In this document: one piece after another, positions 1-64,000 of the stretch
Numbering within the stretch: position 1 is the first letter of the stretch
Layout: each line of letters opens with the position of its first letter
Origin: Pirellulales bacterium
Lineage (GTDB): Bacteria > Planctomycetota > Planctomycetia > Pirellulales > JADZDJ01
NCBI GenBank assembly: GCA_035656635.1
Contig: DASRSD010000110.1
Coordinates: 686-64,685 of the forward strand
Reading direction: 5' to 3'
DNA: 64,000 nt
Position numbers and translations under genes: made by a program
The notes under the pieces: model-generated
Databases searched by the model: none
Seen by the model: the letters and a program-made list of their open reading frames with translations, nothing else
Told to the model about the DNA's origin: nothing

Positions 1-75
1 TTCACCGCAGGCAAAGACTTGGACCGCTTTGTGGTGTGGGATTACCTGAACCGCCGCCGCTCCATCGTAGCGTGA
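1..75 (+). CDS. 3' end of a CDS cut by the window edge, product unknown
   Basis: Frame 1 is open from base 1 to TGA at 73-75 (FTAGKDLDRFVVWDYLNRRRSIVA*). Too short to assign. Confidence 0.25.
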   Translation, partial: FTAGKDLDRFVVWDYLNRRRSIVA

Positions 76-81
76 CTGGAC

Positions 82-276
82 TCATTTGTCTGCAGTTGGT
101 GTCGGTGGTGCATCTTCGACAACCTTGAATCCCTCAGGAACTTCGAGCCTAAACAAGCTTGGATCGAAAGGCTTGTTCCAGACGAAGTTTTCGACAATTA
201 GGCGTTCCAAAGTGCGTGGCTCGGTCATAAGCATAGTCGATTGCAGCAACCGTTTTCTTACAAGTCGGAGATTCAA
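82..276 (-). CDS. small hypothetical protein
   Basis: 64-aa ORF starting 9 nt after the stop of the upstream minus-strand gene. No recognisable motif. Confidence 0.4.
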   Translation of the reverse strand: MNLRLVRKRLLQSTMLMTEPRTLERLIVENFVWNKPFDPSLFRLEVPEGFKVVEDAPPTPTADK

Positions 277-285
277 CCGCCAAAC

Positions 286-822
286 TCAATCGTGCTGGTA
301 ATTCATCACCAGCCAGTGGGTACCTTGTTTTTGAAGCTTCACTGCCAAATGCGATACGTACTTAAATGGGTAGGGAGACCCGCGGTCAGAGAATAGGCCC
401 GTAGCGAAGGCGCGAAACTCGGCGGTTGCAGTCATGGGGTTTGTAGTGCGATCCAGTTTGACTTCCATGCCGCTAATGCTGACCGAGTCGAATTTGGCCT
501 GCGCGATCCAATGGCGGGCTTCCGTTTTGACTTCTGTTGCCATGGGCGAGATGCACGCGAGGCACGCATCGAAATCGTTTCGCTCTGCGGCGTCGGCAGC
601 GTTGTAAATTACGTTTGCCACTTGTTCGCGTTCCGTCACAACCAAATGGTCAATCAACATGGCCGAGCCCATTACTAGCGCGATGCCAGCCATGGCCACC
701 AGAATGCCAGCGCGACCATATTTTAGAAACAGCACGCCCAGCACGAACAAGATCACTCCGCCGCCGATAAGAATCGGCGTGGGGTCTTCCGTGAACCAAG
801 TGATGAGCGCGGAATCCGCCAT
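286..822 (-). CDS. hypothetical membrane protein
   Basis: 178 aa. The N-terminal third has two hydrophobic helices (ILIGGGVILFVLGVLFL, ILVAMAGIALVMGSAML), followed by a soluble domain. Confidence 0.6.
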   Translation of the reverse strand: MADSALITWFTEDPTPILIGGGVILFVLGVLFLKYGRAGILVAMAGIALVMGSAMLIDHLVVTEREQVANVIYNAADAAERNDFDACLACISPMATEVKTEARHWIAQAKFDSVSISGMEVKLDRTTNPMTATAEFRAFATGLFSDRGSPYPFKYVSHLAVKLQKQGTHWLVMNYQHD

Positions 823-894
823 GGCTAACTAGGAAAAACGACTACGGCAGTTAAAAGCAGCGTGAATAATACTTTGGCATTTGCATTGCGTACT

Positions 895-2907
895 TCAATG
901 GGACATCAGCCAGTTCTCAATTTGCTGTACTAATATCGTGTTTCCCTGCGATCGGGCTAACTCTAGTGCCCTTTGGGCAGCGGCAGAGACTTCGGCAGTT
1001 TGGCCAAGTTGACTATATACTACTGCCAGACTGTAATAGCTCTGCGCGTAAGAGGGCTTTTGGGCGATGAGTAGTTGGTAATTATCGATGGCTTCCTGGG
1101 TGCGGCCGATTTCAACCAGCGCTATTGCTAGATTGAAGCGCGCGGCGAACAAGGTTGTGCTGTCCGAGGAAAGTGTTAGGACCTGCTCGTATTGTTGAAT
1201 CGCTTCCGAAACTTGCCCTACTTTCTTCAGCGCAATTCCCAAATTGGCGTGAGCCTCGGCCGAATTTGAGTGCTGTTGTACTACTTGCCGAAGGGTGTCA
1301 ACGGCGTCTTGTGAGTGACCGGTTTTGATTTGAGCCATACCTAAGTTGATACCGGCTTCCATATAATCTGGTTTCAATTGCAAAGCTTGTTCAAGCGGCT
1401 CGATTGCCTCTGATGGTTGCCCAGCATCGATCAAGGCGCTGGCTAAATTGTTGTACGCGCTGGCATAAACCGGTTTTATCACAATGGCTTGTCGGAAGTC
1501 GTTGATCGCTTCCTGAATATTACCTTGTTGTTGTAGTTTTACGCCCAAATTGTTATAGGCCACCCAGCATCTTGAATTTTTGTCGATTGTAGTTTGGTAG
1601 AGTTCGATGCAACTACCAAATGTACGGCTTTGCTGCCAGGCGAGGTATCCGAACATTCCGGCGACGAATGCGGCGGCGGAAATTGCCACCCACCTCAGCG
1701 TTTGGTGCGCCCGTTGATACCAACGGCTCCAAAAAGCAGCTGCCAGCGTCATGACGGCAATCAGCGCTAAATACTGATAGTGATCGGCCACTAATGAGTA
1801 TTGCATGTAGCTGACATCGACAAAGCCCATTACGGGAAGCAAAGCCACACAGAAGAATGCCCAAGCGAACAGTAGGGGCTTTCCCCACGAATGATTGCGC
1901 TGCCAGACCAGCATCCCGGTCAATGCTGCCACGGCGATCAACGGGAGCCACCAATAAAATTTTTCGATTTGGATGTTCCACTGCGGATACACGAAAATTA
2001 GGTTAGTGGGCAGAACTGCCTTGAACAAATAGAACCATATCACCGCGCCAGCGCCGGCTAAGCGCTCGGCAAAGCCGGCCGGACGATAAATTTCTCCCGA
2101 ACCGTGTGTTTGGAACCATAGGTTCACCGCAATAAGCAGCATGGCTGACAGGAAGAAAGGCGCTGTGCGGATGATGTCCCACCTTGTAATCGCTTGCCGT
2201 TGCCACCAAGCGATCAACAATAGCACGAGCGGCAGCACTGCTACGGAACCTTTGCTAAGCATCGCCAGAATAAATGCCAGCCAACTAAAACAGTACCAAT
2301 GCAATTTCCTAGATACGAAGAGACGAATTAGCGACTTGCGCGGACCTGGTTCGGAAGCGGCGAGTGCGGGAGAGCAATCGATTTGCAAATATGCGAAAAT
2401 TGACAGCAGAAAAAATAACATAGCCAGCGCATTTTTTCGTTGCGCAATCCAAGCTATGGATTCGACATTGACAGGATGCACTGCAAACAACAAGGCTGCG
2501 AGCCACGCCCCCGGAATGGACAACTTCCGCAAGATAGCCCAAAGCAGGAGCACTGAAGCAATATGCAGCACCAAATTGGTGACATGGTAGCCGGCCGAAT
2601 TCATTCCCCACAATCGCCACTCCAGCCAGAACGTGGAATTAGTTAAGGGCCAATAATCGGTTGGTTCCGTTGTACACCAAAAACGATACAATCCGTCCGC
2701 GCTTTTAACGATTGGGTTATGTGTCACGAGCAGAGCGTCATCCATAACAAATTCACCATGGAGCGCAGGCCAATAAATCAAAATGGTGCTGAAAATGATG
2801 ATCGCCGTGCCGCACAAAATTTGTATTACTGATTTCCGATTTCGTGACATTGAAATTTCACGCGGTGATCCAACAGGAGCGTAAGATTTATTTGCCGCCT
2901 GGGTCAT
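895..2907 (-). CDS. multi-pass membrane protein with C-terminal TPR repeats (TMTC/PMT-like glycosyltransferase architecture)
   Basis: 670 aa with about 10 hydrophobic segments. It has an N-terminal FVMDDALLVTHNPIV motif and a C-terminal run of about 34-aa repeats with the A..Y/A..P pattern typical of TPR. Confidence 0.8.
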   Translation of the reverse strand: MTQAANKSYAPVGSPREISMSRNRKSVIQILCGTAIIIFSTILIYWPALHGEFVMDDALLVTHNPIVKSADGLYRFWCTTEPTDYWPLTNSTFWLEWRLWGMNSAGYHVTNLVLHIASVLLLWAILRKLSIPGAWLAALLFAVHPVNVESIAWIAQRKNALAMLFFLLSIFAYLQIDCSPALAASEPGPRKSLIRLFVSRKLHWYCFSWLAFILAMLSKGSVAVLPLVLLLIAWWQRQAITRWDIIRTAPFFLSAMLLIAVNLWFQTHGSGEIYRPAGFAERLAGAGAVIWFYLFKAVLPTNLIFVYPQWNIQIEKFYWWLPLIAVAALTGMLVWQRNHSWGKPLLFAWAFFCVALLPVMGFVDVSYMQYSLVADHYQYLALIAVMTLAAAFWSRWYQRAHQTLRWVAISAAAFVAGMFGYLAWQQSRTFGSCIELYQTTIDKNSRCWVAYNNLGVKLQQQGNIQEAINDFRQAIVIKPVYASAYNNLASALIDAGQPSEAIEPLEQALQLKPDYMEAGINLGMAQIKTGHSQDAVDTLRQVVQQHSNSAEAHANLGIALKKVGQVSEAIQQYEQVLTLSSDSTTLFAARFNLAIALVEIGRTQEAIDNYQLLIAQKPSYAQSYYSLAVVYSQLGQTAEVSAAAQRALELARSQGNTILVQQIENWLMSH

Positions 2908-3197
2908 GAAACGGTCATCTTTTGGAAGTTCCTACACATATTGAACGGAACAGCACCGACTACTGATGTTGCAAACAGGAGTTACACATCGTGGTCAGCT
3001 CTTACGCACAAGCCGCTGATGCAAGATAGAAACCTGCTTTACATTGTCAGCAGCCATTTGGTCGATACAAGCTAGATACAAATCCAAAAGCAGTGCTATC
3101 GTATCGGCATCAACCAGAATTATTCGACGCAAACACGTACTTTTTAGATATCATGCAGTCGGAGTTTTTATAAGCATTAACTATTGACGGCCTAGAA

Positions 3198-3581
3198 TTA
3201 CTTGCCAACGTTAAGCCTAAGTAAGTGATTTAATCGTCGGCGGTGAAAACGCAGCACGTTGAACATGGCAACTATGGCGATGGCGGCCAGCACAAATGCA
3301 ATCGGCGTGAGGGTGAAAATGGGTTGCCAGGGGGGCGCAGAGTTTTGTTGGTTTGCCGGAGCATCGGTGGCGGTCGGCGCGGCATCGCCAGAGGCGGCGT
3401 CGATGGCCTCCCGTCCCAGGCCGCGCTCTCGGGCGTGAAATTTTTCTTCGATCGATGCCTCGCGGCGCTCAAATTTTGGTCCAATCGTAAATAGCGCCGC
3501 CAGACCCGCCAGTGAAAACAACATGACCCAGAACCACGGGGAATCGGTCACCGAGGGCAGTGTTTTTTCAGAATCCGACAT
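3198..3581 (-). CDS. hypothetical two-helix membrane protein
   Basis: 127 aa, 13 nt downstream of eno on the same strand. TM helices sit at both ends (WFWVMLFSLAGLAALF; IAFVLAAIAIVAMF). Confidence 0.6.
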   Translation of the reverse strand: MSDSEKTLPSVTDSPWFWVMLFSLAGLAALFTIGPKFERREASIEEKFHARERGLGREAIDAASGDAAPTATDAPANQQNSAPPWQPIFTLTPIAFVLAAIAIVAMFNVLRFHRRRLNHLLRLNVGK

Positions 3582-3593
3582 GACAAGCGGCGT

Positions 3594-4892
<1,299 letters not shown>

Positions 4893-5699
4893 TCAAAATT
4901 CAAAATGGATATTGTCAATTTTGTCCGGAATTTTTTTTCTGCGGACAAAACGCAGCGGAGTTTCAATTAATCACGGGAAAAACGCCCTCTGGCAATTAAG
5001 TATTGGCAAAAATGGAACGATTGTCGGTTCATTTTTCGTACAGGCAGTGTTTGTTCGATCCGGTAAGTTTGGCTGAGCGTCCGCGCGGACCAGCGGTCTG
5101 AAAAACGGCAGCCGCCGCCGTGCGCGCTCACGAGTGCCAGTATAATTTTTAGGCACAGCCGGCATTATACTGAAAATGCGTACACTTCTCCACTGAAAAT
5201 TGGGCCAGCCTTTGCTCGCTTGATAAATGTAGTGGCGGCTGTCCCAAGCCGCCCCTGTTGCAGGGAAAGACGGCTGGGCACAGCCATCGCTCCATCGGCC
5301 TCCATTGTGCAAAATTCGCCGCCGATTGGCTAGCGGGCTACCGGCCTAAGGAACTAAGCTGGCGTGCGGAAAAATTGCTATGATTAGCCAGCGGCTGACC
5401 GATGGTCCAATGCTTCAAATAAATTCGATCCGGACACTGCGTAAGGCACTGGTTGTCCATTACTATCTAGAATTTCAACAATACAGTCAGTAGATATTCT
5501 GTTTCATCTATTCCGTTCATCTTCCGCGATGAACGCGCCCATCAGCGGCCTTCTCAGACGATGCCGGCCAGCAGTGACACCCGAGCGAACCATCGCCCGT
5601 AGGCAATTCTTAGAATTGCGCAAATACTCGGCCGACTGATGCGTTCATTGCTGTGTCAGGAAGAAGATAATAGAATGGGCACCCAATGGAGATTTTACT

Positions 5700-6593
5700 A
5701 TGCGACGTGCGGTAACCATCGTTGAATTGCTCGTGGTGATTGCCATTATTGGCGTGCTGGTTGCGTTGCTGTTGCCTGCGGTTCAATCGGCCAGAGATTC
5801 ATCTCGCCGCTTGCAATGTGCGAGTAACTTAAAACAGATTGGCTTGGCACTGTTGAATTACGAAACGGCCAACAAGCATTTTCCGCCTGGTTACGTTTCG
5901 AGCTATGACAACGAGGGAAACGATACCGGGCCGGGTTGGGGATGGTGTTCGTTCATCTTGCCGCAAATGGAAGAAAACGCCATCTATCAAACCATCCATT
6001 TTGATTTGCCGATTGAAAACCCGAACAATGCCGCCCGGGTGGCGAATATCAAAAGCTTTTTTTGCCCCACCGACGATACGCCCAGGGTGTGGGCCGCGAA
6101 GAGCCGTGATGCCAGCGGCAATCCGATTGCCACGGTTTGCGAAGTCGCGGCAGCCAACTATGTTGCCATGTATGGCACGACCGAGCCGGGTGTAGACGGC
6201 GACGGCATGTACTTTCGTAACAGCAAGTTATCGTTGAAAGACGTGACCGATGGGAGCAGCAAAACCGTTGCTGCCGGCGAACGGGCCCACCAACTGGGCA
6301 ACGCCACGTGGGTCGGTTCGGTTACGGGAACGAGTTTATTTCCCGACAATGGCGAAGTGGCGCGTCCGGAAACGGAAGCCAGTGCCGGAATGGTATTAGG
6401 ACAGGCTGGGGAAGGCGTTGGCCCCGGCGCGCCGGGAAGCGATGTCAATCAGTTTTATAGTCTGCACGCGGCCGGTGCGAATTTTGTGTTTGTCGACGCG
6501 CATGTTAATTTTCTTCCCGCTTCGATGGATGAAAAAATATTCAAAGCGCTGACCACACGAGCCGGCGGCGAAATCATTTCGGTCAATTACTGA
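5700..6593 (+). CDS. DUF1559 protein with prepilin-type N-terminal cleavage/methylation segment
   Basis: N-terminus MRRAVTIVELLVVIAIIGVLVALLLPAVQSAR, followed by the RRLQCASNLKQIGLAL..Y....FPPG pattern typical of planctomycete DUF1559 proteins. Confidence 0.9.
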   Translation: MRRAVTIVELLVVIAIIGVLVALLLPAVQSARDSSRRLQCASNLKQIGLALLNYETANKHFPPGYVSSYDNEGNDTGPGWGWCSFILPQMEENAIYQTIHFDLPIENPNNAARVANIKSFFCPTDDTPRVWAAKSRDASGNPIATVCEVAAANYVAMYGTTEPGVDGDGMYFRNSKLSLKDVTDGSSKTVAAGERAHQLGNATWVGSVTGTSLFPDNGEVARPETEASAGMVLGQAGEGVGPGAPGSDVNQFYSLHAAGANFVFVDAHVNFLPASMDEKIFKALTTRAGGEIISVNY

Positions 6594-6853
6594 TGCGTAA
6601 AATTCTGCTGCTGATGTTGTTGGCCCTGGCGGGTTGTAAGGATGCGGACGATAGTGTCCCGCGTGTTATGCTGTCCATCGACAAAGTTCCGCCCAGTGAG
6701 CTGAAGACGGCCAAAGCCAAGTTCCCAGATGTGAAATTCGACACCGCTTGGAAGCTCGCCAGCGGCGCCATTGAGGTCCGGGGAAAGAATAAATTCGGCA
6801 AAATTCATGAAGTCGAATTTTCTCCCACGGGTGATATCGTGGAAACAAACTGA
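6593..6853 (+). CDS. small lipoprotein (PepSY-like fold suspected)
   Basis: Lipobox MRKILLLMLLALAGC. The start overlaps the upstream stop (ATGA-type coupling). 86 aa. Confidence 0.6.
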   Translation: MRKILLLMLLALAGCKDADDSVPRVMLSIDKVPPSELKTAKAKFPDVKFDTAWKLASGAIEVRGKNKFGKIHEVEFSPTGDIVETN

Positions 6854-6959
6854 GCTCCTGCTAGTGGTGCGGTTTGCCTTTGGGCGGCAAATGGTTACGA
6901 TGGTCGATGCGGAATTATCGGAAATGCACGCATCGAAACTGACAGCCGGGTTGAACTGA

Positions 6960-7943
6960 ATGTCTGTAGCGCCCATCGCCCATCCGCGGATGCCAGCGGA
7001 GCCCTTGCCGGAAAATATTCGCAGCACGCAGCCGGGGGGTGGGTTTTGTTATTCGCTGGAAATGGCCTGGGGTCGCTGGCGGCGCTGGTATTTGCGAACT
7101 TTTTGGCCGGGATATGTGCGGCGAATGGCGGCCGCGCGAATTGGTGAGCCCGCCGGCTGCCCACACGAGATTGTCGATTCGCGCGATCTGAAATTCTGCC
7201 GCAATTTGACGGATTGCCATTGGCGGCCGGAGGATGATCGGTTTCGCTGGCGCGAAAAAATTCCGCTGGCACGCTGGGGACTGGCCGAAGTGCAAATCAT
7301 GGGCTGGCCCCTCCTGGCGCTGACCGTGGCCTTGGTGGTGGGCTGGAGAAATACATCGGGAACCACGAGCGCGCTGTGCTTGTTGGCGGCGGTGGTTAGC
7401 GGGGCGGTGCTGGTGCTGGTTGTGTCGTTCTTTCGCGATCCGCCGCGGCGCATTCCGCAAGAGCCAGGCCTGCTGGTTTCCCCGGCTGATGGTAATGTGG
7501 TGGAAGTGGCGCAGCTGGCACACGATGAATTTGTCGGAGGGCCGGCGGTGCGGATCGCTATTTTTCTCACGCTGTTCAACGTTCACGTGAATCGCATGCC
7601 GTGCCGGGCCAAGGCGATTCGATTAAAGTATTCGCCCGGCAAGTTTTTGCACGCCGATCATCCGCTGGCCAGCACGCAAAACGAAAGCATGTGGATTGGC
7701 CTGGAGCAGGACGAAGCACCCTATCGCCGCCTGGTATGCCGGCAGGTTTCCGGGATGGTGGCCCGCCGCATTGTGAACGATTTAAGGCCGGGAGAGGTGT
7801 TGGAACGGGGCGCGAAATTTGGGATGATTAAGTTTGGCTCGCGAACCGAGTTGATTGTGCCGGCCGAAGGTTTCGAGCCGCAAGTTCGCTTGGGACAATG
7901 GATCAAAGCCGGCCGTGACGTGGTCGGGAAATACAGCAGCTAG
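6960..7943 (+). CDS. psd: phosphatidylserine decarboxylase family proenzyme with a long N-terminal extension
   Basis: The C-terminal half has the FGMIKFGSRTELIVP self-cleavage (G-S) region and TM helices. It lies directly upstream of pssA. The start is uncertain (about 110 extra N-terminal residues). Confidence 0.85.
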   Translation: MSVAPIAHPRMPAEPLPENIRSTQPGGGFCYSLEMAWGRWRRWYLRTFWPGYVRRMAAARIGEPAGCPHEIVDSRDLKFCRNLTDCHWRPEDDRFRWREKIPLARWGLAEVQIMGWPLLALTVALVVGWRNTSGTTSALCLLAAVVSGAVLVLVVSFFRDPPRRIPQEPGLLVSPADGNVVEVAQLAHDEFVGGPAVRIAIFLTLFNVHVNRMPCRAKAIRLKYSPGKFLHADHPLASTQNESMWIGLEQDEAPYRRLVCRQVSGMVARRIVNDLRPGEVLERGAKFGMIKFGSRTELIVPAEGFEPQVRLGQWIKAGRDVVGKYSS

Positions 7944-8048
7944 CCATTAGCGGCTAGCGATTAGCGGTTACAACGAATTGACATCGCTTGCCGTTGCCGC
8001 CCGCCCGAATTGCTAATCGGCTAGCCGCTAATCGCTAATTGCTTTAAC

Positions 8049-8927
8049 ATGAAAAAACTTCGCACCGTAGCCGTGTTGCCAACCATGTTCACGCTGGGGA
8101 ACCTGCTGTGCGGGTTCTTTGCGATTGTGGTGGCGTCGCGCGTGGGGGCAGGCACGCTGGATCGGATTCCGCCGGCCCCGCAAATTGAAATTTCCAATCC
8201 GGCCAAGGTGTTCGGCGCGTTCGATCCGACGAACCCCACGCACAACATTGTGTTCAGCGCATGGTTGATTTTTGTGGCGATGATTTTCGATGCGCTGGAT
8301 GGCCACGTGGCCCGACTGGTGAAAATTACCAGCGATTTCGGCGCGCAGTTGGACAGCCTGTGCGATTTAGTGACGTTTGGCGTGGCGCCGGCGTTTTTAA
8401 TGGTGAAAATGTGTCCTGATTTCACCTTTTTTTACCACGACGAAATGTGGATTATCGCGGCGGCATTTGTGGCCTGTGCGGCCATGCGGCTGGCGCGGTT
8501 CAATGCGGAAACGGAGCAAGAGGACGATCATTTATCGTTCATCGGCTTGCCCACGCCCGCCGCCGCCGGGTCGATTGCCAGCTTCGCCATTTTGTTTTAC
8601 ACGTTGCGGCTGGAAAGCAATCATTTGCCGTACGCTCAGGATATCGATTGGTACATGCGGCGGTTTTTGCCACTGTTCACGCTGATGCTGAGCGCGCTGA
8701 TGGTGTCGCGCATTCCGTACCCGCACGTGGTGAATCAGTTGCTGAATGGGCAGCGCAGCCTGGGGCACATTGTGGCGCTGCTGTTTTCGCTGGTGGTGAT
8801 CATTGCCATCCGCGGCTACAGCGTGCCGATTATATGTTCGATCTTCGTTCTTGGCCCGCCGCTGCGTTACGCCTGGCAGCGGTGGCGCAATCGGGCCCAG
8901 GAGCAAGAAAGCGAATCGCTGTTCTAG
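8049..8927 (+). CDS. pssA: CDP-diacylglycerol--serine O-phosphatidyltransferase
   Basis: CDP-alcohol phosphatidyltransferase motif DALDGHVARL....FGAQLDSLCDLVTFGVAP, multi-TM, paired with psd. Confidence 0.9.
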   Translation: MKKLRTVAVLPTMFTLGNLLCGFFAIVVASRVGAGTLDRIPPAPQIEISNPAKVFGAFDPTNPTHNIVFSAWLIFVAMIFDALDGHVARLVKITSDFGAQLDSLCDLVTFGVAPAFLMVKMCPDFTFFYHDEMWIIAAAFVACAAMRLARFNAETEQEDDHLSFIGLPTPAAAGSIASFAILFYTLRLESNHLPYAQDIDWYMRRFLPLFTLMLSALMVSRIPYPHVVNQLLNGQRSLGHIVALLFSLVVIIAIRGYSVPIICSIFVLGPPLRYAWQRWRNRAQEQESESLF

Positions 8928-9021
8928 TGCATAATGACGCGGATGATTTTCAAGGGGCGCGCTCCGCTGGCGCGTCGCGGCTAAACTGACCACTGCTCAC
9001 CGACCACCGATCACTTCTGCC

Positions 9022-9651
9022 ATGTTTACCGGACTTGTTGAAGCGCTGGCCACGGTGATGGAAGTGAAGCCGGAGCCGCCTGGAGCGCGAATTTGTGTCA
9101 GCCTGCCGCCGTGGCCCGAAGGAGAAGCCGGCAGTGTCATTCGCGTGGGAGACAGCATTGCCTTGAACGGCTGTTGCTTAACGGTGGTGGCCGCCAGCGG
9201 GCCGCGGTTGGAATTTCAGGCCGGCGAGGAAACGCTGCATCGCACCAATTTAGGGCGGCTGAAGCCCGGCAGCGCCGTGAACGTGGAGCACTCGCTCTGT
9301 TTTGGCGATCGCTTGGGTGGGCATTTTGTGACCGGGCATATTGACGGATTGGGCACGCTGGCCTCGCGGACCGATGCCGGCGAGTGGTCCACATTTTGGT
9401 TTAGCGCGCCCGTGGCTCTGCTGCGGCAAATGGCATCCAAAGGCTCGATTGCCATCGACGGAGTAAGTTTGACGCTGGTCGACGTGGCCGACGACCGCTT
9501 TAGCGTGATGCTAATTCCGCACACGCTGACCGTGACGACGCTGGGACAGCTGCAGCCGGGCGACACGGTCAACCTGGAAACCGACGTGCTGGCGAAATAC
9601 GTTCAAAAGCAACTTAACGCAGAAAGCAGAAAGCAGAAAGCAGAAATTTAA
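9022..9651 (+). CDS. ribE: riboflavin synthase
   Basis: MFTGLVEALATV start and two lumazine-binding repeats (SIALNGCCLTV / SIAIDGVSLTL). The last 11 codons are encoded by a heptamer satellite. Confidence 0.93.
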   Translation: MFTGLVEALATVMEVKPEPPGARICVSLPPWPEGEAGSVIRVGDSIALNGCCLTVVAASGPRLEFQAGEETLHRTNLGRLKPGSAVNVEHSLCFGDRLGGHFVTGHIDGLGTLASRTDAGEWSTFWFSAPVALLRQMASKGSIAIDGVSLTLVDVADDRFSVMLIPHTLTVTTLGQLQPGDTVNLETDVLAKYVQKQLNAESRKQKAEI

Positions 9652-9703
9652 GCAGTCTGCAAAAGGCATGTGCATTGGTTCTGCCTTCTGCATTCTGCCT
9701 TTT
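9619..9703. repeat. inverted heptamer arrays: (GCAGAAA)x4 at 9619-9646 and (TTCTGCN)x3 at 9679-9699
   Basis: Read directly from the sequence. The arms are about 21/25 complementary and separated by a 32-nt spacer. The structure spans the ribE stop and the ribE-rsmA spacer. Confidence 0.9.
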
Positions 9704-9714
9704 ACTCTCTCATC

Positions 9715-10608
9715 ATGTCGCACCAAACACTCACCTATTTGAAGCAACGATTCCAGCAAGTCGGCCTCAAGCTGCAATCGCGGCACGGTCAGAATTTTTT
9801 GATCGATTTGAATTTACTGCGCATTCTGGCCGATTCGGCGCAACTTTCGCCCCACGACGTGGTGCTGGAAGTGGGCACCGGCGTGGGATCGCTCACGGCC
9901 TTGGTGGCGCCACAGGTAGCGCACTTGGTAACCGTGGAAATCGATCCGCGCTTGGCACAACTGGCCAGCGAAGAATTGCTGTCGCATGCGAACATCACCC
10001 TGCTGCAAATGGATGCCTTGCGGCGCAAGCACGAAATTGATTCGCGGGTGCTGGGTGCCCTGCGGCAACATTTGGCGGCAGAGCCGCAGCGGAACTTTAA
10101 ACTGGTCGCGAACTTGCCGTATGGCGTGGCCACTCCGCTGATTTCCAATCTGCTCGAATTGGAATGGCCGCCGGTTTCGATGACCATCACCATTCAAAAA
10201 GAGTTGGCCGATCGGCTGGCAGCGCAACCCCACACGAAAGATTATGGAGCGATTAGCGTGTGGGTGCAGTGCCAATGCCGCGTGGAAATTTTGCGCGTGA
10301 TGCCGCCGACCGTGTTTTGGCCGCGGCCCAAGGTGCACTCGGCAATTGTTCACATCACGCTGGAGCCGGAGCGGCGCAGCGCGATTCCGGACCGGCGGTT
10401 TTTTCACGAATTTGTGCGCAAGCTGTTTCTGCACCGCCGGAAGTTTTTACGGGGCGTGCTGGTGGCGACGTACAAAGATCGGCTCGACAAGCCGGCGATC
10501 GATCGCGTTTTGTCGGAATTGCAATTTGGCGGAAACGCCCGGGCGGAGGAATTAAGCGTGGAACAAATGCTGGCCCTGTGCGAGAAATTCCGCCAGATCC
10601 AGTTGTGA
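9715..10608 (+). CDS. rsmA: 16S rRNA (adenine1518/1519-N6)-dimethyltransferase
   Basis: GQNFLID motif, SAM-binding VLEVGTGVGSLT, NLPYGVATPL. The start was trimmed from the GTG at 9670 to the ATG at 9715. Confidence 0.93.
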   Translation: MSHQTLTYLKQRFQQVGLKLQSRHGQNFLIDLNLLRILADSAQLSPHDVVLEVGTGVGSLTALVAPQVAHLVTVEIDPRLAQLASEELLSHANITLLQMDALRRKHEIDSRVLGALRQHLAAEPQRNFKLVANLPYGVATPLISNLLELEWPPVSMTITIQKELADRLAAQPHTKDYGAISVWVQCQCRVEILRVMPPTVFWPRPKVHSAIVHITLEPERRSAIPDRRFFHEFVRKLFLHRRKFLRGVLVATYKDRLDKPAIDRVLSELQFGGNARAEELSVEQMLALCEKFRQIQL

Positions 10609-10615
10609 ATTTCAG

Positions 10616-10794
10616 ACCGTGCCGCGCGTATCATTCCCGATGGCTGGGGTAGTGACGCATTTTGAAGTGAACTGCATTGGGTGGCCGGGGTCGAGTGCCG
10701 CCGAGCCCCCGGAATGCTGCCCGCTGGGGTCTCCCTTCGGTCGACCCCAGCCACCCTGCCGGACTGCGCCGCGCGTATCATTCCCGCCGGCTGG
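10616..10794. repeat. 78-bp GC-rich nested palindromic element (10679-10756) flanked by 32-bp direct repeats (10616-10647, 10763-10794)
   Basis: Termini GGGTGGCCGGGGTCGA...TCGACCCCAGCCACCC with an inner GAGCCCCC...GGGGTCTC. The flanking 32-mers match at 28/32. Related copies lie at 23754-23830 and 39219-39296. Confidence 0.85.
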
Positions 10795-10960
10795 CATTCG
10801 CTTGCCACAAGCGGAATAGGCTGATAAATTGAAGCGACCGTAGCTTGGCGGGGGTAGCCGGTGGCAGCCGAGGCTTTTCTGCACTTGGCACCCTTTACCG
10901 TGGTGCATGGCAAATTGATTTCAGGCTGGTTTCATCTTCTCCGCGGAGTGCAATCGCATC

Positions 10961-12760
10961 ATGAGACGAATGCTTAGCGCTGCGCCAGGTTGGTGGCAGA
11001 CGATGGTGTTGCTGTGGTGCGCCGCGGCGCCCCAGATTGTGTTTGCGGCGGACGGCAGCTTGGCCGATTTGATTGATAAAGTGGAGCCTTCCATCGTGCG
11101 CATCGACGTGACGATGGAGCAAGGCAAAGGCGTAGGGAGCGGATACGTGGTGCTGGCCGACGGCGTGTTGGCAACCAACTACCACGTGATTGCCGGCGCC
11201 AGTGAAGCGATGGCCACATTCAAGAACGGGCAACAAGCCAAGGTGGTGGGGACCCTGCTGCTGGATGAGAAGCGCGACATCGCCATTTTGAAAATCGACA
11301 AGCAATCGCTCCCTGTCCTGCCGCTGGCCGATGTGTTGCCCCGGCAGGGAGATTCGGTGGCGGCGTTTGGCGCGCCGGTGGGGCTGTCGTTTTCTGCGAG
11401 CGATGGCATTGTCAGCGCCGTTCGCAGCGGCAAGGAAATTTCCGACGAGGAGGAAATTCCCGGCACCTGGATTCAAACCACGGCCCCCATTTCGCCGGGC
11501 AATAGCGGCGGCCCGCTGGTGAATCGCGAAGGAAAAGTTGTGGCCATGAACACCATGGTGCTGCTCATCGGGCAGAATTTGAATTTTGCGATTTCGTCGC
11601 TCGACGTGGCCGATGCGCTGGAAAAAGCCAAGAATAAGCCCGTATCCGCACTGGCCGACGTGGCCGCCAAAGCCAAGCCGAAAACGCACAAGCGGGCGAA
11701 ATCAAAAAATGAGCTGGCGGCCAAAGATATTCCGGCCGCACAGGTCGATGCGTTCATCAACGCCGGCCAAAAGCATTATAAAGACGCCATCGTCAACGCA
11801 CGCACGAAACTGCGCGAAGCCAACGAAAAGTTGCGGGCCATGAAAAGCGGCACCACGAACAGTCCGTTCGCGCTGCAGGCGAAAGAGCAAGGAGCCGACT
11901 ATTTAATTAACAATGTTCGCGGTCAAAACTTTTATTTGTTTCCCGATTCGGACACAAAGCAAAAGTGCATTGACGAGCAGCAAAAGGTGGCCGGCAAATG
12001 CGACGATTTGGTCAAGAAGCTGGAAGAGCCGCAGCAAGGCATGTTGAACTACCTGAAAAATGCCGGTCCCGAGTTGTCGCTGCAGACCGTGGGAGACGTG
12101 GGCTTTGTTCCCGAGTTAATGGTGGGGCTGATTGACGATGAAGACGAATTCCAAACCGTGTTGGGGCGCATTCCCGTGACGGTTCGCGGCTTGAATACCC
12201 ATAAGCTGGCGATTGGCTCCAAGCTGGACGGCCGGGTGATGTACGTGGCCGACACCGAAACGTACGCGCTGAAATCGACCGAGAACCGCGTGAATGTGTT
12301 CGTGCTGCGCGAGGTGCCCGACGAAGTTCTGTTGGCGCATTTGAAGCCGACGGGCTCTGCTGCGACGGGTTCGGCCAGCACGGCAACCGGTTCCGCAAGC
12401 ACGGCGACGGCTAAAACACCGGCGACTGGCAATTCGGCCACGGCAGCCGGCGGTTTATCAACTGGTGGTTCAGCAGCCGGTGGTTCATCCAGCGCGGCCA
12501 GCGCTACGCCGTCGACGGTCTCTGACTCGACGAGCACAAGCTCCAAAACCGACGCCGGTTCTGCCGCAAAGACGGACGCCAAGATCGACGATTTTCGCAT
12601 GTGGGTCGACAAGACCGGCAAGTTCAAAATAGAAGCGATGTTCGTTGCCAGAGTGGACGACAAAGTGGTGCTGAAGCGCCGCAGCGGCGATATTCTTACC
12701 GTGCCCGCGGCGTCGCTGTCGCAGGCTGACCAAGATTTCTTGAAGGACAAAGCCAAGTAG
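10961..12760 (+). CDS. secreted trypsin-like (S1C/HtrA-type) serine protease with Ser/Thr/Ala-rich linker and C-terminal SHD1 domain
   Basis: Signal peptide, catalytic-region motifs LATNYHVI, DIAILKI and PGNSGGPLVN, and a C-terminal WVDKTGKFKIEAMFV..DDKVVLKRRSGDILTVP..LSQADQDFL (SLA1 homology domain 1 pattern). Confidence 0.85.
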   Translation: MRRMLSAAPGWWQTMVLLWCAAAPQIVFAADGSLADLIDKVEPSIVRIDVTMEQGKGVGSGYVVLADGVLATNYHVIAGASEAMATFKNGQQAKVVGTLLLDEKRDIAILKIDKQSLPVLPLADVLPRQGDSVAAFGAPVGLSFSASDGIVSAVRSGKEISDEEEIPGTWIQTTAPISPGNSGGPLVNREGKVVAMNTMVLLIGQNLNFAISSLDVADALEKAKNKPVSALADVAAKAKPKTHKRAKSKNELAAKDIPAAQVDAFINAGQKHYKDAIVNARTKLREANEKLRAMKSGTTNSPFALQAKEQGADYLINNVRGQNFYLFPDSDTKQKCIDEQQKVAGKCDDLVKKLEEPQQGMLNYLKNAGPELSLQTVGDVGFVPELMVGLIDDEDEFQTVLGRIPVTVRGLNTHKLAIGSKLDGRVMYVADTETYALKSTENRVNVFVLREVPDEVLLAHLKPTGSAATGSASTATGSASTATAKTPATGNSATAAGGLSTGGSAAGGSSSAASATPSTVSDSTSTSSKTDAGSAAKTDAKIDDFRMWVDKTGKFKIEAMFVARVDDKVVLKRRSGDILTVPAASLSQADQDFLKDKAK

Positions 12761-12905
12761 CTACGCAGCCAAGCCAGTTCTGCTACCGTTGCGCGTGGGC
12801 GGCACTTGCTTCCCGCCACAGGCGCGGGTAATCTGGTCGGGAACGTCGGCCGCTTGGCAGGCAAGTGCTTGGGGCTCGACGTTTGCTTTGTCCTGGAGCC
12901 GCCGA

Positions 12906-13136
12906 ATGAAATTCATCGAGATGCGCGGAGTTCAGCTAATGCATTTGCTGGGCCCCGAAGAAATAAAGCCGGAAGAGCTGCGCAAAGCCGGGCTAACCGA
13001 CAAGTGCCTGGTGCGCGTCAATTTACAGGGGGATATCGAAGTCCGCCGCCGCAGCAGTTGGGATGTTATCGGCGGCTTGTTGGGAGATTTCGAACACCGC
13101 ATCAAGCAGGAAACGGGGCTCGATTGGGCGTCTTAA
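12906..13136 (+). CDS. small hypothetical protein
   Basis: 76 aa from the ATG at 12906 (MKFIEMRGVQLMHLL...). The upstream part of the tracked ORF looks non-coding. Confidence 0.5.
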   Translation: MKFIEMRGVQLMHLLGPEEIKPEELRKAGLTDKCLVRVNLQGDIEVRRRSSWDVIGGLLGDFEHRIKQETGLDWAS

Positions 13137-13558
13137 AGCGGGACGCTGTCAAATGCGCTATCGGGCGCATGATTACCGTTGCATTTTCCCTAATTTCGCG
13201 CTGCGAAAATAGCAAAGCTCTTCTGCCACTGGGTTTGTGAAAGTGTATCAGTTTGGCGGAGCGTGCTTTGCCGTTTCCAAATAAACGTAAAAATGAGCCT
13301 GTTTGGTCGCTGGTCCGGTTTGTGCGCGCCGCCATGGCATGGTAAGCTGTGGCAACGCGTGTTTCTAGCTGGCCGGCGTCAACCCAGAACTTACCTACCT
13401 ACCGCTGGGCCGGCATTGGTTCCTGCAATACTGAAGAGGTCGATTGCCACGACCGCTTTGGATTCCGCGATTAGGAAAAATAGGGCGACTTGGAAGCCGC
13501 AGTCGAACCGGGGCTGTTTGGCATCGCCAAGTGATTTGGCCTCCGGAGATTTTTCACC

Positions 13559-16500
13559 GTGCATCTTGACCATTTGCCTGGATCGTTTTTTGGCCCGTCG
13601 AATTTGGTCGATTTATTGCGCCATCGGGCGGCACATCAATCGGCCGACACCGCCTTCATGTATTTAGTGGACGGCGAGACCGACGAAATCGCTTGGAGTT
13701 ATGCCGAATTGGATCGGCGCGTGCGGGCCATTGCCGCCTGGCTGCAATCGCTGGGTTTGCAAGGAGAACGGGCGTTGTTGCTGTATCCGGCCGGGCTCGA
13801 TTTTATCGCAGCTTTTTTTGGGTGCGTGTACGCCGGCGTGGTGGCGGTGCCGGCTTATCCGCCGCGAAAAAACCGCTCGCTGGAGCGCATCGAAGCCATT
13901 GCCGACGATGCCGAAGCCAAAGTCGCCTTGACCACGCAAGAAGTGCTGGGCCGCGTGCAAGGGGTGCTCAGCGAGAATCCTGGCTTAAATTCGCTCCATT
14001 GGGGCGCGACCGATCAATTTCCCGCCGGCATGGAGCGTGATTGGCGCCATCCCGATGTGCACGGCGATACTTTGGCGTTTTTGCAATACACCTCCGGCTC
14101 TACCGGCACTCCCAAAGGCGTGATGCTCAGCCATGCGAATTTGATTCACAACTCGGCGCTCATTTGCCATGCGTTCGAGCATACACGCAGCGGCGTCGGC
14201 GTATTCTGGCTGCCCAGCTACCACGATATGGGCCTGATCGGCGGGATTTTGCAGCCCATGTATTGCGGCCGGCCGAACGTGCTGATGTCGCCCATGTCGT
14301 TTTTGCAAAAACCGTTGCGTTGGATGCGGGCCATCACGCGCTACAAAGGCACGGTCAGCGGCGGGCCGAACTTTGCGTATGATTTGTGCCTGAAGCGCAT
14401 TACGCCGGAAGAACGCGAAACGCTCGATCTCAGCACCTGGTCGCTGGCGTTCAACGGCGCCGAGCCGATCCGCCCGGAAACCCTGGCCGATTTCACGCGC
14501 ACCTTCGCTCCCTGCGGATTCCGCCCGGAAGCGTTTTATCCGTGTTACGGCTTGGCCGAGGCCACCTTGATGGTCACCGGGGGGTTCAAAACGTCTGTGC
14601 CGTTAATTCGCTCGTTTGATGCGAAATCGATCGAGAACAATCAGGCGGTCGATGTCCTGTCCGATGAAGAAGGCGTGCGCACCATCGTCGGCTGCGGGAC
14701 AGCGCTGCTGGATCAGGAAATTGTCATTGTCGATCCCGAGGCCATGGTTCGCCTGCCCGACAGGCGCGTGGGCGAAATTTGGGTGGCCGGCCCCAGCGTG
14801 GCGCAAGGTTATTGGCGGCGGGCGGAAGAATCGGCCAATATGTTTCGCGCTTATTTGAAAGATAGCGATCGCGGACCATACCTGCGCACCGGCGACTTGG
14901 GCTTCGTTTGCGACGGGGAGCTGTTTGTGGCCGGGCGGTTGAAAGATTTAATCATCGTGCATGGCCGCAATCATTATCCGCAAGATATCGAGCAAACCGT
15001 GGAACGGGCCCATCCGCTGTTGCGCTCCGGGGCCAGCGGCGTATTTACGGTGGAAGTGGGAGGCCGGGAACGGCTGGGCGTAGCAGCCGAAATCGAGCGC
15101 GGCCGCAATCGGACCGCGGAAGAGTTGGAAGAAGTGCTGGCCGCCATTCGCCGCGCCGTTTCTGCCGAGCACGAAGTGCCCGTCGATGCCATCCTGCTCA
15201 TCAAAGCCGGCAGCATCCCGAAAACATCCAGCGGCAAAATTCAACGACACGCCTGCCGCAACGGCTTTTTGCGCGGGACCGATTTGGAAGTTGTCGCTCA
15301 ATGGCGCGGTTGGGAAAGCGCAAAGGCCGAGGCATCAGCGGCCGCTTCCGCGGCGTCGATTGCTGCTCCGGTCATTTTGTCGCTCAAGCCGGCGGCGGCC
15401 TCCTCGACCCCGCGCACCGCCGTCGAAGCGCTCTCGGGCACGCCCACCAACGGCCACGGCCCGCGAACCGGCGGCTTGGCCGATCGGCTTCCGCCGGTGT
15501 CGGACGAAACGGCGGCGCTGGTCATGGAGCAAATTGCGCGCGTGGCCAAGGAACGCGCAAAAGGCTTGACGCTCGATTCCAACATTTTGGAAATGAGCAT
15601 GGATTCGCTGGAACGCATGGAAATTGTCGCCGCGCTGGAAGAAACCTTCGGCGGACGCTTTCCGGAGGAGGTGCTGCCCGACATGGTTTTGGTGCGCGAC
15701 GTGGTCGCCGCCGTGGAAAAACATTTGGGGAAAACGCCCCGTAAGCGGCCAGTGGCGCTCGCTTCGGAAATTCCCGCCGCGTATTACAACATCGATCAAT
15801 TTCCCGAATGCTTGGCGCTGGAGCAGCAAAGGAATTTGCTGGAAAGCACCGGCGTCATGAACCCATTCTTCAAGGTTCACGAGCGGGTCATTGACGATAC
15901 CACCGTGATCAACGGCCGCGAGCTCATTAGCTGGTCCAGCTACAATTACCTCGGCATGTCGGGCGATCCGGCGGTGATTGCCGCCGCCAAGGAATCGTTG
16001 GATCGCTACGGCACCAGCGTTTCGGCCAGCCGGCTGGTTTCGGGCGAAAAAACCATTCACCGCCAACTGGAGCAGGCCCTTATCGATTTATTGGGCGTGG
16101 AAGATGCCATTACATTCGTGTGCGGCCACTCCACCAACGAAACAACCATCGGCCACATGTTCGGCCCGGGCGATTTAATTCTGCACGATGCGCTGGCCCA
16201 CAACAGCATTATTCAAGGCGCTATTTTAAGCGGGGCGCGCCGCCGGCCCTTCCCGCACAACGATTGGCAAACGCTGGATCAATTGCTGGGCGAGCTGCGG
16301 CACGAATACCGCCGGGTGCTGATTGCCATTGAGGGCATTTACAGCATGGACGGCGATTATCCCGATCTCCCGCGGTTCATCGAAATTAAAAAGCGGCATA
16401 AAGCCCTGTTGTACATTGACGAAGCCCATTCGCTGGGCGTGATGGGCTTGCACGGCCGAGGCATTGGCGAGCATTTTGATGTGGAGCCCAGCGACGTCGA

Positions 16501-17032
16501 TTTTTGGATGGGCACCATGAGCAAGGGGCTCGGCAGTTCCGGCGGATACATTGCCGGCAAGAAATCGCTGGTGCAGTATATGAAGTACACGGCGCCGGGC
16601 TTCGTGTTCGCCAACGGATTGCCGCCGGTGATTGCCGCCGCCGCGCTGACTGCCCTGCGCGTGCTGGAGGAAGATCCGGAACGGGTCGCTCGGCTGTCGG
16701 CCAACAGCAAGCTGTTTTTGTCGCTAGCCAAAAGCCGCGGCCTGAATACCGGCCGCAGCAAAGATTCGGCCGTGGTGCCGGTCATTTTGGGCAACTCGCT
16801 GCATGCGCTGCAGTTGTCGGAGGCGATGTTCAAACGGGGCATTAACGTACAGCCGATTCTGCACCCGGCCGTGGAGGAAAGCGCGGCCCGGCTAAGATTT
16901 TTCGTCACGGCCAAGCACACCGAGGAGCAAATACGCAAAACCGTGGATGCGGTCACCGAGGAATTGAAGAAAATCGATCCTTCCCATCTGCGGCATCACG
17001 GCGCGGCGGAATCGCAGCGCCTGAAAATTTGA
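13559..17032 (+). CDS. tri-domain fatty acyl-AMP ligase / acyl carrier protein / alpha-oxoamine synthase (serine palmitoyltransferase-like) fusion
   Basis: FAAL part: LQYTSGSTGTPKGVMLSH, GDLGF..GELFVAGRLKDLIIVHGRNHYPQDIE, SSGKIQR. ACP part: LEMSMDSLERMEIV, with the Ser codon at 15605-15607. PLP part: SYNYLGMSGDP, IDEAHSLGVMG, TMSKGLGSSGGY, with the Lys codon at 16523-16525. Confidence 0.9.
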   Translation: MHLDHLPGSFFGPSNLVDLLRHRAAHQSADTAFMYLVDGETDEIAWSYAELDRRVRAIAAWLQSLGLQGERALLLYPAGLDFIAAFFGCVYAGVVAVPAYPPRKNRSLERIEAIADDAEAKVALTTQEVLGRVQGVLSENPGLNSLHWGATDQFPAGMERDWRHPDVHGDTLAFLQYTSGSTGTPKGVMLSHANLIHNSALICHAFEHTRSGVGVFWLPSYHDMGLIGGILQPMYCGRPNVLMSPMSFLQKPLRWMRAITRYKGTVSGGPNFAYDLCLKRITPEERETLDLSTWSLAFNGAEPIRPETLADFTRTFAPCGFRPEAFYPCYGLAEATLMVTGGFKTSVPLIRSFDAKSIENNQAVDVLSDEEGVRTIVGCGTALLDQEIVIVDPEAMVRLPDRRVGEIWVAGPSVAQGYWRRAEESANMFRAYLKDSDRGPYLRTGDLGFVCDGELFVAGRLKDLIIVHGRNHYPQDIEQTVERAHPLLRSGASGVFTVEVGGRERLGVAAEIERGRNRTAEELEEVLAAIRRAVSAEHEVPVDAILLIKAGSIPKTSSGKIQRHACRNGFLRGTDLEVVAQWRGWESAKAEASAAASAASIAAPVILSLKPAAASSTPRTAVEALSGTPTNGHGPRTGGLADRLPPVSDETAALVMEQIARVAKERAKGLTLDSNILEMSMDSLERMEIVAALEETFGGRFPEEVLPDMVLVRDVVAAVEKHLGKTPRKRPVALASEIPAAYYNIDQFPECLALEQQRNLLESTGVMNPFFKVHERVIDDTTVINGRELISWSSYNYLGMSGDPAVIAAAKESLDRYGTSVSASRLVSGEKTIHRQLEQALIDLLGVEDAITFVCGHSTNETTIGHMFGPGDLILHDALAHNSIIQGAILSGARRRPFPHNDWQTLDQLLGELRHEYRRVLIAIEGIYSMDGDYPDLPRFIEIKKRHKALLYIDEAHSLGVMGLHGRGIGEHFDVEPSDVDFWMGTMSKGLGSSGGYIAGKKSLVQYMKYTAPGFVFANGLPPVIAAAALTALRVLEEDPERVARLSANSKLFLSLAKSRGLNTGRSKDSAVVPVILGNSLHALQLSEAMFKRGINVQPILHPAVEESAARLRFFVTAKHTEEQIRKTVDAVTEELKKIDPSHLRHHGAAESQRLKI

Positions 17033-17149
17033 CCGACGCTCGAGGTCGGTTCGTAATTATAATGACATTGCAAATCCGCAAGCGGATGGATTTCGAGGCG
17101 ATTCTTCCCATTTGAATCCCGATCCCTAACCTGCCCCTGGCCGTCCCCA

Positions 17150-17608
17150 GTGTCCAACGTCACGCTCACTCATCGCCTGATTCTGCCGGTCGATTCCAAT
17201 CATCACGGCACGCTATACGCCGGCTCGCTGATGCGGATTGCTTTGGAAGCGGCCTATGGCACGGCATTTCGATTTATTGGTGACGACGCCAACCTGCTGC
17301 TGCGCCGCGTGCTTAGCATCGAATGCTACAAGCCGGTGCCGGTGGGCTCCTTCGTGGAAATTCGCGGAGTGATTTTGCATGTCACCCGGGCGTATTTGGT
17401 CACCGGGCTCATCGGCGCCGCGCTGCCGGGGCAAAGCGGTCCTTGGATGGATGCCCTGTTCGGCTTTGCCCAAGTGGACGACGACGGCCGAGCCACGGAA
17501 TTTCCCGGCGATTTAACCGTTTCCGCGCCGGCCGCCGAATGGCGCAAGCTTCAAGAGCGCATGAAAAAGCTGCTGCGAATTCGCGGTCGCAACGGCGGCG
17601 AAAAATAG
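17150..17608 (+). CDS. hotdog-fold acyl-CoA/acyl-ACP thioesterase
   Basis: 152 aa, GTG start. VDSNHHGTLYAGSLMRIALEAAY is typical of 4HBT/Acot-type hotdog thioesterases. Confidence 0.7.
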   Translation: MSNVTLTHRLILPVDSNHHGTLYAGSLMRIALEAAYGTAFRFIGDDANLLLRRVLSIECYKPVPVGSFVEIRGVILHVTRAYLVTGLIGAALPGQSGPWMDALFGFAQVDDDGRATEFPGDLTVSAPAAEWRKLQERMKKLLRIRGRNGGEK

Positions 17609-17701
17609 CGCGATATGAATGGGGAATGGGGAGTGTGGAGTGCGGGCTGCGGAACGTTAGGCGCGCAGCGATGACCGATATAATGACGAGGCATCGATTC
17701 C

Positions 17702-18064
17702 ATGGCCGATCTCATTTTTAAACCGACCGTCATCGAGGCTGCCGGCAACAAGCCCAAGCTCATCGAGGAATTTTTCGGCCGGGTGAATTCGCAAACGGAA
17801 GCCCTAAGCGTGGCCCGCATGAATAGCCCGCCCGGCTGGGTCGAGCCGGGCCAAACGCCCGATTTCGACGAATATACCGTGGTGTTGCGCGGACTGCTGC
17901 GGGTAACTACTCGGGAAAAAGCCTTCGATGTGCGCGCCGGGCAGGCCATTCTGGCGCCGCGCGGTCAGTGGGTGCAATACAGCACGCCGGAGGCCGAAGG
18001 GGCCGAATACATTGCGGTGTGCTTGCCGGCATTCTCGCCGCAAACCGTTCACCGCGATGGCTAG
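17702..18064 (+). CDS. cupin domain protein
   Basis: 120 aa with a small beta-barrel pattern (EYTVVLRGLLRV....RAGQAILAPRGQWVQYS). No metal-ligand His cluster is evident. Confidence 0.65.
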   Translation: MADLIFKPTVIEAAGNKPKLIEEFFGRVNSQTEALSVARMNSPPGWVEPGQTPDFDEYTVVLRGLLRVTTREKAFDVRAGQAILAPRGQWVQYSTPEAEGAEYIAVCLPAFSPQTVHRDG

Positions 18065-18072
18065 CGGGGTAG

Positions 18073-18114
18073 CCGGAAGGCCACGCCTTCCGGTCCGGTC
18101 GCCGCGGCGACCGG
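18073..18114. terminator. twin GC hairpins between convergent genes (possible bidirectional terminator)
   Basis: ccggaagg-ccacg-ccttccgg (18073-18093) and ccggtcgc-cgcg-gcgaccgg (18095-18114), nested inside tagccgg...ccggcta. No U tract. Confidence 0.4.
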
Positions 18115-18128
18115 CTATTGCTACAACA

Positions 18129-18551
18129 TCAATCATCCGCACGCGGGCGGCGGCGTTGCTGCTTTTTCAAAGAATGCGAGCTTTTTTCGACACGGCGGCG
18201 TTGACGGGAAGCCTTGGTCGGCCTGGTTGGGCGTCGCCGCTTGGGAGGAATGGCGACGGCGGCGATCAGTTCGCGCAGCTTCTCCAAGCAATCGCGCTGG
18301 TTTTGGCCCTGCTCGCGGAAGCGCTGGCTGTTGATCACAATTTCGCCGCCGCCGGTCATGCGCCGGCCATAACGTGCCAAAAACCGTTCGCGCACATCGC
18401 TGGGCAGGCTGGAGCTGGCGCGCACGGCCCATCGCAGCACGGCTTTGGTGTTCACCTTGTTCACGTTTTGTCCGCCGGGGCCCGAGCTGCGCGCGTACGA
18501 GAACCGCAGCTCCTCGTCGGGAATGCGAATCCGGGAAGAGACAAACAGCAT
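18129..18551 (-). CDS. arfB: alternative ribosome-rescue factor ArfB (peptidyl-tRNA hydrolase, GGQ domain)
   Basis: RFSYARSSGPGGQNVNKVNTKAVLRW GGQ motif and a basic C-terminal tail. The start was trimmed to M39 of the tracked ORF (18551). Confidence 0.85.
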   Translation of the reverse strand: MLFVSSRIRIPDEELRFSYARSSGPGGQNVNKVNTKAVLRWAVRASSSLPSDVRERFLARYGRRMTGGGEIVINSQRFREQGQNQRDCLEKLRELIAAVAIPPKRRRPTRPTKASRQRRRVEKSSHSLKKQQRRRPRADD

Positions 18552-18558
18552 GCACGCC

Positions 18559-19392
18559 TCACGAAGTAACAAGTTGAGCAAACGCCGATTGGCTCTCGCG
18601 CAGCAAACTCTCGTAATTGTCGGGCAACATTTCGTCGCCGAACAACTCGATGTCAAAATCGCCATCGTAGCCGCCGTCGCATAAAGCGGAAACCAATTCT
18701 TTCAGCGGCACGCAGCCCTGGCCCAAAGGCGTGCGATGCTGTTCTTCATCAGGCGGATGTCCGTCAGCCAAATGCACAATGGCAATGCGCTGAGCCAGCC
18801 GCCGCGCTTGATCGAGTACTCCCTCGAAGCTGCCGGAATAGTAGGTATCGAACGAGAGCCGCACTTGCGGGCTTTCGACTTGCTCGATGATCGAAACCGC
18901 TTCCTCCAGCGATGTCAGAAACGTGCAATCGCAAGCGCAGGCCGGGTGCACGGGCTCCAGCGCCAGCACCACGCCATATTCGCCGGCGACGGGGCCCAAT
19001 TCTTTCAGCGCCCCGGTGAGCAACCGCCGGGCGTGGCTGTGCGTGTGGCCGGCCCGGGCCCCGCTGTAAATGACCAGGCATTTGGCTTGCATGGCCGAGG
19101 CCAGTTGAATGGCATCCACGGCGTCGTCGATGCTTTCACGGTAGGTATGCCCTTCGCTGCCCGTGAAGCCGCCGGCCCACAACAGATTGGAAACCGCTAA
19201 GCCCGAGTGTTTGAGCAGCTCGATGCCGCGCTGTTCGCCAAAATCGGAAAGCTTGCGCCGCCACACGCCAATGGCTGGAATGCCGGCAGCGCAGTAGTGC
19301 CGCACATCTTCCTCGAACGACCAACGGTAGGTCGTCATTTCATTCATCGAAAGTCGGGGCATGGGCAACTCCGTGCCGGGCGTAACTGTCAC
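18559..19392 (-). CDS. sugar phosphate isomerase/epimerase (xylose isomerase-like TIM barrel)
   Basis: 277 aa with the AP-endonuclease-2/xylose-isomerase-like pattern (LALEPVHP, VHLADG). Confidence 0.75.
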   Translation of the reverse strand: MTVTPGTELPMPRLSMNEMTTYRWSFEEDVRHYCAAGIPAIGVWRRKLSDFGEQRGIELLKHSGLAVSNLLWAGGFTGSEGHTYRESIDDAVDAIQLASAMQAKCLVIYSGARAGHTHSHARRLLTGALKELGPVAGEYGVVLALEPVHPACACDCTFLTSLEEAVSIIEQVESPQVRLSFDTYYSGSFEGVLDQARRLAQRIAIVHLADGHPPDEEQHRTPLGQGCVPLKELVSALCDGGYDGDFDIELFGDEMLPDNYESLLRESQSAFAQLVTS

Positions 19393-19492
19393 TCCGTCGT
19401 GAGCGGCGTTGCCGGCAGGGCTGGTGGAGGCTGCCGCAAATTATCGCCATTTCCGCGCGAAATAGTATGCGACATCGGAGCAGATGTGTAAA

Positions 19493-19559
19493 GCAGAAGG
19501 TGGTAAGCGGTAGGCAGAAGGTGGTAAGCGGTAGGCAGAATGCAGAAGATAGAAAGCGG
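19493..19559. repeat. 21-bp tandem repeat x2 plus a degenerate third unit, with 7-nt periodicity
   Basis: gcagaaggtggtaagcggtag occurs at 19493-19513 and again at 19514-19534, then gcagaatgcagaagatagaaagcgg. Related to the GCAGAAA satellite. Confidence 0.85.
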
Positions 19560-19587
19560 TGGACCAAGGGCGGACACGACAATGCCG

Positions 19588-20520
19588 CTATTTCTTGTCC
19601 CGCAAATTCCAGGCTTCCAGCCAATCTTCCCCCGCGCGCTGCAAGTGAAACTCGGCGCATGCGCGAGGCTCCATGTCGGGCATGTGGCCCCCGCCATAAA
19701 AAATGGCGATTTTTTTCTTTCCCGCCGCAATTTGCTCGCCCAGCACTTTGAGTGCCGCTTTATTTCGCTCGGTAATGAGTGTGGAGCCGTCGGGACCGTT
19801 GAAGGCCGTCATGATGGTATCCATGTCGGAAAACTCCTCGGCCATAATCCGCTTGAGCTTAACCGCCCGATCGTGATCGAACAGCGCCAACAGCACATCC
19901 AACTCATCGGCTTTCCCGGGATTGCTGGCTTGCTTCACCATGCCGGCCGCCATTAAGCGCATGAAAATGGTCCAAAAGCTTTCGCCTCGATCTTTCATCG
20001 ACTGGGCAAACTGATCGGGCGAAAAATCGGCGTGCACAAAATTCTGTTTGGTGTAATCGATGCCCGAGAGCTGGTATTCCAACTCCAGCAAATCTTTCAT
20101 GGCATTTTGCAGCGACGAAAGCAGATTCCGGTTGCGATCGGGCCCGCCTTTGGGAATGACGGTTCCCTCGGGGGCGACCAGCTCGTACAGCACCACATCG
20201 TAATTTTCGAACTGCTTGTTCAGCGCGGCGTAGAAATTTGGTTCGGCCACGTGCACGGCGCTGACCAAATCGACCTGCAAACCAGGCCGATCGTTTCCCA
20301 CGGGAACCAAGTGGACAATGGAAGTTTCCAGCGCCAGCGGATTTCCATGCTCGTCATATTTTACCCGGACATACTGATTTTTATTGTGCGCGGTTGTCTT
20401 GGCGGCATCGGGACGATTCTGGGGAGACTGAGCAAGTGCAATCCACGTGGCGACGCACACGGTTGCCACCAGCGCCAGTGGCAAAACAATCCAAATTTTT
20501 CGGGACTGGGGTGCTGACAT
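19588..20520 (-). CDS. TraB/GumN-like family protein with N-terminal signal anchor
   Basis: VSAVHVAEPNFY...YDVVLYELV and IAIFYGGGHM resemble TraB/GumN motifs. The start was trimmed to MSAPQSRKIWIVLPLALV (20520). Confidence 0.5.
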   Translation of the reverse strand: MSAPQSRKIWIVLPLALVATVCVATWIALAQSPQNRPDAAKTTAHNKNQYVRVKYDEHGNPLALETSIVHLVPVGNDRPGLQVDLVSAVHVAEPNFYAALNKQFENYDVVLYELVAPEGTVIPKGGPDRNRNLLSSLQNAMKDLLELEYQLSGIDYTKQNFVHADFSPDQFAQSMKDRGESFWTIFMRLMAAGMVKQASNPGKADELDVLLALFDHDRAVKLKRIMAEEFSDMDTIMTAFNGPDGSTLITERNKAALKVLGEQIAAGKKKIAIFYGGGHMPDMEPRACAEFHLQRAGEDWLEAWNLRDKK

Positions 20521-21107
20521 GGGACCGCTCGGCAATGTGGGGGCGGAATTTTTACCGGGATAGGCAAATCTGCTGCTGGCATGCCCCGGGGCCTGCTGGA
20601 GTATATGCCGTCCTGATGGGATAGACAACTTATGCTGCTGCCGGGTTGTTTGCATGCCGTAAACAACGAGAAAAGACGCTATCTGGCACGGGAGGCAAAA
20701 TACTGTGCGGCGTTCGGGCGGCTCATCACGCTGCTGGCAGAAGCGCCCGACTGCCACAGTAGGGTTATCTGAATTGTCCCACTACCTTCACCGCGGCTCT
20801 CCCTATGATGGCCCTCCGCCGCGGTTACGCTCGCTGCGCGCTGCAGCCCTCTTCTGGCAAGCGAAAAGACTTTGCTAGCAGCCTTCACGGGCGTAATTGG
20901 CGGCCTTTTTCTGCTCCATTCGATTTTTCTTCTCCAGCTCCCCAGCCAATTCCGTGCTACAAGCCGTATTTCCGGCAAACTTTGCCAAAGTTTATCAACT
21001 CTCCCAGGAGGCATTACCGATACTACCGTCACGCTGAAAGCGCGGACTTTCCAAAAAGAGCCCATTGCGCTAACCGCCGTTAGGTTATTTCGAGGTGCAG
21101 GTCAACT

Positions 21108-22532
21108 ATGCAGCTAGCTCGCCTAAAGATGTGGCTGTTGATGACGACCGTTGTCCTGGTCGGCATTGGTTCTGCGCGGGCCCAAGATTGGACGCCGTTT
21201 GGCCCCAGCAACGTGCGTTACGATTTGGATTTGTTCGCCCCGCCGGATCTTAGCGCGTACGCAGATTGGCCGCGGCCCAACGAAGGATTTTTCTTCCAGT
21301 ACGATCGGCTGTACTGGTCGATTTCCGGTCCCCGCCGCACGCCGATTGGCCAAGGCGGAACCGCGCTAGGGTTCTTCAACGGACCGCCGCAATTCGATCC
21401 CACCGCCCAAAACCCGAGCCTCATTGTTACCCCTTATGCGAGCACGGCCGATACCGGATTCATCAAGGCCGACCAAGTTTGGGGAAACCGTTATGAATTG
21501 GGCTTCATGGAAGACAACAAGGGCTGGCTCGTCAGCATTATGAATCTGCAAAAGCAAACGCAGCAAATGATTGCCGGCAGCACGGCGGCGACTGTCGGAG
21601 GACTTCCCGCGGGCCAAACCATAATATTCCGCGATCCTCAAGGATTGTTGTTTGGCTTTGTCGACACCAATGGCGACGGCGTCGACGACGACTTGAACAG
21701 TGCAACCCTATTCAATCCGCCGCCGGGCAAATTCCCGGCAGGGACATTCGGCGTGTTTGGCCGACCACTCCCGGCCAATTTGAACTTCAATTTGGCGCCA
21801 CCGGGGAGTATCACTCCGACAACTTACGCCGGCTTCACCGATTTCGGCGATGAAGTGGCCCTGGTGCCGCTATTCAATTCCATTACCGCAATCAATCAAA
21901 CCAGCATGGTTGGCACGGAAATCGATCGCACCTGGCGTTACCCAACCACCAAGTACGGCGTATGGGACGGATTCTTCGGAGTGCGGTGGCTGCTATTTCG
22001 CGACGTGTTCGACGTCCTGGCGATTAACGATACACCCAGTAATGGCACAGTGCCTGTCGGGTTGCCGGGTGCCAGCTTCTGGGACACCACGGTCGACAAC
22101 AACATGTTCGGCCCGCAACTCGGCTTCCGTTACAGCCACGAGGTGGCCCGGTTCAATATTCAATGCGAAGGACGCTTCATGGCGGCCATTAACTTCCAAT
22201 CGACGCACTTGAACGGCGAAATTGCTTCGGCGTTGAATCCGCTGACGGTCGATCCCATTAATGAGCCATTGCTCCTAGTGCGCACGTCATTTGCCAGTTG
22301 GAAGTACGATGAAACATTCTCGCCCGTGGGTGAATTGCGTGTGAACGTGAATTACCAACTCACGAAGGCCGTAGCCATTCAGGCGGGTTATAACGCCATT
22401 TTGGGCGGCGGCATCAGCCGTGCCAGCCGGAGAATCGATTACGTGCTGCCGGCACTACAGATTAATAATTTCAACAAGAACGATGTGTTCTTCACGAACG
22501 GCATCAACCTCGGCATTACCTTCAATCGGTAA
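21108..22532 (+). CDS. putative outer-membrane beta-barrel protein (BBP7-like)
   Basis: Signal peptide ending SARAQ, alternating aromatic/Gly-rich strands, and a C-terminal ...NGINLGITFNR beta-signal-like end. Confidence 0.5.
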   Translation: MQLARLKMWLLMTTVVLVGIGSARAQDWTPFGPSNVRYDLDLFAPPDLSAYADWPRPNEGFFFQYDRLYWSISGPRRTPIGQGGTALGFFNGPPQFDPTAQNPSLIVTPYASTADTGFIKADQVWGNRYELGFMEDNKGWLVSIMNLQKQTQQMIAGSTAATVGGLPAGQTIIFRDPQGLLFGFVDTNGDGVDDDLNSATLFNPPPGKFPAGTFGVFGRPLPANLNFNLAPPGSITPTTYAGFTDFGDEVALVPLFNSITAINQTSMVGTEIDRTWRYPTTKYGVWDGFFGVRWLLFRDVFDVLAINDTPSNGTVPVGLPGASFWDTTVDNNMFGPQLGFRYSHEVARFNIQCEGRFMAAINFQSTHLNGEIASALNPLTVDPINEPLLLVRTSFASWKYDETFSPVGELRVNVNYQLTKAVAIQAGYNAILGGGISRASRRIDYVLPALQINNFNKNDVFFTNGINLGITFNR

Positions 22533-22573
22533 GTCGCCGCGTTCATTCGATTGCAGCTTAGCCGTTTGCCGCT

Positions 22574-22813
22574 TCAGTTTTGGGAGATTTGCAGCTTTCG
22601 CAGCTCGTCGAGTTCACATTGCAGGCGATGCCGCAGAGGGCTTTCCGCACGCAACTCGTCGAGCAATTCTTGAGCCTTGGCAAACGTATCGTCAGTGTAT
22701 GCGCCACCTTTGAACAAAGTGTGCCAGCTCCCGGAAACCTCTTTTTCGGTCAACACTCCTCGAATCCTCTGGGTTGGAAGGAATAGTGCCTGCCCTAGCT
22801 TAATACTAAACAA
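22574..22813 (-). CDS. small hypothetical protein
   Basis: 79-aa ORF convergent with the barrel gene. The C-terminal half is helical. No motif found. Confidence 0.35.
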   Translation of the reverse strand: MFSIKLGQALFLPTQRIRGVLTEKEVSGSWHTLFKGGAYTDDTFAKAQELLDELRAESPLRHRLQCELDELRKLQISQN

Positions 22814-22969
22814 TTCCCAATATTCCGCAAGTGAATTTTATCAGGCAGTTGCCGTAACCTGCGGGTGCTAGCGGCATTGAAAGTTTTACCCCGACGTTTT
22901 TCCCAGCGCGACACAACCGTAAGGCGACCGGGCATCGCAATCTCAGCGAATCTGCACGATAATAGCCGC

Positions 22970-23731
22970 ATGATACCGGCAAAAGTGGCCTTAATTACTG
23001 GCAGTGGCAAGCGTCGCATAGGTTGGCATATTGCGGAGGCATTGGCAAAACGGAATTACGCCATCGCCGTGCATTACCGCAGTTCTGCCACGGAAGCTGC
23101 GGAAACCGTCCGGCATTTGCGCACGCTGAATGTCGAGGCCGAAGCGTTCGGCGCCGATTTGACGGACGAAGAATCGGTTCGCATGCTCACCCAAGCGGTG
23201 CTGGCCAAATTCGGCCGCATCGATGTGCTGGTGAACACCGCCGCCGCCTGGAAAAGCAAGCCGCTGGAAGATGTCACCGCCGCCGATGTACGCGGTTTTT
23301 TGGAAACCAACACGTTGGCAACCTTTTTGTGCTGCCAGCATGTCGGGCTGGCCATGGCGAAACAGGCTGACGGCGGCGCCATTGTCAACTTCGGCGATTG
23401 GGCCACCGTTCGGCCCTATGTGAATTACGCCGCCTATTTTCCGTCCAAGGGCGCTATTCCCGCACTCACTCGGACGATGGCCGTCGAACTGGGAACTCGT
23501 AATCCGCGCGTGCGGGTAAATTGTATTATGCCCGGGCCCGTTTTGCTTCCGCCCGATTTGCCAGCCGCCGAACGAGAGCAAGCCATTCAGGCCACGTTGG
23601 TCAAACACGAAGGCAGCCCGCAGAATATCGTTCAAGCGGTGCTGCACTTTATCGAGAACGATTTTGTCGCCGGCGCGTGCCTGCCGGTCGATGGCGGCCG
23701 CAGCATCTACGCGCTGGACAGCGAAGTGTAA
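22970..23731 (+). CDS. SDR family oxidoreductase (pteridine reductase-like)
   Basis: KVALITGSGKRRIG Rossmann motif, NTAA, and the Y..SK catalytic pair (YFPSKGA). The start was trimmed to the ATG at 22970. Confidence 0.85.
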   Translation: MIPAKVALITGSGKRRIGWHIAEALAKRNYAIAVHYRSSATEAAETVRHLRTLNVEAEAFGADLTDEESVRMLTQAVLAKFGRIDVLVNTAAAWKSKPLEDVTAADVRGFLETNTLATFLCCQHVGLAMAKQADGGAIVNFGDWATVRPYVNYAAYFPSKGAIPALTRTMAVELGTRNPRVRVNCIMPGPVLLPPDLPAAEREQAIQATLVKHEGSPQNIVQAVLHFIENDFVAGACLPVDGGRSIYALDSEV

Positions 23732-23753
23732 GTTGTCGCTTAATTTCATTTTT

Positions 23754-23830
23754 GGGTGGCTGGGGTCGAACGGAGTGAGCCCCCAGCGGCCTGCATTCCG
23801 GGGGCTCGGCGGCCTCGACCCCGGCCACCC
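23754..23830. repeat. GC-rich nested palindromic element, copy 2 (inverted relative to copy 1)
   Basis: gggtggctggggtcgaacggagtgagccccc....gggggctcggcggcctcgaccccggccaccc, lying between convergent genes. Confidence 0.85.
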
Positions 23831-23850
23831 CAGTCGCATTTAGCGAACCG

Positions 23851-25521
23851 TCACTTCGGCACCATGCCGGGCAGCAAATAAGCCTGCACCAGGGTTAATA
23901 TGCCGACCAGCGTTGCCAGCGCCACGCTGTGCCAAAAGACAAAACGCAGGATTTGTCCTTCCTCTCCCTCCTGTCCGGTGGCCGCGGAAGCAACCACAAT
24001 GCTTTGGGCATCGATCATCTTCCCCATGACGCCTCCGGTGCTGTTGGCGGCACAAATCAGAATGGGGTTCAAGCTCAAACGTTCCGCGGTAATGCGTTGC
24101 AAATTGCCAAACAGCGCGTTGCTGGAAGTGTCGCTTCCTGTGAGCGCCACGCCCAGCCATCCTAAGAGTGCGGCAAAAAACGGATAGAGCACGCCCGTGT
24201 GCGTGAACGCCAACCCCAAGGTGACATCCGTGCCGCTGTACTGAGTGGTGAAAGCAATCGCCAACATACAAGCGATGGTGAACAGCGGCCAGCGCAAGCG
24301 ATACAGCGTGTGCATCAATAAACGGCAAAACCGCACCGGAGAAATGTGCATCCACAAGGCCGATAAAATCGCCGCCACAAAAATGCCTGTCCCGGTGCCG
24401 CTCAGCCAATTGAAGCGAAATTCTGCAGCTTTCGGCTTCCCGTCGCCGCCGATCACCGACGCATCGGGCTGCACCTGCTGGTCCAAATGGGGCATGGCCC
24501 AGCGTTCTTCTCCATGGCGATTCAAAAAAGCCTGCACGTGCGGTTCTCCCCAGGCAAACACGCAAACGGAAAGAATGATCCAGGGAATCCACGCACGAAT
24601 AATTTCGCGGCGAGTGTAACCGTAGCGATTGCCAATGGCAGCCGGACCGTTTTCGGCGATAATCGGTGCGGCTTCGTCGCCGGTTTCGCCCGCAAATCGC
24701 CACACCTTCTGTGGCCGCCAGAACCGCAGCATCACCGCCAAAACGGCCAGCGATGTCAATCCACCGGCGACATCGGCCAGCTCGGGCCCTAAAAAATTCG
24801 ACACCGCAAATTGCACCGCCGCGAATGTCCCGCCGCAAACCAAAACCGCCGGCCACACGCCGCACAACCCGCTCCAGCCTGACATCGTGCAAACCAGCCA
24901 CGCCGGCACCAGCAAAGAAAACAGCGGCAACTGGCGGCCGGCCATGGCGGAAAGCTTGCCGACATCCAAGCCCGTGGTTTTCGCCAGCGTAAGGATGGGC
25001 GTGCCCAATGCGCCGAAAGCCACCGGCGCGGTATTGGCAATTAACGTGAGTCCGGCGGCATACAGTGGGGGAAATCCTGCGCCAATGAGCAGCGCCGCCG
25101 AAATGGCGACCGGCGTGCCAAATCCGGCTGCTCCTTCGATAAAGGCCCCAAAGCTGAAAGCGATTAGCAGCGCCTGCAATCGCCGATCGGGCGAGAGCGC
25201 CACCACCGAGGCCTTTACTTTTTCAAACTCGCCGGCTTCGACGGTTAGCACGTACAAAAACACCGCCGTGAACACAATCCAGCCGATGGGAAACAAGCCA
25301 AAGCCAGCGCCCAGCACCGCAGCCGCCGCGGCCAATTTCCAGGGCATGCCGTACACGGCGATCGCCACCACTAGCGCCGTGAACAAGCCTGCCGCCGCCG
25401 CTTTGGGAGCCGACCAACGGAGCCAGCCTAGCGCTCCCAACAAAACGACGGCCGGTGCAATGGCAACCAGTGTGGAAAGCCACAGCAAGCCGGTGGGATT
25501 GTACGTTTGAAGCCAAATCAT
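23851..25521 (-). CDS. L-lactate permease (LctP family)
   Basis: 556 aa, more than 12 TM segments, and an N-terminus (MIWLQTYNPTGLLWLSTLVAIAP) typical of LctP/GlcA transporters. Confidence 0.88.
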   Translation of the reverse strand: MIWLQTYNPTGLLWLSTLVAIAPAVVLLGALGWLRWSAPKAAAAGLFTALVVAIAVYGMPWKLAAAAAVLGAGFGLFPIGWIVFTAVFLYVLTVEAGEFEKVKASVVALSPDRRLQALLIAFSFGAFIEGAAGFGTPVAISAALLIGAGFPPLYAAGLTLIANTAPVAFGALGTPILTLAKTTGLDVGKLSAMAGRQLPLFSLLVPAWLVCTMSGWSGLCGVWPAVLVCGGTFAAVQFAVSNFLGPELADVAGGLTSLAVLAVMLRFWRPQKVWRFAGETGDEAAPIIAENGPAAIGNRYGYTRREIIRAWIPWIILSVCVFAWGEPHVQAFLNRHGEERWAMPHLDQQVQPDASVIGGDGKPKAAEFRFNWLSGTGTGIFVAAILSALWMHISPVRFCRLLMHTLYRLRWPLFTIACMLAIAFTTQYSGTDVTLGLAFTHTGVLYPFFAALLGWLGVALTGSDTSSNALFGNLQRITAERLSLNPILICAANSTGGVMGKMIDAQSIVVASAATGQEGEEGQILRFVFWHSVALATLVGILTLVQAYLLPGMVPK

Positions 25522-25539
25522 GCGGCCGCACTTATCTCA

Positions 25540-25598
25540 GCTTTCTGCTTTCTGCTTTCTGCCTTCTGCTTTCTGCTTTCTGCTTTCTGCTTTCTGCC
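25540..25598. repeat. (GCTTTCT)x8 heptamer satellite, equal to (GCAGAAA)n on the coding (minus) strand
   Basis: Eight contiguous 7-nt units (the fourth is gccttct). They fill the gap between the stop of the GH-like gene and the lactate permease start. Confidence 0.95.
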
Positions 25599-27767
25599 TT
25601 AAAATTCCACCGCCACAACCTCATGATCGGTCACCGATGGAACCGTCACTTTCAACACGCCCCCCGATTCGTTCGGCTTGGCATCGGTCTGGCCGACCAA
25701 CAACCGCACGTTCCGCGGCCGGCGACCTAGCGGCAATCGCATGCTAAGCTGCTGCGGACCGATGGGAAATAATTCCCGAATGGGCCCCTTCATCATCATC
25801 GGATTGGTTAAATTCACCAGATGCACGGTCAGTGAGTTTTCCTGCTGCCAAACGGAAACATCGACCACGCCGGGCCCGCTGACGCTCACCACATCGGGCT
25901 CATTCAGCACCCAGCGGGTCAAATTGCCGATCAAGCGGCCGTGATCCGGATCGAGTACTTCCCGAAACGTGTGGTCAAGGTTGCCGGGGAGATAAGCGAC
26001 TCGGCTGGCTCCGGCTTCGCGCAAGTAAACTTCGGGAATGTCTGTTTTGGGCTCGCGCGGATACACATCTTCCATCGGCAAGTCGGGGTACGATGGCACC
26101 CGGGTTAACGGCGCGCGGCCAAAATAAAGTGTGGGCTTAACCTCCGCATGCCCGATGGAGTTGATCGTGCGGCCGGCCTCTTCAAAGCCGTGCAGAATTT
26201 CATGCCGCGTGTCATGCTCGAGGTTGATGTACGAGTTTTTTACCAGCGTCTCGGTTTTGCCGTTGTAGCCGACGCCGAACACGTCGGCCAATCCAAAATC
26301 GCTGCGCTTTTTTCCAGCCTGGTCGTACAGCGAAGTTTCGTAGGTGGCCAAAATGCTGCCGCCGCGCTGGACGAACTGGCGAATATGCTCGCACTGATCG
26401 TCCGCAAGAGCCGCAATGTTCGGCAAGATGAGCAGCTTGAATTGCTCCGTGTTGTCTGGATCAAGCAGTTGCTCGTAAACCATTTCAAACGGAATGCGCG
26501 CTTCCACCAGCGCTTGGTAAATTCCCATTTGGCTGGCTTCGGTCGGCATGGCGCCGATGGCAATGGAAGTTTGCGGCGACCACACCACGCCCACCCGGGC
26601 CAAGTTTCGCGTGTTGCGCAAATATTTTTCGTTTGCCGCATGCCAGGCGTACGCGGCTTCCACCGGCGGAACCCAGCGGCGGTCGTAAAGCGTCCCACAA
26701 AACTTGACGACCCACGGGCGCATGCCCTGGGCAATGCACTGATGCATCCACAACTGCAGTTCGGCGGGGCTTTGGACCGAATCTTTCCAGCGATGGGCAT
26801 CGTCGCTGCCGACGCTGGTGATGCCCGCCACCGGACGATTATCCATCACGCTGCGAAATACCTTGGCGTTCCATCCGGCCGCCCAGGGGGGCAAGACGGC
26901 GGAGTTGCGGCCTTGCCGATCGGCGGCGACCATGTGAGCACGCTGGCCGATTTCGGTCATTTCGCGCTTGTTGGCGCCCCCCATGTTCATCAGGCAGCAT
27001 ACCTCGGGATTGATCTTTTGCACCGCGGCGTCCCAGGCATCCCAAACCTCGAACAGCCGCTGATTTCGCCAATGCTGGAACTCCGCCCAGCCGGGTTGTT
27101 GTGCGTTCAAGGGCGCTTCCAAACCAGCGGCTTGCTTGAAATTGGATTTGCACGAATCGCAATAGCAGGTGATGTGCCCGGCCCAGCGGTTGGCGAAAAT
27201 GCCATCCACGCCATAGCGGCTGACAATTTCGGCGAGCACTTGCGGCATAAACTCGAAATTGCACGGGCCCAGTGCGCAGCTTAGCCAGCGATCTTTCATG
27301 ACCATGTGCCGCACTTTTTGGCTGTTGGCATCGACTGCTACCCACTCGGGATGCGCTTGGGCATCTTCGTCTCGAATGCAATGCGGATCGACTCGGGCGA
27401 TGACCGACATGTTGAGCTTGCGGCACCCTTTCACTAAATCGCCAAAGGTGTCTTTATCGCCGAGCCAGTCGCTGCGGTGATGATGGGGAACATCGGTGGG
27501 ATAGAACGCGCACATGCCGCCCGCCGAAATACAGGCGCCTTGGGCGCTGGTCCGCTGGAAAAAATCCAGCCACCAGGCGGGGTCGAATGTGGCCGGATCT
27601 TTTTCCACCAGCGCCAATTGAATCCAGCGCAGCGGCTTTTCCAGCGCCGCAGAAACCGTGGGCTGCCGGGTCATGGCCGCTAGTGCCGAAAACGCGGGCG
27701 CAAACGCCATCGCCGCGGCAGAAGCCAGCACTTCCCGGCGATTCACTAACCACGGCGAGCCGGGCAT
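25599..27767 (-). CDS. putative secreted glycoside hydrolase (TIM-barrel plus GH42-type trimerisation/GATase-like domain)
   Basis: Tat-like leader NRREVLASAAAMAFAP and a central LLILPNIAALADDQCEHIRQFVQRGGSILATYETSLYD segment like the GH42 middle domain. It sits in an operon with a GH3 gene. Confidence 0.55.
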   Translation of the reverse strand: MPGSPWLVNRREVLASAAAMAFAPAFSALAAMTRQPTVSAALEKPLRWIQLALVEKDPATFDPAWWLDFFQRTSAQGACISAGGMCAFYPTDVPHHHRSDWLGDKDTFGDLVKGCRKLNMSVIARVDPHCIRDEDAQAHPEWVAVDANSQKVRHMVMKDRWLSCALGPCNFEFMPQVLAEIVSRYGVDGIFANRWAGHITCYCDSCKSNFKQAAGLEAPLNAQQPGWAEFQHWRNQRLFEVWDAWDAAVQKINPEVCCLMNMGGANKREMTEIGQRAHMVAADRQGRNSAVLPPWAAGWNAKVFRSVMDNRPVAGITSVGSDDAHRWKDSVQSPAELQLWMHQCIAQGMRPWVVKFCGTLYDRRWVPPVEAAYAWHAANEKYLRNTRNLARVGVVWSPQTSIAIGAMPTEASQMGIYQALVEARIPFEMVYEQLLDPDNTEQFKLLILPNIAALADDQCEHIRQFVQRGGSILATYETSLYDQAGKKRSDFGLADVFGVGYNGKTETLVKNSYINLEHDTRHEILHGFEEAGRTINSIGHAEVKPTLYFGRAPLTRVPSYPDLPMEDVYPREPKTDIPEVYLREAGASRVAYLPGNLDHTFREVLDPDHGRLIGNLTRWVLNEPDVVSVSGPGVVDVSVWQQENSLTVHLVNLTNPMMMKGPIRELFPIGPQQLSMRLPLGRRPRNVRLLVGQTDAKPNESGGVLKVTVPSVTDHEVVAVEF

Positions 27768-27828
27768 GCACGTTCCTCGTTGCAGCTGATCGAATTGTAG
27801 AAAATCGTGAGCTTTAAAGCCGCGCAAC

Positions 27829-29682
27829 TCAATAACTCAATCCGTACCCATACTGAAACAGCGCTTTGTCGGCATTGGCGTCTCCGGCGTGCAGCGGAAC
27901 CTGATCCATGCTGGCGGGCCAGGTTTGAGAGAGCTTGCCGGTCGGCTTATAAGCGCCGAACAGCACGTCGGCCACGCCATCTCCTTCGGTGCCGGGCAAC
28001 CAGGCGGCCACGAAGGCATCGCTGTGATCCAAAGCCTTGCCCAAAATCATCGGTCGGCCGGAAAGCAGCATCGTGATGACCGGTACGCCCAATTTTTTGG
28101 CTTTCTCCACCAGATCCAAATCAGATTGACTGAGGGCTAAATCTTTGCGATCCCCGGGCCCTTCGGCATACGGCATTTCGCCAATCACCACCAACACGGC
28201 ATCGGCCCCTTCGCCGCCGCTGTCATCGGCGGAAAAAGTGATTCGCGAAGCATCGGGCACGACTTTGCGAAGGGCCGATAAAATCGTGGTGCCGCCATGG
28301 GTAACCATTCCCGGCTTACCCTGCCAATCGATGGTCCAGCCGCCGCATTGAATGCCGATATCGTCAGCCCCTTTGCCCATCACGTGCAAGTGCTTGATGT
28401 CTTTTTTCAGCGGCAGCGCATGATTTTCGTTTTTCAGTAGCACCAGCGATTGCCGCACGCACTCGCGCGCTACGGCCCGATGCTCCGCGGAGCCGATTTT
28501 GTCCAGATACGCCGGATCGGCCAGCGGCTGCTCGAACAGTCGCGTTTGGTACTTCACCCGCAAAATGCGCCGCACGGCATCGTCAATGCGGCTTTGCGGC
28601 ACACGGCCTTCGTCGACGAGTTCTTTCAGATCTTTCAAAAACTCCACGTAGTTGTTCTTTTGGCCTGGCGGATAGGGAATCATGATCATGTCCAGCCCGG
28701 CATTGATGGATTGCTCGATGTCATTTTTGTAATCGGACGAAAGCTGATCGATGGCGGCCCAATCGGAAATTAAAAAGCCCGGGAAGCCGAGCTCGCCTTT
28801 CAGCACTTCGGTGAGCAAATACTTATTGCCGTGCATTTTTTTGCCGTTCCAACTGCTGAATGAAACCATGATGGTTCCAACGCCGGCCTTCACGGCCTCT
28901 TGATAACCCGGCAGATAAATTTTTCGCAGCGTGGCTTCGTCGCACTCGGTATTGCCCTGATCTTTGCCGTTGGTGGTGCCGCCATCTGCCAGGTAATGCT
29001 TGGCACAGGCGACGACCGAAGTGGGATCGGCTAAACTCTTCCCTTGAAGACCGCGGACCGACGCAGCACCCAGCGGGGCCACGACATCGGGCGATTCGCC
29101 GAAACTTTCATACGTGCGGCCCCAGCGCGGATTGCGCGCCACGGCAATACACGGCGCAAAGGCCCAGTTGGTGCCGGTGCCGGCCATTTCTTCAGCCGTG
29201 ACGCGGCTGGCCCGTTCGATTAAATCCGCATTGCGCGTGCACCCCAGGCCGATGTTGTGGGGGAAGATGACGGCGCCGTCGATATTGCTGTGCCCGTGGA
29301 CGGCGTCGACGCCGTAGATGATGGGAATTTTCAGCCGCGTTTTCAGGGCTTGCTTCTGAAACTCGTTGTAATAATTCGCCCAGGCTTTGCCGGTGTTGTC
29401 GTGGTTGGGCGGATCGGAACTGCCGCCGCTAAGCACGGAACCCAAAAAATATTTGGCGACATCGCCTTTGTCTACCAACGCGCCGGAATCGACCTGCACT
29501 ATTTGGCCGAGTTTTTCTTCCGGCGTCATTTGCGAAAGCAGCGCGTTGACTTTGTCCTCCACGGCTTTGGCGTTCGCGCTGGAACTGCTATTTTCTGCAG
29601 CGGTGGAAGAAGAGAGCGCGGCGGAAACGGAAATCGACGCGATGGCCACGGCCAACCATACGATCTGAGAAAGCTTGGTCAT
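27829..29682 (-). CDS. glycoside hydrolase family 3 beta-glucosidase
   Basis: Signal peptide, [16 protein letters not shown], the GFLISDW nucleophile region, and the two-domain GH3 length (617 aa). Confidence 0.9.
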
Positions 29683-29757
29683 GATGATCCTCTGGGTCTG
29701 TAGAATCTGCGCACTCGCGCATGATGAACGACCCCCCTATGCCCGCCGCTTCTGTTC

Positions 29758-29799
29758 GCTGCCTGACTTACGCTGCCTGACTTACGCTGCCTGACTTCG
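29758..29799. repeat. 14-bp tandem repeat x3 (gctgcctgacttac)
   Basis: Read directly from the sequence. Intergenic, upstream of the GH3 gene. Confidence 0.9.
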
Positions 29800-29892
29800 C
29801 CCTGCCCCAAATTCGCGCCGCCCTAAATTCGCAGCCCTGGCTGCGCCCGCTTCGAACCTTAACTTACAGGATACTTCTCGCCCGGCAACTGT

Positions 29893-30225
29893 TCAAAAAA
29901 TTCCCAATTGATCGCGGGCCGATTCGGTCATTAAATCAGGCGACCAAGGGGGCGACATCACCAGCTTCACTTCGACTTCGCCGGCCCCTGCCAACGCTCC
30001 CAACACCTGCTTGCTTTGCCCAATTAATTGCGGCCCGGCCGGACAGGCTGGGCTGGTCATGGTCATTTCGATTTTGATGTTCTCCTTATCGCCGACGGGC
30101 TCCACGTTTACCGTGTAGACCAACCCCAGGTCGATAATGTTGACAAACAACTCTGGATCGATCACCTGCTTCAGCGCTTCTCGGACGGCATCTTCGGTTA
30201 TGGGCATCGCATCACCATGAATCAT
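29893..30225 (-). CDS. DUF59/MIP18-family Fe-S cluster assembly protein (SufT/PaaD-like)
   Basis: EDAVREALKQVIDPELFVNIIDLGLVY....MTMTSPACP motif. Confidence 0.8.
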   Translation of the reverse strand: MIHGDAMPITEDAVREALKQVIDPELFVNIIDLGLVYTVNVEPVGDKENIKIEMTMTSPACPAGPQLIGQSKQVLGALAGAGEVEVKLVMSPPWSPDLMTESARDQLGIF

Positions 30226-30265
30226 CGCTTCGCGCGACGGAGAATACTACAGTTTCACCGCTATT

Positions 30266-30586
30266 TTAGTCGTGAAGTTTGACAAATACATCGTCGCCAG
30301 TCACTTTCACCTCGTGGGCTTCGGTGGCTTGGGTGGCCGGCATGGTTAGCGCGGCGCCATTGCGAATGTCGAACTTTGCTCCATGCCGCGGACAGGCAAT
30401 GGTGCAGGCTGTGGCATCGAGGGCGCCTTCGCTCAGGGGACCGCCATCGTGTGTGCAAACATCATCCAGCGCGTAAAACTTGCCGCCGACCCGAAATAGC
30501 ACCACCAATCGCTCGTCCACCTCCACCAGCATTTTAGCAGGATCGCCTAGCTCCGTCACACTGGCGACGCGCACGAAATCGGACAT
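30266..30586 (-). CDS. Rieske [2Fe-2S] ferredoxin-like protein
   Basis: CTHDGGPL....CPRHGAKF Rieske ligands. 106 aa. Confidence 0.8.
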   Translation of the reverse strand: MSDFVRVASVTELGDPAKMLVEVDERLVVLFRVGGKFYALDDVCTHDGGPLSEGALDATACTIACPRHGAKFDIRNGAALTMPATQATEAHEVKVTGDDVFVKLHD

Positions 30587-30731
30587 TTGGAAATCTCATT
30601 ATTGCAAATCGTTTCGCAGGCCGTATGCTGCACTTCATTGTGGTAACAAAAACTTGCGGCCGTGCAAGGGGAACCAGGAATTTTTGGCCAGCGACGGGGA
30701 CTCTGGCCGTCGGCTGGAAAACGCCGCACTT

Positions 30732-31994
30732 ATGTGCCCCACGCGAATTCAACCCAAACTACTGCCGCTGGAAATCGACCTGTCGGCGGCGTTTTCTTTC
30801 GAGCAGGGCGTGGGCCGAGCTGAATTATTGCAGTTTGGTCCGCAATTGGAACGGGCGCGCCAGGCGTTGCTTGATAATCCGTCTGCCGCTGATAATTCGG
30901 GTTGGAAGCAACCACAGCACATTTTGGCCGATTATCACCGCCAGCGGAAAACCAGCTTGTTGGGGCAAATATTGGCGGTGGCCAAGCAGCTGCGAGAAAC
31001 GGTAGATCGTGTGGTGGTTCTCGGGCCGCCGCGACTGGTCGCTGCGGCAAGCTCGCTATTTACGGCGTGTGGCCATCCGCATCACAACGACCTCTCACGC
31101 GGCCAGCGCGGCGGCAGACCCCGAATTTATTTCGTGCCCGCGCTGCCCGATAATGATGCCCTACAGGCTCTGCTGGAAATACTGCCTCATGGCCGCTTGC
31201 TGCAGACCGTTGATGAGCGCTGGGGAATCGTTGCGCTGGATGAAAATATCGTCAGTCCCGCCCGCGGAGAACAAGATCCAAGGCAACTGCTCGCCGGGCT
31301 GTTCAGTCTGCTGTGGGATCAGCTGCAATCGACCACCACCGCCGCTGGCGAAGTGCAACTTGCCGTGGCGATTGGTCCGCAACAGTCGCCGCTGGTAGCG
31401 CTGGCCGAGCAAATTGGCATGGCGCGAATTGATTTGGCCGAATCAAATTCGGCTGCTCATTTTCAGGCGGGCGTGTTATTCGCCGGCTCGGTGATCGGGC
31501 TGGATGTTGTGAAACTGCTCCACGGCGCACAAGCCATGGCGGAACGATTTGCCACAGCGCCTGTGGGCAATAATCCGCCGCTCGATTTGGCTGGTCTCTG
31601 GCATTTGCTGGCCAAGCGCTTTAGAGATCGGAGCTGCCAAATCGAGCCTGCGACTACGGAATTGGCGCCTTTAGCTCGGCAACTGTCCGGCTCTGAATGC
31701 AGCCATCGTCAGTCTTTACTTCTGATTCAGTGGCTGCCACAAGGTAGCCGTACCGACCGATTATCCGTTAAAATAGCCGCCGGCAGCGGATCGATGGACC
31801 GTCGGAATTGCAAAGAGCAGTTGCTGACCGATTTGGCTGCCGAAAACGCAAAAGCAGTGCGAACTGCGCGAACCGCCAATGGAAAGTTCACCGCGCTGGT
31901 GAAGATTCCGCTGGTCGATGAAGGGGCCGTCGGGCAATTGATTGAAATGCATCATCTGGCTTCTGCCGTGGAACATCTTTTGCTTTTTGCTTAA
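30732..31994 (+). CDS. hypothetical protein, distantly glucose-6-phosphate-isomerase/SIS-like
   Basis: 420 aa from the ATG at 30732. DRVVVLGPPRLVAAASSLF occupies the place of the PGI VVVLGIGGS motif but is degenerate. Confidence 0.4.
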   Translation: MCPTRIQPKLLPLEIDLSAAFSFEQGVGRAELLQFGPQLERARQALLDNPSAADNSGWKQPQHILADYHRQRKTSLLGQILAVAKQLRETVDRVVVLGPPRLVAAASSLFTACGHPHHNDLSRGQRGGRPRIYFVPALPDNDALQALLEILPHGRLLQTVDERWGIVALDENIVSPARGEQDPRQLLAGLFSLLWDQLQSTTTAAGEVQLAVAIGPQQSPLVALAEQIGMARIDLAESNSAAHFQAGVLFAGSVIGLDVVKLLHGAQAMAERFATAPVGNNPPLDLAGLWHLLAKRFRDRSCQIEPATTELAPLARQLSGSECSHRQSLLLIQWLPQGSRTDRLSVKIAAGSGSMDRRNCKEQLLTDLAAENAKAVRTARTANGKFTALVKIPLVDEGAVGQLIEMHHLASAVEHLLLFA

Positions 31995-32198
31995 TCACCC
32001 CCCGGAAAATAAGGATATTTAACTGCTAGCGTATTTTGTGCCGCCCCGTTGGGCTTTTCATGTTTGAGGAGCGCACTTTTCCCAGGCCGACGCTTACGCT
32101 TGGCCTGGGCTGTTTTCGGTTGCCCCGTTGGGGCCCATAGAACAAGCATGCTGGCAATTAAATAAGCTTTAAAGCCGGGCCAAATTTCTCACGACTCA

Positions 32199-32225
32199 CC
32201 CCTCACTCCTTACCCCTCACTCCTT
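32199..32225. repeat. tandem cccctcactcctt x2 immediately upstream of a start codon
   Basis: Two 13-nt units separated by one a, ending 3 nt before the ATG at 32229. Confidence 0.8.
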
Positions 32226-32228
32226 CTC

Positions 32229-32912
32229 ATGTCCATCGAAATTACCTGGTTCGGCCACGCCTGCTTTTCCATCAGCACGGGCAAGCACACGCTGCTGGTC
32301 GATCCGTTTTTGGACGACAACCCTGCTGCGCCGGTCAAAGCGGACAGCGTGCAGGCCGACTTCATCCTGATTACGCACGGCCACTTCGATCACATTGCCG
32401 ATGCGGTCAAAATTGCCAAGCGCACGGGCGCTACCGTCATCAGCAATTTTGAAATTTCGCAGTGGTTAACCAAGCAAGGCCTGAAGAACCCAATCGGTCT
32501 GAATCTTGGGGGTGGGACCACGCTGCCGTTCGGAAAATTGAAAATGACCATTGCCCATCATACTTCCACGCTGCCCGACGGCACGTATGGCGGCAACCCG
32601 GCCGGTTTTTTGCTCACCTTGGACGGCGCGAAAATTTACATTGCCGGCGACACCGCTTTATTCGGCGACATGCAGCTTTACGGCGCTGGCGGGCTCGACG
32701 TGGCAATTCTTCCCATTGGCGATACCTACACCATGGGTCCGGAAGATTCCGTGGAAGCAATTAAACTGCTCCGGCCGAAGCGCGTAATTCCCTGCCACTT
32801 CAACACCTGGCCGCCAATTAAGCAGGACGTGAAAGCGTGGGCCGAACTGGTGCGCTCGCAAACCAAAGCCACTCCCGAAACGCCCGAGCCCGGCGGCAAA
32901 ATTACGGTTTGA
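32229..32912 (+). CDS. metal-dependent hydrolase, MBL fold (UPF0173 family)
   Basis: ITWFGHACF....LLVDPF and LITHGHFDH motifs. 227 aa. Confidence 0.85.
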   Translation: MSIEITWFGHACFSISTGKHTLLVDPFLDDNPAAPVKADSVQADFILITHGHFDHIADAVKIAKRTGATVISNFEISQWLTKQGLKNPIGLNLGGGTTLPFGKLKMTIAHHTSTLPDGTYGGNPAGFLLTLDGAKIYIAGDTALFGDMQLYGAGGLDVAILPIGDTYTMGPEDSVEAIKLLRPKRVIPCHFNTWPPIKQDVKAWAELVRSQTKATPETPEPGGKITV

Positions 32913-32934
32913 ACAGTGCGACCGAATTGATTTT

Positions 32935-33006
32935 ACCACAGACACAGAGGAACGCTGAGGGATTTATATTTGTATTCCCTCTGCGTTCCTCTGTGTCCTC
33001 TGTGGT
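32935..33006. repeat. long inverted repeat of the CCTCTGTGG-type element (hairpin between convergent genes)
   Basis: accacagacacagaggaacgctgaggga ... tccctctgcgttcctctgtgtcctctgtggt. The arms are about 28 nt and the loop about 12 nt. Confidence 0.85.
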
Positions 33007-33329
33007 TAAGTTTTAGGGCGCGGCTCACTGGCCACCTGAATTTCGTCCCCCACCACGCGCACGTCGAAACTGTCGATTTTGATTTTCGGGCTGTCGGCCC
33101 AGGTTCCGTCGCACACTTTGAATCGCCAGGCATGCCAGGGGCAAGTCACCACGCCATCGCACACTTCGCCGGCGCCCAGCGAGGCCCCCATGTGCGGGCA
33201 AGTATCGTCAATGGCCCTGTATTGCCCGCCGGAATTGAACACGGCCACCAATCGCTCCCCCACAGTCACGGTAATCCCCTGCCCTTCGGGAATGGAACCA
33301 ACCTTGGCGACCGTGACAAAATCGGGCAT
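33006..33329 (-). CDS. Rieske [2Fe-2S] protein, NirD-like small subunit
   Basis: CPHMGASL....CPWHAWRF ligands. The start was trimmed to MPDFVTVAKV. Confidence 0.8.
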   Translation of the reverse strand: MPDFVTVAKVGSIPEGQGITVTVGERLVAVFNSGGQYRAIDDTCPHMGASLGAGEVCDGVVTCPWHAWRFKVCDGTWADSPKIKIDSFDVRVVGDEIQVASEPRPKT

Positions 33330-33444
33330 GCAGGCACTCTTCTCCAAAATGAGCAACTTGTTTCCACAATTCTAGGGATTATCTTTTGTTGCGGAACACC
33401 CTTCGGGTTGAATCGCAACCAAAAAATCTGCGATAATCGGTTCC

Positions 33445-35265
33445 ATGCTTAACACCCAACTTAAAGAGTTTGTCACCCGCTTCATTTTGCCGCGGGTAAT
33501 ACAGCCAGCGCAATACGTGGGGGGCGAGCTGAACATGGTTCGCAAAGACCATCGCAGCGTGCGCGGCAAACTGTGCATTGCCTTTCCCGATTTGTACACC
33601 ATCGGCATGAGCCATCACGGCCTGCAAGTGTTGTACACGCAGATGAACAGCCGGGACGATTGGGCCTGCGAACGGGCTTTTACGCCAGCCTTGGACATGG
33701 AGGCGCAGCTCCGCCAGCACGACAAACCGCTGTACAGCCTGGAAACGTTCACGCCGCTGTCGCAGTTCGATGTGCTGGGCTTCACGCTGCAATACGAAAT
33801 CTGCACCAGCAATCTGCTGACGATGCTCGATTTGGGAGGCATTCCGCTGCATAGCACGGAGCGTACGCTAAGCCATCCGTTGGTCATTGCCGGCGGACCC
33901 TGTGCGCAAAATCCGGAGCCGCTGGCGCCCTTTATCGATTTATTCGTCACCGGCGACGGCGAGCCCAGCCTGCCGCTCATTTGCGACGAGTGGCTCAACT
34001 ATAAAGCCGCGACCGCTGCTCGCGCTGATGCAACGATTGATTCTCGCGAATCCGTCCTCGCCCAGCTCGCTGCCAAGTTTCCCTTCGTGTACGTTCCAAG
34101 GTTTTATGAGCCGGAATACTTTGCCAATGGGCGCATCGCCGCCATCAACCGCACCCGCAGCGACGTGCCGGAAACGATCGAGCCCTCGGTCATTAGCGAC
34201 CTGGACGCCATGCCGCTCCCCACGGCTCCCATTTTGCCGTATGTGGAATGCGTGCACGACCGCATCGCCATCGAAATTATGCGCGGCTGCCCGTGGCAGT
34301 GCCGGTTTTGCCAAAGCACGGTCATCAAGCGGCCGCTGCGCATTCGGGAAGTGGAAACCATCGTGCAGGGAGCATTGGAATCGTACTACCGCACGGGCCA
34401 TAACGAAGTTTCGCTCCTCTCGCTTTCGACCAGCGATTATCCCTACTTCGAGCCACTGGTGCGGCGAATGAAAGAAGTGTTTGGCCCCTTGGGTGTGAGC
34501 ATTGCCTTCCCTAGCTTGCGCGTGAACGAGGCGCTGAAAGTCGTGGCTTCGCTCATCGGCACGGAGCGGCATTCCGGCATGACGTTGGCGCCGGAAGTGG
34601 CCCGGGATGACATGCGCGAGCAAATTCGCAAAAAAATCAGCAATCAAGATTTGTTCGACGGTTGCCGCGAGGCGTTCAAAAACGGCATCGACAAAGTCAA
34701 GCTGTACTTCATGTGCGGTTTGCCCGGCGAGCGCGAAGTCGATTTGAACGGCATTGTCGAGATGGCGGAAACCATTGCCGAAATTGGTCGGGAAGTTCGC
34801 GGCCGCTACGCCAAGGTGACGGCCAGCGTGTCGAACTTCGTCCCCAAGCCGCACACGCCGTATCAATGGAACGCCATGCAGCGGCGCGAGTATTTTCATT
34901 GGGCCCATCAGTATCTCAAGCGGCGCGTAAAAATTCGGGCCGTGCAAGTGAAGTGCCATCACGTGGAAACGAGTTTGCTCGAAGGATTATTGAGCCGCGG
35001 CGATCGGCGCGTGGCCCAGGTGGTGGAACTCGCCTGGCAGCGCGGGGCCCGGCTGGATAGTTGGAGCGAGCATTTGAATCCGCAACTGTGGTGGCAAACG
35101 CTGGCCGATTGCGGGCTGAATTTCGACGAGCTTGTTCATCGCCCGGCCGAAATTGGCGACCGCCTGCCGTGGGACCACATCAACGTGAAAAAGGGCCGCA
35201 CCTATCTGGAAAAAGAGCACGACCGCAGCGTGATCCAACTGGCGGCCATGGCGAATGCCGAGTGA
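33445..35265 (+). CDS. B12-binding-domain radical SAM protein (TIGR03960-like)
   Basis: RGCPWQCRFCQ CxxxCxxC cluster motif, an N-terminal ILPRV..PAQYVGGELN, and 606 aa. Confidence 0.88.
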   Translation: MLNTQLKEFVTRFILPRVIQPAQYVGGELNMVRKDHRSVRGKLCIAFPDLYTIGMSHHGLQVLYTQMNSRDDWACERAFTPALDMEAQLRQHDKPLYSLETFTPLSQFDVLGFTLQYEICTSNLLTMLDLGGIPLHSTERTLSHPLVIAGGPCAQNPEPLAPFIDLFVTGDGEPSLPLICDEWLNYKAATAARADATIDSRESVLAQLAAKFPFVYVPRFYEPEYFANGRIAAINRTRSDVPETIEPSVISDLDAMPLPTAPILPYVECVHDRIAIEIMRGCPWQCRFCQSTVIKRPLRIREVETIVQGALESYYRTGHNEVSLLSLSTSDYPYFEPLVRRMKEVFGPLGVSIAFPSLRVNEALKVVASLIGTERHSGMTLAPEVARDDMREQIRKKISNQDLFDGCREAFKNGIDKVKLYFMCGLPGEREVDLNGIVEMAETIAEIGREVRGRYAKVTASVSNFVPKPHTPYQWNAMQRREYFHWAHQYLKRRVKIRAVQVKCHHVETSLLEGLLSRGDRRVAQVVELAWQRGARLDSWSEHLNPQLWWQTLADCGLNFDELVHRPAEIGDRLPWDHINVKKGRTYLEKEHDRSVIQLAAMANAE

Positions 35266-35276
35266 ATCCAATTCTG

Positions 35277-36122
35277 ATGTCGCGCTTCAAACTTCTGGCC
35301 TTGGATATCGACGGCACGTTGGTCAATAGCCGCGATGAACTAACGCCGGCTACCAGCGCCGCCATTCGCAGGGCTTGCGAGGCGGGCATTCGCGTGGTGC
35401 TGGCCACCGGGCGGCGGTATTCTAAAGCGCTGCATTTGGTGGAACCGTTGAAGCTGGATGTGCCGCTGATTTCCGCCAGCGGCGCGATCATTAAAGATCC
35501 GCTCGACCATCGCACGCTGTTTTGCGCCGAGTTTTTGCCCGGCGTGCTGGAAGAGGTATTGTCGATGGTCGCGGCCGCCGGTCACGATGCGGTGCTGTAT
35601 GCCGATACGTTTTCCGAGGGCTTCGATTTTTATTGCCCGCGGCTGGACGTGAACGGCACGAATCAAACTGATTTGGCCGAATACTTCGCTCGCAACGTGG
35701 GTTGCGGCCGCCAGTGGCCGAATTTAATGCGTGCGCCGCCGCCGGGAATTTTCGCCGGGTTTGCCATGGCGGCTCGTCCCACGATGGCAGCATTGGGCCA
35801 GCGGCTGGTTCAAAAATTCGGCGCTGATTTGTACGTTCACATTTTGAAGAGCCCATTTTATACGGGCTGGTTTTGTGAAATTGAGCCTGGAGGCGTGAGC
35901 AAATGGTCGGCCGTGCAGCATTTAGCGCGCGATTGGGGAATTGGCGATGAAGAAATTTGCGCCGTCGGCGATGACGTGAACGATATTCCCATGGTCCGTG
36001 GCGCCGGCTTGGGCGTGGCGATGGGAAACGCCGTGGCCGAGCTAAAAGCCGCTGCCGACCGTGTCGCCCCCTGCCACGACAGCGACGGCCTGGTCGAAGT
36101 GGTCCGCTGGCTGCTGGATTGA
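35277..36122 (+). CDS. Cof-type HAD-IIB phosphatase
   Basis: LLALDIDGTLV motif I and GDDVNDIPM motif IV. The start was trimmed to the ATG at 35277. Confidence 0.88.
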   Translation: MSRFKLLALDIDGTLVNSRDELTPATSAAIRRACEAGIRVVLATGRRYSKALHLVEPLKLDVPLISASGAIIKDPLDHRTLFCAEFLPGVLEEVLSMVAAAGHDAVLYADTFSEGFDFYCPRLDVNGTNQTDLAEYFARNVGCGRQWPNLMRAPPPGIFAGFAMAARPTMAALGQRLVQKFGADLYVHILKSPFYTGWFCEIEPGGVSKWSAVQHLARDWGIGDEEICAVGDDVNDIPMVRGAGLGVAMGNAVAELKAAADRVAPCHDSDGLVEVVRWLLD

Positions 36123-36228
36123 GCGAGCACCAGTCGGGCGTTTACTGCTGGCAGCCTAAGATCACGTATAATTGATTGGCCGGCCAGGCGTTTATCCAAT
36201 GTCCAGCCTGTAACAGAGAACCACTTGC

Positions 36229-36711
36229 ATGATTAAGCCTCTAGTCTATGTCGAAACCACCATTCCAAGTTTCTACTGCGAGACTCGGACTTCGGCAGAT
36301 GTCGTGGCTCGAATGCAATGGACACAACAATGGTGGAAAACGGCTGCCGATCGTTTTGAGCTGTGCTCGAGTGCAGCCGTGTTAGATGAGTTAGGTGGCG
36401 GAGAGCTACCGGAACGCAATGCGCTGCGACTGAACTTGATGAAGCACGTGCCCCTCGTACCCATTACTGATGCCATCGGTGAGATTGTACAAGCTTACTT
36501 GCATCATCATCTGATGCCGACGGACCCTGCTGGCGATGCACTGCATTTGGCGTTAGCGTCGTATCATCGGTGCGATTTTTTGGTTACTTGGAATTGCCGG
36601 CATTTAGCAAACGCAAATAAATTCGGACATATTCGTCGGGTCAATACGATACTCGGTTTGTGGATCCCCGCGATTGTGACACCGCTTGAACTTCTGGAGA
36701 ACGAACCATGA
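36229..36711 (+). CDS. PIN-like domain protein (putative toxin)
   Basis: 160 aa. VYVETTIPSF at the N-terminus and DALHLALASYHRCDFLVTWNCRHL resemble PIN strands 1 and 4, but with E for D and WN for D. Confidence 0.5.
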   Translation: MIKPLVYVETTIPSFYCETRTSADVVARMQWTQQWWKTAADRFELCSSAAVLDELGGGELPERNALRLNLMKHVPLVPITDAIGEIVQAYLHHHLMPTDPAGDALHLALASYHRCDFLVTWNCRHLANANKFGHIRRVNTILGLWIPAIVTPLELLENEP

Positions 36712-36884
36712 AAGACGATCCGGTCATTGACGAAATTCGAGAAGTGCGACGAAGAATATCCGCGCAATTCGATCATGATCCGGCTCGATTGGTAGCCTAC
36801 TATCAACAGCTACAAGAGCAACATCGAGATCGGCTAATGAAAACGGACCCCACATCGGACAGACCTCCAGCCATAGTGCAATAA
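36708..36884 (+). CDS. 58-aa partner protein (putative antitoxin), not in the ORF track
   Basis: The ATG at 36708 overlaps the upstream stop (ATGA). Translation: MKDDPVIDEIREVRRRISAQFDHDPARLVAYYQQLQEQHRDRLMKTDPTSDRPPAIVQ*. Confidence 0.45.
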   Translation: MKDDPVIDEIREVRRRISAQFDHDPARLVAYYQQLQEQHRDRLMKTDPTSDRPPAIVQ

Positions 36885-36893
36885 ATCGGCTCA

Positions 36894-36965
36894 GCTGCCG
36901 ACCGTGTGGCCCCCTGCCACGACAGCGACGGATTGGTGGAAGTGGTAAGTTGGCTGCTGGATTGA
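36894..36965 (+). repeat. orphan copy of the last 23 codons plus stop of the Cof hydrolase gene
   Basis: Encodes AADRVAPCHDSDGLVEVVSWLLD*, against ...VVRWLLD* in the live gene. There are 7 nt differences, and 5 of the 6 changed codons are synonymous. Confidence 0.9.
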
Positions 36966-37000
36966 TGATTCAGGCGATTTGATAGGGTCGCGCACTGCGG

Positions 37001-37165
37001 CTAGCCATTGGGCTTAAACCAAGAGATGGCCAGCAAGACTAATCCGGCAAGTCCGAGCAGCACGCCAATCAGCGAAAGAGCATCGGAATTCCGCGGCGCG
37101 ACCGTTCCGGCAATTAAAAGCTGTGCACCGGCCAAAACCAAGATGGAAGCCGCGATTGCTTTCAT
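37001..37165 (-). CDS. possible 54-aa two-helix membrane peptide (not in the ORF track)
   Basis: MKAIAASILVLAGAQLLIAGTVAPRNSDALSLIGVLLGLAGLVLLAISWFKPNG*. The only evidence is the hydrophobic pattern and the intact ORF. Confidence 0.3.
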   Translation of the reverse strand: MKAIAASILVLAGAQLLIAGTVAPRNSDALSLIGVLLGLAGLVLLAISWFKPNG

Positions 37166-37423
37166 TTGTAGCCCCAAGTGTTTGTGTTAGGTGATGTACA
37201 GTTGAAGGAACATTTTTCGCAGTCGACCCATACCTCCAGAGCTTTGCAATCTGTTGTATGGATGCTTGACAAGAAGTCGTTCCTATTGTAGCGGCCGAGG
37301 AAGGGACCAAACACTGAAATTTACTAACCGAATACTAACTTTCACCTCGTATATTTGCCAAACGGTATTCTTCCAAAATTGCCAAATCAATCATTTGTTT
37401 CTTTCTGCGAGGATTTCGTCCCC

Positions 37424-38230
37424 ATGCTTCACCAAAGCCGCACGTCTGGCATAACTTTCCACTTGCGTTTGTTGGCGGTGCTGTTCGTCGTGGCAGCGGC
37501 ATCCCCCAGTTTTGCCCAAGACCATTACCTTCCTGCGGGCAAGCCCGATGTGCTGACGCTGTTGCCGCCGCCGCCGGCTGCCGATTCGCCGGAGCAGGCT
37601 GCCGACCTGGCGGAAACCGTCGCCGCCCATAAAACTATCACGGCGGAAGAAAAAGCTAAAGCCGAGGCCGAAGAAAAGAAATTCAGCGTGGCCAGTTTTG
37701 CGTCGACCATTGGCCCGGCATTTCAGCTCAACAAGCTTCCGAAAACGGCAGCTTTTTTTGAACACGTGCAAAAAGAGACCGAGGAAGTAATCGACGTGGG
37801 CAAAAATCATTGGCAGCGGCCGCGGCCGTATCAAGTCGATCCGACCGATTTGCATCACGGCGAAAAAAATCCGAGTTTCGGCTATCCTAGCGGACATTCC
37901 ACGCAAGCCACGGTGCTGGCGGCGCTGCTGGCCGAAGCAATTCCCGATAAACGCGACGCCATTTTGGCCGAAGGCCGCCAAGTGGGCTGGGATCGCGTGA
38001 TGTTGGGACGCCATTACGAAACCGATATTTACGCCGGCCGGGTATTGGGCCAAGCGATTGTCCGCCAATTGCACGAAAGCCCCGCCTTCGAGCACGATTT
38101 TGCCGAAGTGAAAGCGGAGGTTGCGAAGAACTTGGCGATAGCGGCCACAACCACCTCGGCGATGCCGCCGCATGCTGCCATGACAATGCCCTCCGGCTCG
38201 CCAACCGTGCCACTAACACCTGCCCAATGA
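37424..38230 (+). CDS. PAP2-family (class A-like) acid phosphatase, secreted
   Basis: Signal peptide ending SFAQD. Motifs KNHWQRPRP, YPSGHS and GRHYETDIYAG match the K-x6-RP / PSGH / R-x5-H-x3-D signature. Confidence 0.8.
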   Translation: MLHQSRTSGITFHLRLLAVLFVVAAASPSFAQDHYLPAGKPDVLTLLPPPPAADSPEQAADLAETVAAHKTITAEEKAKAEAEEKKFSVASFASTIGPAFQLNKLPKTAAFFEHVQKETEEVIDVGKNHWQRPRPYQVDPTDLHHGEKNPSFGYPSGHSTQATVLAALLAEAIPDKRDAILAEGRQVGWDRVMLGRHYETDIYAGRVLGQAIVRQLHESPAFEHDFAEVKAEVAKNLAIAATTTSAMPPHAAMTMPSGSPTVPLTPAQ

Positions 38231-38751
38231 AATTCATTTCCGAAATCGAAACTCCGCGCTTACTTGGGAGGCAAATGCTGCCGGACGATTTTGGCAACAT
38301 GTGCCAGATGAATCGGAATCCGCAGGTCATGGCAACTCTTGGCGGCCCTCGCACCGACGAGGAAACTCGAGTGTTGTTTCAGGCCAACCTGGATCACTTC
38401 GAACGACACGGTTATGGCCTGTGGATACTTTTTTCCAAGCCATCCAGCGTTGTCGGCGAATCATTATTCGTCGGTCGGTGTGGTCTGAGGAACGTATTTG
38501 TCGGCGGCCATGACGAAGTAGAAGTGGGCTACGCCCTGCTCCCGCAATTCTGGAACCAAGGTCTGGCCACGGAAATTGCTCAGGCGAGCGTGAATGTCGC
38601 TTTTAACGATCTGCACCTGCCGGAGCTTGTATCATTCACCTTGCCGACCAATTTGGCCTCGCAGCGTGTGATGGAAAAATGCGGCTTCGTTTTCGAGCGC
38701 AACATCATCTGGCATGACCTGCCCCATGTGTTTTACCGGTTGAAACACTAA
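38227..38751 (+). CDS. GNAT family N-acetyltransferase (RimJ/RimL-like)
   Basis: 174 aa. WNQGLATE in the acetyl-CoA loop position and a C-terminal SQRVMEKCGF motif. The start overlaps the upstream stop. Confidence 0.82.
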   Translation: MKFISEIETPRLLGRQMLPDDFGNMCQMNRNPQVMATLGGPRTDEETRVLFQANLDHFERHGYGLWILFSKPSSVVGESLFVGRCGLRNVFVGGHDEVEVGYALLPQFWNQGLATEIAQASVNVAFNDLHLPELVSFTLPTNLASQRVMEKCGFVFERNIIWHDLPHVFYRLKH

Positions 38752-38814
38752 GCATATATGGTCGGCGACAGAAACCGTCGCCTCCTACAATGATTTTCAG
38801 CCGCACGCTAAGAT

Positions 38815-39147
38815 GTGGGTATGATCAACACTGATGGCTCTCCAAAAATCACGATTGCCGAATTTCAAAAACTGATCCGCGACATGTACCTGGAAAAGGA
38901 CGTGGCTCGCGGAATCGACGGCACCTTCATGTGGCTGATGGAAGAGGTGGGCGAGCTGGCTTCCGCTTTGCGAAACGGCACCCACGAGGAGCGATTGGGC
39001 GAATTCGCCGACGTGTTGGCCTGGCTGGCCACCATTGCCAACGTGGCGGGCGTCGATTTAACGGAGGCCATCGCCAAAAAATACGGCTCCGGCTGCCCCG
39101 GCTGCGGCCAGTTCATTTGCACCTGCGCCGATGCGGAAAAGCCGTAA
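38815..39147 (+). CDS. MazG-like nucleotide pyrophosphohydrolase domain protein with C-terminal Cys cluster
   Basis: EEVGELASAL....EFADVLAWL EExxE/ExxD helices. The tail is GCPGCGQFICTC. Confidence 0.78.
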   Translation: MGMINTDGSPKITIAEFQKLIRDMYLEKDVARGIDGTFMWLMEEVGELASALRNGTHEERLGEFADVLAWLATIANVAGVDLTEAIAKKYGSGCPGCGQFICTCADAEKP

Positions 39148-39218
39148 GTATACTTCTCACCACGGAGGCTGGTTTCTTGGCTTCCTAAGAGGCTGTTTCA
39201 AAACTGGACTTCCTTCAA

Positions 39219-39296
39219 GGGTGGCTGGGGTCGAGTGCCGCCGAGCCCCCAGTGAATAGGCTGCTGGGGGCTCCCTTCGGTCGACCCCAGCCACCC
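39219..39296. repeat. GC-rich nested palindromic element, copy 3, embedded in a larger inverted repeat (39190-39320)
   Basis: gggtggctggggtcgagtgccgccgagccccc...gggggctcccttcggtcgaccccagccaccc. The outer arms are ggctgtttcaaaact / agttttgaaacagcc. Confidence 0.9.
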
Positions 39297-39343
39297 GATT
39301 CCTAGTTTTGAAACAGCCTGTTATAAGTATTTATCGTTCCCCT

Positions 39344-39417
39344 CTGCGCACCTCCGCGTCCTCTGTGGTTTAAAAATTCGATAGTCAGCTGCTCTGCGCC
39401 TCCGTGTCTCCGTGGTG
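39344..39417. repeat. two direct half-copies of the CCTCTG...TGTGG element
   Basis: ccctctgcgcacctccgcgtcctctgtggtt and gctctgcgcctccgtgtctccgtggtg. The inverse partner accacggagg lies at about 39156. Confidence 0.7.
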
Positions 39418-39441
39418 AAAATCCGACGCGATGAAAATCCG

Positions 39442-42400
39442 TCACGGATCATAGCCAAGGTTCGGCGAGAGCCAGCGTTCGATTTCCGCCAGCGGCAGGC
39501 CTTTGCGGCGGGCGTAGGCGTCGGCCTGGTCGCGGGTGATGCGGTCGACGGCGAAGTAGCGGCTGTTGGGGTGCGCAAAATACAGCCCACTGACGCTGGC
39601 CGCCGGCCACATGGCGTAGCTTTCGGTCAGCGTGATGCCGGCCTGTTGTTCGGCGTCGAGCAAATCGAACAGAATGCGTTTTTCGGTGTGGTCGGGACAG
39701 GCCGGGTAGCCGGCGGCGGGGCGAATGCCGCGGTATTTTTCCTCGATCAATTCATCAGTCGATAGTTTTTCTTTACGTCCAAAGCCCCAGTCGGTGCGGG
39801 CTTGCCGATGGAGATATTCCGCGAACGCCTCAGCTAGCCGATCGGCAAGCGCTTTGGTCATGATCGAGTTGTAATCGTCGTGATCGCGGTCAAATTTTTT
39901 GGCCAGCTCGTCGCAGCCCAGTCCGGTGGTGACAGCGAATGCGCCCAGGTAATCTCGAACGCCGGTTTCGGCGGGGGCGATAAAATCGGCCAGCGAGAGA
40001 AAATCGTGTTGCCCCTTGCGCTCCCATTGCTGGCGGAGGAAATGGAAGCGCGTAAGTTCGTGCTGGCGGCTGTCATCGGTGTAAAGGGCCACATCATCGC
40101 CCAGCGAAGCCGCCGGCCAAAAGCCATATACCCCGCGGGCCGTCAACAGTTTTTTCGCCACAATTTCGTCGAGCAGACGGCGGGCATCGTCGAACAGTTT
40201 GCGTGCCTCGCCGCCGACATTTGGATCTTCAAAAATCCGCGGATATTTGCCTTTCAGCTCCCACGTGAGGAAAAACGGGGACCAATCGATGAAGGGCACC
40301 AGCTTTTCCAGCGGCAAGTTGTCGATCACTCGCCGACCGGTGAAGGCCGGCTGGGCGATTTGCCCCGCGGCATCCACAGCGGCCCAATCGGTTTGGAAGC
40401 GGTGCGCCAGCGCCTCGTCATACGGCACCAGCTTAATTTGCTGTCGCAGATTGTAGGATTCCACCAATTGCTTTTGCACCGCCTGGTTGCCGCGCACCAG
40501 TTCGTCACGCCGCTGGGGATTCAACAGCTTTTCCACCACACCGGCGGCGCGGGAAGCATCCAGCACGTGAATGGTCGGTTGCTTGTACTGCGGCGCAATT
40601 TTTACGGCGGTGTGCTTGGCGCTGGTCGTGGCGCCGCCAATCAACAGCGGCAAATCAATTTCTTGCCGTTGCATTTCCCGGGCCACGTGGACCATTTCGT
40701 CCAGGCTGGGCGTAATCAGCCCGCTCAGGCCGATCATGTGGACGCCTTCCTTGCGGGCGGTATCTAAAATGCGTTCGCAGGGAACCATCACGCCCAGATC
40801 GATCACCTGGTAGTTGTTGCAGCCGAGCACCACGCCGACAATGTTTTTGCCGATGTCGTGCACGTCCCCCTTCACGGTGGCCAGCAGCACCTTGCCGCGC
40901 GGCTTGTCTCCCAGGCCGGCGGCGGCTTTTTCCGCTTCCATAAAGGGGAGCAAATAGGCCACGGCTTTTTTCATGACGCGGGCACTTTTCACCACTTGGG
41001 GCAAAAACATTTTGCCGGCGCCGAATAAATCGCCGACCACTTGCATGCCGGCCATCAGCGGGCCTTCGATAATTTCCAGCGCCGTGGGAAATTTTTGGCG
41101 GGCTTCTTCGACGTCGGACTCAATAAAATCGACAATGCCCTTCACCAGCGAATGGCTGAGCCGCTTTTCGACCGGCTCGTTGCGCCAGACTTCATCGGCC
41201 ACAGTGTCGCCGCCGGATTGCTTTTTCACCGTTTCGGCAAATTGAATGAGCCGCTCGGTGGCATCAGGCCGGCGGTCCAGCAGCACATCTTCCACACGCT
41301 CCAACAAATCGCGCGGAATTTCTTCGTACACGGCCAGTTGACCGGCGTTCACAATGCCCATATCCATGCCGGCGCGGATGGCGTGGTACAAAAACGCGGC
41401 GTGCATCGCTTCGCGAACCACGTCGTTGCCGCGGAACGAGAACGAAATGTTACTGACGCCGCCGGACACTTTGCACAGCGGCAGGGCGCGCTTAATTTGC
41501 CGCGTCGCCTCAATATAATTGAGCGCGTAGCGGTTGTGTTCCTCGATGCCCGTGCCGACGGTGAGAATGTTTGGATCGAAAATAATGTCGCTTCCGGGGA
41601 AGCCGATTTGCTCGGTGAGCAGCTTGTAAGCGCGGCGGCAAATTTTCAGCTTGTGATCGACTTCGGTGGCCTGGCCGGTTTCGTCAAAAGCCATGACTAC
41701 GACAGCCGCGCCGTAACGCCGGGCCAACTTGGCGTGGTGTAAAAATGCTTCCTCGCCTTCTTTCAGGCTGATGGAGTTAACAATCGCTTTGCCCTGCACG
41801 CATTTGAGGCCCGCTTCAATGACCGACCATTTGGAGCTGTCGACCATGATCGGCACGCGGGCAATTTCCGGCTCGGCAGCCAGCAAATTCAAGAATTTGG
41901 TCATCACCGCTTCGCCGTCGAGCAGGGCTTCGTCGAAGTTCACATCGAGAACATTGGCGCCGGCTTCGACCTGCCCACGGGCCACGCCGAGCGCATCTTC
42001 AAACTTGCCATCTTTCACCAGGCGGGCGAATTTTTTGCTGCCGGTTACGTTGGTGCGCTCGCCGATCATGATGAAGTTTGATTCCGGCCGAATCGTGAGC
42101 GGCTCCAGCCCGCTGAGGCGGGTGAGCGTTTCCACCTTTGGCCGGCGGCGCGGCGGCACTTTATTTACGGCATCGGCAATGGCTTTGATGTGCGGCGGCG
42201 TGGTGCCGCAACAACCCCCGACAATGTTGATCCAGCCATTGCGGGCAAACTCACCCAGCAGCCGGGCCATCGATTGCGGCGTTTCGTCAAAGCCGCCCAG
42301 CGCGTTGGGCAATCCGGCGTTGGGGTAGCAGCTGATGAAAATCGGCGCGATGTGGGAAAGCTCTTCCAAGTAGGGGCGTAATTGCTCCGGACCCAGCGCA

Positions 42401-43161
42401 CAGTTAATGCCGACGCTCAGCAAATCGACATGCGCCAGCGAATTCCAACAGGCCTCCACCGTTTGCGCCGAAAGCGTGCGGCCATCTTTGAACACGGTGA
42501 ACGAGGCCATCACTGGCACGCGCACGTCGTGATCGTCAAAATATTTTTCGATGGCGAACAGGCAGGCTTTCAGCACCAGCGTGTCGAACGCAGTTTCGGC
42601 CAGCAGAAGATCGACGCCCCCTTCCACGAGTGCCTCGACCTGCTCGTAATACGTTTCGACCATTTGATCGAACGTGGCGCCTCGGTAACCGGGATCTTCG
42701 ACATTGCCGGCGATCGAAAGCTGTTTGTTCGTTGGCCCGATGGAGCCCGCCACAAACCGCGGCCTTTCCGGATTGCGAGCCGTGAAATGATCGGCGGCGC
42801 GCCGGGCCAGCGCCACCGCGGCGAGGTTCATTTCGCGCACGTGGCCTTCCAAGGCGAAATCGGTCAGGGCGACGCTGGTGGCGCCGAAGGTGTTGGTTTC
42901 GATCAGGTCGGCCCCCGCTTCCAAATAAGCGCGGTGGATGTTTTCGATTGCTTCCGGCTGAGTGAGGCACAGCACGTCGATCAAATTTCGCAAATCCTTC
43001 GGATGGCTGGCGAATTGGCGGCCGCGAAAATCGGCTTCGCTAAACTTCAGGGCGTGGACCATTGTGCCCATGGCCCCGTCCAGCACCAGAATCCGCTGGG
43101 CAAGCAGTTGCTCGAGTGCTTCACGAGTTACCGGTGGTCGGGCGACGAGTGACATGGGCAA
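39442..43161 (-). CDS. metH: cobalamin-dependent methionine synthase
   Basis: 1239 aa. Hcy-binding N-terminus ([11 protein letters not shown]), pterin-binding module, B12 motif [10 protein letters not shown], and a C-terminal AdoMet activation domain. Confidence 0.97.
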
Positions 43162-43539
43162 GTGTTAACGAAGGAAATATGGGGCTGAGACAGTCTTCGA
43201 AAGCCGCAAGACTTGTGTGTGTAATAATTTACGATGTTTTTGGCGGTCGCTGCCAATGCTGCTGGCAGTTTCAAAGTATCTCACAGGCACGGGAAATGGG
43301 CAACTTCGCCATCAAAGCAAGTATATGGACGCCGTCAAACGACACCGGCTAGCAATCAATTGCTAGCCGACTAGTTCATTTTACCTACCTCCAAAACTCC
43401 ACGCGACCGCGCTATTGCTCAAGATCGATACATTCCTCACCCGATAATGCGGATTAGCGCCGTTGTCTGCGCAGGCTTCAACAAGCTGCGCGAACAGCTT
43501 CGCTCGGAATGCCACCGTGATATCCAAGGAAGGTATTGC

Positions 43540-44637
43540 ATGAGCCAGCCGCAAGACGCAATTCGACCACGGCATCGTCGCCGCCGCCAACAGGAAATTG
43601 GCAACCCAGGCGGAACGGCAATGACCAGCGCCGAGCAAAGCACGCGAGTGATTATCCGCGTCCCGCTGGTTACCACACACGGAAAGATTCCTGCACCGCA
43701 TAGCACGGCATCGCTGCCTTCCGCCCGTGGGACGGTCTCGCTGGGGGCCGCCAGCGATTTGCCTCCGTCGCCTGTTACGACAAGCGGCAAACAACAAGGT
43801 TCGAGCCATCATCCAAGCCAGCCACAATTCTCCGAAGCGCATTCGCAAGCCACCGCAAAATTGTCGCTTCAACCTCAGCCGCCGGCAAAAGCAAACATTC
43901 GAATTCATGTAGCCCACGGTGGTGATTCGTCGGGACCGCATTCCGCCGCGGCTGCCTGGATGGAGCAGTCCAGCAACGTGCTGGCTGGAATGTTGCAAAA
44001 GCGAGCACTGTTGGCGCTGGCTTTGATTGTGGCAGCCGCGCTCGGCGTGGTGCTGTTATCGCGTGGGCATTCGCATCACTCAGACCAGCCGGCAAATTCT
44101 CCGGACGTTAATGCCGCGCACAATCAGTGGAAATCGGAAACGCCATTTCCTGCGGACGCAAACAGTACACCAGCTCGGCAGGATGGCCAGGGCACGGGTC
44201 CCTATCGCTATTCCGTGGCAAGCAGCCCGGGGATAGTAACCAAAGCCGATCAGCATACCATCGGCGATCGAACCTCTGATGCCAGCGCCGCGTCGAAATT
44301 GCCGACGATACCTAATTCACAGTTGGACGAGCAGAACTCGTGGTTGGAAAACACTTTCGCCCCGCCACCTGGCGCGAATTTGCCGGCGAATGTTGCTGCA
44401 CCCACGGGAATCGATTCTCCGGCGGGCGCCAATCTGCCGGCGCGGATCGCGCCGCCAAGTTCCGGCCCGCCCAACACCACGCTCAATTCACCTGGTTCTG
44501 AGCGGCCGTCAATTTACGCGGCCCGATTGGAACCACTCCCCGGCGGCGAAAGTGTATTCTCGGGCGTCAATGGCCGAGTTGCAGGGACCGCGGTTTTTGA
44601 CGGCACTATTAAAAATCCCGCGCAGATTTCACGATGA
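43540..44637 (+). CDS. Pro/Ser-rich single-pass membrane protein
   Basis: The ATG at 43540 is preceded by aggaagg. One TM helix (LLALALIVAAALGVVLL). The composition is low-complexity. The stop overlaps the next start. Start uncertain. Confidence 0.45.
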   Translation: MSQPQDAIRPRHRRRRQQEIGNPGGTAMTSAEQSTRVIIRVPLVTTHGKIPAPHSTASLPSARGTVSLGAASDLPPSPVTTSGKQQGSSHHPSQPQFSEAHSQATAKLSLQPQPPAKANIRIHVAHGGDSSGPHSAAAAWMEQSSNVLAGMLQKRALLALALIVAAALGVVLLSRGHSHHSDQPANSPDVNAAHNQWKSETPFPADANSTPARQDGQGTGPYRYSVASSPGIVTKADQHTIGDRTSDASAASKLPTIPNSQLDEQNSWLENTFAPPPGANLPANVAAPTGIDSPAGANLPARIAPPSSGPPNTTLNSPGSERPSIYAARLEPLPGGESVFSGVNGRVAGTAVFDGTIKNPAQISR

Positions 44638-45719
44638 GCATTTCCGATCGAGCGTTTATTCGTGCCTATCATGAAGACCCGGCGCACACGGGCCGCGGGT
44701 CCATTGCCGCCATTGACATTGGCTTAGGATCGGTCATTCCGCCGCCGCACGCAAAGTTTCCACCCACCGATGCCCCGGCGAGCAAGGAGCCAATAGCGCC
44801 AAACCAAACGATTGCGCAAGGAGAACCCGAAGCCGCGGCGCCGGGAATACTCAGCAATTTACCGGCAGCCCGAATTGGCATGACGAAACCGCACATTCCG
44901 TTGGGACAATCGCCGAAAGCGGCGCTGTCTGCATTTACCAGCTTAGGCGCAGCGACAATTCCGGCTGCGAATTCGCCAAAGCCGGCGCTGGAAATCGACT
45001 CCGTACGCTGGCCTGCCATGTGTGAAGCGCTGTTGGCGAAATCCGGCGAGGGATTCGATCGACTGGCTGCCGATTTGCGCGCTGAGGCGGCCGCCGGTCA
45101 CAAGGTCACCGCCATTACGGGCACCAATCGGAGTGAAGGCCGAACGACGCTGTCCCTCTGCCTTGCGCGATGTTTGGCCGCTGAAGCGCATTCGAGAATC
45201 ATTTTGGTCGATGCGGATTTCGGCTCCCCGCAAATGGCGTCCCAATTTGGAATTGCCCTGGAGCGTGGTTGGGAAGCGGTTCTGGCCGGGGACGAACCGT
45301 TGTGGGAAATGCTGATTGAATCGGTCGCCGATCGCTTCGCATTGGCGCTGTTGGGCAGCGGAGTTTCCGCCGGAGCAACCCACAAAAGTTCAACGGCGAC
45401 CAATTCGGCGGTGATTAATTCCGCCGCCACCAGCGATGCCATTCAACACCGCATTGTGCCCGAAGCGTTTCGGGTGGCCGCCGTACTGGGCGAGCTCGCT
45501 GAACATTTTGATATGGTATTGATCGATGCGGGCCCGTTGATGCCGGAATCGGTCACGGGCCAATGGCTGCTGGAGCCATCGGTGGGAGTGCACAACATTA
45601 TTTTGGCCCACGATGTCCGCCGTCCCGAAGCGCGTCGGCTGGCCGCGGGTTGTTTGCGAATTGCGGAAGCCAAGCAGCGTCAGTTGGGAATTGCGGAAAC
45701 ATTCGTCTCCGGGATTTAA
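44634..45719 (+). CDS. ParA/MinD/BY-kinase-fold P-loop protein with degenerate Walker A
   Basis: VTAITGTNRSEGRTTLSLCLARCLA...IILVDADF...FDMVLIDAGPL. Arg (cga, 45141-45143) sits where the Walker A Lys is expected. No C-terminal Tyr cluster. Confidence 0.65.
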   Translation: MSISDRAFIRAYHEDPAHTGRGSIAAIDIGLGSVIPPPHAKFPPTDAPASKEPIAPNQTIAQGEPEAAAPGILSNLPAARIGMTKPHIPLGQSPKAALSAFTSLGAATIPAANSPKPALEIDSVRWPAMCEALLAKSGEGFDRLAADLRAEAAAGHKVTAITGTNRSEGRTTLSLCLARCLAAEAHSRIILVDADFGSPQMASQFGIALERGWEAVLAGDEPLWEMLIESVADRFALALLGSGVSAGATHKSSTATNSAVINSAATSDAIQHRIVPEAFRVAAVLGELAEHFDMVLIDAGPLMPESVTGQWLLEPSVGVHNIILAHDVRRPEARRLAAGCLRIAEAKQRQLGIAETFVSGI

Positions 45720-45741
45720 TCAACCGCAATGGTTGGAAACG

Positions 45742-46590
45742 ATGCATCCGCCGGCATGTCCGGCGCCGCCCATGTACGAAGCTTACTGGCAACTCGATCG
45801 GCGACCGTTTGAAAACACCTCGGACGCTCGCTTTTATTATCCGGGCGAAAGCCATCAAGGGGCCATGCTGAAGCTGCGCTATGCGGTAGAAAACCGGCGT
45901 GCCGCGGCGCTATTGTGCGGCGCCTCGGGAAGCGGCAAAACGCTATTGGTTAGACAACTGCGCCGGCACCTGAGCAAGCAATACCGTCCCTTTGTGCATT
46001 TGGTATTTCCGCAAATGCCGACCGAGATGCTGCTGGCCTACGTGGCAGATGAGCTGGGTGCGCCCGGCGAATCGATTTTGAATAATGTGGAGCAGACCGT
46101 CCGGCGGATCCAGGAATTTTTAATCCAAAACGCCGCGCAGGATCAGCATGCCATTGTGGCCATCGACGAGGCTCATTTGCTGGACGACAGCCGCACTTGG
46201 GAAGCGCTCCGGCTGCTGTTGAATTTCGAGGCCGATTCGCAACCCCTGTTAACCTTGCTGTTGGCGGGGCAACCCGGACTTTTGCCGCAGATGGAACGGA
46301 TGCCCGCGCTTGAAGAACGGCTGGGCGTGAAATGCTTGCTGCGGCCGTTTACCATCGACGAAACGGCGGCCTACGTGAACTTCCGACTGCAAGCGGCGGG
46401 AGCCAAACGGCCCATCTTCGAGGCCGCAGCGATGGAAACGCTGCAAGAGCTTACGCACGGCCTGGCGCGAAAAATCAACCGCTTGTGCGATTTGGCAATG
46501 CTAGTCGGTTTTGCCGAGGAGCACAGCAGCATCTCCGCCGAGCAGTTGGAAGCCGTGGCAGATGAACTGGTAACCGTGGCCCCTGAATGA
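45742..46590 (+). CDS. ExeA/GspA/MshM-like AAA ATPase
   Basis: PF.NTSDARFYY leader, Walker A GASGSGKT, Walker B AIVAIDEAHLL, and the LLLAGQP arginine-finger region. An alternative start lies at 45772 (MYEAYW). Confidence 0.85.
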   Translation: MHPPACPAPPMYEAYWQLDRRPFENTSDARFYYPGESHQGAMLKLRYAVENRRAAALLCGASGSGKTLLVRQLRRHLSKQYRPFVHLVFPQMPTEMLLAYVADELGAPGESILNNVEQTVRRIQEFLIQNAAQDQHAIVAIDEAHLLDDSRTWEALRLLLNFEADSQPLLTLLLAGQPGLLPQMERMPALEERLGVKCLLRPFTIDETAAYVNFRLQAAGAKRPIFEAAAMETLQELTHGLARKINRLCDLAMLVGFAEEHSSISAEQLEAVADELVTVAPE

Positions 46591-46596
46591 CCTTAG

Positions 46597-47754
46597 TTAT
46601 TCAACTGCGGGTGTTCTGTCCACCGCGGGCGTTCTGTCCACTCGAAACGGCGTTAAATCAACCCCCGGCGATTCGCCGCGAATGAGGCGGCTCATGACCA
46701 CTGCGGTTCCCGTCGAAAGCCACAACCCATGGCGAAAATGTCCGGCGGCAATAAAGGCATTCTCGATCCCCGGCACGTATCCCAAATAAGGCAGCCCGTC
46801 GACACTGCCGGGACGAAAGCCACACCAACTGCGCTCCACTGCCGCCGATTTGAGCTCGGGCGCTAAGTTGACGGCAAAGCGCAGCAAATCGGCCACGGCT
46901 TCCGCCGTGTTGCGGCGATCGAAGCCGACGTCTTCCATCGTGGTGCCGATCAGCAGCCGGCCATCATCGCGCGGCAGCAAGTAGCGATGGCCAACATCGA
47001 TGTTCCATTCCACAATCCGCTCGACGATGGGCCGCGGTGTGGAAAGCATCACAATTTGCCCGCGCATCGGTTTCACCGTTATTTTCAAGCCCAAGCGCGC
47101 GGCAATGCTTTGCGACCACGCCCCGGTGGCCAAAACCACTTGGTCTGCCGCTATCGAGCCCACATTCGTTTGCACCGCAGAGACTCGCGAGTCAGAAATT
47201 TCAAAATCGTAGGCTTCCACGCCGGCGGAAATTTCCACGCCGCGCTTTTCGCAGGCGGCGATGAGGGCCTTCAAATGTCGTGGGCTGCGGATTTGCACTT
47301 CGTCGGCCGCCAATGCCGCGCCGTGCAACTGGCAGCGATCGTAAACGCCTGCCAACGCTGGTTCGAGCTGGTCAATATCCGTGGAGTGCAGCCACTTCAC
47401 GCTGACCCCCTCGCGCCGCCAACGTTCGCATTGTTTAAGTAGATCGGCGGCAGCCGTATCGCTGTCGGCCAGTTGAATGCCGCCCGAGCGGCGATAACCG
47501 TTGTCGATGCCCGTTTCTTCCCGCAGCCGGGCGGCCCAATCGGCATGTAATTGCGAACTGAACCCTTGGAGCCATTCGGCGGGCGGCGCCTTCATGCGAA
47601 ATTTGCACGGGGGAAGAATGCCGGCGGCAGCCCACGAAGTTTCGCACCCCGGCTGGCCCCGATCCAACAAGCGCACCCGCAACCCTTGGCCAGCCAACTC
47701 GTAAGCCAGCGACAGCCCGATAAAGCCGCCGCCCAGAATTAAAACGTCGGGCAT
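46597..47754 (-). CDS. thiO: FAD-dependent glycine oxidase-like oxidoreductase
   Basis: DVLILGGGFIGLSLAYEL dinucleotide fold and DAO-family length. The thiO assignment is by family resemblance only. Confidence 0.7.
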   Translation of the reverse strand: MPDVLILGGGFIGLSLAYELAGQGLRVRLLDRGQPGCETSWAAAGILPPCKFRMKAPPAEWLQGFSSQLHADWAARLREETGIDNGYRRSGGIQLADSDTAAADLLKQCERWRREGVSVKWLHSTDIDQLEPALAGVYDRCQLHGAALAADEVQIRSPRHLKALIAACEKRGVEISAGVEAYDFEISDSRVSAVQTNVGSIAADQVVLATGAWSQSIAARLGLKITVKPMRGQIVMLSTPRPIVERIVEWNIDVGHRYLLPRDDGRLLIGTTMEDVGFDRRNTAEAVADLLRFAVNLAPELKSAAVERSWCGFRPGSVDGLPYLGYVPGIENAFIAAGHFRHGLWLSTGTAVVMSRLIRGESPGVDLTPFRVDRTPAVDRTPAVE

Positions 47755-47846
47755 TCGCAGAGTTCAAGGTTCAGGGTTCAGAAATTTACGCCGTACTCGA
47801 AATGCCATCGTACGCTACACAGTTGCAGTTTAGCAAACCCTACCCC

Positions 47847-49010
47847 CTACCCCTGCGCGTTGGTGGCCACCGAGGAATCGTCGCCAATGTTAATCCACAA
47901 GTGCACGTGCGGCGAGCCGCGGAAGTACCACACGAACGAAGGTCCTTCCAGCCGCCAATTGTCCCACACGCCATCGTCGCCAATATCGCCCGCGGAGTAA
48001 AACGCCAGCGAGCACTTGTCAATGCCGCCTTGCTTGTTCAAGCAGGCACGCACGTCTTCGCAATCGGCATTGCGATAGGGCGAGAGCATGATGGCCATGG
48101 TTTTATCGAGTTGCTCGCGCTGATCGTGCGTGAGTTCGGTCACCGGAAGGCCGGGAAATTTCCCGTCTCCGCCGCGGAAGCTAACGGCCGATTCCGCCGG
48201 CAGCCGGCTTTGCAGCGACGCTTTGCGCTGCTTGCCGTCGAGCATTTCGAAAATTTTGTTCGCTGCCACCGCCTGCGGCCAAAACACGTTGCCGGGATGG
48301 TCGGCTTGTTCGTTGAACCCACTGGCCGCGTGACCGTGGAAAACAGGCCCACCGAACGCCATGTGGTCGATGTTGTGGCCGTCCACACGCACCGTCAAAT
48401 GCCGACCGGTCATCACCAGCTCAAACTTGCCTTCGCCCGGGTGACCGAATAGCGCGACACTTTGCGAATGGCCATAGCCGCCGGCGTCGTCTTGCAACTG
48501 GTGGTCGATTTTTGGAATCCACTCGGGCTGGAACAATCCTTCATAAATCGCGCGGATAATTTCTTGCTGATCTTTGCTGTAAAATTCGCTGCCGATGGCC
48601 GGCTCGGTAATGTTCCAGTTGTTGCTCACTCGGGTTCGCAGCAGGCCGCGCTTCGGATCGACATAATCCCAATCGAAGGCCACCTTTTCGCGCTGCTCCG
48701 GCCGCAAAGAATCGTACAGTTGCTTGACCAGCGTCTCGGGAATGGCTTTCGTAGCCGGGGTTCCGTTGGCCGTCAGCGCCGCCGGAATTGCCGCGGCATC
48801 TTTGGGATCGGTCACCGTGGCTTCCGCAGCGCGAGCAATGATGTTGGGCAAGCCAATGGCGCCTGCTGCAAAAGTTGCCGCCACGGTCCCCGCCGTTTTG
48901 ACAAAATCACGCCGATTGAAAAATTCCCGAAGCGTGAGAAATTCGAAGCCCGATTCGCAATCGGGACAAATCCGCTGGGCCTTAGAATTGGTTTGATTTG
49001 ATTGAGACAT
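47847..49010 (-). CDS. Tat-exported DUF3500-like protein
   Basis: NRRDFVKTAGTVAATFAAGAI twin-arginine leader. The start was trimmed to MSQSNQT (49010). The family call is from memory of the motif pattern. Confidence 0.55.
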   Translation of the reverse strand: MSQSNQTNSKAQRICPDCESGFEFLTLREFFNRRDFVKTAGTVAATFAAGAIGLPNIIARAAEATVTDPKDAAAIPAALTANGTPATKAIPETLVKQLYDSLRPEQREKVAFDWDYVDPKRGLLRTRVSNNWNITEPAIGSEFYSKDQQEIIRAIYEGLFQPEWIPKIDHQLQDDAGGYGHSQSVALFGHPGEGKFELVMTGRHLTVRVDGHNIDHMAFGGPVFHGHAASGFNEQADHPGNVFWPQAVAANKIFEMLDGKQRKASLQSRLPAESAVSFRGGDGKFPGLPVTELTHDQREQLDKTMAIMLSPYRNADCEDVRACLNKQGGIDKCSLAFYSAGDIGDDGVWDNWRLEGPSFVWYFRGSPHVHLWINIGDDSSVATNAQG

Positions 49011-49392
49011 ATTCGGCACTCCTTTGTGGCGGCTGCTCGCGGCAGTCGGCAGACGGTAAGCGGCAGAGGCGATGCGGGAATCAGCTTTCCCGACCACTCA
49101 TCTATTAGACCGCAATCGGGAAATGGTTGCAAACGCGCGCGTTTTTGATCGTATCCTAATCAGCCCTAAAAATTGCTCCGCGTTAAACAACGCTCGCCAA
49201 ACTGCCGTTAATCAGGCATCCCATGTGCAAATAAGGCGACCTCGACGGCTAAACTTACTGATTGAATGCATCTAGATGCCGAGTGACTTTTGATTGAAAG
49301 TTGCATCTTGTAACCTTATAACTTTCTGCAAGGCCATACAACTAAGAAGTTTTATTGGTGGGGCGAATCATACAAGTATTGAGTAGGTAACA

Positions 49393-50092
49393 ATGGACAA
49401 CTGGCTTAGACGATGCATTGCCGAAATTCTTGGAACGTTTGCTTTGGTGTTCGCCGGAACGGGCGCAGTTGTTATCAACAATGTGACTAACGGTGCGGTC
49501 TCGAACGTAGGTATCGCTCTGACATTCGGCCTCATTGTTTTGGCGATGATCTATTCGCTTGGTGATGTTTCAGGCTGCCATCTGAATCCTGCTGTCACCT
49601 TGGGTTTTTTCGTTGCTCGACGATTAGAAGGACGATGGCTATTGCCATAATATCACTGCCCAATGCCTTGGAGCACTTGGGGCGAGCTTCACGTTGCGCA
49701 TCTTATTTCCGAACGACCAAACACTTGGGATGACAATGCCATTAGGCTTGCCACTGCAATCATTTATCCTAGAAGTAATCCTGACATTCTTCTTGATGTT
49801 TGTCATCTTGAGCGTGGCGACAGGATCGAAAGAGAAAGGCGTGATGGCAGGTGTGGCGGTTGGTTCGGTGATTGCTCTTGAAGCCATTTTTGCAGGGCCG
49901 ATCTCCGGAGCATCGATGAACCCTGCCCGCTCACTCGCACCAGCCTTGGTTGCTTTACAATTCAAAGACCTATGGATTTATCTGACTGCTCCATTCCTCG
50001 GAGCAATCATGGCGGTAATGGGTTGTCGATGTGTACAGGAGAAAGGATGCTGCTGCTCAATGCCAAATGAAGAGGCAAATTGTGCTGTATGA
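49393..50092 (+). pseudogene. MIP/aquaporin (NIP/AqpS-like) gene disrupted by a frameshift near 49628-49648
   Basis: The first NPA box (HLNPAVT) is in the frame of 49393. The second NPA box (MNPARS) and IIAQCLGA-like ITAQCLGALGA are in the frame of 49694. TAA at 49648-49650 stops frame 1. Confidence 0.8.
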
Positions 50093-50271
50093 AACGCCTA
50101 GTCTTCGTGCGCGTTGAGAACTCAAATCGCAGCCAAATGGCAGAGGCGTTCGCCCATATCCACGGGGCGGACAAGGTCGAAGCATACGGTGCGGGATCAC
50201 GGCCTTCTGGAAGCGTCAATGCAAAAGCCATCGAAGCGATGCAAGAGGGGCTCGTTCAAAGCAGCGAATAG
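50089..50271 (+). pseudogene. arsC: truncated, active-site-mutated LMW-PTP-type arsenate reductase remnant
   Basis: KRLVFVRVENSNRSQMAEAFAHIHGADKVEAYGAGSRPSG matches the ArsC/LMWP N-terminus. However, the P-loop Cys positions read R and N, and the ORF stops after about 60 of the expected roughly 135 aa. ATGA overlap with the aquaporin stop. Confidence 0.65.
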
Positions 50272-50380
50272 CTGGGAACCTTGCGCGCTGTTTTTGGCCG
50301 TGGGACAATTTGCTTTTTATGTGGCAGAATCGCCCGACTGACATAGTCGGGCTATGTACAGCTTGTCCCACTACTCGTGT

Positions 50381-51340
50381 TCATCGCCCTTGGCAATGCG
50401 AACAAAAAAATGTTGATCGCTGGGCCTGCACAATGCGGCGAACGGCGCCGCGCCGGCAAGTGAGGCACGGTTGGCCCGCACGATCGTAAACCCGGTGATG
50501 ATGTTGATACCCGCCCGATTCGTTCAGAGCGTTGCGGTAAGTGCCATCCGAAAGCGTAGAACCTTCGTATTGAATGGCTTCCAACAAAACCAAGTTTATC
50601 GCCGCGTGCAGCCGATCCCAATGTTGGCCATGCAGCCGGCGGCAGCGTGCGGATGGATGAATGCCAGCCACATGCAAGATCTCGGAGGCATATAAGTTCC
50701 CAATACCTGCAATGGCGTGCTGATCGAGCAAGGCAACTTTGATTGGCCGACTGCTATTGCCTAGCCGCTCGCGCAGTTGATCGGGCGTTAGTTGCAAAGC
50801 ATCTGGACCAAGCGTAGCATCCGGGCCTTGGAATTTGGCTGCGAATTCCTCCGCCGCCAATAGGGACACCAAACCCAAACCGCGGCGATCCCAAAACAGC
50901 AGCTCATTTGCGGTCGCGCTTGCCGTTTTGCGGCCTTTCGCTTGGCGCGGCGGTTTGCCGTTCGCCCCGAGATGCTTGCCATCCGGCTCGATTAATTGCA
51001 AGCGGAATCGCAAATGCTCCAAAGTGGGTGGATTGCCGAGCAGCACCAGGCCGGTCATGCGCGGTTCGATGACAATGGCTTCCTCACCGGGTAAATCAAA
51101 CTCACCCGCTTTCGCAGGCCGGCTCTCCGATTTTTTGGACAGCCAAATAACTACCCGCTTGCCGGCCCGATCGATGGCCACGATGTTCTTCCCCTCGACC
51201 CGGCGGCGGAAAACATCCATCCGCGGGCGGATGGCAATTGGCCGTCGCTTGCAAGGCGGGCGTTCCACATGCGCCACCTGGCGGCCAACCAACGGCAAAA
51301 GCCCGCGGCGCATGGTTTCAACTTCAGGGAGTTCGGGCAT
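50381..51340 (-). CDS. mutM: formamidopyrimidine-DNA glycosylase
   Basis: MPELPEVET N-terminus and a C-terminal zinc finger CLTCRRG....FFCSHCQ. It carries a roughly 40-aa internal insertion relative to typical Fpg length. Confidence 0.93.
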   Translation of the reverse strand: MPELPEVETMRRGLLPLVGRQVAHVERPPCKRRPIAIRPRMDVFRRRVEGKNIVAIDRAGKRVVIWLSKKSESRPAKAGEFDLPGEEAIVIEPRMTGLVLLGNPPTLEHLRFRLQLIEPDGKHLGANGKPPRQAKGRKTASATANELLFWDRRGLGLVSLLAAEEFAAKFQGPDATLGPDALQLTPDQLRERLGNSSRPIKVALLDQHAIAGIGNLYASEILHVAGIHPSARCRRLHGQHWDRLHAAINLVLLEAIQYEGSTLSDGTYRNALNESGGYQHHHRVYDRAGQPCLTCRRGAVRRIVQAQRSTFFCSHCQGR

Positions 51341-51794
51341 GGGCGAAATCGAGGCTCGGTTTCAATTGCATTCACTGAGATAGCCAGACGGCGATTGCAT
51401 TGTACCGGATCAATGGCTTCAGTTGATAAACTTTGCCAACCATTCTGCGCGATCCAACCACGCCAATTGTGCGATAGATTTTCGGGTTGGAGCGGCCCGA
51501 ATTTGGGAAATTGGCAGCTCATGTTGAACGATGGCGGTTGTTAAAATTTGCCGCCTAGGCAGAGAGCAACGTTAAACCTTTTCGGCTATTCCGCATAACG
51601 CAGTCATTCGGTTTATTCGCCAGGGTTGGGAAACTCCGCAGGAAGCGGACAAGCGAGGCCGATTTCAAACAAAACAGGGACGTCGCACAACCGTGGTAAC
51701 ACGGTAGCGATGTCTTCCCGCCAGCCAATCCGCTAGCTCATCCCGCCGCGCATCCCACTGCGCACACCATCCGCCCGAGTTTATCCCGCCAGCA

Positions 51795-51833
51795 CAGCCA
51801 CGGCTTTTCCCCAAAGCCGTGGCTGTTTTTATT
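51795..51833 (+). terminator. strong intrinsic terminator on the plus strand with no annotated gene upstream
   Basis: A 13-bp perfect stem cagccacggcttt / aaagccgtggctg (51795-51807 / 51813-51825), a 5-nt loop, then tttttatt. Confidence 0.6.
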
Positions 51834-51985
51834 GCGGTTTTGGGCGAACCGCCCCTCACACGCCGTGTCTGCCCAACAATGTCGAAATGTCCCTTGACCC
51901 CGCGCCGCAGCAGCCAACAATAGGGGTTCACCATTGCTGACCCGGATTGTTAATTGGGGAAGACTTTGCCGATAGCGAAATTTGT

Positions 51986-53191
51986 ATGGCAAAACTAAGC
52001 CAAGCTCCCGATGCCGCAGGCCGATTTGGCGACTTCGGCGGCCGCTATGTGCCCGAAACGCTAACGGCCGCACTCGACGAACTGGCCGTTGCTTACGACC
52101 AGGCTCGGGGCGATACGGCCTTTCAGCGCGAATTGGACGATCTGCTGCGAAATTATGTCGGCCGCCCATCGCCGCTGTATCACGCCAAACGAATTAGCCA
52201 GCATGCTGGCGGAGCGCAAATCTATCTCAAGCGAGAAGATTTAAATCACACCGGCGCCCACAAAATTAACAACACGCTAGGGCAGGCGTTGCTTACCTTG
52301 CGAATGGGCAAAAAGCGCGTGATTGCCGAAACCGGCGCCGGCCAGCACGGCGTGGCCACGGCCACTGCTTGCGCCCGCTTTGGCCTGGAGTGCGTGGTGT
52401 ACATGGGCGAAGAAGATATTCGTCGCCAAAAGCCCAATGTGTTCAGCATGCGGCTATTAGGAGCAGAAGTGCGACCGGTTAGCAGCGGTTCGCGAACTTT
52501 GCGCGACGCCATCAACGAAGCCATGCGCGACTGGATGAGCAGCGTTCGCACGACCCATTACATTTTGGGCTCGGTCGTTGGGCCACATCCATTTCCGCGC
52601 ATCGTGCGCGATTTTCAATCGGTCATTGGCGGCGAAACCGTGGAACAATGCCGGACGCAAATTGGCCGGTTGCCCAATTTGGTCGTTGCCTGTGTCGGCG
52701 GCGGAAGTAATGCGGCCGGCATGTTTTATCCGTTCGTCGAGCATGCATCAGTCGAACTGTTGGGCGTGGAAGCTGGCGGGCGCTCGGCCAAACCCGGCGA
52801 TCATGCCGCGCCCCTCTCTCACGGCTCGCCAGGCGTGTTGCATGGCAGCTACAGTTACGTGATGCAAGACGAAGATGGCCAAACTTGCGACGTGCACAGT
52901 GTTTCTGCTGGCCTCGATTATCCCGGCGTCGGGCCGGAACACAGCTTTTGGAAAGACTCCGGCCGTGTGAAATACACCAGCTGCCGCGATGACGAAGCAT
53001 TGGCGGCGTTCAATTTGCTGGCCCGGACCGAAGGGATTTTGCCGGCGCTGGAAAGCTCGCATGCCATTGCCAAAGCGGTGGAAATGGCCGGTAAACGTGG
53101 CAAGGACGAAATTGTCGTGGCCTGCCTTTCCGGCCGGGGCGACAAAGATGCGGCCGAAATTGCCCGACTCCGCGGCGAATCGTTTGGGTAA
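51986..53191 (+). CDS. trpB: tryptophan synthase beta chain
   Basis: [26 protein letters not shown] (PLP Lys), GGGSNAAG. The start was trimmed to the ATG at 51986. Confidence 0.97.
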
Positions 53192-53244
53192 ACAACAATC
53201 TCAAACGCTGAAAGTTGCCGATAAAAAACACTCGGGATTGAACG

Positions 53245-53463
53245 CTACGATCCATTCAGAGGTGTCGTAATGATTTCCGTAATGTTGCGAATGGCTACAA
53301 ACCTAGCAATGTCGCCCGCATAGACAACGCAGAATGCAGAGTTTGGTTTTGTGGCTATCTCGTAGGGATGCTCAACACGAATGGAATTTCCGTCGCTCAG
53401 ATGAATCTCAAGAGGTTCAAATGGCGAGCGATTCATCAATTCAATCATTTGGTTTGCGGTCAT
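53245..53463 (-). CDS. small hypothetical protein antisense between trpB and trpA
   Basis: 72 aa from MTANQMIELMNRSPFEPLEIHLSDG. GC content is lower than the neighbours. No motif found. Confidence 0.4.
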   Translation of the reverse strand: MTANQMIELMNRSPFEPLEIHLSDGNSIRVEHPYEIATKPNSAFCVVYAGDIARFVAIRNITEIITTPLNGS

Positions 53464-53525
53464 GGCGAAGCCTTTAGCGAAGTGGCGTTCACACTTGAAG
53501 TATACCACGATGTGAGTTTTCGGTC

Positions 53526-54326
53526 ATGTCTGCAATTGACGATTTATTTCAGAAGCTGCGCCGCGAAAAACGCAAGGCGCTGATGCCGTTTGTCACGGCC
53601 GGCGATCCCGATTTGGAATTCACCGCCGCGGTGCTGCAAGAATTTGCCCGCCGCGGTTGCAGCCTGTGCGAAGTCGGCATTCCCTACAGCGACCCCATTG
53701 CCGATGGGCCGGTGATTCAGGAATCGTACACGCGGGCGCTGACACACAAAATCAAACTGGCGGAAATTGCGCAGTGTTTAAGTGGAGTAACGCCGAAAGT
53801 ATCCATTCCGTTGGTCACGATGGTCAGCTATGCCATTGTTTACCGTCACGGATTGGAACGGTATGTGAACGACATGCAGCAGGCCGGGATTGCCGGCGCG
53901 ATTGTGCCTGATCTGTTAGTCGAGGAATCCGCACCGCTGGCGAAAATCTGCCGCCAGGCCGATTTCAGTCTGATTCAATTGATTACGCCCACGACGCCGA
54001 AAGAGCGCGCCGTACGCATTGCCGAAGCATCGACCGGCTTTATCTACTACGTTTCGGTCACCGGCATTACCGGCGAGCGGCGCGAACTACCGCCGGACTT
54101 GCTCGATAACGTTGCTTGGCTGCGCGAGCAAACGCCGCTGCCCGTGTGCATCGGTTTTGGCATTAGCACGCCGGAGCACGTGCGTGTGTTGGCGCCTGTG
54201 GCCGATGGTTTGATCGTGGGCTCGGCCATTGTCCGCCGCATTGCCGCCGCATCGAGCCAACCCAAGCCCGCGGGGCTAACCGACGTCGGCGAATACGTGG
54301 GCAGCTTGTTGGCCGCGATTCAATAG
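53526..54326 (+). CDS. trpA: tryptophan synthase alpha chain
   Basis: ALMPFVTAGDPD, EVGIPYSDPIADGPVIQ, GFGIS motifs. Confidence 0.95.
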   Translation: MSAIDDLFQKLRREKRKALMPFVTAGDPDLEFTAAVLQEFARRGCSLCEVGIPYSDPIADGPVIQESYTRALTHKIKLAEIAQCLSGVTPKVSIPLVTMVSYAIVYRHGLERYVNDMQQAGIAGAIVPDLLVEESAPLAKICRQADFSLIQLITPTTPKERAVRIAEASTGFIYYVSVTGITGERRELPPDLLDNVAWLREQTPLPVCIGFGISTPEHVRVLAPVADGLIVGSAIVRRIAAASSQPKPAGLTDVGEYVGSLLAAIQ

Positions 54327-54365
54327 GTCCTGCCCCGTTCGCATCGAATAGAAACAGCGCTTTCT

Positions 54366-56087
54366 TCAGAGCGCCGCCAGTAAATTGTCCAGTAATTGCA
54401 AATTCGGCCCGGCTAATGCTGCAGCGGCCTGGTTGCTCGCCGTATAAACCGCTTGGTTGTAAACTCGATGGCCCCTAACGCCTGGCGTGGGAAACAGCGG
54501 CTGTAACGATGACACGGTGTAAACGATTCCGTGCCCAGTGCTGGCCGCTTTCAGCATGACCACCTCTCGATGCGAACGATCGCCGGCATCCATCCGCGCG
54601 GTTTCGCCCAGCGTTTTCATATACGCCGAGAAAATGCCGCGTCCAAAGTTGGCGGGCATGGCATGTGCCAGTGGATCGAATTTTTTCGCCGCAATGAAAT
54701 CGGCAATGCGGTTGCCGGAGTTAATGCCGGCCGACAAATCGAAATCCCAGTGAATGCCCAAATAAATGCGGCTCATCGCATTTTCTTCCGACGCCTCGGA
54801 AAAGCTGGTGAAGCTCCGCGTGATTTTGGGGCGTGTGTTTCCTTGGTTATCGGTCGTGCTGCCGTTGAATTCGTCGGAGGTGAATGAAAAAGAAATATTG
54901 TCGGTGCCGTAAAAATCAGCCAGTGTGTGGAACACCGCCGCCCCGATAATCGCATGCCCCGATGGGTACGACGGAAACGGCGGCGTGAAATTGTTCGGCA
55001 AAGTATCGTTGCTGGCCGGCGCGCCCAGCGGTGTCCAGGTGGAATCGCCGACCGTATTCGGGTTGCCGTCGTTGTCGCCATCGCGAATGGCCGTGACGGG
55101 CCGCCACATGTCGTAAAAGTATTTGCCATCCCAGCCGACAATGGCTGCATCGGCCATGGCCACGTTCATTATGGCGAACATGCGCGCGTTCTGATATTCG
55201 GAGTTCCCTTGTTGAATGGCCACTACCCGTGCAATCTGGTTGTACAGCCGGGGCGGCGCACACAAGCCTTCGGTGGCATCGTAGGCCCAAAAGATGCCGA
55301 TCTCGGTTTGCTCCTCGGTGCGAATCGTCGGCGTGGCAATGCCGTCGCCACCTAGTTCTTTCAGCTCGTTATAAGCGGCCGTGTATTCGGGACTATCAAT
55401 CGGCGGTGGAGGCGGCGGAAGATATGCACCGGTGCTGTTAATCCCAAAGGGCGTGACTTTTCCCCATTGCGGATCGAGCGGCGTTTGCGTAATTCCGGAA
55501 ACTTCTTGCGTGACTGGGTCGGGTTGATACTTGCCGACACCGTCGATAATTTTGTAGTTCGATTTTGCATTGGCGCCGTCGTTGGAGCGCGCTGCAATCA
55601 CGGCTTTGGCTACGGTTTTCCCCAGCGCAATGCCCAAGTTCTCTGCCGGGCCGCTGGGAATTTGACCGAGCCAGGTATTCAAGTCGGTGTCGAGCGTTGC
55701 CCTCTGCTTTTGATACAGCCACACCAATGTGTCGTGTGCCGCCTCGCCCACGGCTGCGCCGATGTCGGCCCCTTGCACTCCCACGACTTTCACCAAATAC
55801 GGCTCGTATTGACCTTCAATCGAATTGATGGCGTCGTACATGGCCACGCTTACAATTGCCAACGCTCGGGAAGCACGCGTAGGACCATATTGTTCCTTAA
55901 AGGCGGCGGAACTGTGATCGATATTGACCGTTTGCAGTGCGATGTCATTCCAATACAGGATGGCATCAACCGCCATCATCGCCCGCGGTTCAAGCTGCTC
56001 GATGAACATCCGGCGACCGTAGTGCCGCTGCTTGCACTTCGCCGCAGAACGTGGATTTTTCGCAGCGCGCAGCGGTAAGGAAAACAT
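54366..56087 (-). CDS. secreted PAP2-superfamily protein, vanadium-haloperoxidase/acid-phosphatase-like
   Basis: LEQLEPRAMMA planctomycete leader. The C-terminus has PSYPSGHAIIGAAVF and SRIYLGIHWDFD (PSGH / SR..G.H...D motifs). The start was trimmed to 56087. Confidence 0.7.
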   Translation of the reverse strand: MFSLPLRAAKNPRSAAKCKQRHYGRRMFIEQLEPRAMMAVDAILYWNDIALQTVNIDHSSAAFKEQYGPTRASRALAIVSVAMYDAINSIEGQYEPYLVKVVGVQGADIGAAVGEAAHDTLVWLYQKQRATLDTDLNTWLGQIPSGPAENLGIALGKTVAKAVIAARSNDGANAKSNYKIIDGVGKYQPDPVTQEVSGITQTPLDPQWGKVTPFGINSTGAYLPPPPPPIDSPEYTAAYNELKELGGDGIATPTIRTEEQTEIGIFWAYDATEGLCAPPRLYNQIARVVAIQQGNSEYQNARMFAIMNVAMADAAIVGWDGKYFYDMWRPVTAIRDGDNDGNPNTVGDSTWTPLGAPASNDTLPNNFTPPFPSYPSGHAIIGAAVFHTLADFYGTDNISFSFTSDEFNGSTTDNQGNTRPKITRSFTSFSEASEENAMSRIYLGIHWDFDLSAGINSGNRIADFIAAKKFDPLAHAMPANFGRGIFSAYMKTLGETARMDAGDRSHREVVMLKAASTGHGIVYTVSSLQPLFPTPGVRGHRVYNQAVYTASNQAAAALAGPNLQLLDNLLAAL

Positions 56088-56172
56088 TGGTGTAACCTCA
56101 AAGAAAGTGGGCTCCCGACACGCGCCCATGCTAATTGCCGCCCCAGAGCGTGTAAACTGCGATTGGCGAATT

Positions 56173-56664
56173 CTATCCGCCGCGTGGCCAACTACCTTCG
56201 ATTTCTTCATGCGGTTGGCGAGCCATCTTGAGTAGCTCGATAAGTTGCGTTACCTGCTCGCCGCTCAAGTGTCCCAATTGTTTTTCGTGGCAGCGGCGCA
56301 CGGGAGCATCCAGCTCGCTGAGCAAATCGAGCCCGGCGGAAGTGATGCTCACCTGCACGACACGCCGGTTGGCAGATAATCGTTGGCGGACAATGAGCCC
56401 ACGCTGTTCGAGCTTATCGAGCAGGCGGGTAATATCTGGGGCGCGGGAAATCAGCCGCCGGGCGATATCGAGCGTTGCCAGCGGCTTAGGTTGCTGGCCC
56501 CGCAACAGCCGGAGCGCGTTATATTGCTGGGCCGTTAAATCGGATTGTGCAAACAATTCGTCTTCCATGGCCCGCAGTCGATCATACGTTCGCCACAGGT
56601 TCAGATACGCTTCCTGGCAAGGCGAATCGAAAGCGCGCTGGCGGCGTTTAGCGGAAGTAGGCAT
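56173..56664 (-). CDS. MarR family transcriptional regulator
   Basis: LTAQQYNALRLL..., a winged helix (IARRLISRAPDITRLLDKLEQRGLIVRQR), and 163 aa after trimming the start to 56664. Confidence 0.85.
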   Translation of the reverse strand: MPTSAKRRQRAFDSPCQEAYLNLWRTYDRLRAMEDELFAQSDLTAQQYNALRLLRGQQPKPLATLDIARRLISRAPDITRLLDKLEQRGLIVRQRLSANRRVVQVSITSAGLDLLSELDAPVRRCHEKQLGHLSGEQVTQLIELLKMARQPHEEIEGSWPRGG

Positions 56665-56818
56665 GGGCAATGGAGGGTTGGCGGCCAAGTGTCTGGCGCC
56701 GGGAAGGGTAGTCCTGTGTTGTGTCGAGCGGTTTGTGTTCGGCAACGAATGATCATGAGGCAGCAAACACCTGCTGCCCTGCACAATTTTCGTTGGAAAA
56801 TCGCCGTTCCGCAATATC

Positions 56819-57484
56819 TTGACTCCTGTATATGATGGAGAAAAGAGGCCGCATGTGCCGATTTTATTGATAGCGGTCTCGAGATTCTGCATCCGTTTCC
56901 GTTCGCCCAGTACCGAACACCTTGGCATCTCGATCCTTGGTCCTGCCGTGTCGCACAACCGTCCACCAGAAACCTTGCGCCGTTTTTTTGCTGGACTCAC
57001 CGAGTTCGCTTTTGAAACTCGGATGGGCGTGGCCGATACCCGGCTGATCGATTATCTGACCGACCTGTTGGTGCGATTCGTGCGGCACGATGCATTGCTG
57101 AGCCTACGAAACCTGAGTGGCGAGCGGTTGGATGCCGTGGCCGTAATGCTGCTGGAAGCCGATGCCCGAATTGGCGATGCTCGGCGAAAAGCCCATCGGC
57201 ACATTGGCGACTTCACCCTGTTTTGGACCGGCCTTTATCCGGAAACGCTCCGCAGTACTCGCCGCGGCCAACGGCACGATTTTTTCCACGATTACTGCGA
57301 GCACGGCAAACGGGCCTACTACATCGCCAGCACCATTCCGCTGGGCGACCCGGATGACGAAGCCGACGTGCTCCAGCGCTTGAGCCACGAGTTCGATTTG
57401 TGCACCTACGGCCTGGGCGAAGTCCGCCGCGAATGGGAACGCCGCGATGCCGATAGCGGTTCGGGACCGATTGTGCTGGAGTGA
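56819..57484 (+). CDS. hypothetical protein
   Basis: A 221-aa ORF with good codon bias from about 56950 onward. Start uncertain. Followed by an intrinsic terminator. Confidence 0.5.
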   Translation: MTPVYDGEKRPHVPILLIAVSRFCIRFRSPSTEHLGISILGPAVSHNRPPETLRRFFAGLTEFAFETRMGVADTRLIDYLTDLLVRFVRHDALLSLRNLSGERLDAVAVMLLEADARIGDARRKAHRHIGDFTLFWTGLYPETLRSTRRGQRHDFFHDYCEHGKRAYYIASTIPLGDPDDEADVLQRLSHEFDLCTYGLGEVRREWERRDADSGSGPIVLE

Positions 57485-57485
57485 G

Positions 57486-57516
57486 CTGCGCAAGCAATTT
57501 TGCGCAGGCATTTTTT
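57486..57516 (+). terminator. intrinsic terminator
   Basis: ctgcgcaa-gcaatt-ttgcgcag followed by gcatttttt, 2 nt after the stop codon. Confidence 0.6.
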
Positions 57517-57620
57517 CATACGGAATAGTGTCTGGGTTTTGTTGTGCGTTGACGCCCGATGAATTGCGCCGGATTCATTCCCTACTAACAAGCGGGCCAA
57601 ACGCCTGTTATACTTTCTCC

Positions 57621-57983
57621 ATGGGCGCAACACATGTTACCGTCGCCGTCAGCAATCCCGCCGATGCCAATCGGCGTTGGGAGGGCGAATTCCTTGTCGA
57701 TACCGGAGCCACCGATTGTTTGGTGCCGGCGAAGCAGCTTCGAGCCATTGGCATTCAGCCGGAATCGAAGCGAGTTTACGAACTTGCTGATGGCAGCGAG
57801 GTAACGCTGGAAGTGGGCATCGCCCGCTTTGAATTTATGGGCGATATTGCCGCTGGCATTGTGATCTTTGGCAATGACAATGCTGAGCCGATCTTGGATG
57901 CCACGCCCCTCGCCTCCGTCGGCATCGAAGTCGACCCGAAAAATCAGCGACTAAAACGCTTGCCCGCCGTGCGGTTGAAGTGA
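57621..57983 (+). CDS. retropepsin-like (clan AA) aspartic protease
   Basis: 120 aa with the FLVDTGATDCLVP catalytic D-T-G-A motif and a GIVIFG flap-like segment. The start was trimmed to 57621. Confidence 0.7.
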   Translation: MGATHVTVAVSNPADANRRWEGEFLVDTGATDCLVPAKQLRAIGIQPESKRVYELADGSEVTLEVGIARFEFMGDIAAGIVIFGNDNAEPILDATPLASVGIEVDPKNQRLKRLPAVRLK

Positions 57984-57996
57984 TTGAGATCAATGC

Positions 57997-58401
57997 ATGG
58001 ATTCCGAAGCTCCAAAAGCGTCGTGGACAGTTGTTCGATTTGTCGCTGCGGCGGGTGCAGTATTGCCTAGTATTTACGCGTTGTTGGTATTGCGGGCCCA
58101 AATGTTAGGTGGATTTGATTTTGGGGCTCTGTTTGGAATCTTCATTGGTTTGGCAGCGATTATTTTGTGGTGGTTTGCCCTGCAAGGGGGTGTAGCTAAA
58201 AGTCGTCGGCGGATGGCATACACCTTCATCGGCGGAATCATTCTTGGCAGTATCAGTTTTGCAGCCGGATTTTTTGGGCCCATCATTTTTATGCCCGAAT
58301 CCAATCAGGGCCCGCTGCTGGGGATATTTATCACGGGACCCTTTGGTTTTCTGGTGGGATGCATTCTAGGGGCCGTTTACGCGCTGTTTCGTGTTAAGTA
58401 A
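57997..58401 (+). CDS. hypothetical four-helix membrane protein
   Basis: 134 aa with four hydrophobic segments, 13 nt after the protease gene. Confidence 0.55.
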   Translation: MDSEAPKASWTVVRFVAAAGAVLPSIYALLVLRAQMLGGFDFGALFGIFIGLAAIILWWFALQGGVAKSRRRMAYTFIGGIILGSISFAAGFFGPIIFMPESNQGPLLGIFITGPFGFLVGCILGAVYALFRVK

Positions 58402-58415
58402 TCTCAGCATGCGCT

Positions 58416-58485
58416 TCACGTCACCAAATCTCTTCCTGACCAGCATAAACACGTCTTCCAGCGTCGGGTCTTTGTCGTTGAAGTA
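58416..58485 (-). repeat. oldest orphan copy (A) of the ABC ATPase gene 3' end
   Basis: Its minus-strand translation retains FNDKDPTLEDVFMLV. A 1-nt indel and further divergence follow. Confidence 0.8.
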
Positions 58486-58581
58486 GAATCGACAGGACGG
58501 AGCGTTATGAAGTATGATTGATGAAACTGCTCTGCTGGCTAAAACCCAAGAACGTTGATTGTTTCAAAGTAGGATTGCCCC

Positions 58582-58866
58582 ATGTCGACAGGCCGATCGA
58601 AAAACACAAAGACTGCGTCGGAATTCCAACGGCAGCCGATGGAAGTAGTCAAGCAGGTGCGGAAAACTAAGCAGCCTGTGACCATCACGGTGCAGGGCAA
58701 GCCGGGAGTGGTAGTCGTCGATGCCGCTACTTACCAGCGACGCATCAAAGCAGCCAATCTGGCAAATCTGTTGGAAGGAGGAGAACAAGACGTGCGGGCT
58801 GGACGATTGCGATCAGCCGATCAAGTGCTGAAAGAACTTGGCCGTGCCAAAAAAACATCGCGTTGA
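58582..58866 (+). CDS. Phd/YefM-family antitoxin
   Basis: FQRQPMEVVKQVRKTKQPVTITVQGKPGVVVVDAATYQRR fits the Phd/YefM N-terminal fold pattern. It overlaps the toxin start. Confidence 0.65.
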   Translation: MSTGRSKNTKTASEFQRQPMEVVKQVRKTKQPVTITVQGKPGVVVVDAATYQRRIKAANLANLLEGGEQDVRAGRLRSADQVLKELGRAKKTSR

Positions 58867-59171
58867 AATTACGGCGGCGGCGGAGCGCGATCTGCGTGAA
58901 ATCCGCGATTACATTGCTCTTGATAAACCGGCGGCGGCGCAGCAATGGGTGAAGCGAATTGCGAAACAAATTCGCAGCCTGAAAGCTAATGCCGCTGCGG
59001 CACGAGGTCATTCCGGAAGCGCGGGAAATCGGCGTCGAATATCGACACACGCTTTCAGGGCCCTATCGGACGATCTACCGGGTAGAGAAAGAGCGAGTGA
59101 TTGTTGTGCGTGTGATTCACGGAGCACGCTTGCTGGATCCATCTTTTTTGCCTGGTTCGGAAAAAGCCTGA
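58838..59171 (+). pseudogene. RelE/ParE-family toxin, frameshifted
   Basis: The N-terminal half (VEITAAAERDLREIRDYIALDKPAAAQQWVKRIAKQIRSLKA) is in one frame. The C-terminal half (PLRHEVIPEAREIGVEYRHTLSGPYRTIYRVEKERVIVVRVIHGARLLD) is in another. The junction is near 58985. Confidence 0.7.
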
Positions 59172-59223
59172 AGCAGATACGCTCCTCTTCGAGTCGCGGC
59201 TAAATGGCGATGCCATCCGGAGC

Positions 59224-59330
59224 GCGACCAACGGTCGCGGCTTTGTGGATTACGACACCAAGCCCTTCGTCACCAGCATAAACACGTCTTCTAGCGTGGG
59301 GTCTTTATCGTTGAAGCTGCGGACGCCGAC
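59224..59330 (-). repeat. orphan copy (B) of the ABC ATPase gene 3' end plus downstream hairpin
   Basis: 107 nt, about 92 percent identical to 59887-59992. Translates as VGVRSFNDKDPTLEDVFMLVTKGLVS*. Confidence 0.92.
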
Positions 59331-59414
59331 ATCTCATTTGAGCATTATTCTCTTGCCGCAAGCTCGTTGGCGAAAGATAATGCAATCATTGATGTTGAAC
59401 TCTCGGAGGTGGCC

Positions 59415-59612
59415 ATGAGCCTGGACGAATTGGAAAATGCTGTTACTCATCTGCCTGCCGAAGAACTGTCGGCCTTTGCGCAATGGTTTGAAGAATTTAT
59501 GGCCGATGCTTGGGATCGCCGCATCGAAGCGGACATTAAAGTCGGACGGCTCGACGAGGCTGGCCGGCGGGCGGATGCTGACTTTGAAGCGGGGCGCTTC
59601 AAGCCGCTATGA
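59415..59612 (+). CDS. putative addiction-module antitoxin
   Basis: MSLDELENAVTHLPAEELSAFAQWFEEF...WDRRIEADIKVGRLDEAGRRA. The stop overlaps the toxin start (ATGA). Confidence 0.55.
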   Translation: MSLDELENAVTHLPAEELSAFAQWFEEFMADAWDRRIEADIKVGRLDEAGRRADADFEAGRFKPL

Positions 59613-59869
59613 GCCATTTTGCGACGTCGGAATTCTGGCTTTGCTACCGGCAACTGCCGGAAAATGTGCGGGAACTGGCTGATAAAAACTTTGCCCTTTT
59701 GCAAGAAGACCCAAAGCATCCATCGTTGCGGCTCAAAAAAATCGGATCGTTTTGGTCGGTTCGAGTTGGTTTACGTTACCGAGCGCTCGCCCGCGATCGT
59801 ACCGAAGGATTCGTTTGGTTTTGGATTGGGCACCACCGTGAATACGATCGGTTCCTCAAGGGAAAGTGA
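59609..59869 (+). CDS. RelE/ParE-superfamily toxin
   Basis: 86 aa. WSVRVGLRYRALARDR...FVWFWIGHHREYDRFL matches the RelE-like beta-sheet core pattern. Confidence 0.65.
   Translation: MSHFATSEFWLCYRQLPENVRELADKNFALLQEDPKHPSLRLKKIGSFWSVRVGLRYRALARDRTEGFVWFWIGHHREYDRFLKGK

Positions 59870-64000: not shown

Follow-up and report, generated by a model that had tools for sequence, protein, structure and literature searches.

A widespread FAAL-ACP-alpha-oxoamine synthase fusion from a Pirellulales bacterium: a predicted self-loading, CoA-independent amino-lipid synthase

In Caulobacter and other Proteobacteria it is established that an AcpR-dependent Spt is fed by the acyl-ACP synthetase AasR (PMC11324152, PMC9386255), and the rkp-1 region is reported to produce a lipophilic molecule that carries or anchors K polysaccharide (PMC3557214). 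Fatty acids enter assembly lines, as a standard route, through a fatty acyl-AMP ligase (FAAL) that is followed by its own ACP (PMC11837247); a FAAL-specific insertion has been defined for these ligases (PMC8460268). An A-CP-PLP(AOS) architecture, in which AOS denotes an alpha-oxoamine synthase, was catalogued in 2013 by Milano et al. with its function given as '?' (Blastopirellula marina A3ZWL3, Microscilla marina A1ZVW4 and Synechococcus PCC 7002 B1XHP8); its PLP domain was modelled on S. multivorum SPT, without a functional test (PMC3870968). No experiments on any member of this fusion family were found in the searchable literature.

The window analysed here (the whole 64-kb stretch of Pirellulales DNA) contains a gene with the same domain order as the Milano proteins, one of which comes from the same planctomycete order. 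The open reading frame at 13559–17032, on the plus strand as are all features described below, is an intact FAAL-ACP-AOS fusion of 1157 residues; it starts with GTG, has GGAG approximately 10 nt 5′ of this codon, and is translated without internal stops. Pfam places an AMP-binding domain at residues 21–419 (237 bits), a DIP2-like AMP C-domain at residues 463–572, a PP-binding domain at residues 655–706 (33.0 bits, cutoff 20.8) and an Aminotran_1_2 domain at residues 788–1131 (168 bits), with an Ala/Ser/Pro-rich interdomain linker (15320–15475; residues 588–639) evident in the translation. The fusion is widespread and the gene belongs to the architecture already catalogued by Milano et al.: more than 120 protein clusters have the full architecture at ≥63% identity, so its occurrence is far beyond chance. 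It is found in hundreds of Pirellulales/Planctomycetota assemblies, as well as in Pyrinomonadaceae, Nostoc and Desulfobulbaceae, and 54 full-length loci were collected from species-representative genomes.

The N-terminal domain (13559–15313; residues 1–585) is assigned as a FAAL because NCBIfam FAAL models score 458 and 441 bits against 187 bits for acyl-CoA ligase models, because the solved structure that it matches best, at 647 bits and with approximately 60% identity across 570 residues, is 7r7e, the FAAL domain of a Picosynechococcus PCC 7002 PKS (PMC11837247), and because it carries the FAAL-specific insertion. Compared with E. coli FadD, this region (14576–14689; residues ~340–377) has about 25 additional residues C-terminal to the YGLAE motif, which in the alignment are common to the Ols FAAL and to the Nostoc and Pyrinomonadaceae orthologs. 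FadD32 is matched at approximately 350 bits, and the acyl-CoA ligase FadD13 at 81 bits. Characteristic motifs are YTSGSTGTPKGV (14087–14122; residues 177–188), GRLKDLIIVHGRNHYPQDIE (beginning GRLKD; 14933–14992, residues 459–478) and SSGKIQR (15227–15247; residues 557–563).

The acyl carrier domain (15521–15676) contains the predicted phosphopantetheine attachment site, Ser683 (codon 15605–15607), within MDSLERMEIV (residues 681–690); Asp682-Ser683 is kept in 50 of 51 relatives. The PLP-dependent AOS domain (15920–16951), recognised from Aminotran_1_2, alignment and clade placement, has SYNYLGMSGDPAVIAAAKESL (residues 794–814) as its N-terminal motif. Residue-level alignment to the SPT 2x8u, the KBL 1fc4 and SPTLC2 assigns as catalytic residues the PLP lysine Lys989 (codon 16523–16525, in TMSKGLGSSGG, residues 986–996), His881 (16199–16201), Asp954 and His957 (motif at 16415–16438) and Arg1113 (within 16886–16903), all of which are likewise conserved in 50 of 51 relatives. 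An earlier, sequence-only reading of this DNA had proposed the same three domains; its calls agree with the Pfam hits, an HMM search being among the checks that it had suggested, each motif that it quoted is present in the translation where it was placed, and its codons for the carrier serine and the PLP lysine are the right ones.

In a small neighbour-joining tree (300 bootstraps; CqsA and cysteate acyltransferase references not included), the AOS domain falls in a clade with 99.7% bootstrap support that unites the fused proteins of Planctomycetes, Nostoc, Pyrinomonadaceae and Desulfobulbaceae with stand-alone AOS genes, which in Pseudomonas, Sinorhizobium and Acidisoma adjoin KS-AT-DH-ER-KR-ACP synthases and SDRs. 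The AOS domain is 58% identical to its counterpart on the Pseudomonas plasmid and 46–49% identical to the Sinorhizobium gene; locus L088 was equated with rkpG/rkpH because of its gene order and domain make-up, and not through an annotation. Judged by this placement, it is to the RkpG-type AOS genes of PKS/capsule-lipid modules that the domain is truly closest. Human SPTLC2 comes out as the sister of the clade in 68% of bootstraps, S. wittichii Spt joins the clade in 21%, and grouping with BioF or with KBL was seen in 0 of 300 each. The sequence-only reading withstands the objections that it had itself anticipated, because the carrier serine and PLP lysine are conserved, the AOS domain does not cluster with BioF, and no relative examined shows biotin-pathway synteny. 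Its view that SPT is a nearer relative of the domain than BioF or KBL is borne out for BioF, with PDB bit scores of 234 for SPT and 165–178 for BioF, but is only marginal for E. coli KBL (230); a profile of the clade gives approximately 299 for SPT and 295 for KBL.

Taken as a whole, the homology argues that the gene product is probably a self-loading, CoA-independent amino-lipid synthase that gives a long-chain 2-amino-3-ketone; the chemistry put forward in the sequence-only reading, in which a free fatty acid is loaded in cis and condensed with an amino acid without acyl-CoA, is supported on the same grounds. As expected from family membership, the FAAL domain would adenylate a free long-chain fatty acid and, as in other FAALs, hand the acyl group over to a phosphopantetheine arm and not to CoA. 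The group would probably be received by Ser683 in the carrier domain of the same chain, once a phosphopantetheinyl transferase encoded elsewhere has modified this residue. The PLP domain would then hold the amino acid as an external aldimine on Lys989 and catalyse decarboxylative Claisen condensation with the acyl-S-carrier, releasing the long-chain 2-amino-3-ketone; this step is proposed since the catalytic residues are conserved and the chemistry is that of the family. The condensation would itself free the carrier, so that no thioesterase should be needed for turnover. L-serine is the favoured amino acid, in which case a 3-ketosphinganine-like product is predicted; keto reduction, N-acylation or head-group addition, as later steps, are not encoded near the gene in this planctomycete.

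The identity of the amino acid is where the main alternative lies. The same chemistry with glycine, alanine or another non-serine substrate would yield an aminomethyl ketone or a 1-deoxy-sphingoid-type amino-ketone, which could be a secondary metabolite or signal (pyrazine dimers; a CqsA/LqsA-like autoinducer) rather than a membrane sphingoid base. We regard this as possible but unlikely. The near equality of the KBL and SPT scores favours it, as do the 68% value for the sister relation to SPTLC2 and the failure of the AOS domain to reach the cutoff of any SPT equivalog (295, 283 and 254 bits against 640, 500 and 670). The other curated AOS models fall short of their cutoffs too (bioF 340 against 426, KBL 309 against 460), so that the models assign no amino-acid substrate. 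The tree argues against it in never grouping the domain with KBL, as does the CqsA model at 140 bits (cutoff 428), and the SYNYLG motif is common to SPTLC2, with S. wittichii SPT sharing YNY. The gene neighbourhoods bear on both sides. Neither the 64-kb window nor the surroundings of the gene in 47 planctomycete loci contain a TSC10-like reductase or ceramide synthase, in keeping with the remark of the sequence-only reading that no ketoreductase or N-acyltransferase is adjacent, and a non-serine product would fit this lack of a linked reductase. Against it, an SDR lies directly after the fusion gene or within approximately 0.9 kb in Nostoc minutum, a Nostocaceae MAG and Limnothrix (whose AOS domain falls outside the clade of the window's AOS); among solved structures this cyanobacterial SDR is closest to the 3-ketodihydrosphingosine reductase TSC10 (8jat, 114.7 bits), and homologs of the SDR carry the name 3-dehydrosphinganine reductase in JGI/UniRef. 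Telling against the main reading, TSC10 was not among the best 60 solved relatives of the SDR adjacent to the Sinorhizobium AOS gene, and no report of sphingolipids from cultured Pirellulales was found in the literature. It is doubtful that the product is, instead of a bulk membrane lipid, one that anchors or carries a surface polysaccharide. Such a role has been proposed for the Sinorhizobium rkp-1 region (RkpA/G/H) and the Burkholderia wcb cluster, and the nearest stand-alone AOS genes (58%, 46–49% and approximately 41% identity) lie in clusters with RkpA-type synthases that also hold Capsule_synth (KpsS/C-type) and LTA-synthase/sulfatase-type genes and glycosyltransferases; however, no Capsule_synth gene was seen in the annotated parts of the window or among recurrent neighbours at planctomycete loci, and the lipid that rkp-1 itself produces is not known to have been identified. 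A biotin-pathway role, as a BioF that activates its own pimelate and gives 8-amino-7-oxononanoate, is hardly tenable and already largely refuted. JGI calls many homologs '8-amino-7-oxononanoate synthase' and no AOS model has a higher raw score than the bioF model TIGR00858, but this score (340 bits) is below the cutoff of 426, identity to four BioF references is 27–32%, the tree separates the two, neither the window nor the relatives examined have bioA, bioB or bioD next to the gene, and the loading FAAL of a long-chain olefin synthase matches the FAAL domain at approximately 60% identity.

The two flanking ORFs noted in the sequence-only reading are present in the ORF list at 17150–17608 (152 residues) and 17702–18064 (120 residues). 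Alone, the first scores 18.9 bits against 4HBT (cutoff 20.6), and 4HBT is below threshold in seven of eight members of its family; a profile of the eight homologs matches the acyl-CoA hydrolases 2gvh, 2eis and 1vpm (E = 1.7e-9 to 8e-9), which identifies it, at the level of sequence, as a genuine, divergent hotdog-fold acyl-thioester hydrolase of the acyl-CoA-hydrolase type. The second is a Cupin_2 protein (27.5 bits, cutoff 27.2). That the synthase and both small proteins form one three-gene unit, with the latter as dedicated tailoring or editing partners, earns little credence from us. All three genes share a strand with gaps of 117 bp (synthase–hotdog) and 93 bp (hotdog–cupin), and a hotdog gene also follows synthases of only 56–58% identity (L021, L024, L052, L066). 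Against this, it directly follows the synthase in only 8 of 54 loci: among the 31 planctomycete loci with ≥3 kb of downstream DNA it is there in six and missing in 25, and it is absent from all non-planctomycete loci. The cupin homolog occurs only in L001 and L002, relatives at 86% identity, and is absent from the 78% relative L003 and all other loci. Product release by AOS enzymes needs no thioesterase, as is established for their chemistry. The partner idea of the sequence-only reading is weakened by this co-occurrence pattern; the hotdog protein is possibly a lineage-restricted accessory or editing enzyme, which might, speculatively, clear mis-acylated carrier, and the cupin is probably unrelated to the synthase.

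Returning to the proposed amino-lipid synthase, its parts can be set beside known systems. The cyanobacterial Ols FAAL-ACP loading didomain (7r7e) aligns end to end with residues 1–585, insertion included; whereas Ols and related PKS starters continue into a ketosynthase, the fusion protein has none after its ACP, and the PLP enzyme would take the acyl group directly. Eukaryotic SPTLC2/LCB2, which among the enzymes in the tree with an experimentally known function is the closest (38.8% identity over 386 columns), has all of the catalytic residues in common with the AOS domain but, unlike the fusion protein, takes acyl-CoA as its substrate and works as a membrane-bound heteromer together with SPTLC1 and small subunits. 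In the RkpA-RkpG-RkpH (Sinorhizobium rkp-1) and WcbR-type (Burkholderia/Nitrosomonas) modules, which hold the nearest AOS sequence relatives (PMC3557214, PMC3908369), an ACP-held acyl chain is handed to an AOS, with an SDR coming next; there an iterative KS-AT-DH-ER-KR-ACP synthase builds the chain and the AOS is a separate protein, whereas here the FAAL would recruit a ready-made fatty acid, all parts are fused, and capsule genes are missing from the neighbourhood. The window's gene may thus be viewed as a counterpart of this PKS-ACP, RkpG-type AOS and SDR module in which a FAAL, not a PKS, supplies the acyl group. The AasR/AcpR/Spt system of Caulobacter crescentus and other alpha-, beta- and gamma-Proteobacteria follows the logic proposed here for the fusion: an ATP-dependent ligase loads a fatty acid on to a dedicated carrier and a PLP-dependent AOS uses the acyl-carrier, not acyl-CoA, to form an amino-ketone. 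There each component is a protein of its own and CerR belongs to the same operon, whereas the present gene encodes one chain, its ligase is of the FAAL type with the insertion, its AOS domain lies outside the sphingomonad Spt clade, and neither cerR nor cerS is near it. By analogy, the best reading of the fusion is as a single-chain counterpart of the proteobacterial AasR/AcpR/Spt route.

The synthase is encoded on the forward strand of the window by an ORF of 1157 codons (13559-17032), which has a GTG start preceded by GGAG at ~10 nt; a promoter/terminator scan returned no promoter-like sites, and terminator-like sites at chance level. The sequence-only reading had described the product as a fusion of a fatty acyl-AMP ligase (FAAL), a carrier domain (ACP) and an alpha-oxoamine synthase (AOS), and a search with HMMs bears out this three-domain call, with Pfam placing AMP-binding at residues 21-419 and the DIP2-like C-terminal AMP domain at 463-572, then PP-binding at 655-706 and Aminotran_1_2 at 788-1131; an Ala/Ser/Pro-rich linker (residues 588-639) connects ligase and carrier. 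All motifs quoted in that reading are found in the translation, the Ser codon at 15605-15607 corresponding to Ser683 and the Lys codon at 16523-16525 to Lys989. Close homologs are all from Pirellulales/Planctomycetota assemblies, and genes neighbouring the synthase include the planctomycete-typical families BBP7, SHD1 and DUF1559, which places the window in a planctomycete of the order Pirellulales. The fused synthase is confirmed, and its architecture, conservation, clade placement and gene contexts are described here. At the synthase position of one metagenomic relative (locus L101, 7322-9232), gene calling gives only a 636-aa AMP-binding protein and, after it, a 76-aa ORF; this copy may be frameshifted or truncated, or the assembly may be in error.

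The ligase domain contains the adenylate-forming core motifs YTSGSTGxPKG (residues 177-188), GRxKD (residues 459-463) and SSGK (residues 557-560), which are nearly invariant across 51 relatives. NCBIfam FAAL models score 458, 444 and 441 bits, versus 187 bits for the long-chain acyl-CoA ligase model PRK06187; the named FAAL models remain below their curated cutoffs (PRK05850, 458 vs 775 bits; FadD32, 441 vs 975 bits), these being whole-protein thresholds of specific subfamilies. Comparison with the PDB gives the same ordering, with FAALs at 647 to 271 bits (FadD32 at ~350) and the acyl-CoA ligase FadD13 at 81. The best solved relative is 7r7e (647 bits, 570 residues aligned), identified in a 2025 review as the FAAL domain from the PKS of Picosynechococcus PCC 7002 (PMC11837247). 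This PKS is the cyanobacterial olefin synthase (Ols). An insert of ~25 residues relative to E. coli FadD is present at 340-377 and coincides in position with that of the Ols FAAL; judged by this position, it is the FAAL-specific insertion in the N-terminal domain defined previously (PMC8460268). On sequence grounds, we assign the ligase domain as a FAAL rather than an acyl-CoA ligase.

The carrier domain exceeds the PP-binding cutoff (33.0 vs 20.8 bits) and has the conserved serine of the DSL motif. In an alignment of 51 full-length relatives, taken from one-genome-per-species contigs, Asp682-Ser683, His881, Asp954, His957, Lys989 and Arg1113 are each retained in 50; the carrier Ser and the PLP Lys, on whose conservation the sequence-only reading had staked its proposal, are among them. 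By alignment, Lys989 is the Schiff-base lysine, His881 the stacking histidine, Asp954/His957 the conserved pair and Arg1113 the carboxylate-binding arginine, and the catalytic positions of the AOS domain align with those of the serine palmitoyltransferase (SPT) 2x8u, KBL 1fc4 and SPTLC2. Both the carrier and the PLP domain look functional.

Assignment of the AOS domain to a family is less direct, since none of the named NCBIfam families scored reaches its curated cutoff. The highest raw score is that of bioF (340 bits vs a cutoff of 426), followed by KBL (309 vs 460), the CFB-type, beta-proteobacterial and alpha-proteobacterial SPT models (295 vs 640, 283 vs 500 and 254 vs 670, respectively), ALAS (254 vs 339) and CqsA (140 vs 428). 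Amongst solved structures there is a near tie between S. wittichii SPT (234 bits), E. coli KBL (230 bits) and human SPTLC2 (227.5 bits), with BioF structures at 165-178 bits. As NCBIfam gave no family assignment, a neighbour-joining tree was built (38 sequences, Kimura distances, 386 columns, 300 bootstraps) from fused proteins of several phyla, references taken from PDB alignments, the E. coli K-12 genome and annotated genes on plasmids, and three stand-alone relatives that tblastn had located in plasmid sequences. In this small, distance-based tree, which was constructed without CqsA, cysteate acyltransferase and S. paucimobilis sequences, the window AOS domain falls within a clade of 99.7% bootstrap support comprising fused proteins of Planctomycetes, Nostoc, Pyrinomonadaceae and Desulfobulbaceae, the ACP-AOS protein of a split system in the cyanobacterium Dapis, and the three stand-alone AOS genes. 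A profile of the fused clade likewise scores the stand-alone genes at 631, 535 and 430 bits and all other references at 321 bits or less (SPTs ~299, KBL ~295, BioF and ALAS 193-252).

The tree and scores also bear on which known enzyme the domain most resembles. A BioF identity, for which the raw NCBIfam score would speak, is largely rejected: that score lies below its cutoff, the clade groups with BioF in 0/300 replicates, identity to BioF references is 27-32%, and no bio genes lie near the gene in the window or in the relatives examined; the biotin-pathway clustering and synteny that the sequence-only reading had named as counting against it are thus not seen. Identity as KBL (glycine C-acetyltransferase) is likewise not supported, the score being below cutoff and grouping with KBL occurring in 0/300 replicates. 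Human SPTLC2 is the sister of the window clade in 68% of replicates; when S. wittichii SPT is added to this grouping support falls to 21%, and S. multivorum SPT is placed elsewhere in the tree. The proposal that the AOS domain is closer to SPT than to BioF or KBL therefore holds against BioF, by both scores and tree, and is weakly resolved with respect to KBL.

The three stand-alone AOS genes, which are 58% (Pseudomonas plasmid), 46-49% (Sinorhizobium replicon) and ~41% (Acidisoma plasmid) identical to the window domain, place it in a clade (99.7% bootstrap) with AOS genes lying beside RkpA-type synthases and reductase-family (SDR) genes. The Pseudomonas gene is preceded by a 2497-aa KS-AT-DH-ER-KR-ACP synthase and surrounded by capsule-synthesis, GNAT, LTA-synthase-type and SDR genes. 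This locus (L087; Pseudomonas sp. TMW 2.1634 plasmid pL21564-1, 1344-19194) is an rkp-1/wcb-like module on a mobilizable 100-kb plasmid of a meat isolate, and also includes a phytanoyl-CoA dioxygenase-family gene and several capsule genes. In Sinorhizobium, KS-AT-DH and ER-KR-ACP reading frames precede the AOS gene, and SDR, sulfatase-type and Capsule_synth proteins follow; we assign this as the rkp-1 layout (rkpA, G, H, I, J), with rkpG and rkpH identified from gene order and domains. The rkp-1 region has been described as producing a lipophilic carrier or anchor for the K polysaccharide (PMC3557214; PMC3908369). In Acidisoma, the AOS gene is flanked by an SDR gene on one side and a sterol-desaturase-family gene on the other, and glycosyltransferases and capsule genes are found further out.

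A candidate for the next enzyme is encoded beside the cyanobacterial fusions: an SDR gene lies directly 3′ of the fused gene or within ~0.9 kb in Nostoc minutum, in a Nostocaceae MAG and in Limnothrix. The best solved relative of this SDR is TSC10, the 3-ketodihydrosphingosine reductase (114.7 bits; next match 100), its homologs are named 3-dehydrosphinganine reductase by JGI and UniRef, and the best 120 database matches of the Nostoc protein are all cyanobacterial. The Sinorhizobium SDR is 42% identical to that of Nostoc; TSC10 is absent from its 60 best solved relatives, and we therefore do not call the RkpH-type SDRs ketosphinganine reductases. Fusions from Limnothrix and Bacteroidetes have AOS domains that the tree places outside the window clade, that of Limnothrix near S. 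multivorum SPT, from which it follows that the FAAL-ACP-AOS fusion arose more than once. A run of consecutive genes in Limnothrix sp. RL_2_0 (L061, 9949-19597) encodes the fused protein, the TSC10-like SDR, another FAAL that stands alone, an epimerase/FAD-binding protein and a GT4 glycosyltransferase; this cyanobacterial cluster is a candidate for making a glycosylated, N-acylated sphingoid lipid. The split system of Dapis sp. BLCC M229 (L084, 7020-14427) consists of a stand-alone FAAL (9929-11815) and an ACP-AOS protein (12793-14427). An SDR and a sulfotransferase are encoded upstream, an arrangement that hints at a sulfated amino-lipid.

In the window, the synthase gene is preceded by psd and a CDP-alcohol phosphatidyltransferase gene, by ribE and ksgA, and by genes for an HtrA-type protease and a 75-aa protein. 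It is followed by the hotdog and cupin ORFs, then by an RF-1-like ORF, a TIM barrel protein of the sugar-phosphate-isomerase type and an unknown ORF, and further on by a BBP7 porin, a small helical protein and a generic SDR. Its annotated neighbours are housekeeping genes, hotdog, cupin and BBP7 porin, and are similar in relatives. Consistent with the earlier statement that no ketoreductase or N-acyltransferase is adjacent, no planctomycete locus fetched links either of them, or a capsule or biotin gene, to the synthase, and a TSC10-like (3-ketosphinganine) reductase is found neither in the window nor in any of these loci. The generic, classical SDR (288 aa; 22865-23731, forward strand), 5.8 kb downstream of the synthase, shares only 26% identity with the Sinorhizobium SDR that adjoins the AOS gene, does not lie near the synthase in relatives, and is probably unrelated to it. 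The phosphatidylserine decarboxylase and phosphatidyltransferase genes (6960-8927, forward strand), the latter a probable phosphatidylserine synthase, lie 4.6-6.6 kb upstream. This arrangement, kept in the 86% and 78% relatives, puts serine-lipid genes near the synthase, with ribE, ksgA and the protease intervening.

The commonest neighbour of the synthase is BBP7, present at 19 of the 54 full-length loci and at 14 of the 31 planctomycete loci with enough flank; the small helical protein is present at 8/54 and 7/31, and ribE/ksgA at 16/54. In six divergent loci (L008, L012, L016, L033, L051 and L056) the gene for the small helical protein, with its conserved ...LLDELRPESPLRHRL...ELRKL, lies 8-94 bp past the synthase stop codon, and in at least five of these a convergent BBP7 beta-barrel gene follows. 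The corresponding pair in the window (22577-22834, reverse strand; 21108-22532, forward strand) is inverted and 4 kb from the synthase. The 75-aa protein (12906-13133, forward strand) has no Pfam or NCBIfam match and belongs to a family of ~1,944 clusters, all of ~75 aa and seemingly restricted to Pirellulales/Planctomycetota. Its usual place is between ksgA and the synthase gene (16/54 full-length loci; 16/39 planctomycete loci with enough flank). A role as dedicated synthase partner is rejected, as two of four distant homologs sit elsewhere; the link is therefore probably inherited gene order.

The hotdog thioesterase and cupin were proposed in the sequence-only reading as tailoring or editing partners. 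Both folds are found, whilst the partnership fares less well. The hotdog ORF (17150-17608) as a single sequence scores below the Pfam 4HBT cutoff (18.9 vs 20.6 bits), and a profile of eight homologs matches the acyl-CoA hydrolases 2gvh, 2eis and 1vpm at E ~1e-9; by this profile we consider it a divergent but genuine acyl-CoA-hydrolase-type protein. It is linked to the synthase at 8 of the 54 full-length loci and 6 of the 31 planctomycete loci with enough flank. The cupin ORF (17702-18064) matches Cupin_2 marginally (27.5 vs 27.2 bits) and is present only in 86%-identical relatives. Since the AOS domain frees the product itself, any role of the hotdog protein would be in editing, which is speculative.

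The A-CP-AOS architecture was catalogued in 2013, with its function given as '?', in Blastopirellula marina, Microscilla marina and Synechococcus PCC 7002 (PMC3870968), and a Black Sea survey of Spt homologs reported that some matches are parts of longer proteins (PMC11334938). The literature searched contained no functional study of a FAAL + AOS/SPT fusion, and AOS fusions go unmentioned in the main text of two recent FAAL reviews and of the FAAL pocket paper. The synthase is accordingly a member of a large, already visible and uncharacterised family, with hundreds of near-identical architectures in public databases, and the value of the present analysis lies in a functional hypothesis rather than in discovery of the sequence.

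A wider hypothesis, which we regard as unlikely, is that a CoA-independent synthase consisting of one polypeptide lets Pirellulales and several other fusion-bearing phyla make an unrecognised class of sphingoid or amino-ketone lipids, that these are perhaps bound for the outer membrane, and that among bacteria the FAAL-fused/RkpG-type AOS clade (RkpG-type denoting the stand-alone AOS of PKS/capsule-lipid modules) is perhaps the nearest sister to the catalytic subunit of eukaryotic SPT. The outer-membrane destination is suggested by the frequency of the BBP7 beta-barrel and small helical protein genes as synthase neighbours. A sister relationship of this kind would bear on the origin of eukaryotic sphingolipid synthesis. 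If the main prediction, that of a self-loading synthase, holds, Planctomycetes, some Acidobacteria, cyanobacteria and Desulfobulbaceae would be flagged as amino-lipid makers; in the literature searched we found no report of such amino-lipids from cultures of Planctomycetes and other fusion-bearing groups. Carrier-dependent bacterial Spt, the lipid of the rkp-1/wcb capsule regions and FAAL starter modules, which are separate in the literature, would be joined, and metagenomic counts of 'Spt-like' genes (e.g. PMC11334938) would gain a means of interpreting fused matches. A single gene would then provide a portable CoA-independent route from free fatty acid and amino acid to a sphingoid-type base, of use in engineering.

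The domain order, FAAL traits and intact active sites fit a self-loading enzyme. The FAAL domain would adenylate a free fatty acid, and the acyl group would be thioesterified to the phosphopantetheine arm of the synthase itself; the AOS domain would then condense the acyl chain decarboxylatively with a PLP-bound amino acid to give a long-chain 2-amino-3-ketone. Each catalytic step is an inference, as are the amino acid and the length of the chain. The TSC10-like partner in cyanobacteria, the affinity with SPTLC2 and the common SYNYLG motif favour serine as the amino-acid substrate. Glycine or alanine is a possible substrate instead; the family-specific signature columns of the AOS domain are too few to bear on this choice.

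A self-loading synthase would have parallels in two known systems. The type I PKS and the capsule genes of KpsS/C type that would mark an RkpG-type AOS module are absent from the annotated neighbours of the window synthase and of its relatives; compared with such a PKS-ACP/RkpG/SDR module, the synthase would be an equivalent with a FAAL in place of the PKS. In Caulobacter and other Proteobacteria, a route is established in which the acyl-ACP synthetase AasR, the carrier AcpR and Spt are separate proteins (PMC9386255, PMC11324152), and the synthase would be the fused equivalent of that route.

Follow-up and report, generated by a model that had tools for sequence, protein, structure and literature searches.

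A PIN-type cassette between two allele-like copies of a HAD hydrolase gene end in a Pirellulales genome

We describe, in a 64,000-nucleotide stretch of Pirellulales DNA that we call the window, a cassette that directly follows the stop codon of a Cof-type HAD-IIB hydrolase gene and is itself followed by a second copy of the end of that gene. Close relatives carry a single HAD gene end and no cassette at this position, the two copies differ in the manner of natural alleles, and a second locus in the window, at an ABC transporter gene, has a similar architecture with three copies and two cassettes. These observations support the view of the initial annotation, made by reading the DNA alone, that the cassette was inserted and has a duplicated gene end on either side. 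We consider it somewhat probable that the HAD locus arose through a homology-anchored insertion, in which a foreign gene end arrived together with the cassette and one of the two alleles was displaced.

The HAD gene end, its second copy, and the cassette between them

A repeat search of the whole window identified only four repeat families of at least 30 nt with copies no more than 5 kb apart, one of which is a 72-nt direct repeat (65/72 identical, 90%) formed by the end of the HAD gene and a downstream orphan copy (Table 1). The gene has orthologues in Pirellulales metagenome-assembled genomes at 76–87% amino acid identity. Six codons differ between the copies, five of them silently (GTC/GTG, GGC/GGA, CTG/TTG, GTC/GTG, and GTC/GTA), and the sole non-silent difference is CGC/AGT (Arg/Ser); the longest identical block spans 23 nt. 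Similarity ends precisely at TGA in both copies, and the reading frame of the orphan is free of stops and frameshifts, its encoded C terminus (...VVSWLLD, then stop) exactly matching those of the working orthologues P0138 and P0145. The repeat search, codon comparison, and alignment thus reproduce three features read from the letters by the initial annotation: the 65/72 match, the five synonymous changes among six codons, and the edge at the stop codon. Where the copies differ, the orphan has G, A, T, G, A, A, and T; a diversity-generating retroelement was rejected as the source of the differences, as the insert does not encode a reverse transcriptase and the mismatches show no restriction to adenines.

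Table 1. Features of the HAD and ABC transporter loci in the window
Feature	Position	Strand	Details
Cof-type HAD-IIB hydrolase gene	35277..36122	+	281 aa, intact; Pfam Hydrolase_3, E=3e-45
HAD repeat, left copy	36051..36122	+	final 23 codons and TGA of the functional HAD gene
Inserted cassette	36123..36893	+	771 bp, GC ~0.50; no integrase or transposase genes, no conserved end sequences
TATAAT box 5' of the PIN gene	36167..36172	+	read from the sequence
PIN-like (VapC-family) gene	36229..36711	+	160 aa; Pfam PIN, E=2.8e-4
Partner ORF, presumed antitoxin	36708..36884	+	58 aa; overlaps the PIN stop via ATGA
HAD repeat, right copy	36894..36965	+	orphan HAD gene end, 23 codons and TGA
ABC repeat, distal orphan copy c1	58416..58497	-	most decayed, one indel; 68-88% identity
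Cassette B	58498..59220	+	Phd/YefM antitoxin (58582-58866) and ParE toxin; PF02604 and PF05016 matches
ABC repeat, orphan copy c2	59221..59330	-	TAA stop and hairpin
Cassette A, gene-proximal	59331..59883	+	both ORFs intact
Cassette A, first ORF	59367-59612	+	81 aa
Cassette A, ParE-like toxin	59609-59869	+	Pfam ParE_like, E=7e-8
ABC repeat, gene-linked copy c3	59884..59992	-	final 26 codons, TGA, terminator-like hairpin gcgaccgttggtcgc
ABC transporter ATPase gene	59912..60841	-	anchor gene of the second locus; Pfam ABC_tran, DrrA1-3_C

The insert differs in composition from its flanks (GC ~0.50 versus ~0.60) and, as its ORF content confirms, holds nothing more than the PIN-like gene and the overlapping 58-aa ORF that had originally been noticed. 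The 160-aa product matches Pfam PIN with 21.9 bits, under the cut-off of 23.6, and has more than 6,500 homologues at ~70% identity, many of them with PF01850 and the NCBI name VapC family; a sequence search retrieved no solved structure for it. The partner has no match in Pfam, NCBIfam, or PDB, and tblastn finds a homologue of it at 75/80 metagenomic PIN loci as well as in L004, a more distant Pirellulales genome with the same cassette and orphan. The partner gene adjoins the PIN gene in the same orientation and is conserved with it, and we presume from this gene arrangement that the two form a toxin–antitoxin-type module; the order is not that of VapBC, since the partner lies downstream of the PIN gene and lacks a recognizable DNA-binding domain. 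The TATAAT box may act as the promoter of the pair: the motif ACG..TATAATTG recurs upstream of the PIN homologue in L004, and a consensus scan called no full sigma-70 promoter at the box. The orphan and the 58-aa ORF share a frame in the window (36894 and 36708) and are 13 nt out of register in L004, so we regard an apparent translational fusion as due to chance. The viral contigs of IMG/VR yielded no PIN homologue, and plasmid homologues occur only at 28–35% identity.

Relatives, a second locus, and recurrence of the cassette family

The empty site, a single HAD end followed directly by a PAP2 gene, is found in L161 (the closest relative of the window, judged by neighboring genes), L162, L164–L166, L168, and L169, and the PIN cassette is absent from all of these and from L001. 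The initial annotation had reasoned that a cassette present in all relatives with identical flanks would speak against its reading; the nearest relatives instead carry the empty site. L004 has the occupied architecture within a 470-kb contig, with a cassette/orphan junction that agrees with that of the window within 1 nt, while the PIN genes are only 80% identical, a divergence (80% at the amino acid level) about equal to that of the hosts. The gene beside the cassette has an altered C terminus in L004. A different cargo occupies the same site in L167, where a 202-aa lipoprotein-like gene lies between the HAD end and an orphan.

The origin of the orphan was sought, as had been proposed, by aligning it to Cof orthologues: its C terminus is indeed found among them, and the 63–69 nt available do not allow a donor to be named. 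Over 69 nt the orphan matches its partner copy at 62 positions, L164 at 60, and L168 at 58, and in the 63 nt that it shares with the L167 orphan only 5 differences occur. The intergenic DNA of the window cannot be aligned with that of its closest relative, and sliding-window identity revealed no recombination breakpoint within either the HAD or the ABC gene.

The ABC gene repeat that had been reported alongside the HAD repeat is real, with three copies, and the two repeats are, as claimed, unrelated in sequence. Copies c3 and c2 begin at the same base. The stretch of the window from 59330 to 58562, comprising c2, its hairpin, and cassette B, aligns colinearly with the gene end and Phd/ParE cassette of the sister lineage L176 (85.8% over 769 nt), and c2 has 2 differences from L176 in the 35 nt past the stop; orphan c2 is therefore the native end of the ABC gene. 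Cassette A is absent from L176, and by this comparison the present stop and hairpin of the ABC gene appear to have arrived with cassette A. The ParE toxin of cassette B is spread over two frames and is a frameshifted pseudogene, its L176 homologue being intact (108 aa). The newest copy lies nearest the gene, as in Rhs/CDI arrays, and decay of the three copies grows with distance from it. The sole residue change between c3 and c2 (T>S) is a natural allele, present in 28/120 orthologues.

Differences between gene-linked and orphan copies are predominantly silent, with silent to non-silent codon changes of 5:1 for HAD, 6:1 for ABC c3/c2, and 4:2 for ABC c3/c1, and of 3:2, 8:5, and 7:3 for the pairs in L004, L118, and L086. 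Pooling these six gene-end/orphan pairs, 33/47 changed codons are silent (P<=3e-4), against a silent fraction of at most 0.44 expected for a neutrally decaying local duplicate. We therefore favor the reading that the copies differ like alleles of related lineages and are not a decayed duplication, as codon changes suggest; later replacement of the gene copy by the allele of another strain could also produce the silent bias.

The PIN cassette family recurs in this arrangement. Bracketing repeats are present at about a fifth of metagenomic PIN loci (16/71), compared with 0–1 in mismatched controls; they are 19–387 nt long and mutually unrelated, with more than 10 different repeats in at least 10 contexts, and no conserved termini were found in the inserts (~710–780 bp). 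The repeat in L086 consists of a gene 5' end with its upstream region and not of a 3' end, those of L147 and the ABC locus extend 12–35 nt beyond the stop, that of L126 is a short hairpin, and those of L132 and L134 are only 19–21 nt. Counts of gene ends leave out L145 and L083, the repeats of which end in TGA/TAA triplets that are only candidate gene stops. Repeat pairs in L015, L036, L053, and L054, from 945 kb of related DNA, were rejected as gene-end duplications, being internal protein repeats or REP-like.

Origin of the HAD locus

In the explanation we favor, homologous recombination with related DNA, a donor molecule from a related Pirellulales lineage would have carried its own HAD 3' end followed by the PIN/58-aa cassette and recombined with the resident HAD gene through conserved coding sequence. 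The likeliest route would be a single (Campbell-type) crossover of a circularized fragment, and an alternative would be homologous exchange on one side only, the opposite end being joined illegitimately; either would leave an intact gene with one allele, the cassette, and the other allele stranded as an orphan. The repeat would have its edge at the stop codon because conservation between lineages ends with the coding sequence and intergenic DNA cannot be aligned. The cassette itself would bring no mobility function. Its presumed addiction character (a toxin with a labile antidote) would penalize loss through recombination between the flanking repeats, which would account for the persistence of such unstable structures chiefly around toxin–antitoxin cargo. 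Iteration of the process would place new cassettes beside the gene and shift older ones away from it, the pattern seen at the ABC locus. The homology-driven capture put forward by the initial annotation is thus the option we favor, given the allele-like copies, the natural-variant amino acid changes, and the native ABC end found as an orphan. Its other option, a targeting mechanism with a generic reading of gene ends, need not be invoked, since the repeats of L086, L147, L126, and the ABC locus differ in extent and the edge at the stop codon has the simpler explanation given above.

Several points count against the favored model. Over 63 nt, the gene-linked HAD copy has 6 differences from L161 and the orphan 13, which mismatches the polarity of the ABC locus; the first placement of the cassette after a HAD stop codon lies outside observation; and RecA does not recombine efficiently over repeats as short as the 19–21 nt of L132 and L134. 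To our knowledge, no natural competence or other route of DNA uptake has been described in these uncultured bacteria. Homologous recombination may also extend into a more general system, which we put forward tentatively and think rather doubtful: gene-end-plus-cassette units would behave as an integrase-free cassette system, leaving as circles via their repeats, re-entering by RecA at orthologous gene ends, and building gene-adjacent arrays as in integrons. Conserved coding sequence would serve as the address, crossovers with functional alleles would continually refresh the gene end in each unit, and toxin–antitoxin cargo would be enriched since excision is penalized. Such refreshing would explain the intact-looking orphans and the junction common to the window and L004 despite the patchy distribution.

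Site-specific recombination offers a different and unlikely account, in which the repeats are attL/attR of integrase-less CIME-like elements mobilized by a tyrosine recombinase that acts in trans and targets gene 3' ends; the element would carry the replacement gene end, and tandem accretion would build arrays. Islands that target and restore gene 3' ends typically have this architecture, c3 and c2 share their first base in a three-copy array that resembles accretion, and the orphan starts of the window, L004, and L167, three genomes with two different cargos, all fall within 7 nt of one another, although such near-fixed starts could also stem from shared descent or from a (GCC)n microhomology hotspot. 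Yet no integrase is present in or adjoining the cassettes, nor in the inspected window region 1–6200, the identical block between the HAD copies is at most 23 nt, the HAD and ABC repeats are unrelated, and the PIN cassette family lies between more than 10 unrelated repeats of 19–387 nt and has no conserved termini. The single-strand structure of the repeats is ordinary (z-scores -0.13, -1.0, and +0.28) and 35000–38000 contains no Rfam match; an attC-like/integron site or other structured recombination site was rejected on the same grounds (no excess folding, z -0.13 to -1.0). A single recombinase with a fixed core, doubted from the outset, accordingly appears improbable for a family bracketed by so many unrelated repeats without conserved termini or attC-like folding. 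Homing by the PIN nuclease was also rejected, as ParE-type and lipoprotein-like cargo show the same architecture and homing would make no duplication.

We think it equally unlikely that the locus is a true insertion with long target duplication, in which staggered breaks or replicative template switching would have produced both copies from the recipient and these diverged later. Such events are described for restriction-modification systems, with repeats of 30–420 bp that in some cases lie over gene 3' ends (PMC2853133), and a discrete cassette of ~710–780 bp at many unrelated targets, with repeats as short as those of L132 and L134, would suit them; but the silent excess (33/47), the occurrence of the non-silent differences as natural alleles, the sharp edge at the stop, and an ABC gene stop and hairpin that differ from the native ones kept in the orphan all argue the other way. 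Slightly less probable again is old vertical inheritance, with a structure that predates the split of the window and L004 lineages, gene conversion between the copies, and precise losses elsewhere via the repeats. The common junction, the PIN divergence close to that of the hosts, and lineage-specific sites shared between copies of the same genome (5 sites versus 1 in the window/L004 alignment) agree with this history, which would however call for a minimum of three or four separate precise losses, the closest relative included; gene conversion leaves the silent bias and the intact orphan frame unexplained, and the account is silent on how the structure originated. A chimeric join of two strains during metagenome assembly is very improbable: the window does come from a metagenome-assembled genome and one Logan contig ends exactly at 36893, but the structure is 100% identical in one JGI contig (an assembly that may share reads with that of the window), and L004 and L167 have the same architecture.

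Relation to known systems

Ever since target duplication was described in 2000, it has been asked how toxin–antitoxin and restriction-modification modules on chromosomes can move when they encode no mobility genes. Allele-like copies, together with a native displaced copy at one locus, point to plain homologous recombination with DNA of a related lineage and not to a dedicated enzyme, and homologous entry could explain how a cassette spreads without a mobility enzyme of its own. The favored model predicts that integration would be RecA-dependent and repeat-length-dependent, and that allele-like divergence would be present already at insertion. Conserved gene ends may be landing pads where accessory cassettes accumulate, a view that bears on annotation, through orphan gene fragments and altered C termini such as that in L004, and on the turnover of defense and addiction genes in uncultured phyla.

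Several described systems share parts of this architecture. In Escherichia coli, molecules with a fragment of the lacZ end were integrated mostly as circles, through a single crossover, giving gene-end duplications of 109–950 bp, and true homology-facilitated illegitimate recombination mostly led to deletions (PMC3240628). The lacZ case is similar in that a gene-end duplication flanks the inserted DNA and one gene copy stays intact, and differs in being a laboratory construct delivered by conjugation, whereas a circle of the PIN cassette is a form that we infer. In Microcystis aeruginosa, a ParE/ParD module lies downstream of the MaOC1 orthocaspase gene between direct repeats (PMC7935541); it too is a chromosomal toxin–antitoxin pair just 3' of a gene and fenced by direct repeats, but these are identical, 152 bp long, and begin 14 bp past the stop, outside the gene. 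Integron cassettes are likewise small, often toxin–antitoxin, arrayed with a repeat after each, and newest nearest the insertion point; unlike them, the HAD and ABC loci have no attC-like structure or nearby integrase, and their repeats are the end of the adjacent gene.

The closest resemblance in cargo and flanks is to insertion with long target duplication of restriction-modification complexes (Nobusato et al. 2000 Gene 259:99; Furuta, Abe & Kobayashi 2010, PMC2853133). Both involve an addiction-type pair without a mobility gene, long and variable direct repeats, a single copy in the empty-site relative, deviant GC in the insert, and some repeats over gene 3' ends. By the criteria used for that family (PMC2853133), the HAD locus has direct repeats longer than 30 bp, a single copy at the empty site, no integrase, transposase, or phage genes, and an insert shorter than 20 kb; its cargo is not restriction-modification, and its copies probably do not both come from the recipient's own target. 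The cargo at the HAD and ABC loci is of toxin–antitoxin type (lipoprotein-like in L167), the copies are allele-like, the native ABC end is displaced, and the role in double-strand breaks proposed for restriction enzymes cannot apply generally. The HAD cassette behaves like the long-target-duplication family but is no strict member of it.

Rhs, CDI, and type VI effector-immunity loci undergo C-terminal displacement and accumulate orphan arrays (Jackson et al. 2009; Kirchberger et al. 2017, PMC5361080). They resemble the loci described here in having a conserved gene body followed by displaced 3' ends, with the newest module adjoining the gene, and in a proposed mechanism that combines a homologous anchor with an illegitimate join. 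Their displaced ends are differing toxin tips with immunity genes, whereas the HAD and ABC ends are near-identical housekeeping alleles and the cargo is free-standing. Among toxin–antitoxin-type modules, the HAD and ABC cassettes correspond to what insertion with long target duplication is for restriction-modification systems and to Rhs-type displacement of C termini.

Cassette and repeat at the HAD locus

We confirmed the repeat, codon changes, and ORF content on which the initial annotation had based its proposal of a duplicated HAD gene end around a PIN-type insert: the gene-linked copy and the spare gene end beyond the insert (hereafter the orphan) are direct repeats of 72 nt that match at 65 positions and differ in six codons, five of them silently and one by Arg/Ser. 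The repeat edge also lies at the stop codon, as had been noted, with similarity ending at TGA in both copies. The insert has a GC content of ~0.50, against ~0.60 in its flanks. Across the 64-kb window, just four families of repeats reach 30 nt with copies no more than 5 kb apart, the HAD and ABC-gene repeats being two of them.

Over 6.8 kb, the window and a JGI contig agree at 100% identity. A separately assembled Logan contig from SRR11835640 (locus L172) is 100% identical to window 35819-36893 and ends exactly at 36893, the final cassette base ahead of the orphan. The longest exact match shared by the two repeat copies, 23 nt, is probably too short by itself to break an assembly graph, so this contig end may mark structural heterogeneity at the 36893 junction, or merely low coverage.

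Features of the HAD and ABC loci in the window and of related loci (L numbers, homologous loci from genomes or metagenomes)
Locus	Feature	Position	Strand	Details
Window, HAD	Cof/HAD-IIB hydrolase gene	35277-36122		Intact, 281 aa; Pfam Hydrolase_3, E=3e-45
Window, HAD	Gene-linked copy	36051-36122		Final 23 codons plus TGA
Window, HAD	PIN-like ORF	36229-36711		160 aa, within 771-bp insert
Window, HAD	Partner ORF	36708-36884		58 aa, within insert; ATGA overlap with PIN-like ORF
Window, HAD	Orphan	36894-36965
Window, HAD	Orphan-to-PAP2 spacer	36966-37354		~390 nt
Window, HAD	ORF in spacer	37001-37165	-	54 aa, hydrophobic; JGI gene call; missing in relatives
Window	Direct repeat, 33 nt	10615-10647 / 10762-10794		88% identity; copies 147 nt apart
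Window, ABC	ABC ATPase gene	59912-60841	-	Followed by c3, cassette A, c2, cassette B, c1
Window, ABC	Copy c3			On ABC gene; TGA + hairpin gcgaccgttggtcgc
Window, ABC	Cassette A			Between c3 and c2; 81-aa ORF + intact ParE-like toxin
Window, ABC	Copy c2			Between cassettes A and B; TAA + hairpin
Window, ABC	Cassette B			Between c2 and c1; Phd/YefM + ParE toxin in two frames
Window, ABC	Cassette B ParE matches	58838-59203, 58989-59171	+	Pfam model positions 1-63 and 56-88, in different frames
Window, ABC	Copy c1			Beyond cassette B; decayed
L004	HAD end	6768-6838		Followed by PIN homologue (80% aa) and partner homologue
L004	Cassette left flank read through	6838-6873		Adds 11 residues to HAD protein
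L004	Orphan	7556-7626
L167 (HAD 84% aa)	HAD end	966-1031
L167	Lipoprotein-like gene	1050-1658		Low-GC, 202-aa ORF
L167	Orphan	1723-1787		Begins 6 nt further in; 1-nt deletion
L001	Methyltransferase gene	6851-7621		Directly 3' of HAD stop
L002	Low-GC stretch	876-1320		After HAD end; stop codon lost
L098	Cassette-flanking repeat	1190-1254, 1712-1841, 2488-2626, 3334-3476		At least four copies; inverted ends, GCCTAAC...GTTAGGC

The PIN-like protein of the HAD locus matches the Pfam PIN model at E=2.8e-4, slightly below the family cut-off, and from this protein sequence alone its assignment as PIN is weak. Its family is very large: >6500 proteins at ~70% identity are spread over Acidobacteria, Gemmatimonadota, and Planctomycetes, and many of them hit PF01850 and carry the name VapC-family toxin. 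The 58-aa partner gave no match in family and solved-structure searches. A homologue of this partner accompanies 75 of 80 metagenomic PIN loci as well as L004. The order is toxin-first, unlike canonical VapBC. An Rfam search of the HAD locus region returned no family match. A GGTATCNT-like motif is conserved ~7-12 nt ahead of the PIN ATG in many homologues (L083, L098, L126, L130, L132, L147, and L148), which suggests a -10 box with leaderless PIN transcripts; the PIN gene in the window differs, with TATAAT ~57 nt upstream.

Orthologous sites and allele-like divergence

We collected orthologous HAD loci from genomes and metagenomes, judging relatedness from neighboring genes. By this measure L161/L162 comes nearest (97.6% aa in the C-terminal region of the radical-SAM protein, 87% in PAP2, and 86% in HAD), with L164 next. 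In L161/L162, L164-L166, L168, and L169 a single HAD end is followed by PAP2 after ~75-170 nt, with neither cassette nor orphan. L004, a more distant genome (HAD 80% aa, PAP2 54%), is organised like the window, and the start points of the two orphans are no more than 1 nt apart; in L004 the gene-linked copy no longer has a stop (GAT TCC for GAT TAG), and TAG is kept in the orphan. In L167 the two HAD ends enclose a lipoprotein-like ORF without a Pfam match. Since L004 and L167 share this architecture, an assembly artefact is very unlikely. The HAD site is used repeatedly, and cargo other than a toxin–antitoxin pair is possible. The DNA directly 3' of the HAD stop varies further (L001, L002), making the HAD/PAP2 junction a general hotspot of variation; the window spacer between orphan and PAP2 may hold another small insertion.

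The orphan translation, AADRVAPCHDSDGLVEVVSWLLD*, is the exact C terminus of the functional orthologues P0138 and P0145, and Arg, Ser, and Gly each occur naturally at the variable position. Counting changed codons between gene-linked copies and their orphans in six pairs gave 33 silent and 14 non-silent (window HAD 5 and 1; ABC c3/c2 6 and 1, with TGA>TAA counted; ABC c3/c1 4 and 2; L004 3 and 2; L118 8 and 5; L086 7 and 3). A local duplicate decaying neutrally beside a selected gene copy would give a silent share of at most about 0.44, and the excess over this null is significant (P≤3e-4). The ABC orphan differs at one residue only, its last (T>S); this variant occurs naturally in 28/120 orthologues and ranks second in frequency. 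The copies thus diverge as alleles do, not as a gene and its decaying duplicate. Intergenic DNA cannot be aligned between the window and even L161; at 90% identity to the gene-linked copy, the orphan is therefore either young or refreshed. The silent bias would equally follow from a later swap of the gene copy for another strain's allele; either origin implies homologous exchange with a diverged lineage.

Polarity of the ABC array and recurrence among PIN loci

The sister lineage L176/L177 (ABC 93% aa; metagenome sample shared with L162) has an ABC gene ending in TAA and a hairpin, followed directly by an intact Phd/ParE pair, and neither cassette A nor an orphan is found at this locus. L176 4850..5617 aligns colinearly with window 59330..58562 (85.8%), and c2 shows two differences from L176 in the 35 nt past the stop. 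Copy c2 is therefore the native ABC gene end, and the working gene's present stop codon and hairpin came with cassette A. The cassette B ParE is a frameshifted pseudogene, being matched in two frames, and its L176 homologue is intact (108 aa). Decay rises with distance from the ABC gene, through the frameshifted toxin to c1 with its indel; arrays therefore grow beside the gene. In the relative L179, no toxin–antitoxin pair lies 3' of the ABC gene.

Direct repeats bracket the cassette in 16 of 71 metagenomic PIN loci with sufficient flank, compared with 0-1 in mismatched controls; some of the 16 are near-duplicates, leaving ~13 distinct contexts. These repeats span 19 to 387 nt at 74 to 97% identity and are mutually unrelated. 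In eleven detailed cases, including the window and L004, inserts measure 707-871 bp, mostly about 710-780 bp, and have no terminal sequence in common. Three contexts were looked at closely. In L118 the repeat is the 3' end of a convergent gene of the UbiA family and has its edge at the stop; in L147 it is an acyltransferase gene 3' end plus 12 nt; and in L086/L090 it covers the 5' end of an enolase-superfamily gene together with the DNA upstream. Gene 3' ends are therefore not the rule. The rule is a conserved stretch adjoining the cassette, laid out so that one intact gene copy survives. The repeat in L098 looks like a REP-type dispersed element, not a gene end.

Routes of insertion and known systems

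When incoming DNA carried a lacZ-end fragment in Escherichia coli, 56/60 integrations were single crossovers of a circular molecule, duplicating 109-950 bp of the gene end, whereas true homology-facilitated illegitimate recombination usually yields deletions of ~1 kb instead (PMC3240628). Our pattern agrees with these experiments, and we therefore favor a Campbell-type single crossover, in which a circularised fragment would carry gene end and cassette; a homologous exchange on one side only, joined illegitimately at the distal end, would be a close alternative. Either route would leave the gene intact with one allele stranded, and would set the similarity edge where inter-lineage conservation ceases, at the stop codon, or at the terminator if donor and recipient were close. 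Loss by recombination between the repeats would free the toxin, and for that reason toxin–antitoxin cargo would, we infer, become enriched. Of the initial proposals, homology-driven capture is supported by the allele-like copies and ABC polarity, and a mechanism that reads gene ends is unnecessary given the 5'-end context of L086/L090.

A site-specific recombinase acting in trans, with CIME-like accretion, would fit the tandem array and the clustering of orphan starts within 7 nt, but integrase genes are absent in and beside the cassettes, and one cassette family is bracketed by many unrelated repeats without conserved core or structure. True target duplication accommodates variable and very short repeats, but is at odds with the ABC polarity and leaves the silent bias unexplained. 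The same bias is unexplained by ancient vertical inheritance with gene conversion, which would also require several precise losses, though it fits the junction common to the window and L004 and their host-like PIN divergence.

Among described phenomena, these loci come closest to "insertion with long target duplication", known from restriction-modification complexes (Nobusato 2000; PMC2853133). The nearest toxin–antitoxin report we found is a Microcystis ParE/ParD pair just after a gene, with identical 152-bp repeats (PMC7935541); our literature search found none on toxin–antitoxin cassettes, single or in arrays, that lie between allelic versions of the end of a housekeeping gene. These loci offer a testable mechanistic handle on the long-standing question of how addiction modules move, and their array logic matches the "C-terminal displacement" of Rhs, CDI, and type VI secretion systems (PMC5361080).
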